A stretch of DNA of 64,000 bases from a virus: IMG/VR virus record IMGVR_UViG_3300025237_000001, positions 133,359 to 197,358 of that record; one strand, given 5' to 3'. Shown here in pieces: positions 1-64,000 of this stretch (within the stretch, counting starts at the first letter, position 1; each line of letters begins with the position of its first letter). The notes below the pieces were generated by a model. That model was not told the DNA's origin and ran no database searches. It was given only the letters and a program-made list of their open reading frames with translations. Both the position numbers and the translations under genes were made by a program.

Positions 1-2
1 GT

Positions 3-713
3 CAAACAGGACAATCTAACGGTAAGTTGATTATTAATTCAATTATAGGTGGTGTTTCACCATATGATATAGCGATAACGGGACCAGTTGCATCAAATCA
101 TACTGACATTTCATTTTCATTAACCGTTGATAATTTACCTCAAGGTACGTATAACATATTAGTTACCGACAGCAATGACCCAGCGGCTACATATCCTGAG
201 ACAATAACGATTTCAGTACCAGACCCTTTAAACGTGAATGAGGTTTTATTTGACCCTAGATGTTTTGATTATTCAGATGGGTCAATACTTGTAACAATAG
301 AAGGTGGTACACAAGAATATTTAGTTAACATGACCAAAAGTAATGGTAGTTCAGTTGGTGTTTCATCACAATCACAATCACCACCTTGGACTTACCTTTA
401 CGATAGTTTAAGGGCTGATACATATTCTTTAATTGTTACAGATGTATTTAACCAATCATATTCAAATAATATTCAATTAATCGAGAACCAATTAGGTTTA
501 ACCTTTGAAATAAGTGGGTTTGATTTGATTATTTTATTAACGGGTTCTATCGATGGTGTGCAATACGAATTAATAAATCAAAATGGTGATATCCAAGCCA
601 CCCCAGTAGGTCAAGGACCGAACACGCAACAAATTCATGAAGTAATATTAGGCGTTGATATACAAGGTTGGCGTGTAAGAAGTGAACATGGTTGCCAAAG
701 TAATAGTTTATAA
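3..713 (+). CDS. 5'-partial virion structural protein with a SprB-like repeat
   Basis: Frame open from position 3; segment DPLNVNEVLFDPRCFDYSDGSILVTIEGGTQEY resembles SprB repeats; first gene of a tightly coupled structural run. Confidence 0.55.
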   Translation, partial: QTGQSNGKLIINSIIGGVSPYDIAITGPVASNHTDISFSLTVDNLPQGTYNILVTDSNDPAATYPETITISVPDPLNVNEVLFDPRCFDYSDGSILVTIEGGTQEYLVNMTKSNGSSVGVSSQSQSPPWTYLYDSLRADTYSLIVTDVFNQSYSNNIQLIENQLGLTFEISGFDLIILLTGSIDGVQYELINQNGDIQATPVGQGPNTQQIHEVILGVDIQGWRVRSEHGCQSNSL

Positions 714-2407
714 TGGAAAATAGAAAATATAAATTAAATAGTGCATCATCGCAAAGAGCGGTGAATGAAGATACATTCGATAAAGTTCATCTTGAATCGA
801 AGAGTAATCTTGTACCTATGGGTGAAACCAACAAAGTCATTAACGTAGGTGAACAATTCAATACTGAAAGACAAGATTCAAAATATTATAGAATAACAGG
901 GTCATTCAATACTTTATTTAATAACACATTATTTAACACAACTGGCACTAACAGTTGGACTACCTTTAATCAAAATGCCTTTAGGGTAATACCTAACGGT
1001 GATATGAATGACAGTAGTGATGATTTAACATATAGAGAAGCAGTGTCAAAATACTGGATGGAAAATAATGGTTGGTTTGGTTATAACGACCCAAATCCAG
1101 CAAATCAAAAATTATGTACTTGGGTTGATATGGAACCAAGAAGAGAGTTATTTTCGTTAACACCAAAAAACTTAGATAAAAATTGGGAACTTACAATAAC
1201 TTACCCAACAAAATTAGGTGGAATGGAAGGTGATTATTTTCATCCTATTGTTAATGGTGGGTTATTCCTAATAGACGTTTCTCAAACCGTTATTGGTGAA
1301 AGAGATATGTTAACCTTCGCAACACCAGTTAAACATAATTTAAAACAAGGTGATGCAGTAGATTTAAGTGGGTTATTAATAAACGATGGTAGTTCTACCT
1401 TAAGTCCTTATAACGGTCAATATTCAGTTATTAGATTAGGTAAGGATAATGGAGATGAAAAAGAATATTATTTTAGTGTAGACATTGAAGAATTAATTGC
1501 TACTGACTCAACATCTAGAATGAGTAAGATGGTTAATGGTAGAAAATCTAGTTATTATGTTAGGGTATTTACAAAGATTAAAACACAATTTACCAATGTG
1601 ATAGAGGATGATGATTACGAAATCTACCCATTGGCTTTTGGACAAACAATATATGAAGATAAGGCACAGCAATTTGTGTTTAATGAAGATATTGATATTT
1701 CAGATTTAAAGGATAATTTAAATAGACCTCTTAGTGAGATTTACTTAACAATTGTTAAAACAAGTACTAATGGATTCACACCAATTAAATCTGGGGTTAA
1801 AATGCCGTTATTCACTAATGCAGCAAATAATAACGGACTTTCTGATATCAATAGAATAACAAATGATTCAAATAGCCACATACCATTAGATGAGAATGTA
1901 TTAATAGATAATGACGCATTTTATGGTGATGTTGTTGAGTACAGTGTATTTGAACTTAAAGAAACGGTACTAGGAGATGTTTACCATCGATTTAACACGT
2001 TTAATAGAGAAAGTGGTGGTAATGTTGATGGAATTTATTTGGGACTTAGATATGAGGGTTATATGTATAAACCACATCACAAGATTAAAATTAGAGAATA
2101 TTCTAATTATATAGAACAAGGGAATTTCAGTACATTGAATAAACCTTCATACGCAACATCATTAAACGATGGTAGATACATATGGAGAGATTTATTAGAT
2201 ATTGGATTGAATGATACTCAAGAAACGTATTTGGATTACCCATTTTTGAATGGAAGTCATTATATAAATTCTTGTATAACATTACCGTTATTTAGACAAG
2301 ACCCATTTGGGTTTTACGGGTTACAGTGGGGAAGTTACCCAACGGAAGCTCAAGGAAATATGATGGATGATAAAGTAATAACTAAAACTTCACAAGATGT
2401 CTGTTAA
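713..2407 (+). CDS. putative virion structural protein (564 aa)
   Basis: Long ORF, stop/start overlap with neighbours, Asn/Asp/Thr-rich, inside the tail module. Confidence 0.6.
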   Translation: MENRKYKLNSASSQRAVNEDTFDKVHLESKSNLVPMGETNKVINVGEQFNTERQDSKYYRITGSFNTLFNNTLFNTTGTNSWTTFNQNAFRVIPNGDMNDSSDDLTYREAVSKYWMENNGWFGYNDPNPANQKLCTWVDMEPRRELFSLTPKNLDKNWELTITYPTKLGGMEGDYFHPIVNGGLFLIDVSQTVIGERDMLTFATPVKHNLKQGDAVDLSGLLINDGSSTLSPYNGQYSVIRLGKDNGDEKEYYFSVDIEELIATDSTSRMSKMVNGRKSSYYVRVFTKIKTQFTNVIEDDDYEIYPLAFGQTIYEDKAQQFVFNEDIDISDLKDNLNRPLSEIYLTIVKTSTNGFTPIKSGVKMPLFTNAANNNGLSDINRITNDSNSHIPLDENVLIDNDAFYGDVVEYSVFELKETVLGDVYHRFNTFNRESGGNVDGIYLGLRYEGYMYKPHHKIKIREYSNYIEQGNFSTLNKPSYATSLNDGRYIWRDLLDIGLNDTQETYLDYPFLNGSHYINSCITLPLFRQDPFGFYGLQWGSYPTEAQGNMMDDKVITKTSQDVC

Positions 2408-3308
2408 CAAATATACAATTAGAATTGCTGATTTTGAAATAAATGAAGTTGAAAATCTTAATAAATCCCTTAAAATTCCAATTAACTTGGATTTTAATTC
2501 AGTTGACCAAGCTGAGGTTGTTAATAGAGACTTTATTTCACATGAAGTAGAAAAATCAATCAACCCAATTCTTGATTACGAAAAAACTAGATTTTCACCA
2601 ACTTTAATGAATGGTGATTTAACAAATAAGGTAAAGATAAACTTAAATTTTCTAAACGGTTCAGGTGGATATGCAACTCCAAGTTATTATAGTGATATTG
2701 GATTTGATGATAATGATATTAGATTTCAAAAAAACAGGTTTAAAAATTCGTTTTTGAAATTAAGTTTTTTTGATTCAGATAAACCAACCAACCAAAATCT
2801 AATTTCAATAATGACGATTTACTCTAAATTATACAAAACTGATTTGAAACAGTTGGTAGACACCAACGGTAATATTCAAGTTGGTGGTGGATTACCATTG
2901 AATGCTAATCAAATTTCAGTTAGACTAGAATTGGAGAATCCAATTGTAAAACCAGATGGTTTTGCGGAAGGATTTTATGTATACCATTATAAAACCAATT
3001 TAGATAATACAGGTAAGACGTTAGAACAAAACACTAAATCGTTAATACCAACAAACGAAAAGAGAGAAAGTTTATATATGAGGGCAGAGTTTAATAACGC
3101 TGCAAATGGTAAAATAACTAAATTTATAACGACAAGTGGTTTATTAAATATAAATGATTTGATTAAAAAATTACATGTAAAGTATTTATTAAAAAGGAAT
3201 GCAACTGGGTATTACTACTCATTGAGCACTAATTATAATAATGCTGATAATATAATTGAAACAGGAGCTGGTGTTACGTTAAACCTTTATGAAATAAGAG
3301 CTGAATAA
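2397..3308 (+). CDS. putative virion structural protein
   Basis: Coupled 303-aa ORF in structural operon. Confidence 0.55.
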   Translation: MSVNKYTIRIADFEINEVENLNKSLKIPINLDFNSVDQAEVVNRDFISHEVEKSINPILDYEKTRFSPTLMNGDLTNKVKINLNFLNGSGGYATPSYYSDIGFDDNDIRFQKNRFKNSFLKLSFFDSDKPTNQNLISIMTIYSKLYKTDLKQLVDTNGNIQVGGGLPLNANQISVRLELENPIVKPDGFAEGFYVYHYKTNLDNTGKTLEQNTKSLIPTNEKRESLYMRAEFNNAANGKITKFITTSGLLNINDLIKKLHVKYLLKRNATGYYYSLSTNYNNADNIIETGAGVTLNLYEIRAE

Positions 3309-4057
3309 TGGATATAATTAAAAGAAAAATATTAGTAAATAAATCGAATTCTACAATTGTAGAATCGATTGAACCTATTAGATTTAAAATTCCATTGTAT
3401 CAAACGATAGAAAATATGGGGTTGAAGTCTGATATGCCGACTAATACTATGATTCACCCAACTTCATCTGGACTTCCATTGGAGTTTACGAGTCAAGGGG
3501 TTATAAGTGATTGGTATAAGCAAGGTAATACGGTGGTTTATGCATCTGATTCTAAATTAAATGAAGTTAAATCTTATGATAAGAACGAACAATATAAGAT
3601 AGACTTCGATATGAAAAAAGAATCATATTCTAATTTCGAATCAACAACCATTATAGGTGTTGATAGAGTTACGAATATTGACAATGATGCGATTACATAT
3701 GTTCTGGACACTAAACGTGATAACCTATTAGGTACTACGGGGCAAACAACAGGTACGTTATACACTGATAATACACCAGATAATCTATTTTTACCAGCTG
3801 AATTAGATAATAATATAACGAAAACAAGGGTTCAATATGAGAGTGAAGGTTGGAATAGAACTAACGCTTCATTAACACCACAAATTCAGGAAGAATATTT
3901 ATTAGGGATAATTAGTCAACCAGAAGTTAAAAGTGATGTATTTATAGATAGAAGCACTTTTAGTGTTTTAGATAAACATTTAAGATTATCTGAAATAGAA
4001 AGTCTAGACCATCTAACAAGATATGGTAATGGATTTTATAATATTAATAGAGATTAA
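3308..4057 (+). CDS. putative virion structural protein
   Basis: Coupled 249-aa ORF in structural operon. Confidence 0.55.
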   Translation: MDIIKRKILVNKSNSTIVESIEPIRFKIPLYQTIENMGLKSDMPTNTMIHPTSSGLPLEFTSQGVISDWYKQGNTVVYASDSKLNEVKSYDKNEQYKIDFDMKKESYSNFESTTIIGVDRVTNIDNDAITYVLDTKRDNLLGTTGQTTGTLYTDNTPDNLFLPAELDNNITKTRVQYESEGWNRTNASLTPQIQEEYLLGIISQPEVKSDVFIDRSTFSVLDKHLRLSEIESLDHLTRYGNGFYNINRD

Positions 4058-4069
4058 AAAGAAATAATT

Positions 4070-4981
4070 ATGGCAGTAGGAAATTACGGAACAGTAAGAC
4101 CAGCCGATGTATCATTAGATGATGTTGAGGTTTTCTTACATTACACACCATCAAGAAATGAAATAGGTGATACAACGCTAACTAAGTTAAATACGACTGA
4201 TGTGCTTTCACAAGTTAATAACCCAAACAACCCAAATGTGGTTGAAATTTTTGGTGGAATGTATACATTGACGTTACCTAGCACTATTTTCTCAGAAAAG
4301 GGAATTTATACAATATCGATTAAACCACTAGAAATTAGAACAAGTATTTTAGATTGTGGTGTTTTAGCCGCAAAGTCAGATATCAAAGGGTTAATATTTG
4401 ATACAGCTTCTACGAATCTAAATAGCGCATATGCTTCTAGGTTTAGAAATGGTGGTTTAGTAGGTTATAGAGTTGAATATTTAGATAATCTTAAAGCTGA
4501 TGTTAAAACAAGAAATTTCTTCACAATCATTACATCTAATAATAGAGTTGATGTGGTTAATCAAAACTTAACCAACACTAACCAAAAAGCGGTTAGATAT
4601 AATTTCAATAACAACTCTAGTTTAGTATTTACGACAGTAACACCAAGTTCAGCCTCAAATGTGAAACCTAATGTGTTACCATTTATTGGTGAACCTAATC
4701 AAGATGTGATAATCACAAACACTTTCTTCAATCCAGTTATGATTGAAATAGAAATGGTTGAGTATGACGTTGAATCATTAGCAATCGGTCTATATGGACC
4801 ACAAAGTAAATCTGTTGAAGATGGTATTTACACTAATTATACCTTTGATAAAGAAATTTACAAACAATATAATTTATTTGAAATAAAAGACCAATTTACA
4901 GGAGAACCTGTATTTGAAATAAGAGAACCTAGAACTGAAATAGATTTTAGTAAAGATTTTGACGATATAAGCCAAGTATAA
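4070..4981 (+). CDS. putative baseplate/structural protein
   Basis: 303-aa ORF, beta-rich composition, coupled to next gene. Confidence 0.55.
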   Translation: MAVGNYGTVRPADVSLDDVEVFLHYTPSRNEIGDTTLTKLNTTDVLSQVNNPNNPNVVEIFGGMYTLTLPSTIFSEKGIYTISIKPLEIRTSILDCGVLAAKSDIKGLIFDTASTNLNSAYASRFRNGGLVGYRVEYLDNLKADVKTRNFFTIITSNNRVDVVNQNLTNTNQKAVRYNFNNNSSLVFTTVTPSSASNVKPNVLPFIGEPNQDVIITNTFFNPVMIEIEMVEYDVESLAIGLYGPQSKSVEDGIYTNYTFDKEIYKQYNLFEIKDQFTGEPVFEIREPRTEIDFSKDFDDISQV

Positions 4982-7900
4982 TGAGCACTGATACTAGTAA
5001 TAATAACAACAACTTAGTAAAAATAGTAGGATACGCCAAAAAAGATTTTTTTGACAACGGTATCGAATATAGAAACTTCTCACCAGATTTGGTAGGACAA
5101 CAATTCGCTAGTGATGAAGGTACCCCTATTTTCACTTCGGGTAATTTTAATATTTCTACTAATTTAGATAGTAAAGTTGATAAAAATTTTATTACTAACC
5201 CATTTAGTAATTTCATATCTCTAGATACTTTGAATTTAGATGATGGGTTAGAAGCTATCACTACTAGGTATTCTAAACACGCTAAATTAAACTTAGATTA
5301 CACTGATATGTTAAATTACGCCCAATTTGGGTCGTTAAAGGAATATATCAGAGTTTCACTAGAAAACATTATAATAAATTGGGCAGCGTCATTGTATATT
5401 ACTGAAGTCTCCCAAACTGATACAACAATAACTGGTGATACTACTGTTGGTTATGGATACACACTATTTTCTAATACGTGTACATTTCAAATTGAAACTG
5501 ATAGAATTAATAACCCATTTGAAATTAATTACATCGAAGGTGGTACAATTGTTAATACATTTAACGAAAGTAACCCATTAAGGGATTTAATTTTAAATTA
5601 TAGTAGTTACGTTATTTCAAATAAATACGGTGATTTCCCTATTGTTGATATAACAGGGGCTACAGGGTTAACAGGTTCATTTATTTCACTAATAGTAGAA
5701 GGTAATGCATTCCCAAATGATGGTTCAGAGACATTAGACTATCACGTTAAACCAAACGCAAATAAATTTGAAGAATTTTTTTTAAGTTTAAATCAATTTG
5801 AAAATAACTTATTAAATAGACTAACCATCCCCGCATATACTGGAAAATTTAAAGTATATAATGAGACTGAAACTGGTGCAATCGTTGAGACGTTTAAAGA
5901 ATTAACGTGGCCCGTATCTGATGGTTATAATTTAGATTTTAATACAATAGATTATACTAATTACGTTTCCGAATTATTATCAATTGCTACGATTAATGAT
6001 AATTCTAAATCTGATTTAATGGTTAGATTTTTAGTATCTACATCAATATCAGAATTTGATAGTATACCAGATATTAATGGTACGTATTCTGGTAGTGAGA
6101 GTGGTGGTCAGAAGATGACTAGTACATTAAAAGTTTATGGTAGAGAATTTGACGAAATAAACGATTACATAACAGGAATTTCATTTGCTAATGTAGTTAC
6201 ATATGATAAGAAAAATAATACACCAGATGCAGTAGTTAAAAACTTAGCTAGAGTATTAGGATGGCAATTAACAACTTCAATTACTGAAATTGACGTGTTA
6301 GATAATTTCTTGAATTTAAATCCAAACTATTATGATGGTTATTCAAGAGGATATAGTGATGCTGAGGTTGAAATTGAATTATGGAGAAGAATAGTACTTA
6401 ACACACCTTGGCTTTGGAAATCTAAGGGTACTAGGAAGGCAATAGAGTTCTTATTTAAGTTCATAGGTGCGCCAGATGGTTTAGTGACCTTTAATGAACA
6501 CTTATACGTTGCTAACGATGTAGTGGATATTGAATTAATCATCGAAATGATGGAATACTTCAATGGAACTAACGATATTTCAGGTCTTAATTTTGATGCT
6601 GATGGATATCCATTGGTTTTACCAGACACCCCAGAGATGTATTTCCAAAAAGCTGGTCTATGGTATAGAACAACAGGTGGTCCAAGCCCAGATATTGACA
6701 TATTAAAGGGTAATAACCCACATATTGGTCCTTACGATGGTGGTCAAGCTTATATTGACCAATTTACCGATTGTTTAATCCCTAACTACGAGGATTGTAA
6801 TAGTCCAACACCTAGTATATGTGATGGATATACACCAACTGGTAATGTATTAAAGAATTGGCAAGTTTTTAGTTATTCGGGTGGTACAACCGTAGTTGTA
6901 CCAAGTGTTGAGTGTTGTTTTAAACACGGATTTATCGATGATGTTAGAAGTGGTGTAATTCATTGTGTTTATGACCCAACATCTAGAAGAATATTTCAGG
7001 AAGCAACTGACACAACAATTATTGACCCTTGTATTGGCACAGGATTTACATTAAATGAAGTTAATTTATTTACAAATTACGCTATCGGTACCTTTGACGA
7101 GTGCTGTAGTTCAACCAAAGATGTTGACATAGATACTGACCAAAATTTTGATGGGATTTTAACAGAAAATATTAATAAAATATTAAGGTCTAACCCAGTT
7201 ACTGAAACTGGTTGTACGTTCACAAACGTATGGGAAGTAACTGCTTATTATGAAGGTGAAAGTATTTACGTTAATGAGTGGTACACTGGTGCAACAGCAC
7301 CAGATAAAACACAATACCTTGCTGAATTATATAATTTAAGTGGAACTACTGAATTAAGCGCAGCTACTTTCGTAGATATTAACGATATCCTTACGGTTAG
7401 TATTGATAGTGATTGTGAACCTATTCTTAATGAAAAAACAGGTAAATTTACAGTTCCAGCTGATGAATATTTAAGAATAGATTTATGTATTTCAACAGAT
7501 TTTAATTGTGTTGATGAAACAGTAACAGGGTTAACAGGGTTCAATATTAGTAAATCTAATGATGACGCTTGTAGTCCAAGAAGTGCGTTAGCACTTGATG
7601 AATTCTATTACCATAATGGTATAGGTTCATTACCAGCGGTAGGTGATTATGTTTATTATGATATTAACGGTCTAACACCATTTGTTAGTGGTGATAAAGA
7701 AAGATTTATGGGTGGTGATTGGACAATTGTAACAAATTGGTTAGAAACTGATGCAACAGGACTTATGATTGAAATTATATGTCCAATATTTAGTTGTTTA
7801 GTAACTACAGGTCAAGGAATATTAAATGTTATTAATAAATCAATAGACAATAACTTGTTCTGGGTTGATGGTGTTACACAATTAAGAAGTACTAAAATAA

Positions 7901-8193
7901 CATATGAATTATTTGATGTAGTTGCTACACAATACGGACAATCCGTAACCGCTACAATTTCTGATGGTTTTGCAGCTTACCAACTTACTGAGGATAACCC
8001 TATAATTTCACTTACTAAAGATATTAACCCGAATGGTGGTAGTAATTCGTCAGGTCTTTATGATTATGACGCACACTTTACTTATGCGTCAAGTGTAGTA
8101 TCATTTAAAGTTAGAATGATTGTAACAGAAATAAAAGATGAATGTATATTAGGTACTAATACACAAACTATATCAATTGGAACTAATAAATAA
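4981..8193 (+). CDS. tail/baseplate protein with P2 gpI-like segment and Cys-rich C-terminal modules
   Basis: LARVLGWQL...LWKSKGTRKAIEFL resembles tail protein I-like domains; CC-containing module near aa 615-665. Confidence 0.55.
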   Translation: MSTDTSNNNNNLVKIVGYAKKDFFDNGIEYRNFSPDLVGQQFASDEGTPIFTSGNFNISTNLDSKVDKNFITNPFSNFISLDTLNLDDGLEAITTRYSKHAKLNLDYTDMLNYAQFGSLKEYIRVSLENIIINWAASLYITEVSQTDTTITGDTTVGYGYTLFSNTCTFQIETDRINNPFEINYIEGGTIVNTFNESNPLRDLILNYSSYVISNKYGDFPIVDITGATGLTGSFISLIVEGNAFPNDGSETLDYHVKPNANKFEEFFLSLNQFENNLLNRLTIPAYTGKFKVYNETETGAIVETFKELTWPVSDGYNLDFNTIDYTNYVSELLSIATINDNSKSDLMVRFLVSTSISEFDSIPDINGTYSGSESGGQKMTSTLKVYGREFDEINDYITGISFANVVTYDKKNNTPDAVVKNLARVLGWQLTTSITEIDVLDNFLNLNPNYYDGYSRGYSDAEVEIELWRRIVLNTPWLWKSKGTRKAIEFLFKFIGAPDGLVTFNEHLYVANDVVDIELIIEMMEYFNGTNDISGLNFDADGYPLVLPDTPEMYFQKAGLWYRTTGGPSPDIDILKGNNPHIGPYDGGQAYIDQFTDCLIPNYEDCNSPTPSICDGYTPTGNVLKNWQVFSYSGGTTVVVPSVECCFKHGFIDDVRSGVIHCVYDPTSRRIFQEATDTTIIDPCIGTGFTLNEVNLFTNYAIGTFDECCSSTKDVDIDTDQNFDGILTENINKILRSNPVTETGCTFTNVWEVTAYYEGESIYVNEWYTGATAPDKTQYLAELYNLSGTTELSAATFVDINDILTVSIDSDCEPILNEKTGKFTVPADEYLRIDLCISTDFNCVDETVTGLTGFNISKSNDDACSPRSALALDEFYYHNGIGSLPAVGDYVYYDINGLTPFVSGDKERFMGGDWTIVTNWLETDATGLMIEIICPIFSCLVTTGQGILNVINKSIDNNLFWVDGVTQLRSTKITYELFDVVATQYGQSVTATISDGFAAYQLTEDNPIISLTKDINPNGGSNSSGLYDYDAHFTYASSVVSFKVRMIVTEIKDECILGTNTQTISIGTNK

Positions 8194-8198
8194 AAATT

Positions 8199-9314
8199 AT
8201 GAGTATATCAGGAACAACAGAGACATGTGAAATTCTAACCAACACCCCATTTGTGGTGCAAGGTGGTTTGAATGAAATCAATTTATCAACGATTACAATC
8301 ACTGATGAAAATGGGTTAGATGTGGAAACATGTTTCGGAATTTCAACGGATATTATAACCGTAGATGGTACTAATGTGACTTTAACGGGTGAGTGTGACA
8401 CTAGTTTAGAAATTCTTATAACTCAAGGAATTGACATTCCAATTAGTTGTGAGTATGTTTCATATGAGATTGGTCAAGATGGTGTACTTGTATTTACGTT
8501 TGCTGATGGTTCAATAAGTACTAACATTCATCCAGATTGTTGTACGTTCATTGGTTATGACCCTGAGATTGGACCTGAACATTGGTGGATATGTAGGTCT
8601 ATACCTATTATCGACCCATTAGATTGTGATAATTATACACCAACTGGTGCTTATTTAGGTGATTGGGCGATTTTCGACTTTATCACTGGTGGTACTGTAA
8701 CAACTGTACCAAGTGCGCAATGTTGTTACGACCATGGACTTATTGATTTAATGGTAAACGGTGAGATTAAATGTGTTGTTGAAGTGGTTAGTCCTTGTGA
8801 AGGATATGAAGTAATTGAACCTGTTCCATTAACTGGACCAATTCCATTTACTGACCCGAATGGTCAACAAACAGTAATAGTGCCAGCATCCGAATGTTGT
8901 ACAAATTTAGGTTATAACTTTATGGTAAATGGTGGTGGGTTTACTTGCTACCAAAATAGTGGTGAACAACCAACAGTAAACATTACCAACGACCTATGTT
9001 GTCAAGAAGATGCACAATGTCACAGATGGGAATATGATATGCGAACAAGTAATTTAAATTCTGGTGATAGCTACGTAGTACAATATATTGATATTGCGGG
9101 TAATCAACAAATAGAAGAATTCTTTTGGGGTAATGATAGTATTGGATTCTTTTATGCTCAAGAAATGACACACATAGATTTCAATGGTCAAACGTGTTAT
9201 GATATTAACCCAATACCAAATAGTGATTGTGACCCAATAATATTAGGACAAAGCCATACAAATTGGGATGGTAGCTTTGTATCAAGTAACCCAATAATTA
9301 CATGTAGTGTATAA
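8199..9314 (+). CDS. Cys-rich repeat protein, putative tail fibre/adhesin
   Basis: Three to four repeats ending in P-x-x-x-CC-x-x-x-G. Confidence 0.55.
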   Translation: MSISGTTETCEILTNTPFVVQGGLNEINLSTITITDENGLDVETCFGISTDIITVDGTNVTLTGECDTSLEILITQGIDIPISCEYVSYEIGQDGVLVFTFADGSISTNIHPDCCTFIGYDPEIGPEHWWICRSIPIIDPLDCDNYTPTGAYLGDWAIFDFITGGTVTTVPSAQCCYDHGLIDLMVNGEIKCVVEVVSPCEGYEVIEPVPLTGPIPFTDPNGQQTVIVPASECCTNLGYNFMVNGGGFTCYQNSGEQPTVNITNDLCCQEDAQCHRWEYDMRTSNLNSGDSYVVQYIDIAGNQQIEEFFWGNDSIGFFYAQEMTHIDFNGQTCYDINPIPNSDCDPIILGQSHTNWDGSFVSSNPIITCSV

Positions 9315-9755
9315 ATGAAATTATTAAATAACATAATGCGAGTAAATGAACTTTGTGAAGGTGACTGTATAATAGTTGGTGGGGCATGTTCGTTTTTAAA
9401 CAACAAAAAGGAAGAGATTGATGTTAGGGATATAGATATTGTTATTACTAAAGAAAGTACATTAGATAAATTAACGGTATTAGGTGAAGTTGTGAAATCA
9501 AGAAATAACCAACTATTTGGTTTAGAAGTGGGTAGATACCACATAAAAATGGTTGGTGAGCACACTATTGATATATTTTTAAAAGAAAGTCATGCTGGTC
9601 ATGATACCATTAAAATTTTAAATAAAGAGTTGAAGAAAGATACGTTAGAAACACAAAAAAAATATTTGGAATTTCTAATTATTAATTCAAAAAAAATAAA
9701 TAAGGATGTTTTAGTAGAACGTTTTAATAAAAAATTAATTAGATTATGTGTGTAA
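9315..9755 (+). CDS. minimal nucleotidyltransferase-like protein (Pol beta superfamily)
   Basis: IIVGGACS...RDIDIVI (GG plus DxD motif). Confidence 0.5.
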   Translation: MKLLNNIMRVNELCEGDCIIVGGACSFLNNKKEEIDVRDIDIVITKESTLDKLTVLGEVVKSRNNQLFGLEVGRYHIKMVGEHTIDIFLKESHAGHDTIKILNKELKKDTLETQKKYLEFLIINSKKINKDVLVERFNKKLIRLCV

Positions 9756-10396
9756 TAAATATAAATTTAGATACAACAACCCCAGATGGTACTACAATTG
9801 TCTCAGCTTCTGGTCAATATCGACTTCAAGGGGCAACTAATTGGAGCACCCCTTTTAACATTGATTTAAGCAACCCAAATACTCCAAATATAACAGGTAT
9901 TGGAATTTATGAATTACGAGTGAATGTTACTAATAGTGTAGGTATTACAAGTGAATGGGCTTTAGGGAGCTTTGAAGTGTCTACAGTATGTGGTGGTGGT
10001 GGTGGACTACAAACATGTACCTCTAACTGTGGTAGTGGTTGGAACCAAGTGGTAGAAGTACCACAAGGGGAACAAAGATTTCTTACGATACAAAAAATTG
10101 GGTTAGCCACTTATGCTGGTTCATTATTTTTAGATAGTTTAATACCTTGTGATGATTTCATTGGCACACTTTTATCGAATGCTTCATCAAACAATATTTT
10201 AGAATTTGGTCCCTTTACCACAACAACAACGTTTAAGTTTGGGTTAGATGCTAACCAAAATCAAACTGGAACAGCTGTATCGCAACTAGTTATTAGAACA
10301 TACTCAGATGGCTTTGGTCAAGGTGAAGTTTCTGCTGATGCCTACTCTAGAACACATCGTTTGAATAATATAGGAAATGATGTGGTACATTGTTAA
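9746..10396 (+). CDS. putative structural protein with Ig/Fn3-like N-terminus
   Basis: GQYRLQGATNWS...GIYELRVNVTN beta-sandwich pattern. Confidence 0.45.
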   Translation: MCVININLDTTTPDGTTIVSASGQYRLQGATNWSTPFNIDLSNPNTPNITGIGIYELRVNVTNSVGITSEWALGSFEVSTVCGGGGGLQTCTSNCGSGWNQVVEVPQGEQRFLTIQKIGLATYAGSLFLDSLIPCDDFIGTLLSNASSNNILEFGPFTTTTTFKFGLDANQNQTGTAVSQLVIRTYSDGFGQGEVSADAYSRTHRLNNIGNDVVHC

Positions 10397-10437
10397 TTAA
10401 TAAAACATAATTACTATATTTATAATAAAGAATAATA

Positions 10438-12183
10438 ATGGCAGAAAAAATCAATATCCCAATTCCAGTTTGTACCGATGTTAACGGAGTTTCATTAAAT
10501 GAATTCCAATACAACACCGATGGTACAGTTGTTGGCATATTAAGTAGTGGTGATGAAACTAATTTAAGCTATAACTGCTGTACAGCGGAAGGGTGGTTTT
10601 TTGACCCAACTGACACCAAATGCTATTGGGCTGATACGTGTGTCAATGGTGGTAACTACCACATTGTTTTAGACCCAGCTGGAAACACTGGTGCATATTT
10701 CCAAGTCAATGAAGATGAGGAAGATTATTGTTCATTGGAACTTAATTTTAGTTTCTTATTAAGAGTTGATTGTCAAAAATTAATAGGGGATTTAAAAGGA
10801 TTTTTAGAAGATATACATTTAGAAGTGGCTATTGAGAAGGTTATTTATGACCCATCGTTACCAATTCCAAATAACTTAGAAGAGATTGCAAGAAAAGATT
10901 TATTCAACATAGGTGATATCGTTACTTTCCTAGATGGAAATATCAACACTGGTATTTTAATGGGTGATAATGAAACTAAAGTCAATAAGAAAATTTCAAT
11001 ACCAGAACCAGAACCAAGAACTTGTGAGAATATCATAAATGAATTCTTAGATGATATGGTACCTAATGCTAATGTGGTAAATGATTTCTCGTTAAATTCA
11101 GATTGGTTTGAATTTAACTTAACTATCGATAATCCAGCGGTATTACAAACAATATTTAATGAAAGAGTTAAAGTTTCCATAATTGGAAATACATTAACTA
11201 ATTTCGCTATTTTACTAGATGATGTACAATTGAATAAAGTGTGTAGAGTACCTAATCCACCACCATTCTTGGATGTGGATTGCCCTTCATTTGATTTAAA
11301 AAGAATTATAGATAATAAAAAATCTTGGGTTGAGAATTTATCATACATTACAAGAGAATTTGATTTAGATAGAAGAGAAACTAAATACGATATTAATCAC
11401 GAGAAACTTTCAATTAATACAAAAGAAATAGACTTAGCATTAAACCCAGCGCAAGCAATTGAAAATGATGTGGTTACATCCATTGTTGGTAATGAATGTT
11501 TATTAGCACCAGCTACTGGTTGTACATCTAATAAGTCTACACATCAGTGTGTAGATTTAAGACCGTTTATAACCACTGAAATAGTGGATAATGACGATTT
11601 AATTAATATGTTAATCGATGTTAAAAATAGGAAAACACTTAGTGCTTACCCAACTTTAGAGTTAATGTATTATAGATATTTAAATAGTATGGCACATTGT
11701 GGTGTTAGTACTAATGCCTTGGATATAGATTCAGTCAATACATTCTTAGATTTAATTGGTTACTATTGGTCAGATTTAATTGAACAAGTAGTGCCAGCGA
11801 CAACGATTTGGGGTTCATCGGTAACAAATGGTGATGGTGGTAATAATAGTAGTAGTATTTTTGGTTCTAACAAATTTGTTTATAGAAAAGGAACTAGCTT
11901 CTTTTGTACTGAATCAGCTTATTATCCAGTACCAAGTCCAGTTAATGGAGTTGAAAGTGTTGGTGTACTATCAGAAGATATCACAGATAGGTTAAATAAA
12001 AAACTTTCAATACCAGTACCTACAAGATGTGAGTCTATATCAATCAAACAACAAAATTATGGTTCAGAATTCTTAGGGACTATAACTCAAAATGGCGATG
12101 GTAAAACTCCATCACCATCTGGTAGTACTATTTCAATAACTGAAACAATTATCGATGAATGTGATTTAATTGAGAAATGTTAA
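10438..12183 (+). CDS. putative structural protein with N-terminal CC module
   Basis: 581 aa; TATTTATA motif upstream; NLSYNCCTAEGW module. Confidence 0.55.
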   Translation: MAEKINIPIPVCTDVNGVSLNEFQYNTDGTVVGILSSGDETNLSYNCCTAEGWFFDPTDTKCYWADTCVNGGNYHIVLDPAGNTGAYFQVNEDEEDYCSLELNFSFLLRVDCQKLIGDLKGFLEDIHLEVAIEKVIYDPSLPIPNNLEEIARKDLFNIGDIVTFLDGNINTGILMGDNETKVNKKISIPEPEPRTCENIINEFLDDMVPNANVVNDFSLNSDWFEFNLTIDNPAVLQTIFNERVKVSIIGNTLTNFAILLDDVQLNKVCRVPNPPPFLDVDCPSFDLKRIIDNKKSWVENLSYITREFDLDRRETKYDINHEKLSINTKEIDLALNPAQAIENDVVTSIVGNECLLAPATGCTSNKSTHQCVDLRPFITTEIVDNDDLINMLIDVKNRKTLSAYPTLELMYYRYLNSMAHCGVSTNALDIDSVNTFLDLIGYYWSDLIEQVVPATTIWGSSVTNGDGGNNSSSIFGSNKFVYRKGTSFFCTESAYYPVPSPVNGVESVGVLSEDITDRLNKKLSIPVPTRCESISIKQQNYGSEFLGTITQNGDGKTPSPSGSTISITETIIDECDLIEKC

Positions 12184-12234
12184 TTGAATAGGTGTTTTTT
12201 TTATATTTATATGAAAGACTAAAAATATTCAAAC

Positions 12235-12528
12235 ATGAGCATTAACACAATTAAATTAAAAATTTCTGGAATAACAAACGGTGGATTAAATACTGCATTT
12301 GAAATGAGGGATGTCTTAACAGATATTACCGACACTTTTTCAGGTGCGACAGGGAATACAATTAACCATTTAGGTGAGTATACTGTAGATACTTTACCAA
12401 CTGGTGTGGTAGGTAATACAGCTTATGTAACAGATGCAATAACGCCAACATACTTAAGTACGTTAACAGGTGGTGGAAATATTTATTGCCCAGTATTTCG
12501 TAATTTAACTGTTTGGGTGTCACATTAA
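12235..12528 (+). CDS. small tail-fibre-associated protein
   Basis: YTVDTLPT..AYVTDA..GGG..PVF..W motif typical of fibre C-termini. Confidence 0.45.
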   Translation: MSINTIKLKISGITNGGLNTAFEMRDVLTDITDTFSGATGNTINHLGEYTVDTLPTGVVGNTAYVTDAITPTYLSTLTGGGNIYCPVFRNLTVWVSH

Positions 12529-12606
12529 CTCTTTAATTTTTAATATTGTTCATTATATTATTATTAATGAATAATTAAAAAATTGATATTTATTAAATAA
12601 AGAAAC

Positions 12607-12867
12607 ATGCCGATATTATTAAAGAAAATAGATGGGAGTATTATAAGCTTATTTGACAGTAATAACTCAGATTTTGTAGGTGAAATAATACACATAAAAA
12701 GAGTTGTTGGTGAATTAGGATTAGAAGACTATATCTTAGTATCATCCTTGGAAGGGTTTGTACAAGACTTTTCACGAGTTATTGACGCTGAGTTTTGTGA
12801 AACAACCCCTGTGACTTTCGGTCCTAACGGTTGCTCAAATTACACGGATTTAAGTTTATCATATTAA
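12607..12867 (+). CDS. hypothetical protein
   Basis: 86-aa ORF with late-type motif upstream, coupled to next gene. Confidence 0.5.
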   Translation: MPILLKKIDGSIISLFDSNNSDFVGEIIHIKRVVGELGLEDYILVSSLEGFVQDFSRVIDAEFCETTPVTFGPNGCSNYTDLSLSY

Positions 12868-14288
12868 TGAGACATCAAGAAAGAGTATATATACAAACTG
12901 CACAAACATGTGTAAGGAACAAAATTATTAACATAGTTAATATGAGTTCGGATATTTGCGAATTTAATGAACCATCTTTCAGTATGTCAGGTGCTAGTAA
13001 AATTATGACTGGTACAACGATTTCTGATGATAATATTCATATTGTTGATACAGGAACTACATTTGACTTATCATTCACTTTCACAGGTAATGTGGAGACG
13101 TTTATCAATACAGACACAAATTTCAAATACGATATTTACCCTTACAACTACCCTAGTAGTACATTTACCGCACCACTAATATTTTCATCTGGTGAAATTG
13201 GATGGGATACATTTAGTGGTACCTCAGCATTTACGGATACTTTACTATTTTCGGAATTTGCCGTAGATGGAGAATATCTAGTTAAAGGTAGTTACGATTT
13301 TACAACTTGTACAGAGTATTTAAGTGCATTGGGTGATATTAACAATACTTCAATGATGATTGGTACCGAATACGGATTATATAACCCAGAATTTGATAGT
13401 TATTTTGCTTTAATAAATAAAGCAACAAAACCAGTATTTACATTATCACCAACTGATAACACTAGATTAGGTGCTTTAATTGTAGAATCAACTACAGTGT
13501 CGGGAGAAACATCTATTACAACCACATCATCATGGCTTGGCTCACCAATAGTGGCTTTAAATGGTATTTCATTAGCTGAAGGTGAATCTAAAGATTTTGA
13601 AACTGTAAATAACACAATATATTTTAATTCACCGTTGGTTACATCGGATATAGTAACAGTAGCATATGTTGGTAGTGGAGCTGAAAATGGATTGGTATCA
13701 GAGTCTTTTATAGTTGAAGACCCAATAGTATCAGGGACTACTGATGGTGAAGGAACCAATCAGTATTACTATAATACCGATATTAGTAAATTTGAGGTTT
13801 ACATGTTAACAGAAGCAGTAGAATTTAATGACATTATAGTTACTTTAAATGGTGTTACATTAGCGAATGTTGCGGATTATAGCCAATCTTTAGTGAACTC
13901 TAAAAGAATAATATTAAATGGTATTATACTCGACAAAGATGTTATCACAATAACATATAATAGTTATGGTACTTTTGTGGGTACAATTTATACCGATAAT
14001 TTCGAAGTTTTTTGGACCGTAAGCCCACCACCAACTAATACATCTGGAATTTTCACTGCAATTGCAGCTGATGATGATTCATTTTCTGGTGGAACAATTA
14101 TATATAGTGCGACAACTCCATATGTAACGAATCTTAATAGTTATTCAACTATTCTTGATGTAAGTGGCTATACTGGAACGACATTATTTTATAAAATCGT
14201 CAACCAAAAAGATTTCACTTTAATAATTGATGAGATAATAACAACAACAACTGACAGTGATATTATACCAATAACACTTTCATTATAA
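12867..14288 (+). CDS. putative structural protein
   Basis: ATG at 12867 overlaps upstream stop; Thr/Ser-rich with two repeated V-x-LNG-x-x-L segments. Confidence 0.55.
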   Translation: MRHQERVYIQTAQTCVRNKIINIVNMSSDICEFNEPSFSMSGASKIMTGTTISDDNIHIVDTGTTFDLSFTFTGNVETFINTDTNFKYDIYPYNYPSSTFTAPLIFSSGEIGWDTFSGTSAFTDTLLFSEFAVDGEYLVKGSYDFTTCTEYLSALGDINNTSMMIGTEYGLYNPEFDSYFALINKATKPVFTLSPTDNTRLGALIVESTTVSGETSITTTSSWLGSPIVALNGISLAEGESKDFETVNNTIYFNSPLVTSDIVTVAYVGSGAENGLVSESFIVEDPIVSGTTDGEGTNQYYYNTDISKFEVYMLTEAVEFNDIIVTLNGVTLANVADYSQSLVNSKRIILNGIILDKDVITITYNSYGTFVGTIYTDNFEVFWTVSPPPTNTSGIFTAIAADDDSFSGGTIIYSATTPYVTNLNSYSTILDVSGYTGTTLFYKIVNQKDFTLIIDEIITTTTDSDIIPITLSL

Positions 14289-14354
14289 AAAAAAACGAAT
14301 AATTTATTGATTTATCAATATTTATAATTAAATTACATATACAATAGAAAAGTT

Positions 14355-16409
14355 ATGAGCTATATAATTAAAAGTACGACCCCATTTGCAAGTACAAAGT
14401 TAACAGACAAAGGTAGAGAAAAAATTGCTAAAGGGCAATTAAACTTCTCCACATGGTCAATTGGTGACTCTGAAATTAACTATGATAGAGAAGTTTTCGT
14501 TCAAGGTGACGTTATAACTGGAACTACAAGAGTTTTAAGACCTAAAGATAAACAACCTAATTTAAAATCCTTAATAAACAATAGTAGTGGATTCAACTCA
14601 TTTGCGTTTGGTTCAGAGGACATTAGATGTATTAAAGTTACAGTTGATAATGAAGCTGATGAAAGAGGATTCTTTGAAGGTGATTTAGCCACAGGGTTCG
14701 TAACTAGCCTTACTGGGTCAACCAGTGGGTCAACATTACCTGAATATATTAGACTTTCTGGTGGAACGTTAAATTTTTCAGTTGTAAATGGTGGAACTAC
14801 AATTGATATTACTGACTCTGGGGCTGTTGAAGGTGATTTCTTATTACTAAAAACAGGTTATTCAGATTATACCAATGATGCACCAGAACCACATTTATGG
14901 TTTAAAGTACAAGGTGTTGCTGGAAGTGTTATTACAGTAGATAGAGAATTACCAAGTTTTACTACTGGTGATACAAAATATATATTATATAAAGGTGGTC
15001 AAATTTATGACAACGAACCAGATAGTATCGCATATTGGGATACAGGTACATTATCATTTGATAGCTCATGTGATATAACTACTATGGACGTTCCAATGTG
15101 GAACATGAACATTCCATATTCAGCTGATATTATTGGAACTACAGGAACAACAGAGTATGAAAAACATATTAATTATGGTTCATACGATTATATAAGTCAA
15201 AAAGATTCATATTTAGATGATATAACACAAATAGTTACTTCTGACCAAATTAAAGAAGATTTTGATTCAATGGGAATTATCCATTATTCAAATAAAACGA
15301 TTTCAAATTTATATGGTGAATTTCTTCATATAGATGGTGCAACTAAACAAGTTAAAATTCATTTACCAAATTTAATGTACCATAGAAAAGCTTTTAGTGG
15401 TTCAACAACTGGTGATAAAATGGGTATGACATTCATAGCTAGTGGTACATCAACAACAAATGGTATTGGATTAAGATATGTTTCATTAGTAGAAGATGGG
15501 AGTTTAGTAATTAACACCCCTATTGCCATTGGTAGAGTTTACCCTGATTTAAAAATCATTGTAATCGATGACCCAGAGGTTCTTGCTGCAATGTCATATA
15601 AGTCAAACAGAAATTGGACATTACCTAAATTTAATTTAGCATTATCAAACTCTCAAAAGGGTGTAGGTGGTGGACTTTTAAATATAAATGAAACAATATA
15701 CGTAACATATACACTTGATAATGAAAGTGGTTCAGGTATTGCACCAGCGTTACCAAATCAATCTATTGCAAAACTATTAAATAATACCACATCAGAATTA
15801 GATGTATTATTTAATATTGAAGATATTAATTTATTTCCATTCATGAGAGATGATGACACTACGGACGGATTTTATGCTGACACATTTAAAGTATTATTTC
15901 AAATAGTACCTAACGGTGGTACTCTTGAAGCTGATAGTTGGAGTCAAGTAGATTTCACTTCTTCAGTAAGTGGTGCAACCTTTGTAGATGTGGCAACATT
16001 AGAAATGCAAAGTCCATTTGCGGTGACACCTAATTTTAATTTAAGTGTAGCTTCCACAAGTGGTGCAACGGCATATTCAGTTATTGACACGTTAACTATG
16101 CCACCGAGTGTCTCACCAGAATTATTACAATTTGGTGATGAAAGATTTTTTTATGGAAATGTTGAAACCTTTATTGGTGCAACAATTTACAAAACAATAT
16201 TCAAAATTTCAATCAATGCTAATGATTTCCGTTCAACTGGGAATGCAAGTAAACAACTTATCACAGACACATCACAACCGAATATTAAGGTGAGTGAAGT
16301 AGGTATTTATGATTCAGATGGGGATTTAGTAATAATAAGCAAACTTAGTGACCCAGTAGAACTGGCATCAGGTAAAACGGTAATTTTAGAATTATCAATG
16401 GACTTTTAA
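14355..16409 (+). CDS. putative baseplate wedge/tail protein
   Basis: KLTDKGREKIAKG..WSIGDSEINY N-terminus and SEVGIYD..GDLVIISK C-terminus typical of fibre-anchoring proteins. Confidence 0.6.
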   Translation: MSYIIKSTTPFASTKLTDKGREKIAKGQLNFSTWSIGDSEINYDREVFVQGDVITGTTRVLRPKDKQPNLKSLINNSSGFNSFAFGSEDIRCIKVTVDNEADERGFFEGDLATGFVTSLTGSTSGSTLPEYIRLSGGTLNFSVVNGGTTIDITDSGAVEGDFLLLKTGYSDYTNDAPEPHLWFKVQGVAGSVITVDRELPSFTTGDTKYILYKGGQIYDNEPDSIAYWDTGTLSFDSSCDITTMDVPMWNMNIPYSADIIGTTGTTEYEKHINYGSYDYISQKDSYLDDITQIVTSDQIKEDFDSMGIIHYSNKTISNLYGEFLHIDGATKQVKIHLPNLMYHRKAFSGSTTGDKMGMTFIASGTSTTNGIGLRYVSLVEDGSLVINTPIAIGRVYPDLKIIVIDDPEVLAAMSYKSNRNWTLPKFNLALSNSQKGVGGGLLNINETIYVTYTLDNESGSGIAPALPNQSIAKLLNNTTSELDVLFNIEDINLFPFMRDDDTTDGFYADTFKVLFQIVPNGGTLEADSWSQVDFTSSVSGATFVDVATLEMQSPFAVTPNFNLSVASTSGATAYSVIDTLTMPPSVSPELLQFGDERFFYGNVETFIGATIYKTIFKISINANDFRSTGNASKQLITDTSQPNIKVSEVGIYDSDGDLVIISKLSDPVELASGKTVILELSMDF

Positions 16410-16412
16410 GAT

Positions 16413-17615
16413 ATGGGATTTATAACAAGCGCAAATACAATAACAATTACAGCCAAATTAACTCCATTTGGTAGACAACAATTATTAACCAATAGTAGTA
16501 GTATTATTACACAATTTAGTTTGGGTGATAGTGACGCTAGTTATTTAGGTGAATTACCCTTAGATATGGGTAAAGTTCCAGCATTATCTGGAGAAATAGG
16601 AGTTAATGAATTATTTAGTAATGGACTTTGGTCAGGAGTTGCCATAGAGTCACCTATTGTTGTAAATGGTTTTGGTGATACAAGAAAACCAGTACAAGCT
16701 GGTTCAAATCAAGTAGTTATCACCCCAGTAAGTCAAGGTATTACAGGGATTACAGGAACGTCATTGACTCAACTAATAGTTAATAGAACTGAAGGTGATA
16801 CCGATGGTAATGCTAATTTATTCAAATCATTTGGGTTACCACTTACACAAGATGATAAAAACTTATATACAACATTCGTATCACCAACTGGGTATTTAGA
16901 TACAGCAATTAGAAATTTTAATCAAGATAAAGTATTGGTTATTGCAATTGATAAATGTATGTATGGTGAAATTATAGATGGAAAATCGGTTCACGTTGAA
17001 TTAGAAACTACTGGTGCAACGACATATAACTTATACACAGCATTCCAAAAGAGTTTAACACCAAAATCAAGTCTTGATAGTCAAGTGTCAGAAAACTTAG
17101 ACTTAGGTGCTGGTATTGGTAAGAATATTGCGTTCTTATTTTCTGATGAAGTTCAGAAACCTAATAGTGACGCAACCAAAAGTTGGGCAACAGGTAGTGG
17201 ACAAATTAAATCACATAGTCTTAATAGTAAAGAGTCGTTTAATTCACTTTCAGTACCATCAACATCAACTAACATGGACCATGCAGTAGGTATCGCTTAT
17301 CTAGATAAGGGGATTATTGTAATTACACATCCAGATATTGTAGACAATTACGACCCAATATCTGCCAGTGGGACAACAACAGTAACTTATAATCATATTT
17401 CAAATGAAGTTGCTCAAAATATTACATGTGTGGTTGAAAGAACTGAGTTTGCTTCAACAACAAACAATACTTGGAGTGATGGTGATTTAATCAGAGTTAG
17501 TGAAATGGCATTATATGATACGTTTAATAATGTTATAGCATATGCAAAGAGTAACGACCATATTATCATTGGTGCCAGTCAATATATGGTATTAGGTGTT
17601 AGAATTTTAGTATAA
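16413..17615 (+). CDS. putative baseplate/tail protein, paralog of upstream gene
   Basis: KLTPFGRQQL..FSLGDSD N-terminus and SEMALYD..VIAYAK C-terminus mirror 14355..16409. Confidence 0.6.
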   Translation: MGFITSANTITITAKLTPFGRQQLLTNSSSIITQFSLGDSDASYLGELPLDMGKVPALSGEIGVNELFSNGLWSGVAIESPIVVNGFGDTRKPVQAGSNQVVITPVSQGITGITGTSLTQLIVNRTEGDTDGNANLFKSFGLPLTQDDKNLYTTFVSPTGYLDTAIRNFNQDKVLVIAIDKCMYGEIIDGKSVHVELETTGATTYNLYTAFQKSLTPKSSLDSQVSENLDLGAGIGKNIAFLFSDEVQKPNSDATKSWATGSGQIKSHSLNSKESFNSLSVPSTSTNMDHAVGIAYLDKGIIVITHPDIVDNYDPISASGTTTVTYNHISNEVAQNITCVVERTEFASTTNNTWSDGDLIRVSEMALYDTFNNVIAYAKSNDHIIIGASQYMVLGVRILV

Positions 17616-17662
17616 AACTTTACTTATTTTTTAAATTATATATATTAAGCTCATAAATTAAA

Positions 17663-18325
17663 ATGATGAGTAAAAAACAAGAATATGTATTAGGATTAGA
17701 TGTGTCAACTAAGACCATCGGTATTGCCTTATATGAGGATTTAGGTGATAAAGGTAATTTAACTGCGTTAACGCATGTTACCCCTAAAATAAAGCCAGTC
17801 CCACCTACAAAGACACAAGAATTATTTGAAAAATGTAATATTTTTGAAGAACAATGTTTGGATAAATATAAAGATTTGAATATAACTAGAGTTATCATTG
17901 AAGAACCTTTGTTAAGGTCTAATAATGTTAACACTGTTGGAATTCTATTGAAATTCAATGGTATGATTTCAATGGCTGTTTATAAAAAATTGGGTGTGGT
18001 ACCAGATTTCATCTCGGTATTTGATGCTAGAGCATTTGGGTTTCCTCAATTAATGGCTATTAGAACTCATAATAAGAAAGGTGAAAGATACCCAGAAAAA
18101 GAGATTCAGAAAAAGATAGATGCAGATAAGAAAACGTTGTTTGGTGCTTATGATTGGAAAATCGATAAGAAAACAGTTATTTGGGAGTTAGTCGCTGACT
18201 TATACCCACTAATAAAATGGACATACAATAGAAATATGGTCCTAGCTAAAGAAAATTACGATATGACCGATGCGGCTACCGCTGTTGAAGGTTATATGAA
18301 TAAAATCGGCAATTGGAAAAAATAA
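17663..18325 (+). CDS. RuvC-like Holliday junction resolvase
   Basis: VLGLDVSTKTIG, VIIEEP and DMTDAA acidic motifs. Confidence 0.75.
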   Translation: MMSKKQEYVLGLDVSTKTIGIALYEDLGDKGNLTALTHVTPKIKPVPPTKTQELFEKCNIFEEQCLDKYKDLNITRVIIEEPLLRSNNVNTVGILLKFNGMISMAVYKKLGVVPDFISVFDARAFGFPQLMAIRTHNKKGERYPEKEIQKKIDADKKTLFGAYDWKIDKKTVIWELVADLYPLIKWTYNRNMVLAKENYDMTDAATAVEGYMNKIGNWKK

Positions 18326-18373
18326 TCGGTAATGCCGATTTACTATCTGGCAATTAACGGTAAGAAAAATACT

Positions 18374-18418
18374 AATGAACCCTTGTTTTTACTACAAAAA
18401 ACAAGGGTTCATTTTTTT
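18374..18418 (+). terminator. intrinsic terminator
   Basis: AATGAACCCTTGTTTTT-ACTACA-AAAAACAAGGGTTCATT followed by T-run. Confidence 0.85.
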
Positions 18419-18467
18419 ATCTGGTAATTAACGGTAATTATAATTTTGATTTCCGATAAAAAATGAG

Positions 18468-18475
18468 TATATTTG
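18468..18475 (+). promoter_or_regulatory. Bacteroidota sigma-A-type -7 element TATATTTG
   Basis: Identical octamer recurs upstream of units at 43178, 48921, 49410, 51263, 52904, 58424, 62222, 63741; matches TAnnTTTG consensus. Confidence 0.7.
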
Positions 18476-18479
18476 CAAA

Positions 18480-19457
18480 ATGTCAATGATAGTAAATATA
18501 TTAGAAAACTTTCTTGGAACTCCTTTTTCACATTATGAAGGGAAGTCCCAAGTCGCTTTCGATTGCCCTATGTGTGCCGAAGACAAGGGTATGTATGATG
18601 GTGATGGGAGAGGTAATCTTGCTGTCAACTACAAACAAGGTGTATATAAGTGTTGGTCATGTTGGGAACGTAACAATATGTATGGGTCATTACTATGGTT
18701 AATACAAAAATACGGTAATAAACAACATTACAAAGATTATTTATTAATCGCACCTAAGATTATTCATGATAGACATAAAAAGGAAATCGATGAGGTAATC
18801 ATCAAAGTAAAATACCCCGAATCTTATAAAAAATTTAGTGAAAGCACACCATATCATACACAATATGGTGAGGCGAATAGATATGTTAAGGGTAGAGGTC
18901 TCCCAGATTCCATTTTAAAGCGATTTAACGTAGGTTTTACATGTGATGGTAGAAGAAGAGAAAGAATCATAATTCCATCCTATGACATCAACGGAGAGCT
19001 TAATTACTACATTGCTAGGTCATGGAATAAATGGAACAAGGCTAAATATATGAATCCTGAATCTGACGTAGAAGCCAAAAGTAAACAAGATATCATTTTC
19101 AATGAAGGTTTGATTAATTGGGATTCTACAATTTATTTAGTGGAAGGTGCATTTGACCATATTGTAACTCCAAACTCAATTCCATTATTAGGTAAGTTTA
19201 TATCAGAAATCTTATTCGATACCCTTCAACGTAAAGCGAAGGGTGATATTGTAATAGTATTAGATGGTGGTAACGAAGAAAAAAGGGATGCGTTATTATT
19301 ATATAAGCGATTAAACACACTTAACCTATACAATAGAATTAAAATAGTTTATTTGCTCGATAAATTTGATTTATCTTTAATATATGAGAAATCTGGACCA
19401 AAGGGAATTATGACTACATTGAAAACCGCTCATAAACTCCAAGAGAGTAGATTGTAA
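18480..19457 (+). CDS. DNA primase (DnaG-like, Zn finger plus TOPRIM)
   Basis: CPMC/CWSC Zn ligands; LVEGAFD and VLDGG TOPRIM motifs. Confidence 0.85.
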   Translation: MSMIVNILENFLGTPFSHYEGKSQVAFDCPMCAEDKGMYDGDGRGNLAVNYKQGVYKCWSCWERNNMYGSLLWLIQKYGNKQHYKDYLLIAPKIIHDRHKKEIDEVIIKVKYPESYKKFSESTPYHTQYGEANRYVKGRGLPDSILKRFNVGFTCDGRRRERIIIPSYDINGELNYYIARSWNKWNKAKYMNPESDVEAKSKQDIIFNEGLINWDSTIYLVEGAFDHIVTPNSIPLLGKFISEILFDTLQRKAKGDIVIVLDGGNEEKRDALLLYKRLNTLNLYNRIKIVYLLDKFDLSLIYEKSGPKGIMTTLKTAHKLQESRL

Positions 19458-20498
19458 TTATTTTCGAGTAATAACCATACCGTATAAATACGGTTTTTCT
19501 TGTCTTCTAGAATAAGGTCCTTTACCAATTTCTACAGCACCTATATGTTCCCAAAAAGGTTTTATTGAATCAAGACATTGTAATAAGATATATTGAATCT
19601 TAGGTAATTTAGCGAATATGAATTCTATTCCTAACGGACCGTAACCTTTTCCTTGCTCAGATGCGTTAAAACCACCTTGTAAGTATAGTGCGTTATTAAA
19701 CACCTTACCATGCATTTTAATTTGCCCTAATTCACCAACACCAAAATCAACTATTGGGTTATCATCTAAGTATATTACATTTGGACCACTTTTATTGAAT
19801 CGACCATCATTAAATCTTAAACCAGTTAAATCATTAGCTTCTTTAACCATACCAATCTCATATTCATCATCTTCGGGACCGTTACTACTTGTATGGCGAT
19901 TTGTTAATTCTTCTGACACTTTTTCTTTTCCTATAAATTTAATTGCCGCTGGATTAAAAATAATAATATGTTTTTCATTGGTCCAATCCCTTGGTGCGTC
20001 AACAACCAAACCATCATAACCTAATTTCGTCATACTTTTAATATAACGAAGTGGTGTGTGTTGATACCACCCATTTAATACATTAAAAAACGCACCAGCT
20101 TCATCACCAGCAACCTGTAAGGCATATTTTGCAGCTATTTGAATCCCTATTTGAGGGTTTTCATTATAATTTTGAGCTTCCATCTCCCATTCATTTTCAT
20201 CTTCACCACTCATTTTCATAAGCGTAATAATTTCTTTGATATCAACATTTCGTATAGAAGTGTCAGTATCTATAAACCGTCCATTAATTTCAACTTTATA
20301 TACATTTTTACCAAACATTCTAGCGTTATCGTAACTTGTGGTAAAATAAATACCTGGTCCATGATGTTGTGTATTACCTTCACCATCAACAAAACTATCC
20401 GAGAATCGTTTTATATCGTGGTCAGTACCATGATAAGCAACAAAACTATGGTCTGTCGCCTCACTTATCACACTTTCAAATAATTTGTTTAATTTCAT
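19458..20498 (-). CDS. ADP-ribosyltransferase-like domain fused to GNAT-like domain
   Basis: AYHGT..GPGIYFT..GYDGLVV..IIIFNP (ART fold); EQGKGYG..PFWEHIG (GNAT motifs). Confidence 0.6.
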   Translation of the reverse strand: MKLNKLFESVISEATDHSFVAYHGTDHDIKRFSDSFVDGEGNTQHHGPGIYFTTSYDNARMFGKNVYKVEINGRFIDTDTSIRNVDIKEIITLMKMSGEDENEWEMEAQNYNENPQIGIQIAAKYALQVAGDEAGAFFNVLNGWYQHTPLRYIKSMTKLGYDGLVVDAPRDWTNEKHIIIFNPAAIKFIGKEKVSEELTNRHTSSNGPEDDEYEIGMVKEANDLTGLRFNDGRFNKSGPNVIYLDDNPIVDFGVGELGQIKMHGKVFNNALYLQGGFNASEQGKGYGPLGIEFIFAKLPKIQYILLQCLDSIKPFWEHIGAVEIGKGPYSRRQEKPYLYGMVITRK

Positions 20499-20503
20499 TT
20501 TCT

Positions 20504-21007
20504 TTAATTTATTATAAAATCTTCGTAATACATTTGTAATTGTCTTTCATTTTGGAAATACTTAATATCATCTTCAGTTGGATTATAATTTACCATTTCT
20601 CTACCTTTAATAATAACACCATCATACCCCATTTCTTGCATTTCAGCTTCTACCGTAGTATTTTTAAAGAATTCTCTTTGGTCTGGAAAATTTCCAGTTG
20701 AGTATTTCATGAATAAATTCCTTTGAGACCATATTTCCCATTCATTTAATGAATCAACCACCAAAGGTGTTTTAGGTATCGCACCAATTAAGAAATAAAC
20801 AGTCCCATATTGTTTAGCCAAAGCTTTGTTCCCTAAAGGAGCTACGTATAATCCTAATCCAAGCATTCCACCACCACCATTTGATTGCCCTACATTTTTA
20901 GCACCTCTAATAGTCACGTTTTTACGTTTCCATTTTAAATACTCCTTATGGTTATATTCAATTTCTCCATCGGTTATAACACCTTCAAATAATTTGTTTA
21001 ATTTCAT
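20504..21007 (-). CDS. ADP-ribosyltransferase-like protein
   Basis: IRG..GLGLYV..AKQYG..GYDGVII..EMVNY; same MKLNKLFE leader as neighbour. Confidence 0.5.
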   Translation of the reverse strand: MKLNKLFEGVITDGEIEYNHKEYLKWKRKNVTIRGAKNVGQSNGGGGMLGLGLYVAPLGNKALAKQYGTVYFLIGAIPKTPLVVDSLNEWEIWSQRNLFMKYSTGNFPDQREFFKNTTVEAEMQEMGYDGVIIKGREMVNYNPTEDDIKYFQNERQLQMYYEDFIIN

Positions 21008-21597
21008 AATCTATGTTCTACATAATTTCTTAAGGTTCTCCAATCTAAATCACTAATACCATGATAACCTTTATCTTTGTATATTCGATTTACAGTTTCC
21101 CTTGGAAGGTCTTTATATTGAGTTGCAATTTGTTCCGCTTCATAACTATGAACCTCACTAATTACAACTACAGGTATGCTTTCACACCCTAATTCCATTG
21201 CAGCTAACGCTCTATGTCTACCCTCTTGGGCACCACTATGGCTATTCTTATACCACCCTATTGGAAACTTATCACCGTTTTTCATATCTTGAGCATATTT
21301 CTTAACTGTATCCCAATTGATTGCACTACTTTTCATTGCACTATCATAAGACATCCCAAAACCTCTCGCTATAGCTGTCATATAACTTTTTGGTGATATG
21401 TATTTTATTTCATTACGTTCACCTTTCTCGAATTCATAATACAAAGGATGGTTAAGTCCACCAAAGTTACCACCAGCTTGTGAGAATGTAAAATCAAAAT
21501 ATGTACAACAATCGCAAGACTCTTGTGTTACATCTTCCATGAATAACATTTCAGATTCATTTAAAACGCTTTCTAATAGGTTTGTTAGCTTTATCAT
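21004..21597 (-). CDS. ParB/Srx-like domain protein
   Basis: KFPIGW..QEGRHRALAA..IPVVV motif. Confidence 0.65.
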   Translation of the reverse strand: MIKLTNLLESVLNESEMLFMEDVTQESCDCCTYFDFTFSQAGGNFGGLNHPLYYEFEKGERNEIKYISPKSYMTAIARGFGMSYDSAMKSSAINWDTVKKYAQDMKNGDKFPIGWYKNSHSGAQEGRHRALAAMELGCESIPVVVISEVHSYEAEQIATQYKDLPRETVNRIYKDKGYHGISDLDWRTLRNYVEHRL

Positions 21598-21669
21598 TAA
21601 TAAACTTCTTTTTAATAAATATTTGGTTTTATGGTAAAAATTAAGTATAATTGCAATTAAAGTAAATTA

Positions 21670-22644
21670 ATGGTAAATAAAAAAGAGCTAATTAAAATTG
21701 GTGAAGAAATAAGAGCACTGATTGAGGTTAAGCAAAAGGAGTTAAATTTGACATTTGTTGAAGATACTCACACTTACCACATTAAAACGTTAGAGGGGAA
21801 AATGACAACAAAATTCCCTTCGGTGTCAACAGTAATTAAACAGTTTTATAATGAATTCCCAGATTTAGAGAAATCATTACAGATGTCACAGAATGATATC
21901 CATGACCAAGATAGATTACTTAAACAATGGAGAGCCGAAGCTGATTATGCTAATTCTAAGGGGTCTAGAGTGCATTATCTATTAGAAATGGACCTACTGG
22001 CTCAATATGGAAGTTACAAAAAGGTTAGGAAACCTTTTTTTGAATGTGATGAGACTCAGATAAATGATGGTAATGCCATGATTGATGCTGGACACAAGTT
22101 TATCAACTTAATGCATCGTAGAGGTGCAATATTATTGGATACTGAAATTGTGTTGGGTAGTAGTGAATTAAAATATACTGGACAACCAGATAAGGTTTGG
22201 CTTATGTTCAATAAGAAAGGTGAAGTAGGTTTTGTAATTACAGATTGGAAAACCAATAAAGCAAAAAACTTTGAGGTACATCACTATACAGACCCTATGT
22301 TATATCCGTTTAAAGAATATATGGATACAGCTTTAGCGCATTATAGAATTCAATTACCTTTATACGGTAGATTGATTTTAGACATGTTAAAGGGAACTAA
22401 GTATGAGGATATGAAAATGTTTGGATGTGTAATTGTACATTTAACATCTGAAGGTAAATTCAAGGAACTTAGAGTTCCAGCGAAATTTATAAACACTGTA
22501 ATGACAATGCCACCATTACCAAGAATTGATGAAGTCTGGCAAAAGAAAAAGGATGACATCATCGCAGAAGAAAGAAGAGTAGAGGAATTAATTAATCCAA
22601 CACCACCTGTCATAAAGACTGGTGAATGGTGGGAGAACCATTAA
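21670..22644 (+). CDS. PD-(D/E)xK exonuclease
   Basis: PSVST, GSRVH, GQPD, ITDWKT and QLPLY motifs. Confidence 0.8.
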   Translation: MVNKKELIKIGEEIRALIEVKQKELNLTFVEDTHTYHIKTLEGKMTTKFPSVSTVIKQFYNEFPDLEKSLQMSQNDIHDQDRLLKQWRAEADYANSKGSRVHYLLEMDLLAQYGSYKKVRKPFFECDETQINDGNAMIDAGHKFINLMHRRGAILLDTEIVLGSSELKYTGQPDKVWLMFNKKGEVGFVITDWKTNKAKNFEVHHYTDPMLYPFKEYMDTALAHYRIQLPLYGRLILDMLKGTKYEDMKMFGCVIVHLTSEGKFKELRVPAKFINTVMTMPPLPRIDEVWQKKKDDIIAEERRVEELINPTPPVIKTGEWWENH

Positions 22645-22656
22645 AAAAAAAAAGAT

Positions 22657-22845
22657 ATGAAAAAAATGATAGGAAAGGGTTTAGATATAATGTTAACATT
22701 ATTAAGTATGATAGCATTTTGTGTAGTAATGTTTGTTTGGGTATTTTTTCCAGAGAAGTTCGTTGAGTTACCTACAAACGATTTAATTATATTCGTATTG
22801 ATGATAATAATTGGGCTTATGCCTGAAAAAAAAATATTCACATGA
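22657..22845 (+). CDS. small membrane protein
   Basis: Two hydrophobic segments. Confidence 0.5.
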   Translation: MKKMIGKGLDIMLTLLSMIAFCVVMFVWVFFPEKFVELPTNDLIIFVLMIIIGLMPEKKIFT

Positions 22846-23153
22846 TAAAGATATTAAAATCAACATTAAAAGCGAAGTCTTACGGACAAAACGTTTTAGA
22901 TTTACAAAAAAATGAAATTATGATGAGTTCAAAATTAATGGACGCTCTTGATATTATAGAAGGTGAAATAGTTGAAGTTAGGTCACCTAGTGGTGTATTT
23001 AACGCTTATATAACAAAAGGTACTGAAGATAGACTTGAATTACTATTTGGTGGTATTGTATGTGGTAATGTAATAATAAGTTCATATAAATATATGAACC
23101 AAGAATCGGCTTTATTAAATAAACCGATAAGATTAGTAAAATATAATGATTAA
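22842..23153 (+). CDS. degenerate PanD (aspartate decarboxylase)-like protein
   Basis: Colinear similarity to PanD (LKS, LMDALDIIEGEIVEV, NAYITKG, VIISSY..KP) but no Gly-Ser autocleavage site. Confidence 0.55.
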   Translation: MIKILKSTLKAKSYGQNVLDLQKNEIMMSSKLMDALDIIEGEIVEVRSPSGVFNAYITKGTEDRLELLFGGIVCGNVIISSYKYMNQESALLNKPIRLVKYND

Positions 23154-23958
23154 AAAAATAATACATGTTGCTGATATTCACATTAGAACGTTCAGAATGC
23201 ATGAAGAATACAAAGAAATATTTCAAATACTAATAGACGAAGCAAAAGAATATTGTAAAGATTATAAACATGAAGAAATAAGAATTGCTATTGTAGGTGA
23301 TTTAGTACATCAGAAGATTACAATTTCAAATGAACAACTAATTCTTAGCTGTTGGTTCTTAAACGAACTGTCTAAGATTGGTAAAGTGGTTATCATAGCT
23401 GGTAATCATGATTTATTAGAGAATAATAAAGATAGGGTTGATAGTATATCACCAATGATTCAATTATTGGATAATCCTAACATAGCTTATTACAAAGAGA
23501 GTACCTGTTATGAGGACCACAATATTGTTTGGTGTAACTATTCAATATTTGAACATAATGAAAGACCCAATATTGAAGATGGTAGAAAACAATATGGTGA
23601 TGATAAGACCTATATTGGGTTGTATCACGCACCACTAGTAGGAGCGTCAACCGACATAGGATATCATTTTGATGAAGGAACTTCGTTAGAGATATTTGAA
23701 GGTTGTGATATGGTTCTATTAGGTGACATTCACAAAAGACAACATTTCGAACATAAAGGAATACCAATAGCGTACCCATCGTCACTTATTCAACAGAATT
23801 TTGGTGAATCGGTAGGTAAACATGGTTATTTGATATGGGATGTTGAATCTAGAACATGCGTTGAAAGGGATATCACCAATAGACATGGATTTTACCAATT
23901 CAAAATAAAATCGTTGGATGATATCGAAAACGGAACTGAAAAATTAACAAATGGATAA
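23146..23958 (+). CDS. SbcD/Mre11-like metallophosphoesterase nuclease
   Basis: ADIH, GDLVH, GNHD, LGDIH motifs; partner ATPase downstream. Confidence 0.85.
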   Translation: MIKKIIHVADIHIRTFRMHEEYKEIFQILIDEAKEYCKDYKHEEIRIAIVGDLVHQKITISNEQLILSCWFLNELSKIGKVVIIAGNHDLLENNKDRVDSISPMIQLLDNPNIAYYKESTCYEDHNIVWCNYSIFEHNERPNIEDGRKQYGDDKTYIGLYHAPLVGASTDIGYHFDEGTSLEIFEGCDMVLLGDIHKRQHFEHKGIPIAYPSSLIQQNFGESVGKHGYLIWDVESRTCVERDITNRHGFYQFKIKSLDDIENGTEKLTNG

Positions 23959-24334
23959 ACAAACAGAAATTTACGACAAATGGCGTATCATTGGTATGCT
24001 AGAGGGTTTAATATTTAAAAACCAAGTCAAATTAGCCAATGCGTATGAGCATATGGCAAAAATCTTATTAGCAGACGCTGAAAAAGAGATAAGATTTTAT
24101 AATGATGATATTGACACAATAGGTTTCCCAGTTTTACGAAGGTATTTCGGGTTAAATCTAGGTATTGAACTAACCAATGAACTTGTTGAGGACATCCTTA
24201 AAGAATTACATAAATACCAAACATCGGATTTCTACACAGAAGGAAAGTTAAAGTTAAATTTAATTTTTGATTCAGGGTTGGATATGGAAGCGATTTTATT
24301 AAAGGTTTTTTGTGAAGATATATACGGACAATAA
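23951..24334 (+). CDS. hypothetical protein
   Basis: Coupled 127-aa ORF. Confidence 0.5.
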   Translation: MDKQTEIYDKWRIIGMLEGLIFKNQVKLANAYEHMAKILLADAEKEIRFYNDDIDTIGFPVLRRYFGLNLGIELTNELVEDILKELHKYQTSDFYTEGKLKLNLIFDSGLDMEAILLKVFCEDIYGQ

Positions 24335-24335
24335 T

Positions 24336-24542
24336 ATGGAAAAATTAGAATTTAATGAATGGTTAGATAAGTATTTTGAGAAAGACGATGACCACGCTTA
24401 TTACACATGGACATATACAGATGACGGTATGCACCCTAATGATAAATCAAGATGGAAAGATTTAGATTTATTAGAAGAATTCGAAAGGTATTTTTTTAAT
24501 AACAATGAAAGTCATGTAGGATTAGATGAATACGATGAATAA
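24336..24542 (+). CDS. hypothetical acidic protein
   Basis: ATG at 24336 follows upstream stop. Confidence 0.5.
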   Translation: MEKLEFNEWLDKYFEKDDDHAYYTWTYTDDGMHPNDKSRWKDLDLLEEFERYFFNNNESHVGLDEYDE

Positions 24543-24543
24543 T

Positions 24544-24672
24544 ATGGAAGACTCAAAAGAAATAGTGGCTATGATTCACACGTTGGTACAAAAGTACCCA
24601 AATGATTATAAACTTGGGGAAGCAGTTCGAGAATATATTAATTGCGACATAAATCACGACAGTTTGTCGTGA
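24544..24672 (+). CDS. small hypothetical protein (42 aa, not in ORF track)
   Basis: MEDSKEIVAMIHTLVQKYPNDYKLGEAVREY...; fills the gap in an operon. Confidence 0.5.
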   Translation: MEDSKEIVAMIHTLVQKYPNDYKLGEAVREYINCDINHDSLS

Positions 24673-24693
24673 TAAAATAAAACATAAAAAGTT

Positions 24694-25278
24694 ATGATAA
24701 CAGGTACAACAATAAACGTGGATGAAACTCTTAAAGAGTTTAATAAGAGGGTTAATAAGATGCTCGATGAAAAGATAGAGGCTTCGAATAAATTGAACAT
24801 TGAAATTCGTATATTGAGATGGGAAAAACGTCTTACTAAGAAACAATATAAAAAGTACTTGAGAGGTAAATTACAACCATTTGATGCTTTAGATGTTACG
24901 GATATCATAAGAGAGCGAGAGTTTAGATATAGTTTTGCTCAGGGTGAAATTGTTAAAATTGATTGGAAGATGTTAAGTTCATCGCAACAAGAGTTTTTTA
25001 TTGAATTAAAAGATATGCACGCTGTGGTAACAAAATGCTTCTCAGATTTACACGCTTTCGGTCAAGGTTCAGCTTATGACCATGATTTAGAATTTGCAAA
25101 TGGTGAATTTTCACCAAAAAAACCATTTGTGTACGACTTATTCACATTTAAACCAGTAGGTAGAGTTCCAACATATGCAATCATACCAATTAGTGAGAAA
25201 GAACAAAAGTATTATATTAAGGAATTTAAAAAAAGAAAACCCAATCAAAAATTGTGGTGGTATAATAATGATTTATAA
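24694..25278 (+). CDS. hypothetical protein
   Basis: 194-aa ORF. Confidence 0.5.
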   Translation: MITGTTINVDETLKEFNKRVNKMLDEKIEASNKLNIEIRILRWEKRLTKKQYKKYLRGKLQPFDALDVTDIIREREFRYSFAQGEIVKIDWKMLSSSQQEFFIELKDMHAVVTKCFSDLHAFGQGSAYDHDLEFANGEFSPKKPFVYDLFTFKPVGRVPTYAIIPISEKEQKYYIKEFKKRKPNQKLWWYNNDL

Positions 25279-25759
25279 AAAACTTTTACAAGAAATAGAA
25301 GACTATTGTAATCTTAATGAGATTGAGGTCACTAAAACGTTAAATGAGGCACTTAGAAGTGGGTTTACCATACTTAAGTTCGGAATACCTAATAGTACGT
25401 CAAATCCTATTGAAAAGACTGTAGAAGTCATTAAAGAGGTTATTAAAGAAGTGGAAGTCATCAAAGAAGTAGAAATTGAGAAGATAGTAGAAAGAATAGT
25501 AGAAGTTCCTGTCGATAAGATTGTGGAGAAAAGTATTAATATCAATGTTGATGGTCACAATGTAAATTACATGGATTACATAGAACAACTAAACACTAAG
25601 GTTAGTGCTTTGGAAGTTAATAATAAAAAGATAGGTAAAAAATTATCTGACAGTACTTTAAAAAGTGGTGGGCTGGAAAAAGATTTATTAGAATGTAAGA
25701 TAAAACTTACAGCTTGCCTTAAAGATAATAGTGGCTTCGACTTATACGGAGAAAGATAA
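25268..25759 (+). CDS. coiled-coil hypothetical protein with EVIK-type repeats
   Basis: ATG at 25268; EVIKEVIKEVEVIKEVE repeats. Confidence 0.5.
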   Translation: MIYKKLLQEIEDYCNLNEIEVTKTLNEALRSGFTILKFGIPNSTSNPIEKTVEVIKEVIKEVEVIKEVEIEKIVERIVEVPVDKIVEKSININVDGHNVNYMDYIEQLNTKVSALEVNNKKIGKKLSDSTLKSGGLEKDLLECKIKLTACLKDNSGFDLYGER

Positions 25760-28107
25760 TGGATACAAATATAACAATACCGAAGTACGCCAAAATAAAA
25801 GTATATTGGGACGACAGACCTGAGAATTATTCTAGGCAAGCCAAATTAAATGTACGAAATTACTTCAGCACCAAGTACGGTGTTAATAAAAATAATATAA
25901 ACGTAATATATAGACCAATTAAGATTGGTAAGAATGGTGAGGTGATTCAAATTAGCGGTGCTGGTATTGAGAACATTCTTGACCGTAATTACCAAGTTGA
26001 ATTAATGAAGAAATGGTTTGAGCGTGAAGGTAAAGATATTGATTTCAAACGTATATTAGACTTAGATAGGAAAGTTAATGATTCATTAGATAACCAAGCT
26101 GAGATTGTGAACAACCGTTCATGGGAATTGAAGTGGTTATACGTTGATAACTTTCTATGCTTTGGTGAGAAAAACTTCGCATCATTTGGTAACTTGAATG
26201 GATTAAATATTATAACCTCGGAACCACCGAATCAAGGTGGTAAGACGACTTTTAGTGTGGATGCGATTAAATTCCTATTATTTGGTAAGACTACTAAAAC
26301 CGATAAGAACGAGCAAATTTTTAACACCTATACTGATAAGAACGAGTTGGTTGTTAGAGGTATGATAGAAATCGATGGTGAGGAAATGATAGTTGAAAGA
26401 TTATTAACTCGTAAAGAGAAAAGAAGTGGTGGTTGGAATGTAGTTAATAAAGTGAATTATTATAAGATACTCCCTGATGGTGAGGAACTGTTAATGAATG
26501 ATGTAGATTCTAAACAAACTGGTGAGGTTATTAAAAGTAACATTGGAAGTGAAAATGATTTTGATATTACAATCTTAGCAACAGCTAGAAACTTAGAAGA
26601 TTTAATTGATGCTAAACCGACTGAGAGTGGTAGGTTATTAACGAAATTTATTGGATTAGAAGTTATTGAGAATAAAGAAATCATCGCTAAGAAGATGAAC
26701 TCAGATTTCAATAAGACTAAAAAAGGTAATCATTATGATGCTGTAACGTTATTAAGTAATAACACAACTCTTGGTGAGAACGTTGTATTATATACCGAGC
26801 ATTTAAATATGCATAAATCAAATCTAGATGATTCAGAAAAATTGATTATAAGATTAGATACTGAAAAGGAACGTTTACTTCATAGTAAATTAACGGTGGA
26901 TGTTGAGATATTTCAACTGAACCCAGAAACTATTCAACGAGATATTGATACAATCACTGAACGTGGGTTAGAGTTTAAAACTAGGATTACAGGGTACGAT
27001 ACTAAAATAGTTGAAATCAAAGATGTTACATATGATGAATATTTATATGATACACTTGAGAAGAAAAGTAGAGAATTAACTATCAAAATCGGTGGTTTAG
27101 AAAATGATATGTCACAATTTGGTAGGGTTATTGACGACTTAGAACAAGGTGAGATATGTCAATCATGCAACAGAACTTTAGATGATGTAGATAATACTGA
27201 ATCAATTAAGGACTATAAAGGGAAGGTTGGAAGAACGAAACTTCAAATTGAAGGGTCAACTATTGAATTGACCAAAACCGATGATTCTATATCTAAAATG
27301 AAAGATAATAGAGAAACTGTTGATAGACGACATAGATTAGAATTGGAGAAGGATAAGGCTGAAGTTGAAATTGGTTCTTTACGAAATAAAATAATTGCTA
27401 AGAATGGTGATTTAAAGAAATATAAAGCCAATGAAGAGGCTATTAAGACCAATATTAACATTGATGCTGACATTTCGGCAGTGAAAACGGACCTTATTAT
27501 CCAAAATAGGACTAAGGATGAAGTAACACAAAAAATATACACAACAGAGTCATCAATTAAGACCGCTGAAGAACAAGTTGTTGTAAATACTGGGTTATTA
27601 GTTACACTTAAGAAAGAAGAAGAAATTGAGAAGATTTTTAAGGTTTACTTAGAAATGGTAGGTAAGAAAGGGATTAGTAAATTAGTTCTTAGGTCAGTTT
27701 TACCAATTATTAATTCAGAGTTACAAAGACTATTGGATGATGTATGTGATTTTGAGGTTGAGTTAGTAATGAATGATAAGAATGAAGTGGAGTATCACAT
27801 AATTAAGAGTGATGTTGTGAAATTACTTAAATCTGGTAGTGGTTTAGAAAGAACCATCTCTAGTTTAGCCTTAAGATGTGTCTTAGGGAAGATTTCACAT
27901 TTACCAACACCTAATTTCATTACTTTTGATGAAGTATTAGGTAAAGTAGCTGCAATTAACATTGAGAAGATTAAACCAATGTTTGAAAAAATAAGAAATA
28001 TGTTTGACATAGTATTCTTCATCTCACATAATGATTTGGTGAAAGATTGGGGAGATAACATAATAACAATCAATAAGGTAAATGACATCTCATCGATTAA
28101 CCTATAA
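25759..28107 (+). CDS. SbcC/Rad50-like SMC ATPase
   Basis: Walker A NQGGKTT, CQSC zinc hook, SGSGLE signature, TFDE Walker B, ISH motif. Confidence 0.9.
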   Translation: MDTNITIPKYAKIKVYWDDRPENYSRQAKLNVRNYFSTKYGVNKNNINVIYRPIKIGKNGEVIQISGAGIENILDRNYQVELMKKWFEREGKDIDFKRILDLDRKVNDSLDNQAEIVNNRSWELKWLYVDNFLCFGEKNFASFGNLNGLNIITSEPPNQGGKTTFSVDAIKFLLFGKTTKTDKNEQIFNTYTDKNELVVRGMIEIDGEEMIVERLLTRKEKRSGGWNVVNKVNYYKILPDGEELLMNDVDSKQTGEVIKSNIGSENDFDITILATARNLEDLIDAKPTESGRLLTKFIGLEVIENKEIIAKKMNSDFNKTKKGNHYDAVTLLSNNTTLGENVVLYTEHLNMHKSNLDDSEKLIIRLDTEKERLLHSKLTVDVEIFQLNPETIQRDIDTITERGLEFKTRITGYDTKIVEIKDVTYDEYLYDTLEKKSRELTIKIGGLENDMSQFGRVIDDLEQGEICQSCNRTLDDVDNTESIKDYKGKVGRTKLQIEGSTIELTKTDDSISKMKDNRETVDRRHRLELEKDKAEVEIGSLRNKIIAKNGDLKKYKANEEAIKTNINIDADISAVKTDLIIQNRTKDEVTQKIYTTESSIKTAEEQVVVNTGLLVTLKKEEEIEKIFKVYLEMVGKKGISKLVLRSVLPIINSELQRLLDDVCDFEVELVMNDKNEVEYHIIKSDVVKLLKSGSGLERTISSLALRCVLGKISHLPTPNFITFDEVLGKVAAINIEKIKPMFEKIRNMFDIVFFISHNDLVKDWGDNIITINKVNDISSINL

Positions 28108-28146
28108 AAATTTGGTTTTGTAGGAAAAATGTAGTATAATTGTAAG

Positions 28147-28632
28147 ATGGAGAATAGAAATTATTGTATAATAGTTATGGATAATACCTCAAAAGTTGAA
28201 GAAGATTTGGAATTTATAATCACTGAACCTTTGAGGATTGTTAATAATAAAAAAGATACAGTCATAGTAGCAACGTTTAAGACACCACTTAGTCCGTTTA
28301 AGATTAAGAAGGCTTTAAACGTTGGGGATAAAAGAAGTTTTTTTATATTTGAACTGGACGCAGAAAGTTGTGCGGCTCATATTGATGAAGAACATCTTCA
28401 AGAATTCCTATTCGGAACTTTAGATGGTGATACGGAAGTATTGGTTGAAGAAGAAAATAGAGAATTTCTAGAGGAACATAGTGGGTCAGAGTTACCATAT
28501 AGGTATAACGAAAATGAGCTGTTGAACCTCACTGAGGTAGAAAGAGAATTATTAATAGATAAGTTATTAAATAATGTTAAAACCCTCACCAATAACCAGA
28601 AGAAATCATTAAGTTTTCTGGCAAGTTTATAA
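28147..28632 (+). CDS. hypothetical protein
   Basis: 161-aa ORF. Confidence 0.5.
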   Translation: MENRNYCIIVMDNTSKVEEDLEFIITEPLRIVNNKKDTVIVATFKTPLSPFKIKKALNVGDKRSFFIFELDAESCAAHIDEEHLQEFLFGTLDGDTEVLVEEENREFLEEHSGSELPYRYNENELLNLTEVERELLIDKLLNNVKTLTNNQKKSLSFLASL

Positions 28633-28641
28633 TAAGGTGAA

Positions 28642-29424
28642 ATGAAAGAAAGTACAATAACTAATAGAACAGACACTATTAGCAAATATTTTAAAGATGT
28701 GAATAAATCAAGTTTATTATCATTAGAAGATGAAACAAAATTAGCGATAAGAATTCAAGATGGTGATAAAACCGCCATCGATGAATTAGTAGAAGCTAAT
28801 CTAAAATTTGTAATCAGCGTAGCAAAAGGTTATCAAGGTCTTGGGTTACCATTATCAGATTTAATAAGTGAAGGAAATTTAGGGTTAATCAAAGCCGCTA
28901 ATAGGTTTGACCATACAAGAGGGTTCAAATTTATTTCATATGCGGTACATTGGATTAAACAAACGATTATGCAAAGTCTAAATGACAACTCAAGAATGAT
29001 TAGGTTACCAGCAAACATTATCAATAAAATATCACAAAGTAATAGAGAGTTATTAAATGATGTCGGTGAGTTAGAAAAAGAATACCCAAGTTGTGTATCA
29101 TTGAACACCCCGATTGGTGAGTTCAATGGATATGAATTAGGTGATATGCTTGAGGATGATAGTGTTGACACACTTGATGTATTAACACACGAAACTGAAA
29201 AATTAAAGAATATTGTTCATAAAACATTAAATTGTTTGGATGAACGTGAAAGAGGAATAATTGAATGTTACTTTGGATTGAATACACACTGTGAACCTAT
29301 GACGTTAGAAGCGATAGGTGATAAGTATGATTTAACTAAAGAACGTATAAGACAAATTAAAGAAAAGGCTATTAGGCGTTTAAGACATAATAATATTGAG
29401 CTATTTACCTTAATTAATTCATAA
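28642..29424 (+). CDS. sigma-70 family RNA polymerase sigma factor
   Basis: LVEANLKFV, DLISEGNLGLIKA..RFD..RGFKFISYAVHWI, TLEAIG..LTKERIRQI. Confidence 0.95.
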   Translation: MKESTITNRTDTISKYFKDVNKSSLLSLEDETKLAIRIQDGDKTAIDELVEANLKFVISVAKGYQGLGLPLSDLISEGNLGLIKAANRFDHTRGFKFISYAVHWIKQTIMQSLNDNSRMIRLPANIINKISQSNRELLNDVGELEKEYPSCVSLNTPIGEFNGYELGDMLEDDSVDTLDVLTHETEKLKNIVHKTLNCLDERERGIIECYFGLNTHCEPMTLEAIGDKYDLTKERIRQIKEKAIRRLRHNNIELFTLINS

Positions 29425-29453
29425 TTGTCGATATTTATATAAAAACAAAAATT

Positions 29454-30548
29454 ATGAAATTACATTTTGGACATTTATTAGGAGTTGTAGCTCTGTTTAT
29501 CGCTGCGTGTGCAGCATTCTTTTCAGTATATGGTATTGGAATGTTATTTTCTGGTGCTATGTTAGCCGTAATTATTATGGGTTCTTCATTAGAACTAGGA
29601 AAATTAGTTGCCGCTAGTTACTTACAAAGATATTGGAGTTCAACTAGTTGGTTAATTAAAACATATCTAGTTCTAGCTATTACAGTGTTAATGGGAATTA
29701 CATCAGGTGGAATCTACGGATTCTTATCATCAGCTTATCAAGAAACATTTCAAAAGTTGGCGTTAAGTCAAAATGAGATAGCATTTCTAGAAACTAAAAA
29801 AGATTTCTTTGGTGCTGATGTTACTAGATACGATAAGGAGTTAGAAAGAATATCAGGAAACATATCAGAACTTTCAAACGCTAAAACGAACAACATTCAA
29901 ATTAAAGATACTACATCCAGTACTGGATTTAGAAATACAATATCAACATCAGGATTACGTCTAGCTCAAAAAAGAATTGAAGCTGAAGAAGTAAATCGTG
30001 AAAAAATGATGGATAAACGTACAATAGCCGCAGATTCATTACAGAAATATCAATTAGCTATATTAAACAAACAAAATAGCGATGAAACATCAAGTGAACT
30101 AGGACCGTTGCTTTACATATCTAAATTATTAGATATGCCTATGGATAAGGTGGTTAACTATTTTATATTAGTATTCATTATTGTATTTGACCCATTAGCT
30201 GTGATATTAATAGTTGCAACCAATAGAGTATTTGCTCAAGAAAAAATTAAGAGGGATGGTGAAATACCAAAAGAACCTAAAAAATTAAAAGAACCTAAAA
30301 AATCTATTTTTAAGAGAATGGGTAATTTTATGAAAAGTGACAAACCTAAAACTCTTAAAGTTGTCCCTGAACCAACACCCGCTCCAACACCCGCTCCAGA
30401 GGTTGTAGCACCAGTAATCAGAACTAATCAAGCTCAGGTAACTAATCATAAGGATGGTATTAAACGAGAAGAGATTAAGGAAATTAGGGAGAATACGAAT
30501 AAGAATAGAAACTTTACTAGAAATATACCAGCAAGGCGTGGACATTAA
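29454..30548 (+). CDS. membrane coiled-coil protein
   Basis: Three N-terminal TM segments, coiled coil, FDPLAV TM segment. Confidence 0.55.
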   Translation: MKLHFGHLLGVVALFIAACAAFFSVYGIGMLFSGAMLAVIIMGSSLELGKLVAASYLQRYWSSTSWLIKTYLVLAITVLMGITSGGIYGFLSSAYQETFQKLALSQNEIAFLETKKDFFGADVTRYDKELERISGNISELSNAKTNNIQIKDTTSSTGFRNTISTSGLRLAQKRIEAEEVNREKMMDKRTIAADSLQKYQLAILNKQNSDETSSELGPLLYISKLLDMPMDKVVNYFILVFIIVFDPLAVILIVATNRVFAQEKIKRDGEIPKEPKKLKEPKKSIFKRMGNFMKSDKPKTLKVVPEPTPAPTPAPEVVAPVIRTNQAQVTNHKDGIKREEIKEIRENTNKNRNFTRNIPARRGH

Positions 30549-31155
30549 TAACGATTATAAATTAAAAGATTTATCATATTTTAAAAAAAAATATAAGAAG
30601 CAACAAATAGTGATAGGTAATTCACTAAACGTTGGTTTAGAACATTTTGACATTTGGAATAAAAAGATAAGTGGAAAGTATAAAGGGACTAGTCCATATA
30701 CAATAGGATTAGATGGGGTCATATATGAACATTATGACCCTATTTATTATTCCTCATTTTTAAAAGATGAGGTATTGGATAAAAGAATTATTTCAATAGT
30801 CTTAGAAAATGAAGGTTGGCTAACTAAGGATTTCAACAAAAAACAGTTTATTATGTGGAACGGTTCTATTTATAATAGAAACGAGGCTTTATTTGAAAGA
30901 AAGTGGAGAGGAAAACTCCATTGGGCACCGTACACTGATGAACAGATGGAAAGTTTAGTGTTATTATGTAACCACTTAACAGAGAAATTTAACATTCCAA
31001 AAGAAGTTTCATCGGATAATATTAAAATAAATGATTATAGACTCAAAAAGGGTGTATATTTTAGGAGTAATTACTCTAAGAATTACTTAGATGTATCTCC
31101 AGCCTTTAATTTTAATTACTTAAAGGAAAAACTAGAAAATGATGAAAATAAATGA
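30538..31155 (+). CDS. N-acetylmuramoyl-L-alanine amidase-like (Amidase_2 fold, degenerate Zn ligands)
   Basis: YTIGLDGVIYE, SIVLEN, YTDEQMESLVLL; probable GTG start at 30538. Confidence 0.55.
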   Translation: MDINNDYKLKDLSYFKKKYKKQQIVIGNSLNVGLEHFDIWNKKISGKYKGTSPYTIGLDGVIYEHYDPIYYSSFLKDEVLDKRIISIVLENEGWLTKDFNKKQFIMWNGSIYNRNEALFERKWRGKLHWAPYTDEQMESLVLLCNHLTEKFNIPKEVSSDNIKINDYRLKKGVYFRSNYSKNYLDVSPAFNFNYLKEKLENDENK

Positions 31156-31597
31156 ACATGACATAACTAGAGGTATGTTAAACACTATCAGACAAGATAG
31201 GTTTATCAATGAAAACCTTGATAATACTACTACTTCGGATGAAGAAGAGTTAACATCAGCTGAGTTAAGTGAGCAACAAACAAACTTTAGAAAGACGGTT
31301 TCACCTAGAGTGGAATTTACTGGGTTTAAAGTTTACCCTAAGAATAAAAACGTTGTGTTTTCAGGTAAATTTGAAAACATGGGTGGTTTAGAATGGGAAT
31401 TCACATTAGAAGATACTCATGGATTATATATTTCAGCTAACAACGTTCCATTTAGTGATGACACAATTGAAACTATCAAAAAGCTTAAGGGTTTTTATGA
31501 TAACTGGGCTGATGAATGGGCTGAAAAATTAGCAACTGAATACAATAGAGAAACTCAAGAAGGTGAACAAGAAGTTCAAAATTCAGATGTGGTGTAA
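31139..31597 (+). CDS. hypothetical protein (possible head-internal protein)
   Basis: 152-aa ORF with INE-type leader motifs. Confidence 0.5.
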   Translation: MMKINEHDITRGMLNTIRQDRFINENLDNTTTSDEEELTSAELSEQQTNFRKTVSPRVEFTGFKVYPKNKNVVFSGKFENMGGLEWEFTLEDTHGLYISANNVPFSDDTIETIKKLKGFYDNWADEWAEKLATEYNRETQEGEQEVQNSDVV

Positions 31598-31608
31598 ATA
31601 ACATTATT

Positions 31609-31935
31609 ATGGTATTAAGTAAAACTAAATTATATGTAATTCTCCTAGTTCTTGCTGGGATTATAGGTTTCTTAATCTATAACGCATTTCAAAGTAGAGC
31701 GGCTATTGAAGCAGCTTTAAAGGAAAAACAAAATGAAAAAGAAGAGGTTATTCGAGTTAGAGACTCTGCTAGAACAGCTCGTGATAGGCAAATAGCCGAT
31801 TTCGAATGGGATTTTGATTCTTTATCTAGAGCTAATAAAAAAATTATATATGTACCTTATGAAAAACTTAAATATGTTGACCGTACTCTTAATGATGCTA
31901 TCAACATCCTTGACAGCACAAATTACGAACAATAA
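31609..31935 (+). CDS. membrane-anchored coiled-coil protein (possibly spanin-like)
   Basis: N-terminal TM plus coiled coil; overlaps next secreted protein. Confidence 0.4.
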   Translation: MVLSKTKLYVILLVLAGIIGFLIYNAFQSRAAIEAALKEKQNEKEEVIRVRDSARTARDRQIADFEWDFDSLSRANKKIIYVPYEKLKYVDRTLNDAINILDSTNYEQ

Positions 31936-32431
31936 ATTAGACGGTGACGTTTGGTTGAACAAAAATGGTAATGTAGAGATGACACCCGAAGCGGCTATTG
32001 ATAAATCTAAAATCCTTAGTGATTGGGTTAGGCAAAGTGATACGCTTGCGACAAGGGAGAAACAACTTAAACTAAAAGATTCTATAATACAACAGATGAT
32101 TATTAAGGTTGCAGAGATGACAGGTGAGTTAAGAGCTGCTAATGCTTTTATTGCAAATAAAACTGAAACGGTAGATGATATTAACGAAGAACAGATTGAT
32201 ATAGCTAAAGGACTCTTTAGTAATTTCCAAGCTAATGTTCGTGCCCATGGAAATATAACCACTTATACAAACCCAGAAACAGGTCTAGATGAAGCTGGAA
32301 TGTTCAAATATCTACAAGCAGATGTTATACTTAGATATAATATTAAGAAGTACTATGTGTTCACACAAGGCTCTGTAGGTATGAATGACTACGTAAATAT
32401 TAGTTTAGGTGGTGGATATCGATTCTGGTAA
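31859..32431 (+). CDS. secreted/periplasmic protein
   Basis: Signal-peptide-like MKNLNMLTVLLMMLSTSLTAQ; C-terminal beta strands ending in RFW. Confidence 0.45.
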   Translation: MKNLNMLTVLLMMLSTSLTAQITNNKLDGDVWLNKNGNVEMTPEAAIDKSKILSDWVRQSDTLATREKQLKLKDSIIQQMIIKVAEMTGELRAANAFIANKTETVDDINEEQIDIAKGLFSNFQANVRAHGNITTYTNPETGLDEAGMFKYLQADVILRYNIKKYYVFTQGSVGMNDYVNISLGGGYRFW

Positions 32432-32455
32432 TAAATAAAAACTGTAAAAAACGAT

Positions 32456-32480
32456 AAAAAACCCTCATATGAGGGTTTTT
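32456..32480 (+). terminator. intrinsic terminator
   Basis: AAAAACCCTC-ATAT-GAGGGTTTTT. Confidence 0.8.
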
Positions 32481-32539
32481 ATCTTTATTCTCAATATTTA
32501 TATAATAACGATATAAAGTAATTTATAATAAATCAATTT

Positions 32540-34732
32540 ATGCAAAAAATAAAATTAAACGAAAGACAAGTTCTTATGCTTCAAAATCTACAAGGAGATA
32601 AGTCTAAGCCGAAGGTACTTAAAATCAATGAAGACCAATATAACAGGTTATTCAAAGAAGGTTTTGATGCTAACAAAGATTTCAAAAAAGGTGGTGTCGA
32701 TAGCGAGTCTCAAAAAGGTGATTTATTAACATTTGCTCAAGAAGTAATCGTATTCATTAAAGATATGTTATCTAGACCTGAAAGCGCACCATTTTCTAAA
32801 TATTGGGCGAAAAAAGGTATCTCAAAAGAGAAACTAACTTCAATGTTGGAGAAAGAAGGGTTGCTTACATCAAATCTAGGTGAAGCTGAAGGTGTTACGA
32901 CATATGTAACAGAGAAATATGGTTTTAGAGGAAAAGTTAAAGAGTTTTACAATACTATGAATGAATATAGTGGTGATGGTGGATATCCAGCGGGAGCTGA
33001 TAACGACCCTAATGCACCATGGAATCAAGAAGACCCAGAACCAAATCCAGAAGATGATACAAGTCAAGATGACAATAATGTTGTTTTAGATAGAGAAGCT
33101 CCATTACAATTAAGATTTTATAGTGGAAGTGAAGATGAAAATAACTTAATGGTGTTTACCGATAGAAGTGGACAACTTTTAGTTGTTAACGGTGAAAGAA
33201 TGTTAGCTTATTCAAAACATGATGAATTTGAAACATATCAAACTATTAAGGGTGATGATAGAAATCTAAAAGCACCTTTATTCTATTATATTAACGATAA
33301 ATACGCTTCAGGTGAGATGAAAGCATATAATACTTTTGACGCTTATACTAAAGGTCAAGTATGTATTGTAACTCCAGAAATCAAAAACGAATTACTAAAC
33401 ACATATAAAGGTAATAATGAATTGGCAAGTTTGTTAAATCAATTACCTGAAACTACGGGTGCTGCATCTAGTGGTGCTTTTGTTGGTGGTATGTCAAATG
33501 GTCCAATTAATAAAGGTAGAAGCCCAGAACAAGAAATGGGTAATATTATATCAGATGGTGTAGACCCTTCAGGTGTTCTACCGTTTCATTCAGAAAGAAG
33601 TGGTGAGGAACCATTTATTATCGATGATATAAAATGGCAATATTGTAATGTTAATAATAATGGGAAAATAAATCTTGGTGTATATAGATTCGGTCAAGAC
33701 ATGTGTTATTCATACGAATGGTTCAATGCTAACGTATTAGAAAAACAAAAAGTACAAGAAATGGATTCAGCAACTGCGGGTGGTGAAAGCGGAACTTTCG
33801 CTTTTGATGCGCCAGCTGGTGATGGTAGTGCGTTTTGGACTGCTGGAAACAAATTAAATAAAGGTAAGGGTGATATGCCAATGGTAAGAGGTGCTAAGAT
33901 AACTGAAGGTGATGAGCAAATTTTCTCACAAACTGATGAATACAGAAGTGGGTTTGATTTGAATGAAAAAGACCAAGCTATGTTCAACTATCAACACGTT
34001 AGACAACAATGGGAAAATGAGGGTCCTGAAGGAAAAGAATTTCTTAAACCTAGACTTGAAGCGGCATTTGCCAAAACTGGGTTAGCGTCAGGTAAAGCGA
34101 TGTTTTCAGAAGGTCTTGCAATAGGACAAGTTTATAAGAATGGGGTTGGTAGAAGAAAAATCAACGGTGTTAATAAATTAAATGGTGCTGTTAAGGTTAG
34201 ACAATGGGGTGATGGTGCCGCTAGAGATTTAAATATCAGTAAAAAAGAATTTGGTGGTTGGGAACTAATAAGTGAAAGTCGAAAAATCTTAAAGATAACT
34301 GAAGAACAATTAAAGAAAATTATAGAAGCCGATAATCAAACTTCAACCGCATACCCTAATGGTGAAATGGTTGATTTTGACGATTGCACTAAACTTAACA
34401 ATAATAAGGTAGCTCAAAACGGTGGTTGTAGTCAAGGTGACGATGGTGTAGTTAAGCTATCTAAAACAAAAGACGCTGTTGTGGCTGAAGTTGCTAGAAT
34501 TACAGGGAAACCAATTAACGAAGTTAGGTTAATAATCGAAGCTAATGAAACTCAGCAATTAATTCCACTATTTATTAGTGCGATTAACCAAGTAGACGAG
34601 AGTTTAGGTTATGAAGAATTAGCCAATGCAATTGGTTATATCATTAACGAACATTATGGAACTCATTTAGTTGAGCCATTCTTAAATAAATTAAATCAAA
34701 TATTAGTTAGACATACCGAAGGGACGTTTTAA
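32540..34732 (+). CDS. large late protein, putative head-internal protein
   Basis: 730 aa, late motif upstream, multiple L/I-x-E segments. Confidence 0.55.
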   Translation: MQKIKLNERQVLMLQNLQGDKSKPKVLKINEDQYNRLFKEGFDANKDFKKGGVDSESQKGDLLTFAQEVIVFIKDMLSRPESAPFSKYWAKKGISKEKLTSMLEKEGLLTSNLGEAEGVTTYVTEKYGFRGKVKEFYNTMNEYSGDGGYPAGADNDPNAPWNQEDPEPNPEDDTSQDDNNVVLDREAPLQLRFYSGSEDENNLMVFTDRSGQLLVVNGERMLAYSKHDEFETYQTIKGDDRNLKAPLFYYINDKYASGEMKAYNTFDAYTKGQVCIVTPEIKNELLNTYKGNNELASLLNQLPETTGAASSGAFVGGMSNGPINKGRSPEQEMGNIISDGVDPSGVLPFHSERSGEEPFIIDDIKWQYCNVNNNGKINLGVYRFGQDMCYSYEWFNANVLEKQKVQEMDSATAGGESGTFAFDAPAGDGSAFWTAGNKLNKGKGDMPMVRGAKITEGDEQIFSQTDEYRSGFDLNEKDQAMFNYQHVRQQWENEGPEGKEFLKPRLEAAFAKTGLASGKAMFSEGLAIGQVYKNGVGRRKINGVNKLNGAVKVRQWGDGAARDLNISKKEFGGWELISESRKILKITEEQLKKIIEADNQTSTAYPNGEMVDFDDCTKLNNNKVAQNGGCSQGDDGVVKLSKTKDAVVAEVARITGKPINEVRLIIEANETQQLIPLFISAINQVDESLGYEELANAIGYIINEHYGTHLVEPFLNKLNQILVRHTEGTF

Positions 34733-34778
34733 TTGATAGATTAAACAATAACTTTATATTTATATAAAAGACCAAAAT

Positions 34779-35801
34779 ATGGACAAAAGAATAATAAAAC
34801 GAGAATTAGATAAGTTAGTAGCAGAAGCTAGTGTTTCTGGTGAACAAGTTACCAAGAAAGCACAAAAGGTTAGTAAGAAACAAAATAACGCTTACTACAA
34901 AGATGTTGAAGGTAAAATGAAGGACTACGATAAGAATCTAAAACAGGAAGACGAGAACCAAATTGACCCAAAGAAAACAAATGCTGAGGGGAAAGAAAAG
35001 GAGTATCACGAAGACATGGAAATCATGAATGGTTTAGAAATGAATCAATATGATAATGAACCTAGTACTGCTTTTAAAGATAGAGCTAAAAAAGCTATTG
35101 AAGGTGATGCAACTATGGGTAATGACTCTGAGTGGGCTAATGTCATTCCAGCTGACCAACAAGGTTTTACTGGACCTGACTTTGGAAAGGATTTAGTTAA
35201 AAAAGCTAACGCTTCCAAAAAGAAAAGAAACGATAGTACGGGAACATTTAATCAATTCGGAGATGATATTGAGATGGTTGATGGTGCGTCAAAAATAAGT
35301 AAAAAGAAATTAGCAACAGAAACTATGAAAAGAATTAAATTTAAATCACCTTTAAATGGTGTAGGGAATGCCCTTAAATTAATCCCAGAAGCTTTCAGGG
35401 TTGATAATAAAGAATTTGAAATGACTGACGGTAACGAAACTTACAGAATGAAATGGAAAGGTACGTTAGCAGAAGGTAAAGCAACAGTTTTATCGGCAGA
35501 TTCTAAAGATTTAGTGAATGAAGATTTTTCAAAAATCAAACACCTTATGGGTTATAAAGCTGAAGATACTTTAGGTACTCCATCAGCTACTGATAGAATT
35601 AATGAAAACAAAAGATTACTTGAAAATGCAACTGGTGTAGGATTTGGTACTCAAGGAAATGGGTTTACAAGTGAAGGTGACCTTATGGGTGATGCTGAAG
35701 TTGTTGAAGAAGTTGAAGTAATGGAAGAAACTGAAGTTGTTGAAGAAGGTGTATGTACATGTGGTGAAGCAACTTGTGAAGAGTGTAAAAAAAAAGCTTA
35801 A
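34779..35801 (+). CDS. late protein; possibly extended to 36049 by -1 slip at A9
   Basis: 340 aa; contains FEMTDGN..WxGTLAEGKA..KHLMGYKAEDT domain; ends at an A9 run followed by an 84-codon -1 frame. Confidence 0.65.
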   Translation: MDKRIIKRELDKLVAEASVSGEQVTKKAQKVSKKQNNAYYKDVEGKMKDYDKNLKQEDENQIDPKKTNAEGKEKEYHEDMEIMNGLEMNQYDNEPSTAFKDRAKKAIEGDATMGNDSEWANVIPADQQGFTGPDFGKDLVKKANASKKKRNDSTGTFNQFGDDIEMVDGASKISKKKLATETMKRIKFKSPLNGVGNALKLIPEAFRVDNKEFEMTDGNETYRMKWKGTLAEGKATVLSADSKDLVNEDFSKIKHLMGYKAEDTLGTPSATDRINENKRLLENATGVGFGTQGNGFTSEGDLMGDAEVVEEVEVMEETEVVEEGVCTCGEATCEECKKKA

Positions 35802-36059
35802 GTGAATGTTATATTGCAATAGCTGATAAACCTGGAAAGGGAGTAGCTGATGCACATATAATATCTGATGAAGATAAAGTTGATTATATTGAAGGTAGTT
35901 GGATTTTAAGAGGTCCGTTTTCTGAGAAAGAAGCGGAAGCAAAATTAAAGACTATTACACAATCTGATACCAATTGGAATCATAAGATTGATAAAACAAA
36001 GGGTTCGAAATATTATGAGGACTCTAAAGAAATCTCGAAAGAGTGGTAAAATAAAAATT

Positions 36060-36956
36060 ATGAAAAGAGTAAAATACAACAAAGAGTTTACAAGTATTCA
36101 AGAGGCTTTAACTAAAGTGCCAAATCTTTTAAAAGAAGATAAAAATGTTTTCGAAATGACTGATGGTAATAAAACACTTACAGTTAGATGGGAAGGTACA
36201 TTAGCAGAAGGTAAGGCAGTTGCTTTAACAGCTAAAGATGAAGTTCTTATTAATGAAGACGTTGATAAGATGAAACACCTTATGGGTTATAAAGCTGAAG
36301 ATACCATTGGTACTCACAAGGCTAAAGGTAGAGTAATGGAAAATACAAAGTTTAAGGAATTACTTGAGGCTAGTAAAAAAAAAACTTTAGTTGAAAATTC
36401 AGGAGCTGTTGGCGTAGCTAACATTGTTGATGAAGCTGAGGTAATGGAAGAAAGTCTTAAAGGAATCATGGCGGGAGTTATGGCACTAATTGGTGGTATG
36501 GTTCATGGTCAAGAAATTCCACAAGAAAAGGTTCAACAAGTTAAAACTGAACTTTCACAATTATCTCCACAACAAAAAGAGGTTGTTGGGAATAAATTAA
36601 CCCCAGAACAAGTTCAACAAATTTCTGATGCAACTGGAATTTCATTTACAGAGGATGGAGCCAATAGTTTATTTCAATGGGACCCACAGACGGACGCTAA
36701 GCGCACCCCAGCCCCTAAACTATACTTAGGTAAGTTTGGTGACATTAATGCAGCTAAGGTGGTCGATGTTGATACTAACGGTAAAGGTGGACACCAATTC
36801 ACGGTTCAAATATCAGGTGTTTACGCACATGGGACTAATTTCAGTAAAATTAGAACTTATATCGGTAAAAACAATACGAAACTTAGTAACACTTCGATTC
36901 AATTTGTTAACGATGAAGGAAGCCCATATAGCGGTAAGGATGTAAGTTACAAATAA
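36060..36956 (+). CDS. late protein sharing a domain with the upstream gene
   Basis: ATG at 36060 (MKRVKY aligns with MKRIKF); same FEMTDGN..GTLAEGKA..KHLMGYKAEDT domain. Confidence 0.65.
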   Translation: MKRVKYNKEFTSIQEALTKVPNLLKEDKNVFEMTDGNKTLTVRWEGTLAEGKAVALTAKDEVLINEDVDKMKHLMGYKAEDTIGTHKAKGRVMENTKFKELLEASKKKTLVENSGAVGVANIVDEAEVMEESLKGIMAGVMALIGGMVHGQEIPQEKVQQVKTELSQLSPQQKEVVGNKLTPEQVQQISDATGISFTEDGANSLFQWDPQTDAKRTPAPKLYLGKFGDINAAKVVDVDTNGKGGHQFTVQISGVYAHGTNFSKIRTYIGKNNTKLSNTSIQFVNDEGSPYSGKDVSYK

Positions 36957-36979
36957 GTTACAAATAAAATAAAAAAAGA

Positions 36980-37007
36980 TAACCCACCATTTTAGGTGGG
37001 TTTTTTG
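36980..37007 (+). terminator. intrinsic terminator
   Basis: AACCCACC-ATTTTA-GGTGGGTT plus T-run. Confidence 0.8.
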
Positions 37008-37036
37008 ATTTTAAAGATATTTATAATAAAAAAGTT

Positions 37037-37534
37037 ATGTCAATAGAAATTTCAAAATACGTAAGTTACAATGAAGTAATTCGTAGTGCAACAGCATTAA
37101 GAAAGAATATTAAAAACATTCCTAACTCAGAGCAGTTAGATAAAATTAAAATATTAAGTAAAAAAGTATTTGACCCATTGAGAATTTGGTGTGGTGGTAG
37201 AGTTAAGATAAACTCAATATTCAGAAGTAAAAAATTAAACACTAAAATTGGTGGAAGTAAATCATCTCAACATATGGCGTTTAAAGGTGCTGCTATGGAC
37301 ATTGATGATATATATGGACACAAAACAAACCTAGAAATGTTTTACTATATTAAAAATAATCTTATATTTGACCAGTTAATAGCTGAGTTTCCTAAAGATG
37401 GTGAACCAAGATGGTTACACGTATCTTATAACGAAGGTAAAAACAGAAATAGGATTTTAATAGCAACTAAAATAAGTAAAAGAACAAAATACCTTTTATA
37501 TGAAGGTAATGAACATTATTTAAATAAACAATGA
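37037..37534 (+). CDS. peptidase M15 endolysin-like protein
   Basis: SIFRS..N..IGGS..SQHM..AMDI..WLHVS Zn motifs. Confidence 0.85.
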   Translation: MSIEISKYVSYNEVIRSATALRKNIKNIPNSEQLDKIKILSKKVFDPLRIWCGGRVKINSIFRSKKLNTKIGGSKSSQHMAFKGAAMDIDDIYGHKTNLEMFYYIKNNLIFDQLIAEFPKDGEPRWLHVSYNEGKNRNRILIATKISKRTKYLLYEGNEHYLNKQ

Positions 37535-37998
37535 TAGATAACGTAAGCAAATATATAAAACACATGTCAAGACCCCTTTCTCTATTACAGATTGAGCTGA
37601 TATATACTAGTAACAACATAGTGTATGAGCGAAGTGATTTGTATTCTGATTTCACTTTAACATTAGACGACCTTATAGATTCAACCTATTTAGGTCATGA
37701 TATGATGAATGAACAAGAAAGATTGATTCATTTCAATTGGTGTTGGGATAAGACATGTACATTATTGAATGGCGATGTTATTAAATTTAATGAAAATAAC
37801 GAAGTTTATGTCTATTTTTTAGATTTATATTTTGAAACGTTTTATACCCCATCTTCAACACACTATAATGAAGTAAAAATATATTGGAATTATTTATTTA
37901 ATTATAATATAGTAAAAACACGTTCAGATATTGATAGGTTCGTAAATTTATACAAACATTTCGATAAATCTTTTAAAAATGCTAATTATTTAATATAA
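37531..37998 (+). CDS. hypothetical protein
   Basis: 155-aa coupled ORF. Confidence 0.5.
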   Translation: MIDNVSKYIKHMSRPLSLLQIELIYTSNNIVYERSDLYSDFTLTLDDLIDSTYLGHDMMNEQERLIHFNWCWDKTCTLLNGDVIKFNENNEVYVYFLDLYFETFYTPSSTHYNEVKIYWNYLFNYNIVKTRSDIDRFVNLYKHFDKSFKNANYLI

Positions 37999-38048
37999 AA
38001 ACAGGGTTTTCTATTTATTTATTTAAATATTTCCCTTATATTAGATGT

Positions 38049-38300
38049 ATGAGAATACACAACATAGTTTTAACAGGTTTAATTAATGACCGTCTAGTTG
38101 CTTATGAAGAGCTAGAAAGGGATATGAACAAACACAACAACATGTCAGTTGGGGATATGGTTTATGTAATTAAACAACATTTAAAAAAAATCATTAAATT
38201 GAACGCCATGATTGATGAATGGCAACAAATAATACAGTCGGAAGTAAAAAGTTCGATAGACGAACTGACTGAAAAAGTTAAAGAAAGTACACATGAATAA
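38049..38300 (+). CDS. hypothetical protein
   Basis: 83-aa ORF. Confidence 0.5.
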   Translation: MRIHNIVLTGLINDRLVAYEELERDMNKHNNMSVGDMVYVIKQHLKKIIKLNAMIDEWQQIIQSEVKSSIDELTEKVKESTHE

Positions 38301-38475
38301 TTTAGAAGATTTAAAAGTTATGATTAACCGTTTAGAGGTTGACTTAACTAAATTCTACACTAAAGGGAATAAAGCTGCTTCAATTAGAGCAAGAAAAATC
38401 TTACAAGATATTAAAGGACAAGCTCAAAATATTAGAATGGACATATCCGAAGTAAGAAACAAAAATAAGAAATAA
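38293..38475 (+). CDS. histone H1-like protein Hc1 family
   Basis: KFYTKGNKAASIRARKILQ matches the Hc1 hallmark KGNKAAGxRARK. Confidence 0.75.
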   Translation: MNNLEDLKVMINRLEVDLTKFYTKGNKAASIRARKILQDIKGQAQNIRMDISEVRNKNKK

Positions 38476-38684
38476 TGTTAATAGCAATAATAAATAAAAT
38501 ACTATTGGTAGCATTCATAACAGCAATTGTTAATTTGTTCTGGCATTTATTCTATGCGATTCAAGCATGGACTAAAAACCCTGAACAAAACACTAAGTAT
38601 ATTTTAAGCTCTAGAAGCTTACTATTGCTAGGTTTATCAATCGCTTATGTATTAACATCAATAATAACAGGAATTAATTTATAA
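38475..38684 (+). CDS. small membrane protein
   Basis: Two TM segments. Confidence 0.5.
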   Translation: MLIAIINKILLVAFITAIVNLFWHLFYAIQAWTKNPEQNTKYILSSRSLLLLGLSIAYVLTSIITGINL

Positions 38685-38686
38685 GA

Positions 38687-39409
38687 ATGGGTAATATTAA
38701 TAATAAAGTAAAAGAATTACATCCACACGTACTAAGTATACGATTTATGGATGGGTTAACAGTAATTGATTGTGCATTTAAAGATGGGTGGGCAATACCT
38801 AAATCAGATACGGTTGGAAATGAAACAACCCCTGATAAACCAAACTACTACATGTTATATCCGTTGAGTGAGAATGTTGGTATAGATGAGATGTTAGATT
38901 ACGTTACTTATGTAATTAAAGTTAACATAGAACGTGAGTTGAAAATCAAATTACTTCAAATTAAGATTAATGAATTGAAACAATTGTTCACTAAAATTTC
39001 TTTAGAGAAATGTAAAACAATTCAATTTGAATTTAAAACAAACTTAGATATCACATCCGAAGATAACATCAATTTAGATGAAATGCCAATTTACAACGCA
39101 AATGATGCTGTAAGTGATGCTGTAAGTGATGCTGTAAGTGATGCTGTAAACACTGGAAATGATACTACACCAAACACTGGAAATGATGCAGAAGATGAAC
39201 ATGTAAGAACAATTTCTAGGCAAGATGTTATAAATGATAAAGATGTTAGTAATGTAAATCCAGCAACGGCTTCATTTAACAATGAGACTTTTGATTTACC
39301 ACCAAAGAAGAATAATAAAGTAGTAGAGGTGCAAGAGTTTGTGGTTCCTGAAGTTATATGTAAATGTGACCCATTGGACCCAAATCAAGTTTGCCCAGCA
39401 TGTATATAA
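38687..39409 (+). CDS. hypothetical protein with C-terminal CxC..CxxC
   Basis: 240 aa; contains DAVS tandem repeat. Confidence 0.5.
   Translation: MGNINNKVKELHPHVLSIRFMDGLTVIDCAFKDGWAIPKSDTVGNETTPDKPNYYMLYPLSENVGIDEMLDYVTYVIKVNIERELKIKLLQIKINELKQLFTKISLEKCKTIQFEFKTNLDITSEDNINLDEMPIYNANDAVSDAVSDAVSDAVNTGNDTTPNTGNDAEDEHVRTISRQDVINDKDVSNVNPATASFNNETFDLPPKKNNKVVEVQEFVVPEVICKCDPLDPNQVCPACI
39104..39148 (+). repeat. 12-bp coding tandem repeat (GATGCTGTAAGT x3.75)
   Basis: Directly visible; encodes DAVS repeats. Confidence 0.9.
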
Positions 39410-39410
39410 G

Positions 39411-39713
39411 ATGAATGTAATAATATTTTTAATAATAGCGTATGGAGTATCCAACATAATGGTATTCTCTTCCATCTTCAAATGGTGGAGAAATTTATGG
39501 TCAAGATGGTCCCCAAATTTCTTTGGAGAACTATTCAGTTGCATGATTTGTTTACCTTTTTATGTAGGAATATTACTATCTCTCTTTATTTTTTCAGTGA
39601 GTGGTGTATATTTAGGGGTAGGTAGTGTATACTTAGCAGCTTTTTTAGATGGGTGTTTCGCATCAGGTGGTGTATGGTTAATACATTCGTTACAAGAAAA
39701 ATTAGAAAGATGA
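39411..39713 (+). CDS. DUF1360-like membrane protein
   Basis: GELFSCMICLPFYVG motif within TM segments. Confidence 0.55.
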   Translation: MNVIIFLIIAYGVSNIMVFSSIFKWWRNLWSRWSPNFFGELFSCMICLPFYVGILLSLFIFSVSGVYLGVGSVYLAAFLDGCFASGGVWLIHSLQEKLER

Positions 39714-39934
39714 AAGATTATCTAACTAATTCAATAAAAAAAGAATCTAATGGAATCGCATTAGAGCAAAAGAAAACCGACTTAAGGAAAGAAGCTTTTA
39801 TTCAGGAAATAAAAAATGGTTTAGGTGAAGAAATAAAATTGAACCCCAACAGAGTAGAAGTTGTAATAAAAACACCTATCAAACGTGATGGGTTTTTGAA
39901 GAGGTTTTTAAAAAGATTAAATAAAGTGTTTTAA
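39710..39934 (+). CDS. hypothetical protein
   Basis: ATGA overlap with upstream stop. Confidence 0.5.
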   Translation: MKDYLTNSIKKESNGIALEQKKTDLRKEAFIQEIKNGLGEEIKLNPNRVEVVIKTPIKRDGFLKRFLKRLNKVF

Positions 39935-39935
39935 A

Positions 39936-40166
39936 ATGAGATATGAAACTTTGATAGAAAGTGTTTCGGAAATAGTTAACAATGAGTTAATTTATAAAGA
40001 AGGTTTAGTGTTAGTTTACAAACTAAGTGCTAAAAAGCATAGAAAATTAAGTGAACACGTTTTTCTTAAAATAAATACTGATACCAACGAAGCGTTTGAA
40101 CACACAGAAGAGTTCGAAGTTGAGATGGGTGGTATTGTAATAAAATTTGTAGTAGATGAAGAGTAA
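39936..40166 (+). CDS. hypothetical protein
   Basis: 76-aa ORF in operon. Confidence 0.5.
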   Translation: MRYETLIESVSEIVNNELIYKEGLVLVYKLSAKKHRKLSEHVFLKINTDTNEAFEHTEEFEVEMGGIVIKFVVDEE

Positions 40167-40347
40167 GTTTTACAGATGTATGGTTTTTTCCTTTTATATT
40201 GGTGAGGGGATTAGGTGGTTTAAATTATTTAAGCTAAAACTTTCTTTTAAACATATTAACAAATATAAGTTTAAAACTAATAACCCTGATGGAATTTACG
40301 TAGGGTATTGGTTAATAAACCTACAATCAATAACTAAATTAAATTAA
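40156..40347 (+). CDS. hypothetical protein
   Basis: 63-aa ORF in operon. Confidence 0.4.
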   Translation: MKSKFYRCMVFSFYIGEGIRWFKLFKLKLSFKHINKYKFKTNNPDGIYVGYWLINLQSITKLN

Positions 40348-40353
40348 AATAAA

Positions 40354-40578
40354 ATGGAAACAGAAGAAATTCAAACAGTTACCGAAGTGAAAGAGACAGG
40401 TATTGTATTATCAGATAACGAGAAACAATTAATTGAGAACTCACGAAGACAAATGGACGCTTTAGAGGGATTTAAAACAGCTTACAACGAACTAGTTCAA
40501 AGAACTGGATTCGCTTGGGTAGTTGATGGTAATTCACCTATAAACAACCCTGTACTAGGGGTTGCGAAAGTAAACTAA
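40354..40578 (+). CDS. hypothetical protein
   Basis: 74-aa ORF followed by terminator. Confidence 0.5.
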   Translation: METEEIQTVTEVKETGIVLSDNEKQLIENSRRQMDALEGFKTAYNELVQRTGFAWVVDGNSPINNPVLGVAKVN

Positions 40579-40598
40579 GAGAAATACGGTAAAAAATC

Positions 40599-40628
40599 AA
40601 AAACCCATGAGAAATCATGGGTTTTTTG
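40599..40628 (+). terminator. intrinsic terminator
   Basis: AAAACCCATG-AGAAAT-CATGGGTTTT plus T-run. Confidence 0.8.
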
Positions 40629-40663
40629 TTTACAATGTTATTTATTTTAACTATCATTGTTAT

Positions 40664-40870
40664 ATGAAAATAGTAATAAAAGAAATAACACCAACAGGGG
40701 ATAGTTTATTAGTCTACTTAATGACTGATACTAACCAACCTGTGAGTTGTAATATAACTCAAAAAAGTGAGTTAACTGAAACGATAAGTTCAGTGTCAAA
40801 TAATATTAAGGATTATCCACAAGAGAAATATTCTTACGCACAATACATTAAACAAGATGAGCAAAACTAA
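40664..40870 (+). CDS. hypothetical protein
   Basis: ATG at 40664. Confidence 0.45.
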   Translation: MKIVIKEITPTGDSLLVYLMTDTNQPVSCNITQKSELTETISSVSNNIKDYPQEKYSYAQYIKQDEQN

Positions 40871-41162
40871 AGAACACCCATTAATACTAGTATGTTATAT
40901 GGATAGAGAATTAATGAAACAACAAGAAATAATGGTTCACATCAGTGAAGGAATTAATAGAGCTATAGCTGAAAGAGAAGCCAACGCAATGGCATTCTTC
41001 CTACCAACTGACGGACCAGAAAGAATGGAATGTATCAACCCAATACATACAACAAAGAAACAAGCAGATAAAATCGATAAAATGATTAAAGATGTTAGAG
41101 AATCCTTTGATATTGGTCAAGGTGCTGATGAAAATCTAGATGATGATTTAGGTGACTCATGA
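40857..41162 (+). CDS. hypothetical protein
   Basis: 101-aa coupled ORF. Confidence 0.5.
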   Translation: MSKTKEHPLILVCYMDRELMKQQEIMVHISEGINRAIAEREANAMAFFLPTDGPERMECINPIHTTKKQADKIDKMIKDVRESFDIGQGADENLDDDLGDS

Positions 41163-41806
41163 GACCTGATGCTATTGATAGGGCGTTTTATGAGAAATTT
41201 GGTTATAAGTATCTTGGCATGTATGATGGTGTCCCAATTATAGAAGAAATTAATAGAATCCCATCAGCGGTGCAAAACGATAGAAAAGCAAAACAAATAA
41301 AAGAAATGAAAGTTAAAAAACAAGATTTAGAAATGAAGAACTTGGTAGTTATTAAAGCTCCAGATAAATTAACCAATGGTGGTACTACAGTATTTCTTGC
41401 TGGTTCTATTGATATGGGTAAAGCTGTTGATTGGCAAACTCAAATTGAAAATGAACTTAAAGAAAAATTAAGTGGTGATACAATTGTAACACTTTATAAT
41501 CCAAGACGTGATGATTGGGATTCTTCATGGGAACAAACAATAGAGAATGATAATTTTAGAACGCAAGTAGAATGGGAATTAAATGGAATGGAAGTAGCAG
41601 ATAAAATTGTGGTTTTCATTGACCCCAAAGGTAAAGCACCAATTACGTTATTCGAATTGGGGCTACATGCTAGGTCTGGAAAAATATGTGTATGTTGTCC
41701 AGACGGGTTTTACCGAAAAGGTAATGTAGATATCGTTTGTGCCAAATATAATATACCAATGGTAGATAATATTGATGGATTGATTAACTTTATATTAGAT
41801 GGGTAG
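41159..41806 (+). CDS. nucleoside 2-deoxyribosyltransferase-like protein
   Basis: VFLAGSI, NPRRDDW, QVEWE, PITLFELG motifs. Confidence 0.8.
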   Translation: MRPDAIDRAFYEKFGYKYLGMYDGVPIIEEINRIPSAVQNDRKAKQIKEMKVKKQDLEMKNLVVIKAPDKLTNGGTTVFLAGSIDMGKAVDWQTQIENELKEKLSGDTIVTLYNPRRDDWDSSWEQTIENDNFRTQVEWELNGMEVADKIVVFIDPKGKAPITLFELGLHARSGKICVCCPDGFYRKGNVDIVCAKYNIPMVDNIDGLINFILDG

Positions 41807-42281
41807 CTTTTTAAGAAGATTGGACGTTAAAGTGGATATAATTGGGGATTCTATCCACGTCACTAAAAAATGGGTAAACTTAGGATTCTTAGATGGGCTT
41901 AAAGGTCATATCAAACCTAATATCGCTGAATTATATGAATCTGAAGCATCTCGCAATTCATATACAAAAGGTCATAAACCAGCAGCGGTTAAAAATATGG
42001 AAGAAGCTAAAAGGATTAAAGAAAATAAAATCTGGTGGATTTATATGGTAGAATGTGCAGATGGTACAATTTATACTGGAATATCTAATAACGTTTCTAA
42101 GCGCATCTTAACGCATAACTCTGGAAAGGGAGCAAAGTATACTAGAAGTCGCTTACCAGTCACTCTAAAGTGGTCACAAAGCTGTGAGAACAGGTCTGAG
42201 GCTAGTAAAGAAGAGTATAAAATAAAAAAACTCACTAGAAAAGAGAAATTACAGAAAATTGAAGAATATGGAAAACAATGA
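41799..42281 (+). CDS. GIY-YIG nuclease (UPF0213/YhbQ-like)
   Basis: IYMVECADGTIYTGISNNVSKRILTHNSGKGAKYTR. Confidence 0.85.
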   Translation: MGSFLRRLDVKVDIIGDSIHVTKKWVNLGFLDGLKGHIKPNIAELYESEASRNSYTKGHKPAAVKNMEEAKRIKENKIWWIYMVECADGTIYTGISNNVSKRILTHNSGKGAKYTRSRLPVTLKWSQSCENRSEASKEEYKIKKLTRKEKLQKIEEYGKQ

Positions 42282-42459
42282 TATATTATCAGGAAATACT
42301 TATATGTTAACACCTAACCCTATATATTATAAAGTTAATATTGATAAGATAGAAACATTAGAAGATATTAAACTAATATTAAAACATCTTAATTTAAATT
42401 ATACTCCGAAAGACAAAGAAGAATACGAAGAAATTAAACATTTATTAATATTGAATTAA
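42268..42459 (+). CDS. hypothetical protein
   Basis: Short coupled ORF. Confidence 0.45.
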   Translation: MENNDILSGNTYMLTPNPIYYKVNIDKIETLEDIKLILKHLNLNYTPKDKEEYEEIKHLLILN

Positions 42460-43115
42460 GGTCTTGTGGTAGTTCGCCAAATTTTGGTATAATCCCAACC
42501 AGTGTGTTCATGAATGATATCATAATAATCTCCACACATTTTTTTATTGGCAGTTCCCATAAAGAATAAGTTCTTAATCTTATTATCTTTTGCAGCTTTG
42601 GCTAATTCGTGATGCAATCGTTGAGCATCCTTTTTACATTTACAAATAACCATTTCAAATTGGTCTTCTTCATGAATAAGTAATTTGTTATTCACAACGA
42701 CAACTTGTTTAGTTTTCTTTTTATCACCCATACCAACCATAAGTAATTGAATGATATCAATGATGGATTTTCTATCAGTTTGATTATTATAACCATGAAC
42801 CCAGAAAGATTCCTCAATTTCATAAGTGGAGTCATGTAAAACTGTCCAAATCCCAAAGATTGGTTTTTCATAGACATTTTTACCATATCGATTTCTAACT
42901 AACCTAGATTTATCACCTTCTACATAATCCTTAACCACGTATATTTTATAAGTTGCTGGAATGATACCATTGTAGTTGATAAACTCTTTTCTAAAAAAAA
43001 CATTATTCTCCATCTTTATTTTGTTAAAATTAACAAAAGAAGTTGTCTCTTTTTTGGACCTATGAAGGGTTTTCTTATATTCCCCGTTTCTAGTTAGAAT
43101 TACTCGATATAACAT
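42456..43115 (-). CDS. hypothetical late protein
   Basis: 219 aa; TATTTATA motif on minus strand at 43118-43125. Confidence 0.55.
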   Translation of the reverse strand: MLYRVILTRNGEYKKTLHRSKKETTSFVNFNKIKMENNVFFRKEFINYNGIIPATYKIYVVKDYVEGDKSRLVRNRYGKNVYEKPIFGIWTVLHDSTYEIEESFWVHGYNNQTDRKSIIDIIQLLMVGMGDKKKTKQVVVVNNKLLIHEEDQFEMVICKCKKDAQRLHHELAKAAKDNKIKNLFFMGTANKKMCGDYYDIIHEHTGWDYTKIWRTTTRP

Positions 43116-43202
43116 ATTATAAATATAATTTATCTTTAAATATACGAAAAAAATTTGTATATTAAATATAAATTCACTATATTTGCATTATAAAATAAAA
43201 TT

Positions 43203-44243
43203 ATGTCAAAAGACCTATATAAAACATTAGAATTAAGCAAAACTGCGGATGCTACTGAAATTAAGAAAGCATATCGTATGCTGGCTAAGAAATACCATCC
43301 AGATAAGAATCCAGATGATAAAACAGCCGAAGCTAAATTCAAAGAAGTTGCCGAAGCTTATGAAATATTAAGTGACACCACTAAAAGGGCGACCTATGAC
43401 CAAATGGGTTATGAAGCTTCTCAAAGAGGTGGTGGTCGTCATTACGATATGAATGATATGGGTGCTGCATTCAATGCAATGCGAGAGCAACAACAAGCCG
43501 AACAAGTTAAACGTAGATATACTATCCATCAAGTCGTTAAAATATCTATGGAAGATGTTTACGAAGGTGCGATTAAAAAGCTCACTTATAAACGCATTGA
43601 AAAATGTAAGCCATGTAATGGTAAAGGTGGTGAAAACGTAGTAAGGTGTACCACATGTGATGGTAAGGGTATTGAAGTTATAACACAACGTACCAATTTT
43701 GGTATGATGCAAAATAATATATCTTGTAGAGGTTGTGATGGTAGAGGGTTTAAAATTGCTAACGCTTGTGATTCTTGTAAAGGGAAAGGCATTCAAGGGA
43801 AAAATGAAGAAATAGAAGTTGACATCCCACATAGTATCTTACCTCACGAACAAATGCAATATGTTGGTAAAGGTCACTATTACGTTGATGCTCAGGGAGA
43901 AGAATCATTTGGTGACTTAATATTATCATTTCAAGCGGATGAAACCAAGTTTACTATATTAAAAAACTTTGGCTTATTAACTAAAATTGATTTACCATAT
44001 GAAGTTATGGTATTAGGTGGTGAATTTGAATTTACTACAATTGATGGGTCAGTACTTAAAGTAACCGTATCCGAATTAACCGACATTGGTAAGAAATTGA
44101 AGTTAAAGGGTAAGGGGTTGAAACACCGTGGTTATGAGGTCTTAAGAGGTGACCTATATATCATGATTGATTTAAAATTCCCAACTGAAATCACCGCTGA
44201 GGAAAAGGAAATTCTTAAAATGTTAAAAAAAACTAAGGAATAA
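43203..44243 (+). CDS. dnaJ: DnaJ chaperone
   Basis: J-domain with HPD, four CxxCxGxG-type repeats, C-terminal domain. Confidence 0.95.
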
Positions 44244-44310
44244 CTTGTTTATTTGTATTTTTTGTAGTTACATTGCATAAATAATAACAAACAAAAAAAA
44301 TACAAATAAT

Positions 44311-44736
44311 ATGGCAAAATGGGGTGAACCTTCGGATGAGACATTCGATGAAATAGAACAAGTACTAATTCAATCTGGATTAGATAATTTAATAAACACA
44401 AAAATCATCGTAAACGATGAGCAAAAGAAAAATGTGATTCTGGTAAAGAAAATTTCAGCGAGCATTTCTTTTGCATTTAATAACGATTTGTTAATAATGG
44501 TGAACGAATCAATTTTTGATGAGTTACCACCTGAACAAAAACGTCTTTGTATTGAAGAAGCATTAAGTGGTACACACCATAACGGTACTAACGTAGTTGT
44601 TGGTACACCTGATATGAATACATACCACGGTTTCTTAGAGAAGCACGGTTATGATAAATTTCTAGTATTGGAAGAATCCATTAAGTCTTTATATGAGACT
44701 CAGAAGAATGATGGTGAAGACCCTAAAGTAGATTAA
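44311..44736 (+). CDS. hypothetical protein (possible degenerate phage metallopeptidase fold)
   Basis: 141 aa between dnaJ and clpP; LCIEEAL occupies the position of an HE motif. Confidence 0.35.
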   Translation: MAKWGEPSDETFDEIEQVLIQSGLDNLINTKIIVNDEQKKNVILVKKISASISFAFNNDLLIMVNESIFDELPPEQKRLCIEEALSGTHHNGTNVVVGTPDMNTYHGFLEKHGYDKFLVLEESIKSLYETQKNDGEDPKVD

Positions 44737-44737
44737 T

Positions 44738-45472
44738 ATGGATATGTATTCACCAATAGACTTCCAAAGTGAATTTAGGAGTTATGCAATGAAGCATATG
44801 GGCGTTACAAGTTCTCAATTTTATTATTGGGACAGAATGCAAACCGAATTATATACCAATCGTATGGTATCATCACCACCGCAAGGTTCGATGACACCTT
44901 ACATTCTTGAAGAAAGAGAATTAAGGGTTACCCAAATGGATATCTTCTCTAGGTTAATGATGGATAGAATTTTATGGTTGGCTGGACCAGTTAACGACTT
45001 AATGAGTACAACGGTTCAAGCACAATTATTATTCTTAGAAAGTCTTGATAGAGATAAAGATATTACGATTTACGTTGATACTCCAGGTGGGAGTGTTAAA
45101 TCTGGACTATCAATGATAGATAATATGATGTTATGTAATGCAGATATCAGAACGGTTAATACTGGGATGGCTGCGTCAATGGGTTCATTATTATTAGGTG
45201 CTGGAACAAAGGGGAAAAGAAGTACACTTCGTTCTAGTAGAGTAATGTTACACCAATTATCTTCTGGATATGACGGTAATCATCAAGACAATAAGATTAG
45301 CTTTCAAGAGAGTGAAAAATATAATATTCAGTTGTTTGAATATTTAGGTGAGTTTTGTGGTAAAGACCCTAAAGAAGTAATGGATAATGCGAGTAGAGAT
45401 TTATGGCTTAATTCAAAAGAAGCTGTTGAATACGGAATCGTAGATGAAATTATAACTAAGAATAATGGGTAA
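44738..45472 (+). CDS. clpP: ATP-dependent Clp protease proteolytic subunit
   Basis: DIFSRLMMDRI, TPGGSV, AASMGS (Ser), RVMLHQ (His), RDLWL (Asp). Confidence 0.95.
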   Translation: MDMYSPIDFQSEFRSYAMKHMGVTSSQFYYWDRMQTELYTNRMVSSPPQGSMTPYILEERELRVTQMDIFSRLMMDRILWLAGPVNDLMSTTVQAQLLFLESLDRDKDITIYVDTPGGSVKSGLSMIDNMMLCNADIRTVNTGMAASMGSLLLGAGTKGKRSTLRSSRVMLHQLSSGYDGNHQDNKISFQESEKYNIQLFEYLGEFCGKDPKEVMDNASRDLWLNSKEAVEYGIVDEIITKNNG

Positions 45473-45538
45473 TGAATATGGATATGGATATAAGGTAATT
45501 GTAGTAAAACGATTAAATTAAATTAAAAAACACTTTTA

Positions 45539-45739
45539 ATGAATAAGATTAAAATAGGTGATGAGGTTTTAGATATAGGTGAAAACTATCAACCAAAGGG
45601 GGTGTTTATTGTCGAAGAAATAAGAAGTGATGGTTGGGTATGGGGAAGTGGTATGACCAAACCATATTATGGTAAAGACAATAAAAAAAAGAATTTCACA
45701 TCAACATTTAATGGTTATATCAAATCATCAAATCATTAG
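45539..45739 (+). CDS. hypothetical protein
   Basis: 66-aa ORF, SH3-like pattern. Confidence 0.45.
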   Translation: MNKIKIGDEVLDIGENYQPKGVFIVEEIRSDGWVWGSGMTKPYYGKDNKKKNFTSTFNGYIKSSNH

Positions 45740-45752
45740 GACATTTTGAAAA

Positions 45753-46106
45753 ATGAATAAGATTCATGTAGTTAATAAAAAAGACCATGCCCCGACTGAT
45801 AAAGATTTTTATGTCGGTAGGGGTTCTGTCTTTGGAAATCCATACACTAGTAAACCCCTTGATAAATCCAAAGCGATTTATCAAGCAGCAAACAAAGAAG
45901 ATGCAATTACTAAATACGCTGAAATGCTAGAGGTTAAGATAGCTTCAAAAGATAAGGTAGTAGTAGAAGGGTTAAATGAAATGTTAGAAACATTGAAGCA
46001 AAGTGATATATATTTAGTATGTTATTGCGCACCCAAAAGATGTCATGGCGATATAATTAAAATTACATTACTTCACGAGGTCTTAAAATATTTAATGCCA
46101 AAATAA
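45753..46106 (+). CDS. DUF4326-like protein
   Basis: YVGRGSVFGNPY..LVCYCAP..CHGD. Confidence 0.75.
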   Translation: MNKIHVVNKKDHAPTDKDFYVGRGSVFGNPYTSKPLDKSKAIYQAANKEDAITKYAEMLEVKIASKDKVVVEGLNEMLETLKQSDIYLVCYCAPKRCHGDIIKITLLHEVLKYLMPK

Positions 46107-46160
46107 TTGGTGTTTTGAAAAAATTGTTATATTTAAAAGTATAAACGTTCTTTAACATAC

Positions 46161-46534
46161 GGGGGTGACTGGAATTGATTGCGGATAGACCGATAATTAC
46201 CAGCATGTAGTGCTAGATTGGAAGCACTTAAATAAATCTATCAGATTTTTAATTGGAAACATTTTTAATGTAGACGAAAATATCTTCGCAAACGCTACTT
46301 GTAGTGTTGCAAGAGAGGTAGCTGTAGCCTAAATTATTGCAATGGTAGTAATCTACCAACTTCTTATTTATCACTATAAGAGTTTAATCTAAAGAAGTGT
46401 TAATCCTACTCAATGACGGGATTCAAGCAAGTTGTTGACGATTTTTTTGTCTTATTTTTTTGTAAGAATAGACTAAACATGTAGACGGATTTTGAAGAAT
46501 TTGTAAGACGGGAGTTCGAATCTCCCCACCTCCA
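46161..46534 (+). ncRNA. ssrA: tmRNA
   Basis: GGGGGTG/CACCTCC-A acceptor with G3.U70, T-arm GGGAG-TTCGAAT-CTCCC, pseudoknot 1 (GTGCT/AGCAC, AGATT/AATCT), tag ORF 46255-46332. Confidence 0.92.
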
Positions 46535-46605
46535 GGCTATCGTATTAACTTACTTGCACGTAGTGATAGCTGCACATTTCAATAGAAATGACTAAAAGTT
46601 AATTA

Positions 46606-46633
46606 AAACCACGATATATATCGTGGTTTTTTT
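46606..46633 (+). terminator. intrinsic terminator
   Basis: AAAACCACGAT-ATAT-ATCGTGGTTTT plus T-run. Confidence 0.8.
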
Positions 46634-46665
46634 GTTTTAATGAGGTATTTATATAAAACGTTATA

Positions 46666-47061
46666 ATGAAAAAACTATCTAAAGGAAATCCAAGTGAATT
46701 TAAGAAAATGCTTAGTGCTGATAAGAGTGATAAATACTCAAGTAAAAGAGTGATTACATTTTTAGCATTCATATTAATATCAATAGCTTTTATAGTTAAT
46801 CTAATTTGGGGTATTACTGTAGACCCAATTATACTTAATGGAATGATTCAAATCGTTTGGGCTGGTCTAGGTATGGTAATGGGTGAGCATATATTAAGAG
46901 GAAGAGGTGGTCCTCGTGACCAACATGGAACTCACAACCAACAAGGTGGTCCTTATAACTCAGATTTCCCTAATGAGCAAAGTGACCCATATGACCAAAG
47001 CGGTCCTTATGATGACCAGCAAGGTGGTCCTTATGAGCAAGGAGAATTTGGCGATAATTAA
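46666..47061 (+). CDS. two-TM late membrane protein (holin candidate) with GGP(Y) repeats
   Basis: YSSKRVITF plus two TM segments; late motif upstream. Confidence 0.45.
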   Translation: MKKLSKGNPSEFKKMLSADKSDKYSSKRVITFLAFILISIAFIVNLIWGITVDPIILNGMIQIVWAGLGMVMGEHILRGRGGPRDQHGTHNQQGGPYNSDFPNEQSDPYDQSGPYDDQQGGPYEQGEFGDN

Positions 47062-47156
47062 CGCTTAGTAATCGTAGGTCTTGAACTTGTTGTTACTTTA
47101 GTTGTAGTTCTTGGAACTATCTTAGGTCTAACGGTTGTTTTTTTACATCCACACAT
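47058..47156 (-). CDS. 32-aa basic Thr/Arg/Lys-rich late peptide (MCGCKK...)
   Basis: MCGCKKTTVRPKIVPRTTTKVTTSSRPTITKR; minus-strand TATTTATA at 47193-47200. Confidence 0.55.
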   Translation of the reverse strand: MCGCKKTTVRPKIVPRTTTKVTTSSRPTITKR

Positions 47157-47265
47157 AATTTATATATTTAATTTTTGTTATTAACTCTTTAATATAAATA
47201 TATGAAAATATCTAAAATAATAAACTCTAACCTTTATTTTTTACTTAAAATCATTATCTTTTAAC

Positions 47266-47463
47266 ATGTTTAAGACAAATATTACATTAGTTAATGAAAA
47301 TTGGGATTTAATCCTACAATATAAATCACGAAATATACCATCCATTGATGAACATATTTACGTAGAATCAAGGTACCACAAGGTAGTAACAGTTATACAT
47401 CTTCCAGACACACCAAATATAACGGTAGTTATAAAAGAATATGAAGGTTTTTCTAAAATTTAA
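47266..47463 (+). CDS. hypothetical protein
   Basis: 65-aa ORF. Confidence 0.45.
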   Translation: MFKTNITLVNENWDLILQYKSRNIPSIDEHIYVESRYHKVVTVIHLPDTPNITVVIKEYEGFSKI

Positions 47464-47560
47464 TAGAAAAGCATTTCCTTTTGTCTAATTTATCGTATTA
47501 TAGTATTGTAGGATGTTAATTTTTTGATTAACCTGTCAAAAAATTTAATGATGTTTTAAA

Positions 47561-47587
47561 GACGTAGCGTAAGTTGCGTCTTTTTTT
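47561..47587 (+). terminator. intrinsic terminator
   Basis: GACGTAGC-GTAA-GTTGCGTC plus T-run. Confidence 0.75.
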
Positions 47588-47630
47588 GGTTTACTAACTA
47601 TTTATAAATAAACAAACAAACAAACGCAAA

Positions 47631-48728
47631 GTGAATAAACTTAATAGATTATATAATGTTGTTTTAAATGAAAACTCTTCAACGGGAATTGATTATGTCA
47701 ATGAAGTTGATTGGGAAGGTGATTTTTCTGATGTTAAATCATCTTGCATATCCCCAAAAGATGTTGTTGAATATTTAAACAAAGTTAGGGCAAATGCTGG
47801 TAAAGCAACCAAGGATAGAGAAAAATTTCCACAAAAACTTCCATACGTACATGCAAAATCAACCAATTTCAAAAAAGATGAGAGTGAAGTTGATATTGAC
47901 CACTTCATTAAAAGTATTACATTAACACCTAATAATGTTGTTAATACCAACGATAAGATTCTTAAGAGTGGTGGACAACACGAATACGTTTATAAAACAG
48001 GTTTACCAGCTTTAAGAGGTTTGGTCTATGATATTCATAATGAAACGTTTCATTATGTGAATACCTGTCCAGGTGCGGGAGCATGTGCAGTTATATGTTA
48101 TGCAAGGGCTGGAAGGTATATTCAATACCCAGCATCTTACGATAGTATGACCAGAAGGTTAAATCTTCTAATGAATTATCCAGATAAATACAGAGACCAG
48201 ATGTATAACGAACTTAAAGCAAAGTGTGAAGAACATGGAGCTAAGGAAGGTTATAAGTCTAAGGTAATATTAAGGTGGAATGATTCAGGTGATTTTTTCA
48301 CCGACAAGTATGTTAAGATTGCTGAAGAAGTAATGAGTACATTACAAAAAGACGGTTATAATATTGATAGTTATGCTTACACTAAAATAGCTAGTGCAAC
48401 AGACTCAGAATTCCAGACTACGTTCTCTGGGGGCGCAAATAAGCGTGAAACTGGTAAGATTGATAAGGTAGGTCAGAAAATGGCTGAAGTAGTACCTAAA
48501 GACTTATTTAAAGGATTAGATTTCATGAAGATTTCTGATGGAGCCGAATTAAAAGATAGAGTAGCTAAACACTTCCAAATAAACCCATCTCAATTATTAG
48601 CTTATGACGAGATGATGCAAACCCCTAAAGGTTCAATTCCAAAATGGTATGTTATCGTAACACCTAATGATGGTGATGATGCAGCATTTAGAAAAGACGT
48701 TAAGGGAATATTACTAACACAACACTAA
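47631..48728 (+). CDS. GP88-like (radical-SAM-like Cys motif) protein
   Basis: TCPGAGACAVICYA and LRWNDSGDF motifs. Confidence 0.65.
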   Translation: MNKLNRLYNVVLNENSSTGIDYVNEVDWEGDFSDVKSSCISPKDVVEYLNKVRANAGKATKDREKFPQKLPYVHAKSTNFKKDESEVDIDHFIKSITLTPNNVVNTNDKILKSGGQHEYVYKTGLPALRGLVYDIHNETFHYVNTCPGAGACAVICYARAGRYIQYPASYDSMTRRLNLLMNYPDKYRDQMYNELKAKCEEHGAKEGYKSKVILRWNDSGDFFTDKYVKIAEEVMSTLQKDGYNIDSYAYTKIASATDSEFQTTFSGGANKRETGKIDKVGQKMAEVVPKDLFKGLDFMKISDGAELKDRVAKHFQINPSQLLAYDEMMQTPKGSIPKWYVIVTPNDGDDAAFRKDVKGILLTQH

Positions 48729-48874
48729 TGCCAAGAAAAGTAAACCCAAAATTTAAAAACATGACCGAAGAAGAACTTGATGAGTGGAAAGAGAAAATGA
48801 GATACTTAGAAGGTGATAACATCAATAAAGACGCTTCCAACCAAATAAATTTAGGTAGGGGTTGGATGTATTAA
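48728..48874 (+). CDS. small hypothetical protein (48 aa)
   Basis: ATG overlaps upstream stop; MPRKVNPKFKNMTEEELDEW... Confidence 0.45.
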   Translation: MPRKVNPKFKNMTEEELDEWKEKMRYLEGDNINKDASNQINLGRGWMY

Positions 48875-49045
48875 CTTTACTTTTTTTTAAAATAAATTAG
48901 GTTATATGAATTATTAATTGTATATTTGCAGTAATAAGGGGTATAAGTTAAGAGTTAAAGCCTAACAGCTCAGGTATTAGTTTGGAAAAGTACTGTAACG
49001 TAATTACAGTCGCTAGGATACTTAAAACATAGGTTACCTTTTTAT

Positions 49046-49121
49046 GGGATTATAGCTCAGGGGTAGAGCGGGGATTTCTAAAGTCTTGTCGTCACGGGTT
49101 CGAAACCTGTTAGTCTCACCA
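49046..49121 (+). tRNA. amber-suppressor tRNA (anticodon CUA) #1
   Basis: Cloverleaf GGGATTA/TAGTCTC, loop TT-CTA-AA, T-loop TTCGAAA, encoded CCA. Confidence 0.85.
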
Positions 49122-49270
49122 TGGGAATAAATAGAGCAAACAAAAGAAAATGTAAAAAAGGTTGTGGTTGCAAGATGTGTAAACCACATAAAGGTAAATG
49201 GGCACCGTTCTTTAAAGCTAAAGATAAAGCGACCATGAATAACATGAATAAACAAATTAAAGAATTATGA
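49121..49270 (+). CDS. 49-aa basic Cys-rich peptide
   Basis: MGINRANKRKCKKGCGCKMCKPHKGKW...; coupled to next ORF by ATGA. Confidence 0.5.
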   Translation: MGINRANKRKCKKGCGCKMCKPHKGKWAPFFKAKDKATMNNMNKQIKEL

Positions 49271-49359
49271 AAAATGAATGTACGTGTAAATTAAATTGCA
49301 CACAAGAAAATTGTCAGTGTACACCACAAGGATGTGCCTGTGAATGCTGTAAAAAGTAA
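49267..49359 (+). CDS. 30-aa metallothionein-like peptide
   Basis: MKNECTCKLNCTQENCQCTPQGCACECCKK; 9 Cys in CxC/CC motifs. Confidence 0.6.
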   Translation: MKNECTCKLNCTQENCQCTPQGCACECCKK

Positions 49360-49453
49360 AAAAAATAAAAATAAATAAGAAAAAGCTTGTTTATTACAAT
49401 ATTTATTATTATATTTGTACCGTAGTATAAATTAAAACTTAAAAAGTAAAATT

Positions 49454-49813
49454 ATGAAAGACACTTAGATTAAAAACGACAGTAAATTAAGAGTAATCAC
49501 AAGACGTGATTTAGCTCTACCTACACAAGCGGTCCAATCAGGACATGCTGGTATTCAGTTTCAACACGAATACCCAGAATTAGCAAAAGATTGGTATCAC
49601 AATTCCAACTATTTAATTTTCCTATCTGTGGAAAATGAAGACGAACTTAAGAAGTTCATCAATAAAGCTAATTCTAACAATATCAAATTATCAATTTTTA
49701 GAGAACCTGACTTAAACAACGAGATAACGGCAATTGCCTTAGAACCTTGTGATTGGTCAAGACGGCACACTAGTGGCTTTCCCTTAATGAGAACGGAGGT
49801 CTGCCATGCGTAA
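49454..49813 (+). CDS. Pth2-like peptidyl-tRNA hydrolase with in-frame TAG at codon 5
   Basis: MKDT*IKNDSKLRVITRRDL..QAVQSGHA..W..SNYLIFL..E..L..FREPD..EITAIAL; own TATATTTG promoter at 49410. Confidence 0.75.
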
Positions 49814-50042
49814 AGATACAATAGTTTTCCATTTCAACAAAGCACATTTAAAAGATGCAACTATACCTATGTGGGTTATCAAACACAAAGGTATGACTCA
49901 CTATGTCCATCATTTTACGAGTGAAGTAGGGTTTTCAACGAAAGAAACCCCAGACAATGAACATACAAAGGGTAGTTTAAAATTTAAGGGTAATTTAACC
50001 TTATATTCAGAAGATAATAAAAACATGGCTTTAATAGAATAA
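49806..50042 (+). CDS. hypothetical phage protein
   Basis: FHFNK..IPMWVIK..STKETPD..HTKGS; coupled to Pth2-like gene. Confidence 0.6.
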   Translation: MRKDTIVFHFNKAHLKDATIPMWVIKHKGMTHYVHHFTSEVGFSTKETPDNEHTKGSLKFKGNLTLYSEDNKNMALIE

Positions 50043-50050
50043 AGCCATAT

Positions 50051-50170
50051 GATGCGGTGGTCCGAGTGGCTAGGTCCTAGACTGTGAAAAGTCTAGAGTG
50101 AATTAAAATGAAATATAAAACTATATGATTTAAGATTCACGTCAGGGAGGTTCGAATCCTTCCCGCATCT
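50051..50170 (+). ncRNA. tRNA-like RNA (Cys-type scaffold) with 8-nt anticodon loop and ~45-nt variable arm
   Basis: GATGCGG/CCGCATC-U73, CTAGAC-TGTGAAAA-GTCTAG, GTGAAT/ATTCAC, GGAGG-TTCGAAT-CCTTC. Confidence 0.7.
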
Positions 50171-50175
50171 CAAAT

Positions 50176-50344
50176 GATTAGGTAACGCTAAGTGGATTTG
50201 CGTACTTGGGATTAATAGATTAAGTAAAGAAAGTTATTGAATAATGTACTAAAAGATAACTAGTAAAGAAAATGATATTAATAACATAGGTGGTATAACG
50301 TGTACAACCGAAAAGGGTTGAAGGTTCGGTTCCTTCCCTAATCA
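50176..50344 (+). ncRNA. tRNA-like RNA with ~100-nt insertion
   Basis: GATTAGG/CCTAATC-A, D-arm ACGC/GCGT, T-arm GAAGG-TTCGGTT-CCTTC. Confidence 0.65.
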
Positions 50345-50349
50345 CAAAA

Positions 50350-50532
50350 GGCGATAGGTCAAAAAGTGGGTAGTAAGTAAACTAGATAGGTTGAAGTAAT
50401 CATGATTACAGATACGGATATTCTAGCATGAAAGCGATATTGATGGAATTAGAATCCCCACCGTAAAGACAAACAGAAGTTATAGATTCTGCGTGTAATA
50501 GGTTTAGCTGGGTTCGAATCCCTCTATCGTCA
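50350..50532 (+). ncRNA. tRNA-like RNA with 9/3 acceptor/T-stem and large insertion
   Basis: GGCGATAGG/TCTATCGTC-A; GGG-TTCGAAT-CCC. Confidence 0.55.
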
Positions 50533-50536
50533 CAAA

Positions 50537-50609
50537 GCTGAGATAGTTCAATTGGTTGAACGCCAGTCTCTAAAACTGGAAGTTGTGGGTTCGAACCCCA
50601 CTCTCGGCA
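50537..50609 (+). tRNA. amber-suppressor tRNA (anticodon CUA) #2
   Basis: GCTGAGA/TCTCGGC-A, CCAGT-CT-CTA-AA-ACTGG, GTGGG-TTCGAAC-CCCAC. Confidence 0.9.
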
Positions 50610-50630
50610 CTAATATTAAAACAATAAATT

Positions 50631-50669
50631 ATGAAGAACACTTAGATTCGGATTAGAAATCCACCGTAA
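50631..50669 (+). CDS. amber-containing mini-ORF/leader MKNT*IRIRNPP
   Basis: ATG AAG AAC ACT TAG ATT CGG ATT AGA AAT CCA CCG TAA; same start context as 49454. Confidence 0.55.
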
Positions 50670-50683
50670 CATCCATTTTTAAA

Positions 50684-50779
50684 TCTATAAGTCGCCAAAG
50701 GTGGCAAAAAACGTTAGCTTTGGCGACTTATAGAAATCTAACCGCAGCCAAATGTAGGTAAAACATATGATTTGGCTGC
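50684..50779 (+). promoter_or_regulatory. twin hairpins with shared GCCAAA/TTTGGC core
   Basis: Perfect 17-bp stem 50684-50734 and 10-bp stem 50744-50779; no U-tract. Confidence 0.65.
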
Positions 50780-50813
50780 ACTTAAAATAATATTAAACTT
50801 AAAATACAAAAAA

Positions 50814-51251
50814 ATGGAAGTACAAGATTCAATTAGAATGCAATTCACGGAAACACAATTAGAAAATAACTATTACGAAATGATTAAAACAATCAGCGAA
50901 ATAGTGAAAGTTAAAGATTTCACTATCACAATAGATGGAGTAGAAACAGATGTATTAATACATTTAAAACCAGACTTTAGTGATTTATCTCAAAATGCTA
51001 GAAAGAACTTAGCAAAGAGAATGTACTATGTTGATAAGAAGAAAAGTCGTAAGTCAATAAACACGTTTTTCTTCATTGCAAGAAGATTAGGGGTGATTAA
51101 TAGTAACATTTCAATCAAATTAGGTAAAAAAGAACGTGAAATCCAAAGAAAGAGAAAAATTTGGACCATCATGAGAGACAACGCTGACAAGGCTTTACAA
51201 GAATATAAAAAAGAAAAAGGTGATTTTTATAAGAAAACCTTGGAAGTGTAA
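50814..51251 (+). CDS. hypothetical basic protein
   Basis: ATG at 50814; Lys/Arg-rich C-terminus. Confidence 0.55.
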   Translation: MEVQDSIRMQFTETQLENNYYEMIKTISEIVKVKDFTITIDGVETDVLIHLKPDFSDLSQNARKNLAKRMYYVDKKKSRKSINTFFFIARRLGVINSNISIKLGKKEREIQRKRKIWTIMRDNADKALQEYKKEKGDFYKKTLEV

Positions 51252-51275
51252 CATATTTATAGTATATTTGCAATG

Positions 51276-51797
51276 GCTATAGTAAAGACTCTTCGGAGTT
51301 AATCTACGACAGATTAATTTACGTATGTGTTCAAAAGCATGATAGTCACTAAATATTCCTTTAGCGAGGGAGCCTTATTCGAGGTGGAGAACACTGCGAC
51401 ACTCGATAAGATAGGTAACATCACCTAAGAGTAAGCGTGTTTGAGGGTGATAATATTTTTTAAAATTATATAAACAATGCAGTAAAAGTATCAGACTACA
51501 TGCAAGCTACATGTCCGAGGTATTAATAACTGATTAGAGTGAAGCGATAAGTAATGGTGTGACTCTAGCCATGAGAAAGAGTATCGTTGTATTGTTTTAT
51601 TTTAAAAAGGTTCTAATAGGAGTGGTAGATAAGTTGGGAGTAATTACTCAAACAGCATCACCGACTTGAACTTTTAATTATAAAGGTTTAGTAAAAAAAA
51701 CAACTCGGCTTAGGGAAGTCATCTGCTGTATCTTGGTAACAGGATTAACCCTTAAAACAAGTGACTAATCAGGATGTGTTACCTGAAACCTTTTTTA
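51276..51797 (+). ncRNA. array of structured non-coding RNA modules
   Basis: ORF-free; downstream of TATATTTG promoter; closing stems at 51472/51597, 51606/51675, 51683/51795; UUCG hairpin; pseudoknot-type pairings. Confidence 0.6.
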
Positions 51798-51878
51798 TTG
51801 AAATGATAAAGTAAGAATAATTTTTAAGTATAAGTTTGGAATGTTACGAATAACTCGATAACTTAAAAACTGAAAATT

Positions 51879-52265
51879 ATGAAAAACTTTAAAAATTTTA
51901 ATGAAGCTCTTGCTTGGCAAGTAGAAAAAGGACACTATGACATTAACCAAGAACTGGAAACGGGGATTGTTAATATCGATAGAGTTCAATTCTCATTAGG
52001 AGACGTATTTTGGATAGCCTTGGCTGACGGATACTATCTTGATGATTATGAAGAAGGAGTCACCCAATATGGTTTCACTGCCTCTGGTAAGTGGGCTGCT
52101 GTTGATGGTGGACATTGTTCATGCTACGGCTGGGAAGAAATGGTTGATAATGACATAACGTACTATGATTCGCTTGAGGTTCTGCTGAAAGCTGATTCGG
52201 GTGCAGAAGTTATTATGACGTACAAGGATACCATAGAGAAGGTTCTACCTTTTTTGAAACTCTAG
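51879..52265 (+). CDS. hypothetical protein
   Basis: GHCSCYG motif; ends in TAG. Confidence 0.6.
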   Translation: MKNFKNFNEALAWQVEKGHYDINQELETGIVNIDRVQFSLGDVFWIALADGYYLDDYEEGVTQYGFTASGKWAAVDGGHCSCYGWEEMVDNDITYYDSLEVLLKADSGAEVIMTYKDTIEKVLPFLKL

Positions 52266-52271
52266 TACAGA

Positions 52272-52310
52272 AAAAGAGATGATTTAATTTTAAATCATCT
52301 CTTTTTTTTT
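52272..52310 (+). terminator. intrinsic terminator
   Basis: AAAAGAGATGATTTAA-TT-TTAAATCATCTCTTTT plus T-run. Confidence 0.8.
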
Positions 52311-52332
52311 GTTTATAATAATATTTATTATT

Positions 52333-52872
52333 ATGACAAACAAATACATGAACATCGCATTACAAAGAGAGACTGAATTCACACATTTCAAAGAAGAGAT
52401 TTTTAAACACACCCTTAAATGGGAAGGTGGTGGAAAACTTCATAATGTACGTGGAGATTCAGGGGGTTGGACCGTTTGGGGAATAGCCTACAACTATAAT
52501 AAAAAATTATTTAACAATCTAGTTGATTTCAAAGACACTACATATAATGAAGCGGCAGCTATAGCATTCGTTAAATATTATCTATCCGTTAGAGCTAATT
52601 TAGTTCCTATCGAAGCTAGGTTAATGTATTTCGACATTGCTTATAACATGGGTAATAAACAAGCAATTAAAATGATGCAACGTTGTATAGGTGTTAATGG
52701 TGATGGTATCATTGGTGCTATCACAGAAAGTAAAATGGGTAATCTTACTGAAAAATGTTTATATGATAGGAGAACAAAATTTTATTATTCTTTAGCAAGA
52801 AGAAAGGTAAGATTCAAAAGGTTTCTTAAAGGATGGTTGAATAGAACCAATGACATTTTCAAAATAAAGTAA
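52333..52872 (+). CDS. glycoside hydrolase family 108 lysozyme with PG-binding domain
   Basis: WEGG..GDSGGWT..GI; FDIAYNMG..MQRCIGVNGDGIIG..KGWLNR. Confidence 0.85.
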   Translation: MTNKYMNIALQRETEFTHFKEEIFKHTLKWEGGGKLHNVRGDSGGWTVWGIAYNYNKKLFNNLVDFKDTTYNEAAAIAFVKYYLSVRANLVPIEARLMYFDIAYNMGNKQAIKMMQRCIGVNGDGIIGAITESKMGNLTEKCLYDRRTKFYYSLARRKVRFKRFLKGWLNRTNDIFKIK

Positions 52873-52915
52873 AGTTTTTTTTGTTTATATGAATTTTTAT
52901 TTGTATATTTGTAAT

Positions 52916-53341
52916 ATGAAAGAAACAAATTGGAAAGACATTAGGGAAATACCAGCTAATGGTAAAAAAGGGTGGTCAAATGGAGCATATACAATTGCTT
53001 TCGTTTATTCCAATAAAGGTAACTTTATCCTTAAGGGATATTACGGTGAAGTCAGTGAGCATTTACAAAAGCTTAAAGACAGGGGTTATAAATTCATAGT
53101 GAATAAAACTCTTTGGTCTACAGACGCTTGGACAGATAAGAAACAATTTAGAAATATCTGGGCAGCATCAAGTAATTCAACATACGTATATGAACCCGAT
53201 TATTCAAGGAGAGATAAAAAATCAAGAACATATAAATGGAAGATTCAACGTACCCCTAGTGATGGTGGTAAACGTATAAGTGTTACATTTAAAAGGTTTC
53301 CAAAGAGATGGGTACCAGAATTAGATAAAGTAATTATATAG
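52916..53341 (+). CDS. hypothetical protein
   Basis: ATG just after TATATTTG promoter. Confidence 0.55.
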   Translation: MKETNWKDIREIPANGKKGWSNGAYTIAFVYSNKGNFILKGYYGEVSEHLQKLKDRGYKFIVNKTLWSTDAWTDKKQFRNIWAASSNSTYVYEPDYSRRDKKSRTYKWKIQRTPSDGGKRISVTFKRFPKRWVPELDKVII

Positions 53342-53448
53342 GGTGTAAAGTGGGATACATACAAAAAGCATAACCTCCCCAGTAGTTCAAACAGTGAGGA
53401 AATACGAACAGCATAACTACTCCGTTATACGTTTGAGCTACAACACTC
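53340..53448 (+). ncRNA. candidate structured ncRNA
   Basis: AGGGTGT/ACACTCT closing stem; GTAGTTCAAAC/GTTTGAGCTAC 11-bp stem; CCTC/GAGG cross-pairing. Confidence 0.5.
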
Positions 53449-53467
53449 TATTTATAAATAATAAACA

Positions 53468-53692
53468 ATGGTATTAGAACGAAAAGAATCAGCCGACAGT
53501 ATAACTGTCGTATATTCAGAACATGATGATGGTTTTGGTATATTTTGTCCACATTGTGGAATAGAACAAATTGAAAATCCAATTAATATCCTTATGGGTA
53601 CTGATGGTTATAATGAGTGGAATTGTGATGAATGTGAAAAGGAATTTTCAGTACAATCAACAACATTTATAGAATACGTAACATCGAAATAA
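53468..53692 (+). CDS. small Zn-ribbon protein
   Basis: CPHC..CDEC. Confidence 0.6.
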   Translation: MVLERKESADSITVVYSEHDDGFGIFCPHCGIEQIENPINILMGTDGYNEWNCDECEKEFSVQSTTFIEYVTSK

Positions 53693-53693
53693 A

Positions 53694-54848
53694 ATGCGAA
53701 TTAAAAAGAAAAATATATTATTTGAACAAAGGGTAAGGTCACAGATGCCTATACCTGATGAGGTAAAAAAACTTCATTCTTTATTTACTAAGAATGGATT
53801 TGATTTATTCATCGTGGGTGGTGCTGTACGTGACACTCTTTTGAAAAAAGAAATTAAGGATTACGACCTTGCAACCAATGCGACACCAGAAGATATGGTT
53901 CCAATGTTTAATAAAGTTGGGATTAAAAATGTTCCAGTTGAAGTTGGTGGTAAACAAGCTGTTGTAAACATCCATATGAGTGATGATTACGAAATTGCTA
54001 CTTTTAGGTCTGATTCTAAAGAAGGTGATGGGCGAAGACCTGACTCAGTAACATTTACTGATATCGCAACTGATGTGTTGAGAAGAGATTTAACAATCAA
54101 CGCTTTATTCTACGATATGTCAACCAACGAGATTGTTGATTTAGTTGGTGGTATGGAAGACATCAAAAATGGTGTTATTAGAACTGTAGGTGAAGCAGAT
54201 GACCGTTTCAATGAAGATAAACTTAGAATTCTTAGAGCAATTAGATTTGCTGGTAGAATTGGTTCTAAATTAGACCCAGCTATTGATAAGTCATTAAGAC
54301 GAGATAGTTCATTAGAAGGAATTTCTGGTGAAAGAATTAGAGATGAATTTGTTAAGGGTATTAATTCGGCTAAGTCAGTTGAATACTTTTTATCCTTATT
54401 AGATAAGTACGGTTTATTCGATACTATCTTTAGAGGTCTTACACCAATAAATAAGGATTTCACTAATAAATTTAATGATTACCTTAGAGTAATTGCTAAG
54501 TTATTAAGAGACGTACCTTACGATTCAATCAACAAAACTTTGAATAGTTTGAAATACTCATCTTGGGAAAGTCAAAAGATTGTGTTCATGGTGGCTTTCC
54601 ACCAAACATTTTCTGAAAACACTTTCTATGCTTTGAAAAAGATGCATAAGAAATCTGGGATTAGTGATAATACATTCTTAGGATTTGTTGAAGAGACTGG
54701 TGGTGATGTTGGACTTACTCGTGACTTCATCAATCACCAACTAAGTATTAGTGGTGACTTTGTTAAAGAGAAGTACGGAATGAAAGATGGTCCTGAACTA
54801 GGGGTTAAGATTAAAGAATTAGAAACGCAGCTATTTCTTTCTAAATAG
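53694..54848 (+). CDS. cca: tRNA nucleotidyltransferase (CCA-adding/poly(A) polymerase class II)
   Basis: VGGAVRD..DYDLAT, RRDLTINA, RFNEDKLRILRAIRF; most nearby tRNAs lack encoded CCA. Confidence 0.85.
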   Translation: MRIKKKNILFEQRVRSQMPIPDEVKKLHSLFTKNGFDLFIVGGAVRDTLLKKEIKDYDLATNATPEDMVPMFNKVGIKNVPVEVGGKQAVVNIHMSDDYEIATFRSDSKEGDGRRPDSVTFTDIATDVLRRDLTINALFYDMSTNEIVDLVGGMEDIKNGVIRTVGEADDRFNEDKLRILRAIRFAGRIGSKLDPAIDKSLRRDSSLEGISGERIRDEFVKGINSAKSVEYFLSLLDKYGLFDTIFRGLTPINKDFTNKFNDYLRVIAKLLRDVPYDSINKTLNSLKYSSWESQKIVFMVAFHQTFSENTFYALKKMHKKSGISDNTFLGFVEETGGDVGLTRDFINHQLSISGDFVKEKYGMKDGPELGVKIKELETQLFLSK

Positions 54849-54868
54849 TTATATTTTTAATGTTATGA

Positions 54869-54900
54869 AAATGGTATAAAGAAATTTATACCATTTTTTT
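54869..54900 (+). terminator. intrinsic terminator
   Basis: AAAATGGTATAAA-GAAA-TTTATACCATTTT. Confidence 0.8.
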
Positions 54901-54960
54901 TGTTTAAAACTTGTTTATGTCAATTATATTGTGTTATATTGCACAACAAAAGAGATAAAT

Positions 54961-55146
54961 ATGGAAAACAATTTTAAACGAAGTGAATCAGACTCAATGT
55001 TATTCGGTGTATGTGGTGGTATAGCGGAATACACAAAAACTGACGTAACTTTATGGCGATTAGGATTTGTATTGTTATTTTTTACAGCAATACCTATCGG
55101 TCTTCTTTATTTTATCACAACATTTATAACAGAAACTAAAGATTAA
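54961..55146 (+). CDS. PspC domain protein
   Basis: KRSESDSMLFGVCGGIAEY..DVTLWRL. Confidence 0.85.
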   Translation: MENNFKRSESDSMLFGVCGGIAEYTKTDVTLWRLGFVLLFFTAIPIGLLYFITTFITETKD

Positions 55147-55169
55147 TTTAAACAAAAAAAACAAAAATT

Positions 55170-56525
55170 ATGTTAACAATTACAGGAATTATTATTTTAT
55201 TAACGGGAATTGCATTATTCATTTTGCAAAACCACAACAAAAATGCGAAAGCAAGAAATATTGAAGTGAGAGCCTTCAACCAAACCCAAACGGACAGTTA
55301 CAATCATAGAGACCTTAACACTGTTATTGAAATCCCATTAAATAGATGGATTCCAACAATTTTAGGTGTTATGCTCATATTTTTTGCGGTAGCAAACCCA
55401 TTCAGTATTAATGATGCTACAGAGAGAACGGTTATTCAACCAATTAAAGGTGAATTGTGGACGCAATTCGGACCAGGTTTATATTGGTCAGGATTTTTCA
55501 GTACAAAAACAATCTGGCCGAACAATTTCACAATTCAAGTAAGTCGTGAAAAGAACATGAGTCCAGATGCTGATTTATGGATAGCTAGTAACAAGAAAGA
55601 TGGTACATTCTCTGAAGGTGATAACGCTGAATTAGAACATACAGTGAAATGGGATTTACCAAATAAACCAGATAAGATGACTGACTTGCATATTACATAT
55701 GCTAATTTTGAAAATTTAATGAGTACTACTTTACTATCTTATCAAAAGAAAATTGCATCATTTAGTACACAACGTATGTCATCTGAGGCACATTACTCTG
55801 GTGGTAAATCACAGTTAGATGAGTATTTCCAAGACCAATTAAGAAATGGACAAGTGTTATTAAATACACAAACGAAAACTAGAAAATTAGAAGATGGTAG
55901 CGAAGAAACATACATAGATGTTACACCTAAACTTAATTCAGATGGTTCTATTAGACGTTCAATCTCAGATATTCAAACATTCGACATCCTTTCAACTTAC
56001 ACATCAATGGATAATGTACATTATGTAGAAGAAATTGATATCAAATTAAAGCAAAAGATTAAGTATGCGGCTGATAAAGCTAACTCTAAACAAGAATTAA
56101 TCGCTGCTCAACAAGAGGAAGCAACAGCTATTGTTAAGGGTAATAAATTACTTGCGGAAACTACAGCTAGAGAAGAAGCTTTGGAATTAGAAGCGGTTAT
56201 TCAAGCTAGAAAAAATAAATTAGTTGCGGCTGAGAAATTACAAGAAGATAAGTATAAAGCTGCTTCTACAATTGCTTTAAAGAAAGCTGAAGCTGAAGGA
56301 GATAGACTGAAAGTAATTGCTGGATTAAGTCCATTAGAAAGAGCTAATATTGATAAAGAAACTGCCATTGGGGTAGCGGCTGAGTTAGCTAAGGTTCAAT
56401 TTCCAGATAATATGATTATCGTTGGAGGTGGTTCTAATGGTGGAGGTGTGAATCCTTTTGATGCGGTTGGTTTAGAATCATTCTATAACCTATCTAAACA
56501 GATGTCAAAGAATAATAAAAAATAA
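55170..56525 (+). CDS. SPFH/band 7 family membrane protein
   Basis: Two N-terminal TM segments, GPGLYW, EA-rich coiled coil, PDNMIIVGG C-terminus. Confidence 0.7.
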   Translation: MLTITGIIILLTGIALFILQNHNKNAKARNIEVRAFNQTQTDSYNHRDLNTVIEIPLNRWIPTILGVMLIFFAVANPFSINDATERTVIQPIKGELWTQFGPGLYWSGFFSTKTIWPNNFTIQVSREKNMSPDADLWIASNKKDGTFSEGDNAELEHTVKWDLPNKPDKMTDLHITYANFENLMSTTLLSYQKKIASFSTQRMSSEAHYSGGKSQLDEYFQDQLRNGQVLLNTQTKTRKLEDGSEETYIDVTPKLNSDGSIRRSISDIQTFDILSTYTSMDNVHYVEEIDIKLKQKIKYAADKANSKQELIAAQQEEATAIVKGNKLLAETTAREEALELEAVIQARKNKLVAAEKLQEDKYKAASTIALKKAEAEGDRLKVIAGLSPLERANIDKETAIGVAAELAKVQFPDNMIIVGGGSNGGGVNPFDAVGLESFYNLSKQMSKNNKK

Positions 56526-56530
56526 GGTTT

Positions 56531-57124
56531 ATGGAGAAGTCTGTTAACGTAACAACATGTACTGAAGGTGAGATACAAGGGTTTCAGGACCCTTGTATCG
56601 GAACCTATACAGGTAAACGTATTTATTTCGGGAACATTAAAGCGGAAGATATATCAATTATTGATATAGCACATTCTTTATCCCACATATGTAGGTTTAC
56701 TGGGCACACTAAAGAATTCTATAGTGTTGCACAACATTCAGTGTTGGTTTCAGACCACCAAACAACTTTAGCTGAAAAACGAGCTGGTCTATTACATGAT
56801 GCGACTGAGTGTTATTTAAATGATTTGGCAAGCCCGTTAAAAAAGTATTTATCAGGATGTGGATATTCAGAATTAGAAAATGAGTTCCATGAGGTTATAA
56901 ATGAGAAGTATAATATCAACGATGGATTTACACCGAACATCAAGAAAGTTGATTTACAAGCATTGTTCACTGAAAAACGTGACGTGTTGAATAAACCAAA
57001 TAGTGATTGGGGTTGGGGAGATGAAATAATGAGATTCGAAGAAACGATAATACCACTGCAACCAAAAGAAGCTAGGGCATTATTCTTAAAACGATTTGAA
57101 GAATTATTCCCTGAGTTCAATTGA
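56531..57124 (+). CDS. HD-domain phosphohydrolase (YfbR-like)
   Basis: IAHSLS..RFTGH..YSVAQHS..LLHDATE. Confidence 0.85.
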   Translation: MEKSVNVTTCTEGEIQGFQDPCIGTYTGKRIYFGNIKAEDISIIDIAHSLSHICRFTGHTKEFYSVAQHSVLVSDHQTTLAEKRAGLLHDATECYLNDLASPLKKYLSGCGYSELENEFHEVINEKYNINDGFTPNIKKVDLQALFTEKRDVLNKPNSDWGWGDEIMRFEETIIPLQPKEARALFLKRFEELFPEFN

Positions 57125-57369
57125 TACTTATTGATACACCAAGAAAGAAAGATAACGGCTGCCATATGGTAGCCTTATCTGTTTCTGACCTACACGAATT
57201 TGCTAAGAGTATTGGTGTGAACAAATGTTGGTTTGAGAATAAAAAAGGTAAGAAAAGACCTCACTATGATATCAAAGGGAAACAGATTGAAAAAGCAATT
57301 GGTGCTGGGGCTATACTAGTGACTAGAAGGGAATTAAGCACGTTCTTAAAAGAAAATTATGACAAGTAG
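57121..57369 (+). CDS. DUF4031-like protein
   Basis: HMVA..DLHEFAKSIG..WF..HYDI. Confidence 0.7.
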   Translation: MILIDTPRKKDNGCHMVALSVSDLHEFAKSIGVNKCWFENKKGKKRPHYDIKGKQIEKAIGAGAILVTRRELSTFLKENYDK

Positions 57370-57401
57370 GTACTTTACTGATATTTATAATAAAAGTATA
57401 T

Positions 57402-58001
57402 ATGAAAAACAAGTTTTTGACACAACAAGCTAGGATAGATAACCTTAAAAATAGAGGTAATAAAATTAAAGAAACCTTCAAAAAGGAATTCAATAAGATT
57501 AAGAGAATTGATGAAGTGGCAGTAAGACAACCAGATGAAGAAGAGAATAGACCTAATCTTCATGTTTACCAACAAGACCCTAATGCAGAAAAAGATGTAA
57601 ATGAATCTCATCAAGCAGATGAACAATTTTCAAATATTAATTTTAATTTAGGTGAGAGGGCTTTTATAACAGGTCATGTTATCAAGGAAGAGTTTAACGA
57701 AATAATAGGTGGTCAAAAGATACAAGGTGCAATTCAAATTGATGTACATTCATATGAAGGTGGTACTGTAGACAAGAGTCCAAATTTAGCAATATTTTTA
57801 CAATATGTTTGTAATTCTACACCAGAAGGTACGACTAGTTACCTTAACCTATATAGTAGAGGTGATAATAAAGGTGCTTTAATTGATAATATCAGCAATG
57901 AAAACTTCAAACAATATATTCAACGTAAATTGATAGATAAACTTGATGCATATTCAGCACAAAAGATAAGTGAAATGAGAAATGATAAGAAAATACGATA
58001 A
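57402..58001 (+). CDS. hypothetical late protein
   Basis: TATTTATA at 57382. Confidence 0.55.
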   Translation: MKNKFLTQQARIDNLKNRGNKIKETFKKEFNKIKRIDEVAVRQPDEEENRPNLHVYQQDPNAEKDVNESHQADEQFSNINFNLGERAFITGHVIKEEFNEIIGGQKIQGAIQIDVHSYEGGTVDKSPNLAIFLQYVCNSTPEGTTSYLNLYSRGDNKGALIDNISNENFKQYIQRKLIDKLDAYSAQKISEMRNDKKIR

Positions 58002-58347
58002 ATCAGAAAACATTAAGAAAGCCAATCAACGACTTAATGAAGGTACTAAGAATAAAAAAGGACCTATCGATGTTGATAAATTAATTAAGTATGCGGAAGC
58101 TATTTCATTAATTTGTGATGGTGAATACGGTGATACATATTACCATGAAGAAGATAATAACATATTTATATGCTTAGGTGATTCAAACCCATTTGACACC
58201 GAATTCCTTGAATGGATTATGAGAGATGCGATTAAGACATCGTATGATGTTTCAGATGATGACATCGATATTGAGATTGAAAATGAATGTGGTCCAAGCG
58301 GAGAAGGTTGGAAACGTATTAGAAATGGAAAATTAATTGATAATTAA
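57982..58347 (+). CDS. hypothetical protein
   Basis: 121-aa coupled ORF. Confidence 0.55.
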   Translation: MIRKYDKSENIKKANQRLNEGTKNKKGPIDVDKLIKYAEAISLICDGEYGDTYYHEEDNNIFICLGDSNPFDTEFLEWIMRDAIKTSYDVSDDDIDIEIENECGPSGEGWKRIRNGKLIDN

Positions 58348-58479
58348 TTAACTGTAAATCAGTTAATTATAAATTAATTTAAAAAAAGTGTGAAAAAAAC
58401 TTGTTTTGTATTAGAACATTTAGTATATTTGCACTATATATTAATAACCGAGGTTCACACCTCAACTTAAAATTAGAAA

Positions 58480-58581
58480 ATGCAAAGCAGTATTATACAT
58501 ATTAGTAATTCGATGAATTGGAGACGTAATTCTCCAAACAGGTCAGGTATGTCTATACTTAAAGGGACAAATTGGGATTAA
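58480..58581 (+). CDS. putative 33-aa leader peptide upstream of tRNA cluster
   Basis: MQSSIIHISNSMNWRRNSPNRSGMSILKGTNWD, between promoter (58424) and terminator. Confidence 0.4.
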   Translation: MQSSIIHISNSMNWRRNSPNRSGMSILKGTNWD

Positions 58582-58609
58582 AACCAATTTAACCAATAAT
58601 ATAAGATTT

Positions 58610-58642
58610 AAATCCTGACAGAAATGTTAGGATTTTTTTTTT
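58610..58642 (+). terminator. intrinsic terminator/attenuator
   Basis: AAATCCTGACA-GAAA-TGTTAGGATTT plus long T-run. Confidence 0.85.
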
Positions 58643-58665
58643 GTTCTAATTTTAAAAGACAACAT

Positions 58666-58751
58666 GGTGGTTGTTGCAGAGCGGTCAAATGCGCTAGGTT
58701 GTGGTCCTAGTATCTGAAGAGATTTCGGGGGTTCGAATCCCCTCTTCCACC
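58666..58751 (+). tRNA. tRNA-His(GUG), atypical (long variable arm, two U.U acceptor mismatches)
   Basis: G-1/C73; CTAGG-TT-GTG-GT-CCTAG; ATCT-GAAG-AGAT variable arm. Confidence 0.7.
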
Positions 58752-58804
58752 CTTTAAAAGTTTATATACTTTTAGGTCTTATTTGTACCTTAAACAAATA
58801 ATAT

Positions 58805-58878
58805 GGTGTTAGTATTATAACGGTTAATAAGCTAGGTTGTGAACCTAGAGAATGTCGGTTCGAATCCGATTTAACACC
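58805..58878 (+). tRNA. tRNA-His(GUG)
   Basis: G-1/C73; CTAGG-TT-GTG-AA-CCTAG. Confidence 0.85.
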
Positions 58879-58886
58879 CAAGATAT

Positions 58887-58961
58887 GGTCGTGGTCAGGA
58901 TGACCCCACTTCGAAGGAGGTGAATACATGTTCGGTTAGAGTTCAAGTCTCTTTCATGACC
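58887..58961 (+). ncRNA. tRNA-like RNA with His-type G-1:C73 acceptor but no anticodon loop
   Basis: G-GTCGTGG/TCATGAC-C; CACTTC-GAAG-GAGGTG tetraloop; TTCAAGT T-loop. Confidence 0.55.
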
Positions 58962-59041
58962 CAATAATTGAGAAAAATCTCAATGTTCTTTGACATACTG
59001 AAAACAAATTATGACGTGGGCGACCAAACCCACGTCAACAC

Positions 59042-59110
59042 ACAGGTTAGGCTATGGCAGCCAAACGCTCTCCAAAAGCGTAGGATAGAGTTCGATTCTC
59101 TAAGCCTGTG
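59042..59110 (+). tRNA. tRNA-Trp(CCA), short D-arm
   Basis: ACAGGTT/AGCCTGT-G; ACGCT-CT-CCA-AA-AGCGT. Confidence 0.75.
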
Positions 59111-59170
59111 CGAAAGTGAAATGCTTTACTTTCTCGCTAAATTTGTTATATTTATATTAAATAATTAGAT

Positions 59171-64000: not shown

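What the first reader, a model, noticed from the sequence alone, without database searches (positions are those of the whole stretch)
49046..50669. Local amber-readthrough switch: two CUA suppressor tRNAs flank a Pth2-like gene gated by TAG at codon 5
Seen: CUA tRNAs at 49046 and 50537. The Pth2-like gene reads ATG AAA GAC ACT TAG ATT (49454), and no ATG/GTG/TTG lies between the TAG and the conserved N-terminal strand (KLRVITRRDL). A mini-ORF right after tRNA #2 repeats the context (ATG AAG AAC ACT TAG ATT). The rest of the window is plain code 11 with TAG used as a stop. Known: Pth2 recycles peptidyl-tRNA; short minigenes cause peptidyl-tRNA drop-off (lambda bar); UAG is read by RF1. Inference: not genome recoding but a dedicated circuit in which the suppressor-tRNA/RF1 balance licenses Pth synthesis. 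The duplicated context argues against a sequencing error. I know of no description of this circuit.
Basis: partly seen in the sequence, partly recalled or inferred. Interest (0 to 1): 0.9.

Follow-up and report, generated by a model that had tools for sequence, protein, structure and literature searches.

The report
Stop-codon-gated phage Pth2-like module
A large marine phage that otherwise uses the normal genetic code keeps a UAG stop as codon 5 of a small tRNA-hydrolase-like gene and of a nearby 12-codon leader, next to two of its own UAG-reading tRNAs. Dozens of distant phages share this layout, so these genes are probably made only while the phage tRNA overrides the stop.

Summary
Both CUA tRNAs are real, and the Pth2-fold gene reads ATG AAA GAC ACT TAG ATT with no usable start for 53 codons after the TAG. 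The 197-kb contig is otherwise plain code 11: TAG ends 11 of 206 ORFs, and the capsid and portal genes have no in-frame stops.

The early stop is a family trait:
- 52 of 67 non-redundant homologues (IMG/VR phage contigs) have ATG, 1-6 sense codons, then a stop.
- The next base is always a purine.
- Wherever a suppressor tRNA lies in the locus, its anticodon matches the stop (39 of 39, including TAA/UUA and TGA/UCA).

This favours readthrough over reinitiation, sequencing error or general recoding.

The "mini-ORF" is more than a repeated context. Read through its TAG it encodes MKNT-x-IRIRNPP, one of 13 variants of a conserved R-x-P-P/T leader resembling RAPP-type arrest peptides. Its end is predicted to pair with the start codon of the next gene.

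A conserved 78-aa gene overlaps the end of the Pth2-like gene.

Nothing here is experimental. I found no published description. The same module was noted earlier in this scan on other genomes (239 notes, at least 161 genomes).

The parts
49046..49121 (+). tRNA with CUA anticodon, copy 1. CCA is encoded. The anticodon stem has three G-U pairs.
   Evidence: ARAGORN. Rfam RF00005, 47.5 bits. Its nearest relatives are other phages' CUA tRNAs. A related strain has a different 74-nt sequence at this place.
49410..49417 (+). TATATTTG box about 37 nt upstream of the ATG; possibly a Bacteroidota-type -7 promoter element (inferred).
   Evidence: Sequence. Similar TATATTTG/A boxes lie upstream of the homologues in L001, L004-L006 and L008. 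The match to the TAnnTTTG consensus rests on my own knowledge and was not tested.
49454..49813 (+). Pth2-fold gene of 119 codons, with in-frame TAG at 49466-49468 (codon 5).
   Evidence: Pfam PF01981, E=5e-9. PDB profile hits 2zv3, 1rzw and 1q7s. AF2 model pLDDT 93, with Foldseek TM 0.71-0.77 to Pth2 structures. No canonical start for 53 codons after the TAG.
49806..50042 (+). Conserved 78-aa partner gene whose ATG overlaps the end of the Pth2-like ORF (ATGCGTAA), so it is probably translationally coupled.
   Evidence: tblastn finds 55-67% identity directly after (once before) the Pth2-like gene in about 30 loci. The overlapping start is conserved. No family hit. Small beta fold with no PDB match.
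50537..50610 (+). tRNA with CUA anticodon, copy 2. Its anticodon arm resembles that of tRNA-Trp.
   Evidence: ARAGORN. Rfam 70.4 bits. Unlike copy 1 (score 8); nearest to other phages' CUA tRNAs.
50631..50669 (+). Leader ORF M-K-N-T-UAG-I-R-I-R-N-P-P-stop. TAG at 50643-50645; R-N-P-P codons at 50655-50666.
   Evidence: Sequence. 13 distinct homologous leaders with R-[AGKN]-P-[PT] after an early stop occur in 25 loci on the gene strand, against 3 pattern hits on the other strand. The Arg codon varies (AGA/CGA/AGG).
50666..50680 (+). 5' arm of a long-range RNA helix: the last bases of the leader plus 11 nt after its stop.
   Evidence: MFE fold: it pairs with 50810-50823. The region's fold has z = -8.3 against shuffles.
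50684..50779 (+). Two strong internal hairpins enclosed by the long-range helix.
   Evidence: Comparable enclosed hairpins occur in relatives.
50810..50823 (+). 3' arm of the helix, covering the AUG (50814-50816) of the next gene.
   Evidence: The AUG stays paired if the mRNA is blocked up to 50658 (ribosome at the TAG). It is free if blocked up to 50680 (ribosome at the leader's end).
50814..51251 (+). Gene X, 145 aa of unknown function; the presumed regulated gene.
   Evidence: ORF. 37% identical to the gene behind the leader in L046/LR756500. In other loci the gene behind the leader belongs to other small families. No family hit.

Best explanation
The region holds a suppressor-tRNA-dependent expression module in a phage that otherwise uses code 11. 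It contains two gated units.

Unit 1: the Pth2-fold gene. Its own codon 5 is UAG. Full-length protein, and by translational coupling the overlapping 78-aa partner, is made only when a phage tRNA(CUA) decodes that UAG before release factor 1 ends the 4-residue peptide.

Unit 2: the 12-codon leader behind tRNA copy 2. A ribosome that ends at its UAG leaves a long-range helix intact, and that helix buries the AUG of gene X. A ribosome that reads through reaches I-R-I-R-N-P-P-stop, pauses there (an R-x-P-P arrest-type motif followed by a stop), covers the 5' arm of the helix and frees the AUG.

Shown here:
- the sequences;
- the Pth2 fold;
- conservation of the early stop;
- the match between stop codon and suppressor anticodon;
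- the predicted helix.

Inferred:
- that the tRNAs are expressed and charged;
- that readthrough occurs;
- that the motif stalls ribosomes;
- what the Pth2-like protein does.

My guess at its role is hydrolysis of peptidyl- or acyl-tRNA that accumulates once stop codons are being read through, or action on the suppressor tRNA itself.
For: - tRNAs, PTH2 domain and TAG are confirmed.
- No start codon lies behind the TAG. The next one (GTG, 53 codons on) would delete strand 1 and helix 1, which carry the invariant Q23 and H26.
- 52 of 67 non-redundant homologues have ATG, 1-6 codons, then a stop: TAG 48, TAA 2, TGA 2.
- The base after the stop is a purine in 52 of 52. By my own recollection of the E. 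coli literature, this is the context that favours amber suppression.
- A suppressor tRNA lies in the same 5-kb locus in 39 of the 52, and its anticodon matches the stop in 39 of 39.
- The TAA-bearing genome G001 has a tRNA(UUA) and no tRNA(CUA) among its 39 tRNAs.
- Within one genome, the leader and the Pth2-like gene share the number of leading codons, the stop and the next codon: this window, L001, L006 and L008.
- The leader peptide after the stop is conserved at the amino-acid level, with synonymous Arg codons.
- The leader's end pairs with the start region of the next gene here and in 14 other loci, using arms of unrelated sequence.
- R-x-P-P with small x is a known arrest motif and the Arg is essential (PMC12992588; PMC10951233).
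- The contig is not generally recoded. Its T4-type capsid and portal genes have no in-frame stops.
- The cultured Tenacibaculum phage pT24 has ATG AAA TAG ATA before its Pth2-HD gene, and GenBank starts that CDS at an internal codon.
Against: - No experimental or expression evidence exists for tRNA function, readthrough or stalling.
- TAG still ends 11 ORFs of the contig, five of them in the window, including the CCA-adding enzyme. A strong suppressor would extend these, by a median of 7 codons.
- tRNA copy 1 has a weak anticodon stem.
- The window's motif is R-N-P-P. I found no record of Asn being tested at that position. Many relatives end in P-T rather than P-P, which does not fit the published RAPP mechanism, where Pro must sit in the A site.
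- Duplex energies for the leader/start helix are only modestly better than controls: mean z -1.5, individual values -0.35 to -3.4.
- 33 of 52 codons after the stop are ATT, a possible weak start codon.
- 13 of the 52 gated loci have no suppressor tRNA within 2.5 kb.
- The Pth2 catalytic Lys is not conserved, so the enzymatic activity is uncertain.
Confidence: 0.6

Rival explanations
1. Mini-ORF with termination-reinitiation. ATG AAA GAC ACT TAG is a real 4-codon upstream ORF. After release at UAG the ribosome reinitiates on the adjacent AUU, so the Pth2-like protein starts at Ile and needs no suppressor. The tRNAs are then merely neighbours.
For: The codon after the stop is ATT in 33 of 52 homologues and ATA/ATC/ACG in 3 more. 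All of these are near-cognate starts (my own knowledge; infC uses AUU). In XacN1 a normal ATG follows the TAG after four codons, and that ATG is the annotated start.
Against: 16 of 52 homologues have GTA, AAC, AAT, GGC, GGA, AGA or GAA after the stop, and none of these is a start codon. The stop codon tracks the anticodon of the linked suppressor tRNA in 39 of 39 loci, including the TAA/UUA and TGA/UCA switches, which reinitiation does not predict. In the leader, a peptide motif is conserved in frame after the stop.
Confidence: 0.12
2. Ordinary partial TAG recoding (code-15 type). The phage reads TAG as an amino acid late in infection. The Pth2-like gene is just one of many TAG-containing genes, and the others lie in the roughly 44% of the genome not on this contig.
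For: The contig is estimated to be 56% complete. Some relatives carry further internal TAGs in the same gene: L002, L065, L075, L078, L085, L086. TAG is a rare stop here, at 5%. This fits the path to recoding proposed by Borges et al. (bioRxiv 10.1101/2021.08.26.457843).
Against: 197 kb holds no other TAG-interrupted ORF. The T4-type major capsid and portal genes, the class usually recoded, are on the contig and intact. TAG ends 11 ORFs. The stop sits at the same N-terminal place in 52 lineages, which looks like a regulatory site rather than random sense use.
Confidence: 0.13
3. Negative-feedback homeostat rather than a simple licence. The Pth2-like enzyme acts on the charged or peptidyl form of the suppressor tRNA itself, so more readthrough makes more enzyme, which lowers readthrough. 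This is the logic of prfB autoregulation. It is a variant of the best explanation that differs in the enzyme's target.
For: The Pth2-like gene is tightly linked to suppressor tRNAs even in homologues with ordinary ATG starts: L075, L081-L083, L085, L086, L088, L089, L091. It is fused to an HD domain in pT24 and XacN1. A CCA-adding enzyme lies 4 kb away.
Against: There are no data on substrate. The catalytic Lys of Pth2 is not conserved. The complex prediction with the partner gave no verdict and is not counted as evidence.
Confidence: 0.1
4. Decaying gene or assembly error: the TAG is a nonsense mutation or a base-calling mistake.
For: There is a single in-frame stop, and no RNA or protein data exist.
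Against: The same early stop occurs in 52 of 67 diverged homologues with intact, conserved downstream frames of 32-64% identity. It is also seen in contigs of other studies and in a cultured phage.
Confidence: 0.01

Closest known systems
Stop-codon-recoded phages with phage-encoded suppressor tRNAs (TAG read as Gln, 'code 15': Lak, crAss-like and others; Borges et al., bioRxiv 10.1101/2021.08.26.457843)
   Same: A phage-encoded tRNA(CUA) in a low-GC phage with few TAG stops. In-frame TAG is proposed to delay or license translation of particular genes.
   Different: Here the genome is otherwise standard code: capsid and portal genes are intact and TAG still ends genes. Only two short-range targets carry the stop. 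The stop sits at codons 3-8, in front of the folded domain, and the target is a translation-related gene rather than a lysis or structural gene. That preprint does not contain the word hydrolase.
RAPP/RGPP-type regulatory arrest peptides (ApdA, ApdP, ApcA; SecM with RAGP; PMC10951233, PMC10987492, PMC12992588)
   Same: A short upstream ORF ending in Arg-x-Pro-Pro. The predicted stall site overlaps a helix that hides the start of the downstream gene.
   Different: The motif can be reached only through an in-frame stop, so the sensed signal would be stop-codon readthrough, not protein export. The leader is only 12 codons long. x is Asn here. Many relatives end in Pro-Thr. The regulated genes are not Sec/YidC components. 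Stalling has not been tested.
prfB (RF2) autoregulation through an early in-frame UGA
   Same: An early in-frame stop in a translation-related gene makes its synthesis depend on the competition between termination and an alternative decoding event.
   Different: prfB uses a +1 frameshift and senses its own product. Here the frame continues unchanged, the alternative event is decoding by a dedicated tRNA, and no feedback has been shown.
Archaeal/eukaryotic peptidyl-tRNA hydrolase 2 (Pth2; PDB 2zv3, 3erj, 1wn2, 1xty, human Bit1 1q7s)
   Same: Same fold (TM 0.71-0.77). Pfam PF01981 is above its cut-off. The Q-x-x-H-A helix motif and the T-A-(I/V) strand are conserved.
   Different: Identity is only 18-27%. 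The NCBIfam equivalog cut-offs are missed by a wide margin. The Gly-Lys of Pth2 is not conserved, and D-A-G is replaced by an invariant E-P-D. The subfamily is phage-restricted: among 185,579 species genomes only 7 loci were found, all on MAG contigs that I suspect are mis-binned phage DNA, which was not tested.
Lambda bar minigenes
   Same: A very short ORF (AUG plus 1-6 codons, then a stop) near a gene tied to peptidyl-tRNA hydrolysis.
   Different: In the phage family the frame continues through the stop into a conserved protein or a conserved peptide, and the stop tracks a suppressor anticodon. No evidence for drop-off toxicity was obtained.

Membership tests
Pth2 (PF01981) peptidyl-tRNA hydrolase | Pfam PF01981 match above the gathering score | tested here: met
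   36.7 bits against a cut-off of 23; E=5.3e-9; residues 11-100 on profile positions 2-101 of 115.
Pth2 (PF01981) peptidyl-tRNA hydrolase | Pth2 alpha/beta fold | tested here: met
   AF2 model pLDDT 93.1. Foldseek top hits 2zv3, 3erj, 1wn2, 1q7s and 1xty, with E 2e-7 to 1e-5 and TM 0.70-0.77.
Pth2 (PF01981) peptidyl-tRNA hydrolase | Equivalog-level similarity (NCBIfam NF003314 / TIGR00283) | tested here: not met
   29.4 bits against a cut-off of 126, and 24.9 against 82.
Pth2 (PF01981) peptidyl-tRNA hydrolase | Catalytic residues of archaeal Pth2 (the Lys of the G-K motif and the Asp of D-A-G; that these are the catalytic residues is recalled from the literature) | tested here: inconclusive
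   In the profile alignments to 2zv3 and 1rzw, the Lys column is not conserved in the phage family and D-A-G aligns with the invariant E79-P80-D81. Q23, H26 and T87 are invariant.
Pth2 (PF01981) peptidyl-tRNA hydrolase | Hydrolysis of peptidyl-tRNA | not testable with these tools
   Needs an enzyme assay.
Amber suppressor tRNA | Cloverleaf with a CUA anticodon in a 7-nt loop (U33, purine 37) | tested here: met
   ARAGORN structures; Rfam 47.5 and 70.4 bits.
Amber suppressor tRNA | In-frame target codons that match the anticodon | tested here: met
   There are two TAG targets in the window. In relatives the stop matches the anticodon in 39 of 39 loci, including TAA/UUA and TGA/UCA.
Amber suppressor tRNA | Expression, aminoacylation and decoding of UAG in vivo | not testable with these tools
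   No RNA run holding the region was listed.
RAPP-type arrest-peptide leader | C-terminal Arg-x-Pro-Pro motif with small x | tested here: inconclusive
   The window has R-N-P-P. Relatives have RAPP, RGPP and RKPP, but also RAPT and RGPT. The published tolerated x residues are Gly, Ala, Ser, Pro and partly Asp (PMC12992588). I found no record of Asn being tested.
RAPP-type arrest-peptide leader | The stall site overlaps an RNA helix that hides the downstream start | tested here: met
   The helix 50666-50680 with 50810-50823 covers the AUG. It is opened only if the mRNA is blocked up to the leader's end. Relatives show the same layout (modest z scores). This is prediction only.
RAPP-type arrest-peptide leader | Demonstrated ribosome stalling | not testable with these tools
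   Needs toeprinting or a reporter assay.
Code-15 (TAG-recoded) phage | Many in-frame TAG codons, especially in structural and lysis genes | tested here: not met
   No other TAG-interrupted ORF in 197 kb. The gp23-type capsid and gp20-type portal genes have no stops inside. TAG ends 11 of 206 ORFs. The contig is only about 56% of the genome.

The most novel reading that the evidence does not exclude
The module is a natural sensor and homeostat of genetic-code state. The leader reports whether UAG is currently being read as sense. The Pth2-like enzyme, with its 78-aa partner, acts on the suppressor tRNA or on the peptidyl-tRNAs that readthrough produces, closing a feedback loop that lets a standard-code phage run a controlled level of stop-codon suppression in its host.
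Probability: 0.25. Interest if true: 0.9.

Novelty: new variant of a known kind. Interest (0 to 1): 0.78.

Why it matters
Many large phages with the standard code carry suppressor tRNAs that have no known target. The XacN1 authors state that they could not find genes targeted by its two CUA tRNAs (PMC5852040).

This module offers a concrete, conserved target. Gene callers and end-of-gene readthrough scans both miss it, because the stop lies in front of the annotated start. The GenBank CDS in pT24, for example, begins at an internal codon.

If the mechanism holds, several things follow:
- Suppressor tRNAs would be shown to act as regulatory molecules in genomes that are not recoded.
- A new input signal (stop-codon readthrough) would be added to arrest-peptide switches.
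- A phage-specific branch of the Pth2 fold would be linked to suppressor-tRNA biology.
- A natural, compact, orthogonal tRNA-gated expression switch would become available.
- Annotation would improve, since these genes are at present truncated or missed.

Tried and rejected
- A megablast of the region against GenBank phages found nothing.
- Quadruplet (UAGA) decoding is rejected. It would shift the frame into an early stop, whereas the Pth2 frame continues in the zero frame.
- Pyrrolysine is rejected. ARAGORN's 'tRNA-Pyl' label is only its name for a CUA anticodon, and the stop and anticodon switch to TAA/UUA and TGA/UCA in relatives.
- The inserted amino acid could not be identified. Internal TAGs in relatives align with E/Q, with G/N/K/S and with other columns, giving no consistent residue. 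tRNA copy 2 has a Trp-like anticodon arm, and copy 1 could not be assigned.
- The complex prediction of the Pth2-like protein with the 78-aa partner gave no verdict.
- The 78-aa partner has no Pfam, PHROG or NCBIfam hit, no ESM Atlas hit and no significant PDB fold match. The best match was E 0.24, and weak OB-like rows are not reliable.
- Gene X has no family hit either.
- No RNA holder was listed among public runs, so expression could not be examined.
- Sigma-70-type promoter and terminator scans of the region gave fewer promoter-like hits than shuffled controls and about as many terminator-like hits.
- Duplex energies alone do not prove the leader/start helix; the z scores are modest.
It was repeated with IMG/VR rows only.
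Full report
**What is there**

The window is the last 64 kb of a 197,358-bp IMG/VR phage contig. GC content is 32% and the estimated completeness is 56%. It carries T4-type major capsid and portal genes.

- ARAGORN and Infernal both call two tRNAs with a CUA anticodon, at 49046-49121 and 50537-50610.
- The two are unrelated in sequence. Each is closest to CUA tRNAs of other phages rather than to any sense tRNA in my set. Copy 2 has an anticodon arm like that of tRNA-Trp.
- Between them lies a 119-codon frame that starts ATG AAA GAC ACT TAG ATT.
- Read through, it matches Pfam PTH2 from residue 11 and solved archaeal and human Pth2 proteins by profile.
- It gives a confident model (pLDDT 93) that superposes on Pth2 structures at TM 0.71-0.77.
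- The next ATG/GTG/TTG after the TAG is 53 codons downstream, inside the fold.

**Is the genome recoded?**

No, as far as the contig shows.

- Scans of all six frames of the 197 kb found no other ORF split by a TAG or needing one read through at its start.
- Among 206 non-overlapping ORFs the stops are TAA 174, TGA 21 and TAG 11.
- The capsid and portal genes, the class recoded in code-15 phages, have no internal stops.

**Is the early stop an accident?**

No.

- The best GenBank matches are huge uncultured phages. LR756500 starts ATG AAG TAG ATT and LR756501 starts ATG TCG TAG ATT.
- Two scans of IMG/VR gave 88 loci.
- After removing duplicates, 52 of 67 homologues have ATG, one to six sense codons, a stop, and no canonical start before the conserved K-L-x-V-x-T-R-R-D-L strand. 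The stop is TAG in 48, TAA in 2 and TGA in 2.
- The base after the stop is A in 40 and G in 12, never a pyrimidine.
- The remaining, more distant homologues have ordinary ATG starts.
- Of the seven relatives found in 185,579 species genomes, all are on MAG contigs, probably phage DNA, and four are gated in the same way.
- Contigs of related strains from three other studies cover the start of the gene without a listed change at the TAG. That table was truncated, so I count this as weak support.

**Does a suppressor tRNA read it?**

The key test is whether the stop codon and the anticodon change together.

- A suppressor tRNA lies within 2.5 kb in 39 of the 52 gated loci, nearly always on the same strand. 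Its anticodon matches the stop in all 39. That includes L079 (TAA with UUA) and L070 (TGA with UCA).
- L008 uses TAA both in the gene and in its leader, and has no tRNA nearby. Its 676-kb genome encodes one tRNA(UUA), which looks like a mutated tRNA-Lys, and no tRNA(CUA) among its 39 tRNAs.
- Termination followed by reinitiation on the next codon does not predict this. It is also hard to reconcile with GTA, AAC, GGC, GGA, AGA or GAA after the stop in 16 lineages.
- I therefore prefer readthrough, while noting that ATT follows the stop in 33 of 52.

**The "mini-ORF" is a leader peptide**

- The second copy of the context (50631) does not end at its TAG in any meaningful sense. In frame it continues as I-R-I-R-N-P-P and then TAA (50669).
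- The same element occurs in 25 loci on the gene strand, against 3 pattern hits on the other strand. There are 13 distinct peptides after the stop: IARAPT, IIRAPP, ILRAPP, IIRGPT, ISRGPT, VIRGPT, TIRGPTG, INIRGPP, IRRKPP, IRKPP, IKIRGPTYVVFN, IKITIRGPTYLF and IRIRNPP.
- The Arg codon is AGA, CGA or AGG, so selection acts on the peptide.
- Within one genome the leader and the Pth2-like gene share the number of leading codons, the stop and the following codon. Both use TAA ATT in L008, both TAG GTA in L006, and both have four codons plus TAG ATT here.
- R-x-P-P with a small x is the core of RAPP-type arrest peptides, in which the Arg is essential (PMC10951233, PMC12992588).
- Asn at x, as here, has to my knowledge not been tested. 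The P-T endings of many relatives do not fit the published mechanism. Stalling is therefore an inference.

**RNA structure behind the leader**

- The region 50611-50840 folds far better than shuffles (z = -8.3).
- Its outer helix pairs 50666-50680 (the leader's last bases, its stop and 11 nt more) with 50810-50823. The latter contains the AUG of the next gene.
- If the mRNA is blocked up to 50658, as by a ribosome ending at the TAG, the helix stays. If it is blocked up to 50680, as by a ribosome at the leader's end, the AUG is free.
- In 14 other loci the leader's end likewise pairs with the region just before or across the next start codon, using arms of quite different sequence. In L066 the Pro-Pro codons CCUCCU pair with an AGGAGG Shine-Dalgarno sequence.
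- Duplex energies beat same-locus controls in all 15 cases, but only modestly (mean z -1.5).
- The gene behind the leader is a small protein of unknown function that differs between lineages. The window's gene is 37% identical to that of LR756500.

**Other members of the module**

- A 78-aa ORF (49806-50042) starts inside the last codons of the Pth2-like gene.
- It is conserved at 55-67% identity in the same overlapping position in about 30 loci.
- It has no family or fold match.
- In the cultured phages pT24 and XacN1 the Pth2-like domain is fused to an HD domain. pT24 reads ATG AAA TAG ATA, and its GenBank CDS begins at an internal codon. XacN1 reads ATG AAG TAG and then has an ATG four codons later.

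**What the protein is**

- It has the Pth2 fold and passes the Pfam threshold.
- It misses the NCBIfam equivalog cut-offs by a wide margin.
- It lacks the conserved Lys of Pth2 and has an invariant E-P-D where Pth2 has D-A-G.
- I therefore call it Pth2-like. Its substrate is unknown.

**Comparison and novelty**

- The nearest described systems are TAG-recoded phages with suppressor tRNAs (Borges et al.), RAPP-type arrest leaders and prfB autoregulation.
- None of them combines a standard-code genome, a stop placed in front of a folded domain, and a leader whose arrest motif lies behind a stop.
- Full-text searches found no description of it.
- The XacN1 paper states that targets of its CUA tRNAs could not be found.
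- Earlier AI notes of this scan describe the same module in many other genomes. I reached the leader and arrest-motif reading from the sequences before reading those notes, and I tested their main claims here: stop/anticodon matching, cultured carriers, and a helix over the next start.
- One later check recorded in those notes priced the bold reading at 20 in 100 for lack of experiments. That caution applies here too.

**Verdict**

Its reading of the mini-ORF is replaced by a readthrough-dependent leader. My confidence in suppressor-dependent gating is about 0.6, and lower for the stalling step.

Noticed in passing
window 50052-50536: Three consecutive tRNA-like genes at about 50052-50175, 50165-50347 and 50350-50536. 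Each has a 7-8-bp acceptor stem and a normal T arm, but carries an insertion of 45 to about 120 nt. Neither ARAGORN (with its intron option) nor Rfam calls them. In related strains this stretch is replaced by another tRNA (loose end at 50174).
   Followed up: partly
window 50428-50466: Inside the insertion of the third tRNA-like gene lies a 12-codon ORF encoding M-K-A-I-L-M-E-L-E-S-P-P. Its last 20 nt closely resemble the end of the TAG leader at 50649-50669. It looks like a decayed or variant leader copy without the in-frame TAG.
   Followed up: no
window 49121-49359: Two tiny Cys-rich ORFs of 49 and 30 aa lie between tRNA copy 1 and the Pth2-like gene. The first starts on the encoded CCA end of the tRNA. 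No family hits.
   Followed up: no
window 53694-54848: A tRNA nucleotidyltransferase (CCA-adding enzyme; PHROG 2244, E=1e-55) lies 4 kb downstream. It ends in TAG with the next in-frame stop 3 codons later, so it would be slightly extended under suppression.
   Followed up: partly
window 59949-60029; also L025, L028-L030, L049-L054: ARAGORN reports tRNA-like genes with 2-nt or 4-nt 'anticodons' (6- or 8-nt loops), both in the window's tRNA array and beside the Pth2-like gene in relatives. These may be unusual decoders or non-decoding tRNA-like RNAs.
   Followed up: no
L010/L011 1996-3354: The Pth2-like gene is split by an inserted ORF of about 300 aa with repeated zinc-ribbon-like motifs and a Vsr-like C-terminus, probably a homing endonuclease. 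The gene's 5' end is duplicated, and both copies keep M-K-x-TAG-I.
   Followed up: no
L076, L079 (and L068): In these homologues the Pth2-like frame changes partway through the gene, as if by a frameshift. L076 and L079 show the same shifted frame, so it may not be an assembly error.
   Followed up: no
L092 (Tenacibaculum phage pT24 LC168164, 194071-195036) and L093 (XacN1 AP018399, ORF364): The Pth2-like domain is fused to an HD-domain protein, in opposite orders in the two cultured phages. The pT24 CDS annotation starts at an internal codon and misses the M-K-TAG start together with part of the Pth2 domain.
   Followed up: partly
L014, L016, L025, L026, L041 intergenic regions behind the leader: Repeated palindromic boxes (TTGGACA...TGTCCAA and CATAGACA...TGTCTATG) lie inside the long-range helix. 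They could be protein-binding sites or simply stabilising hairpins.
   Followed up: no
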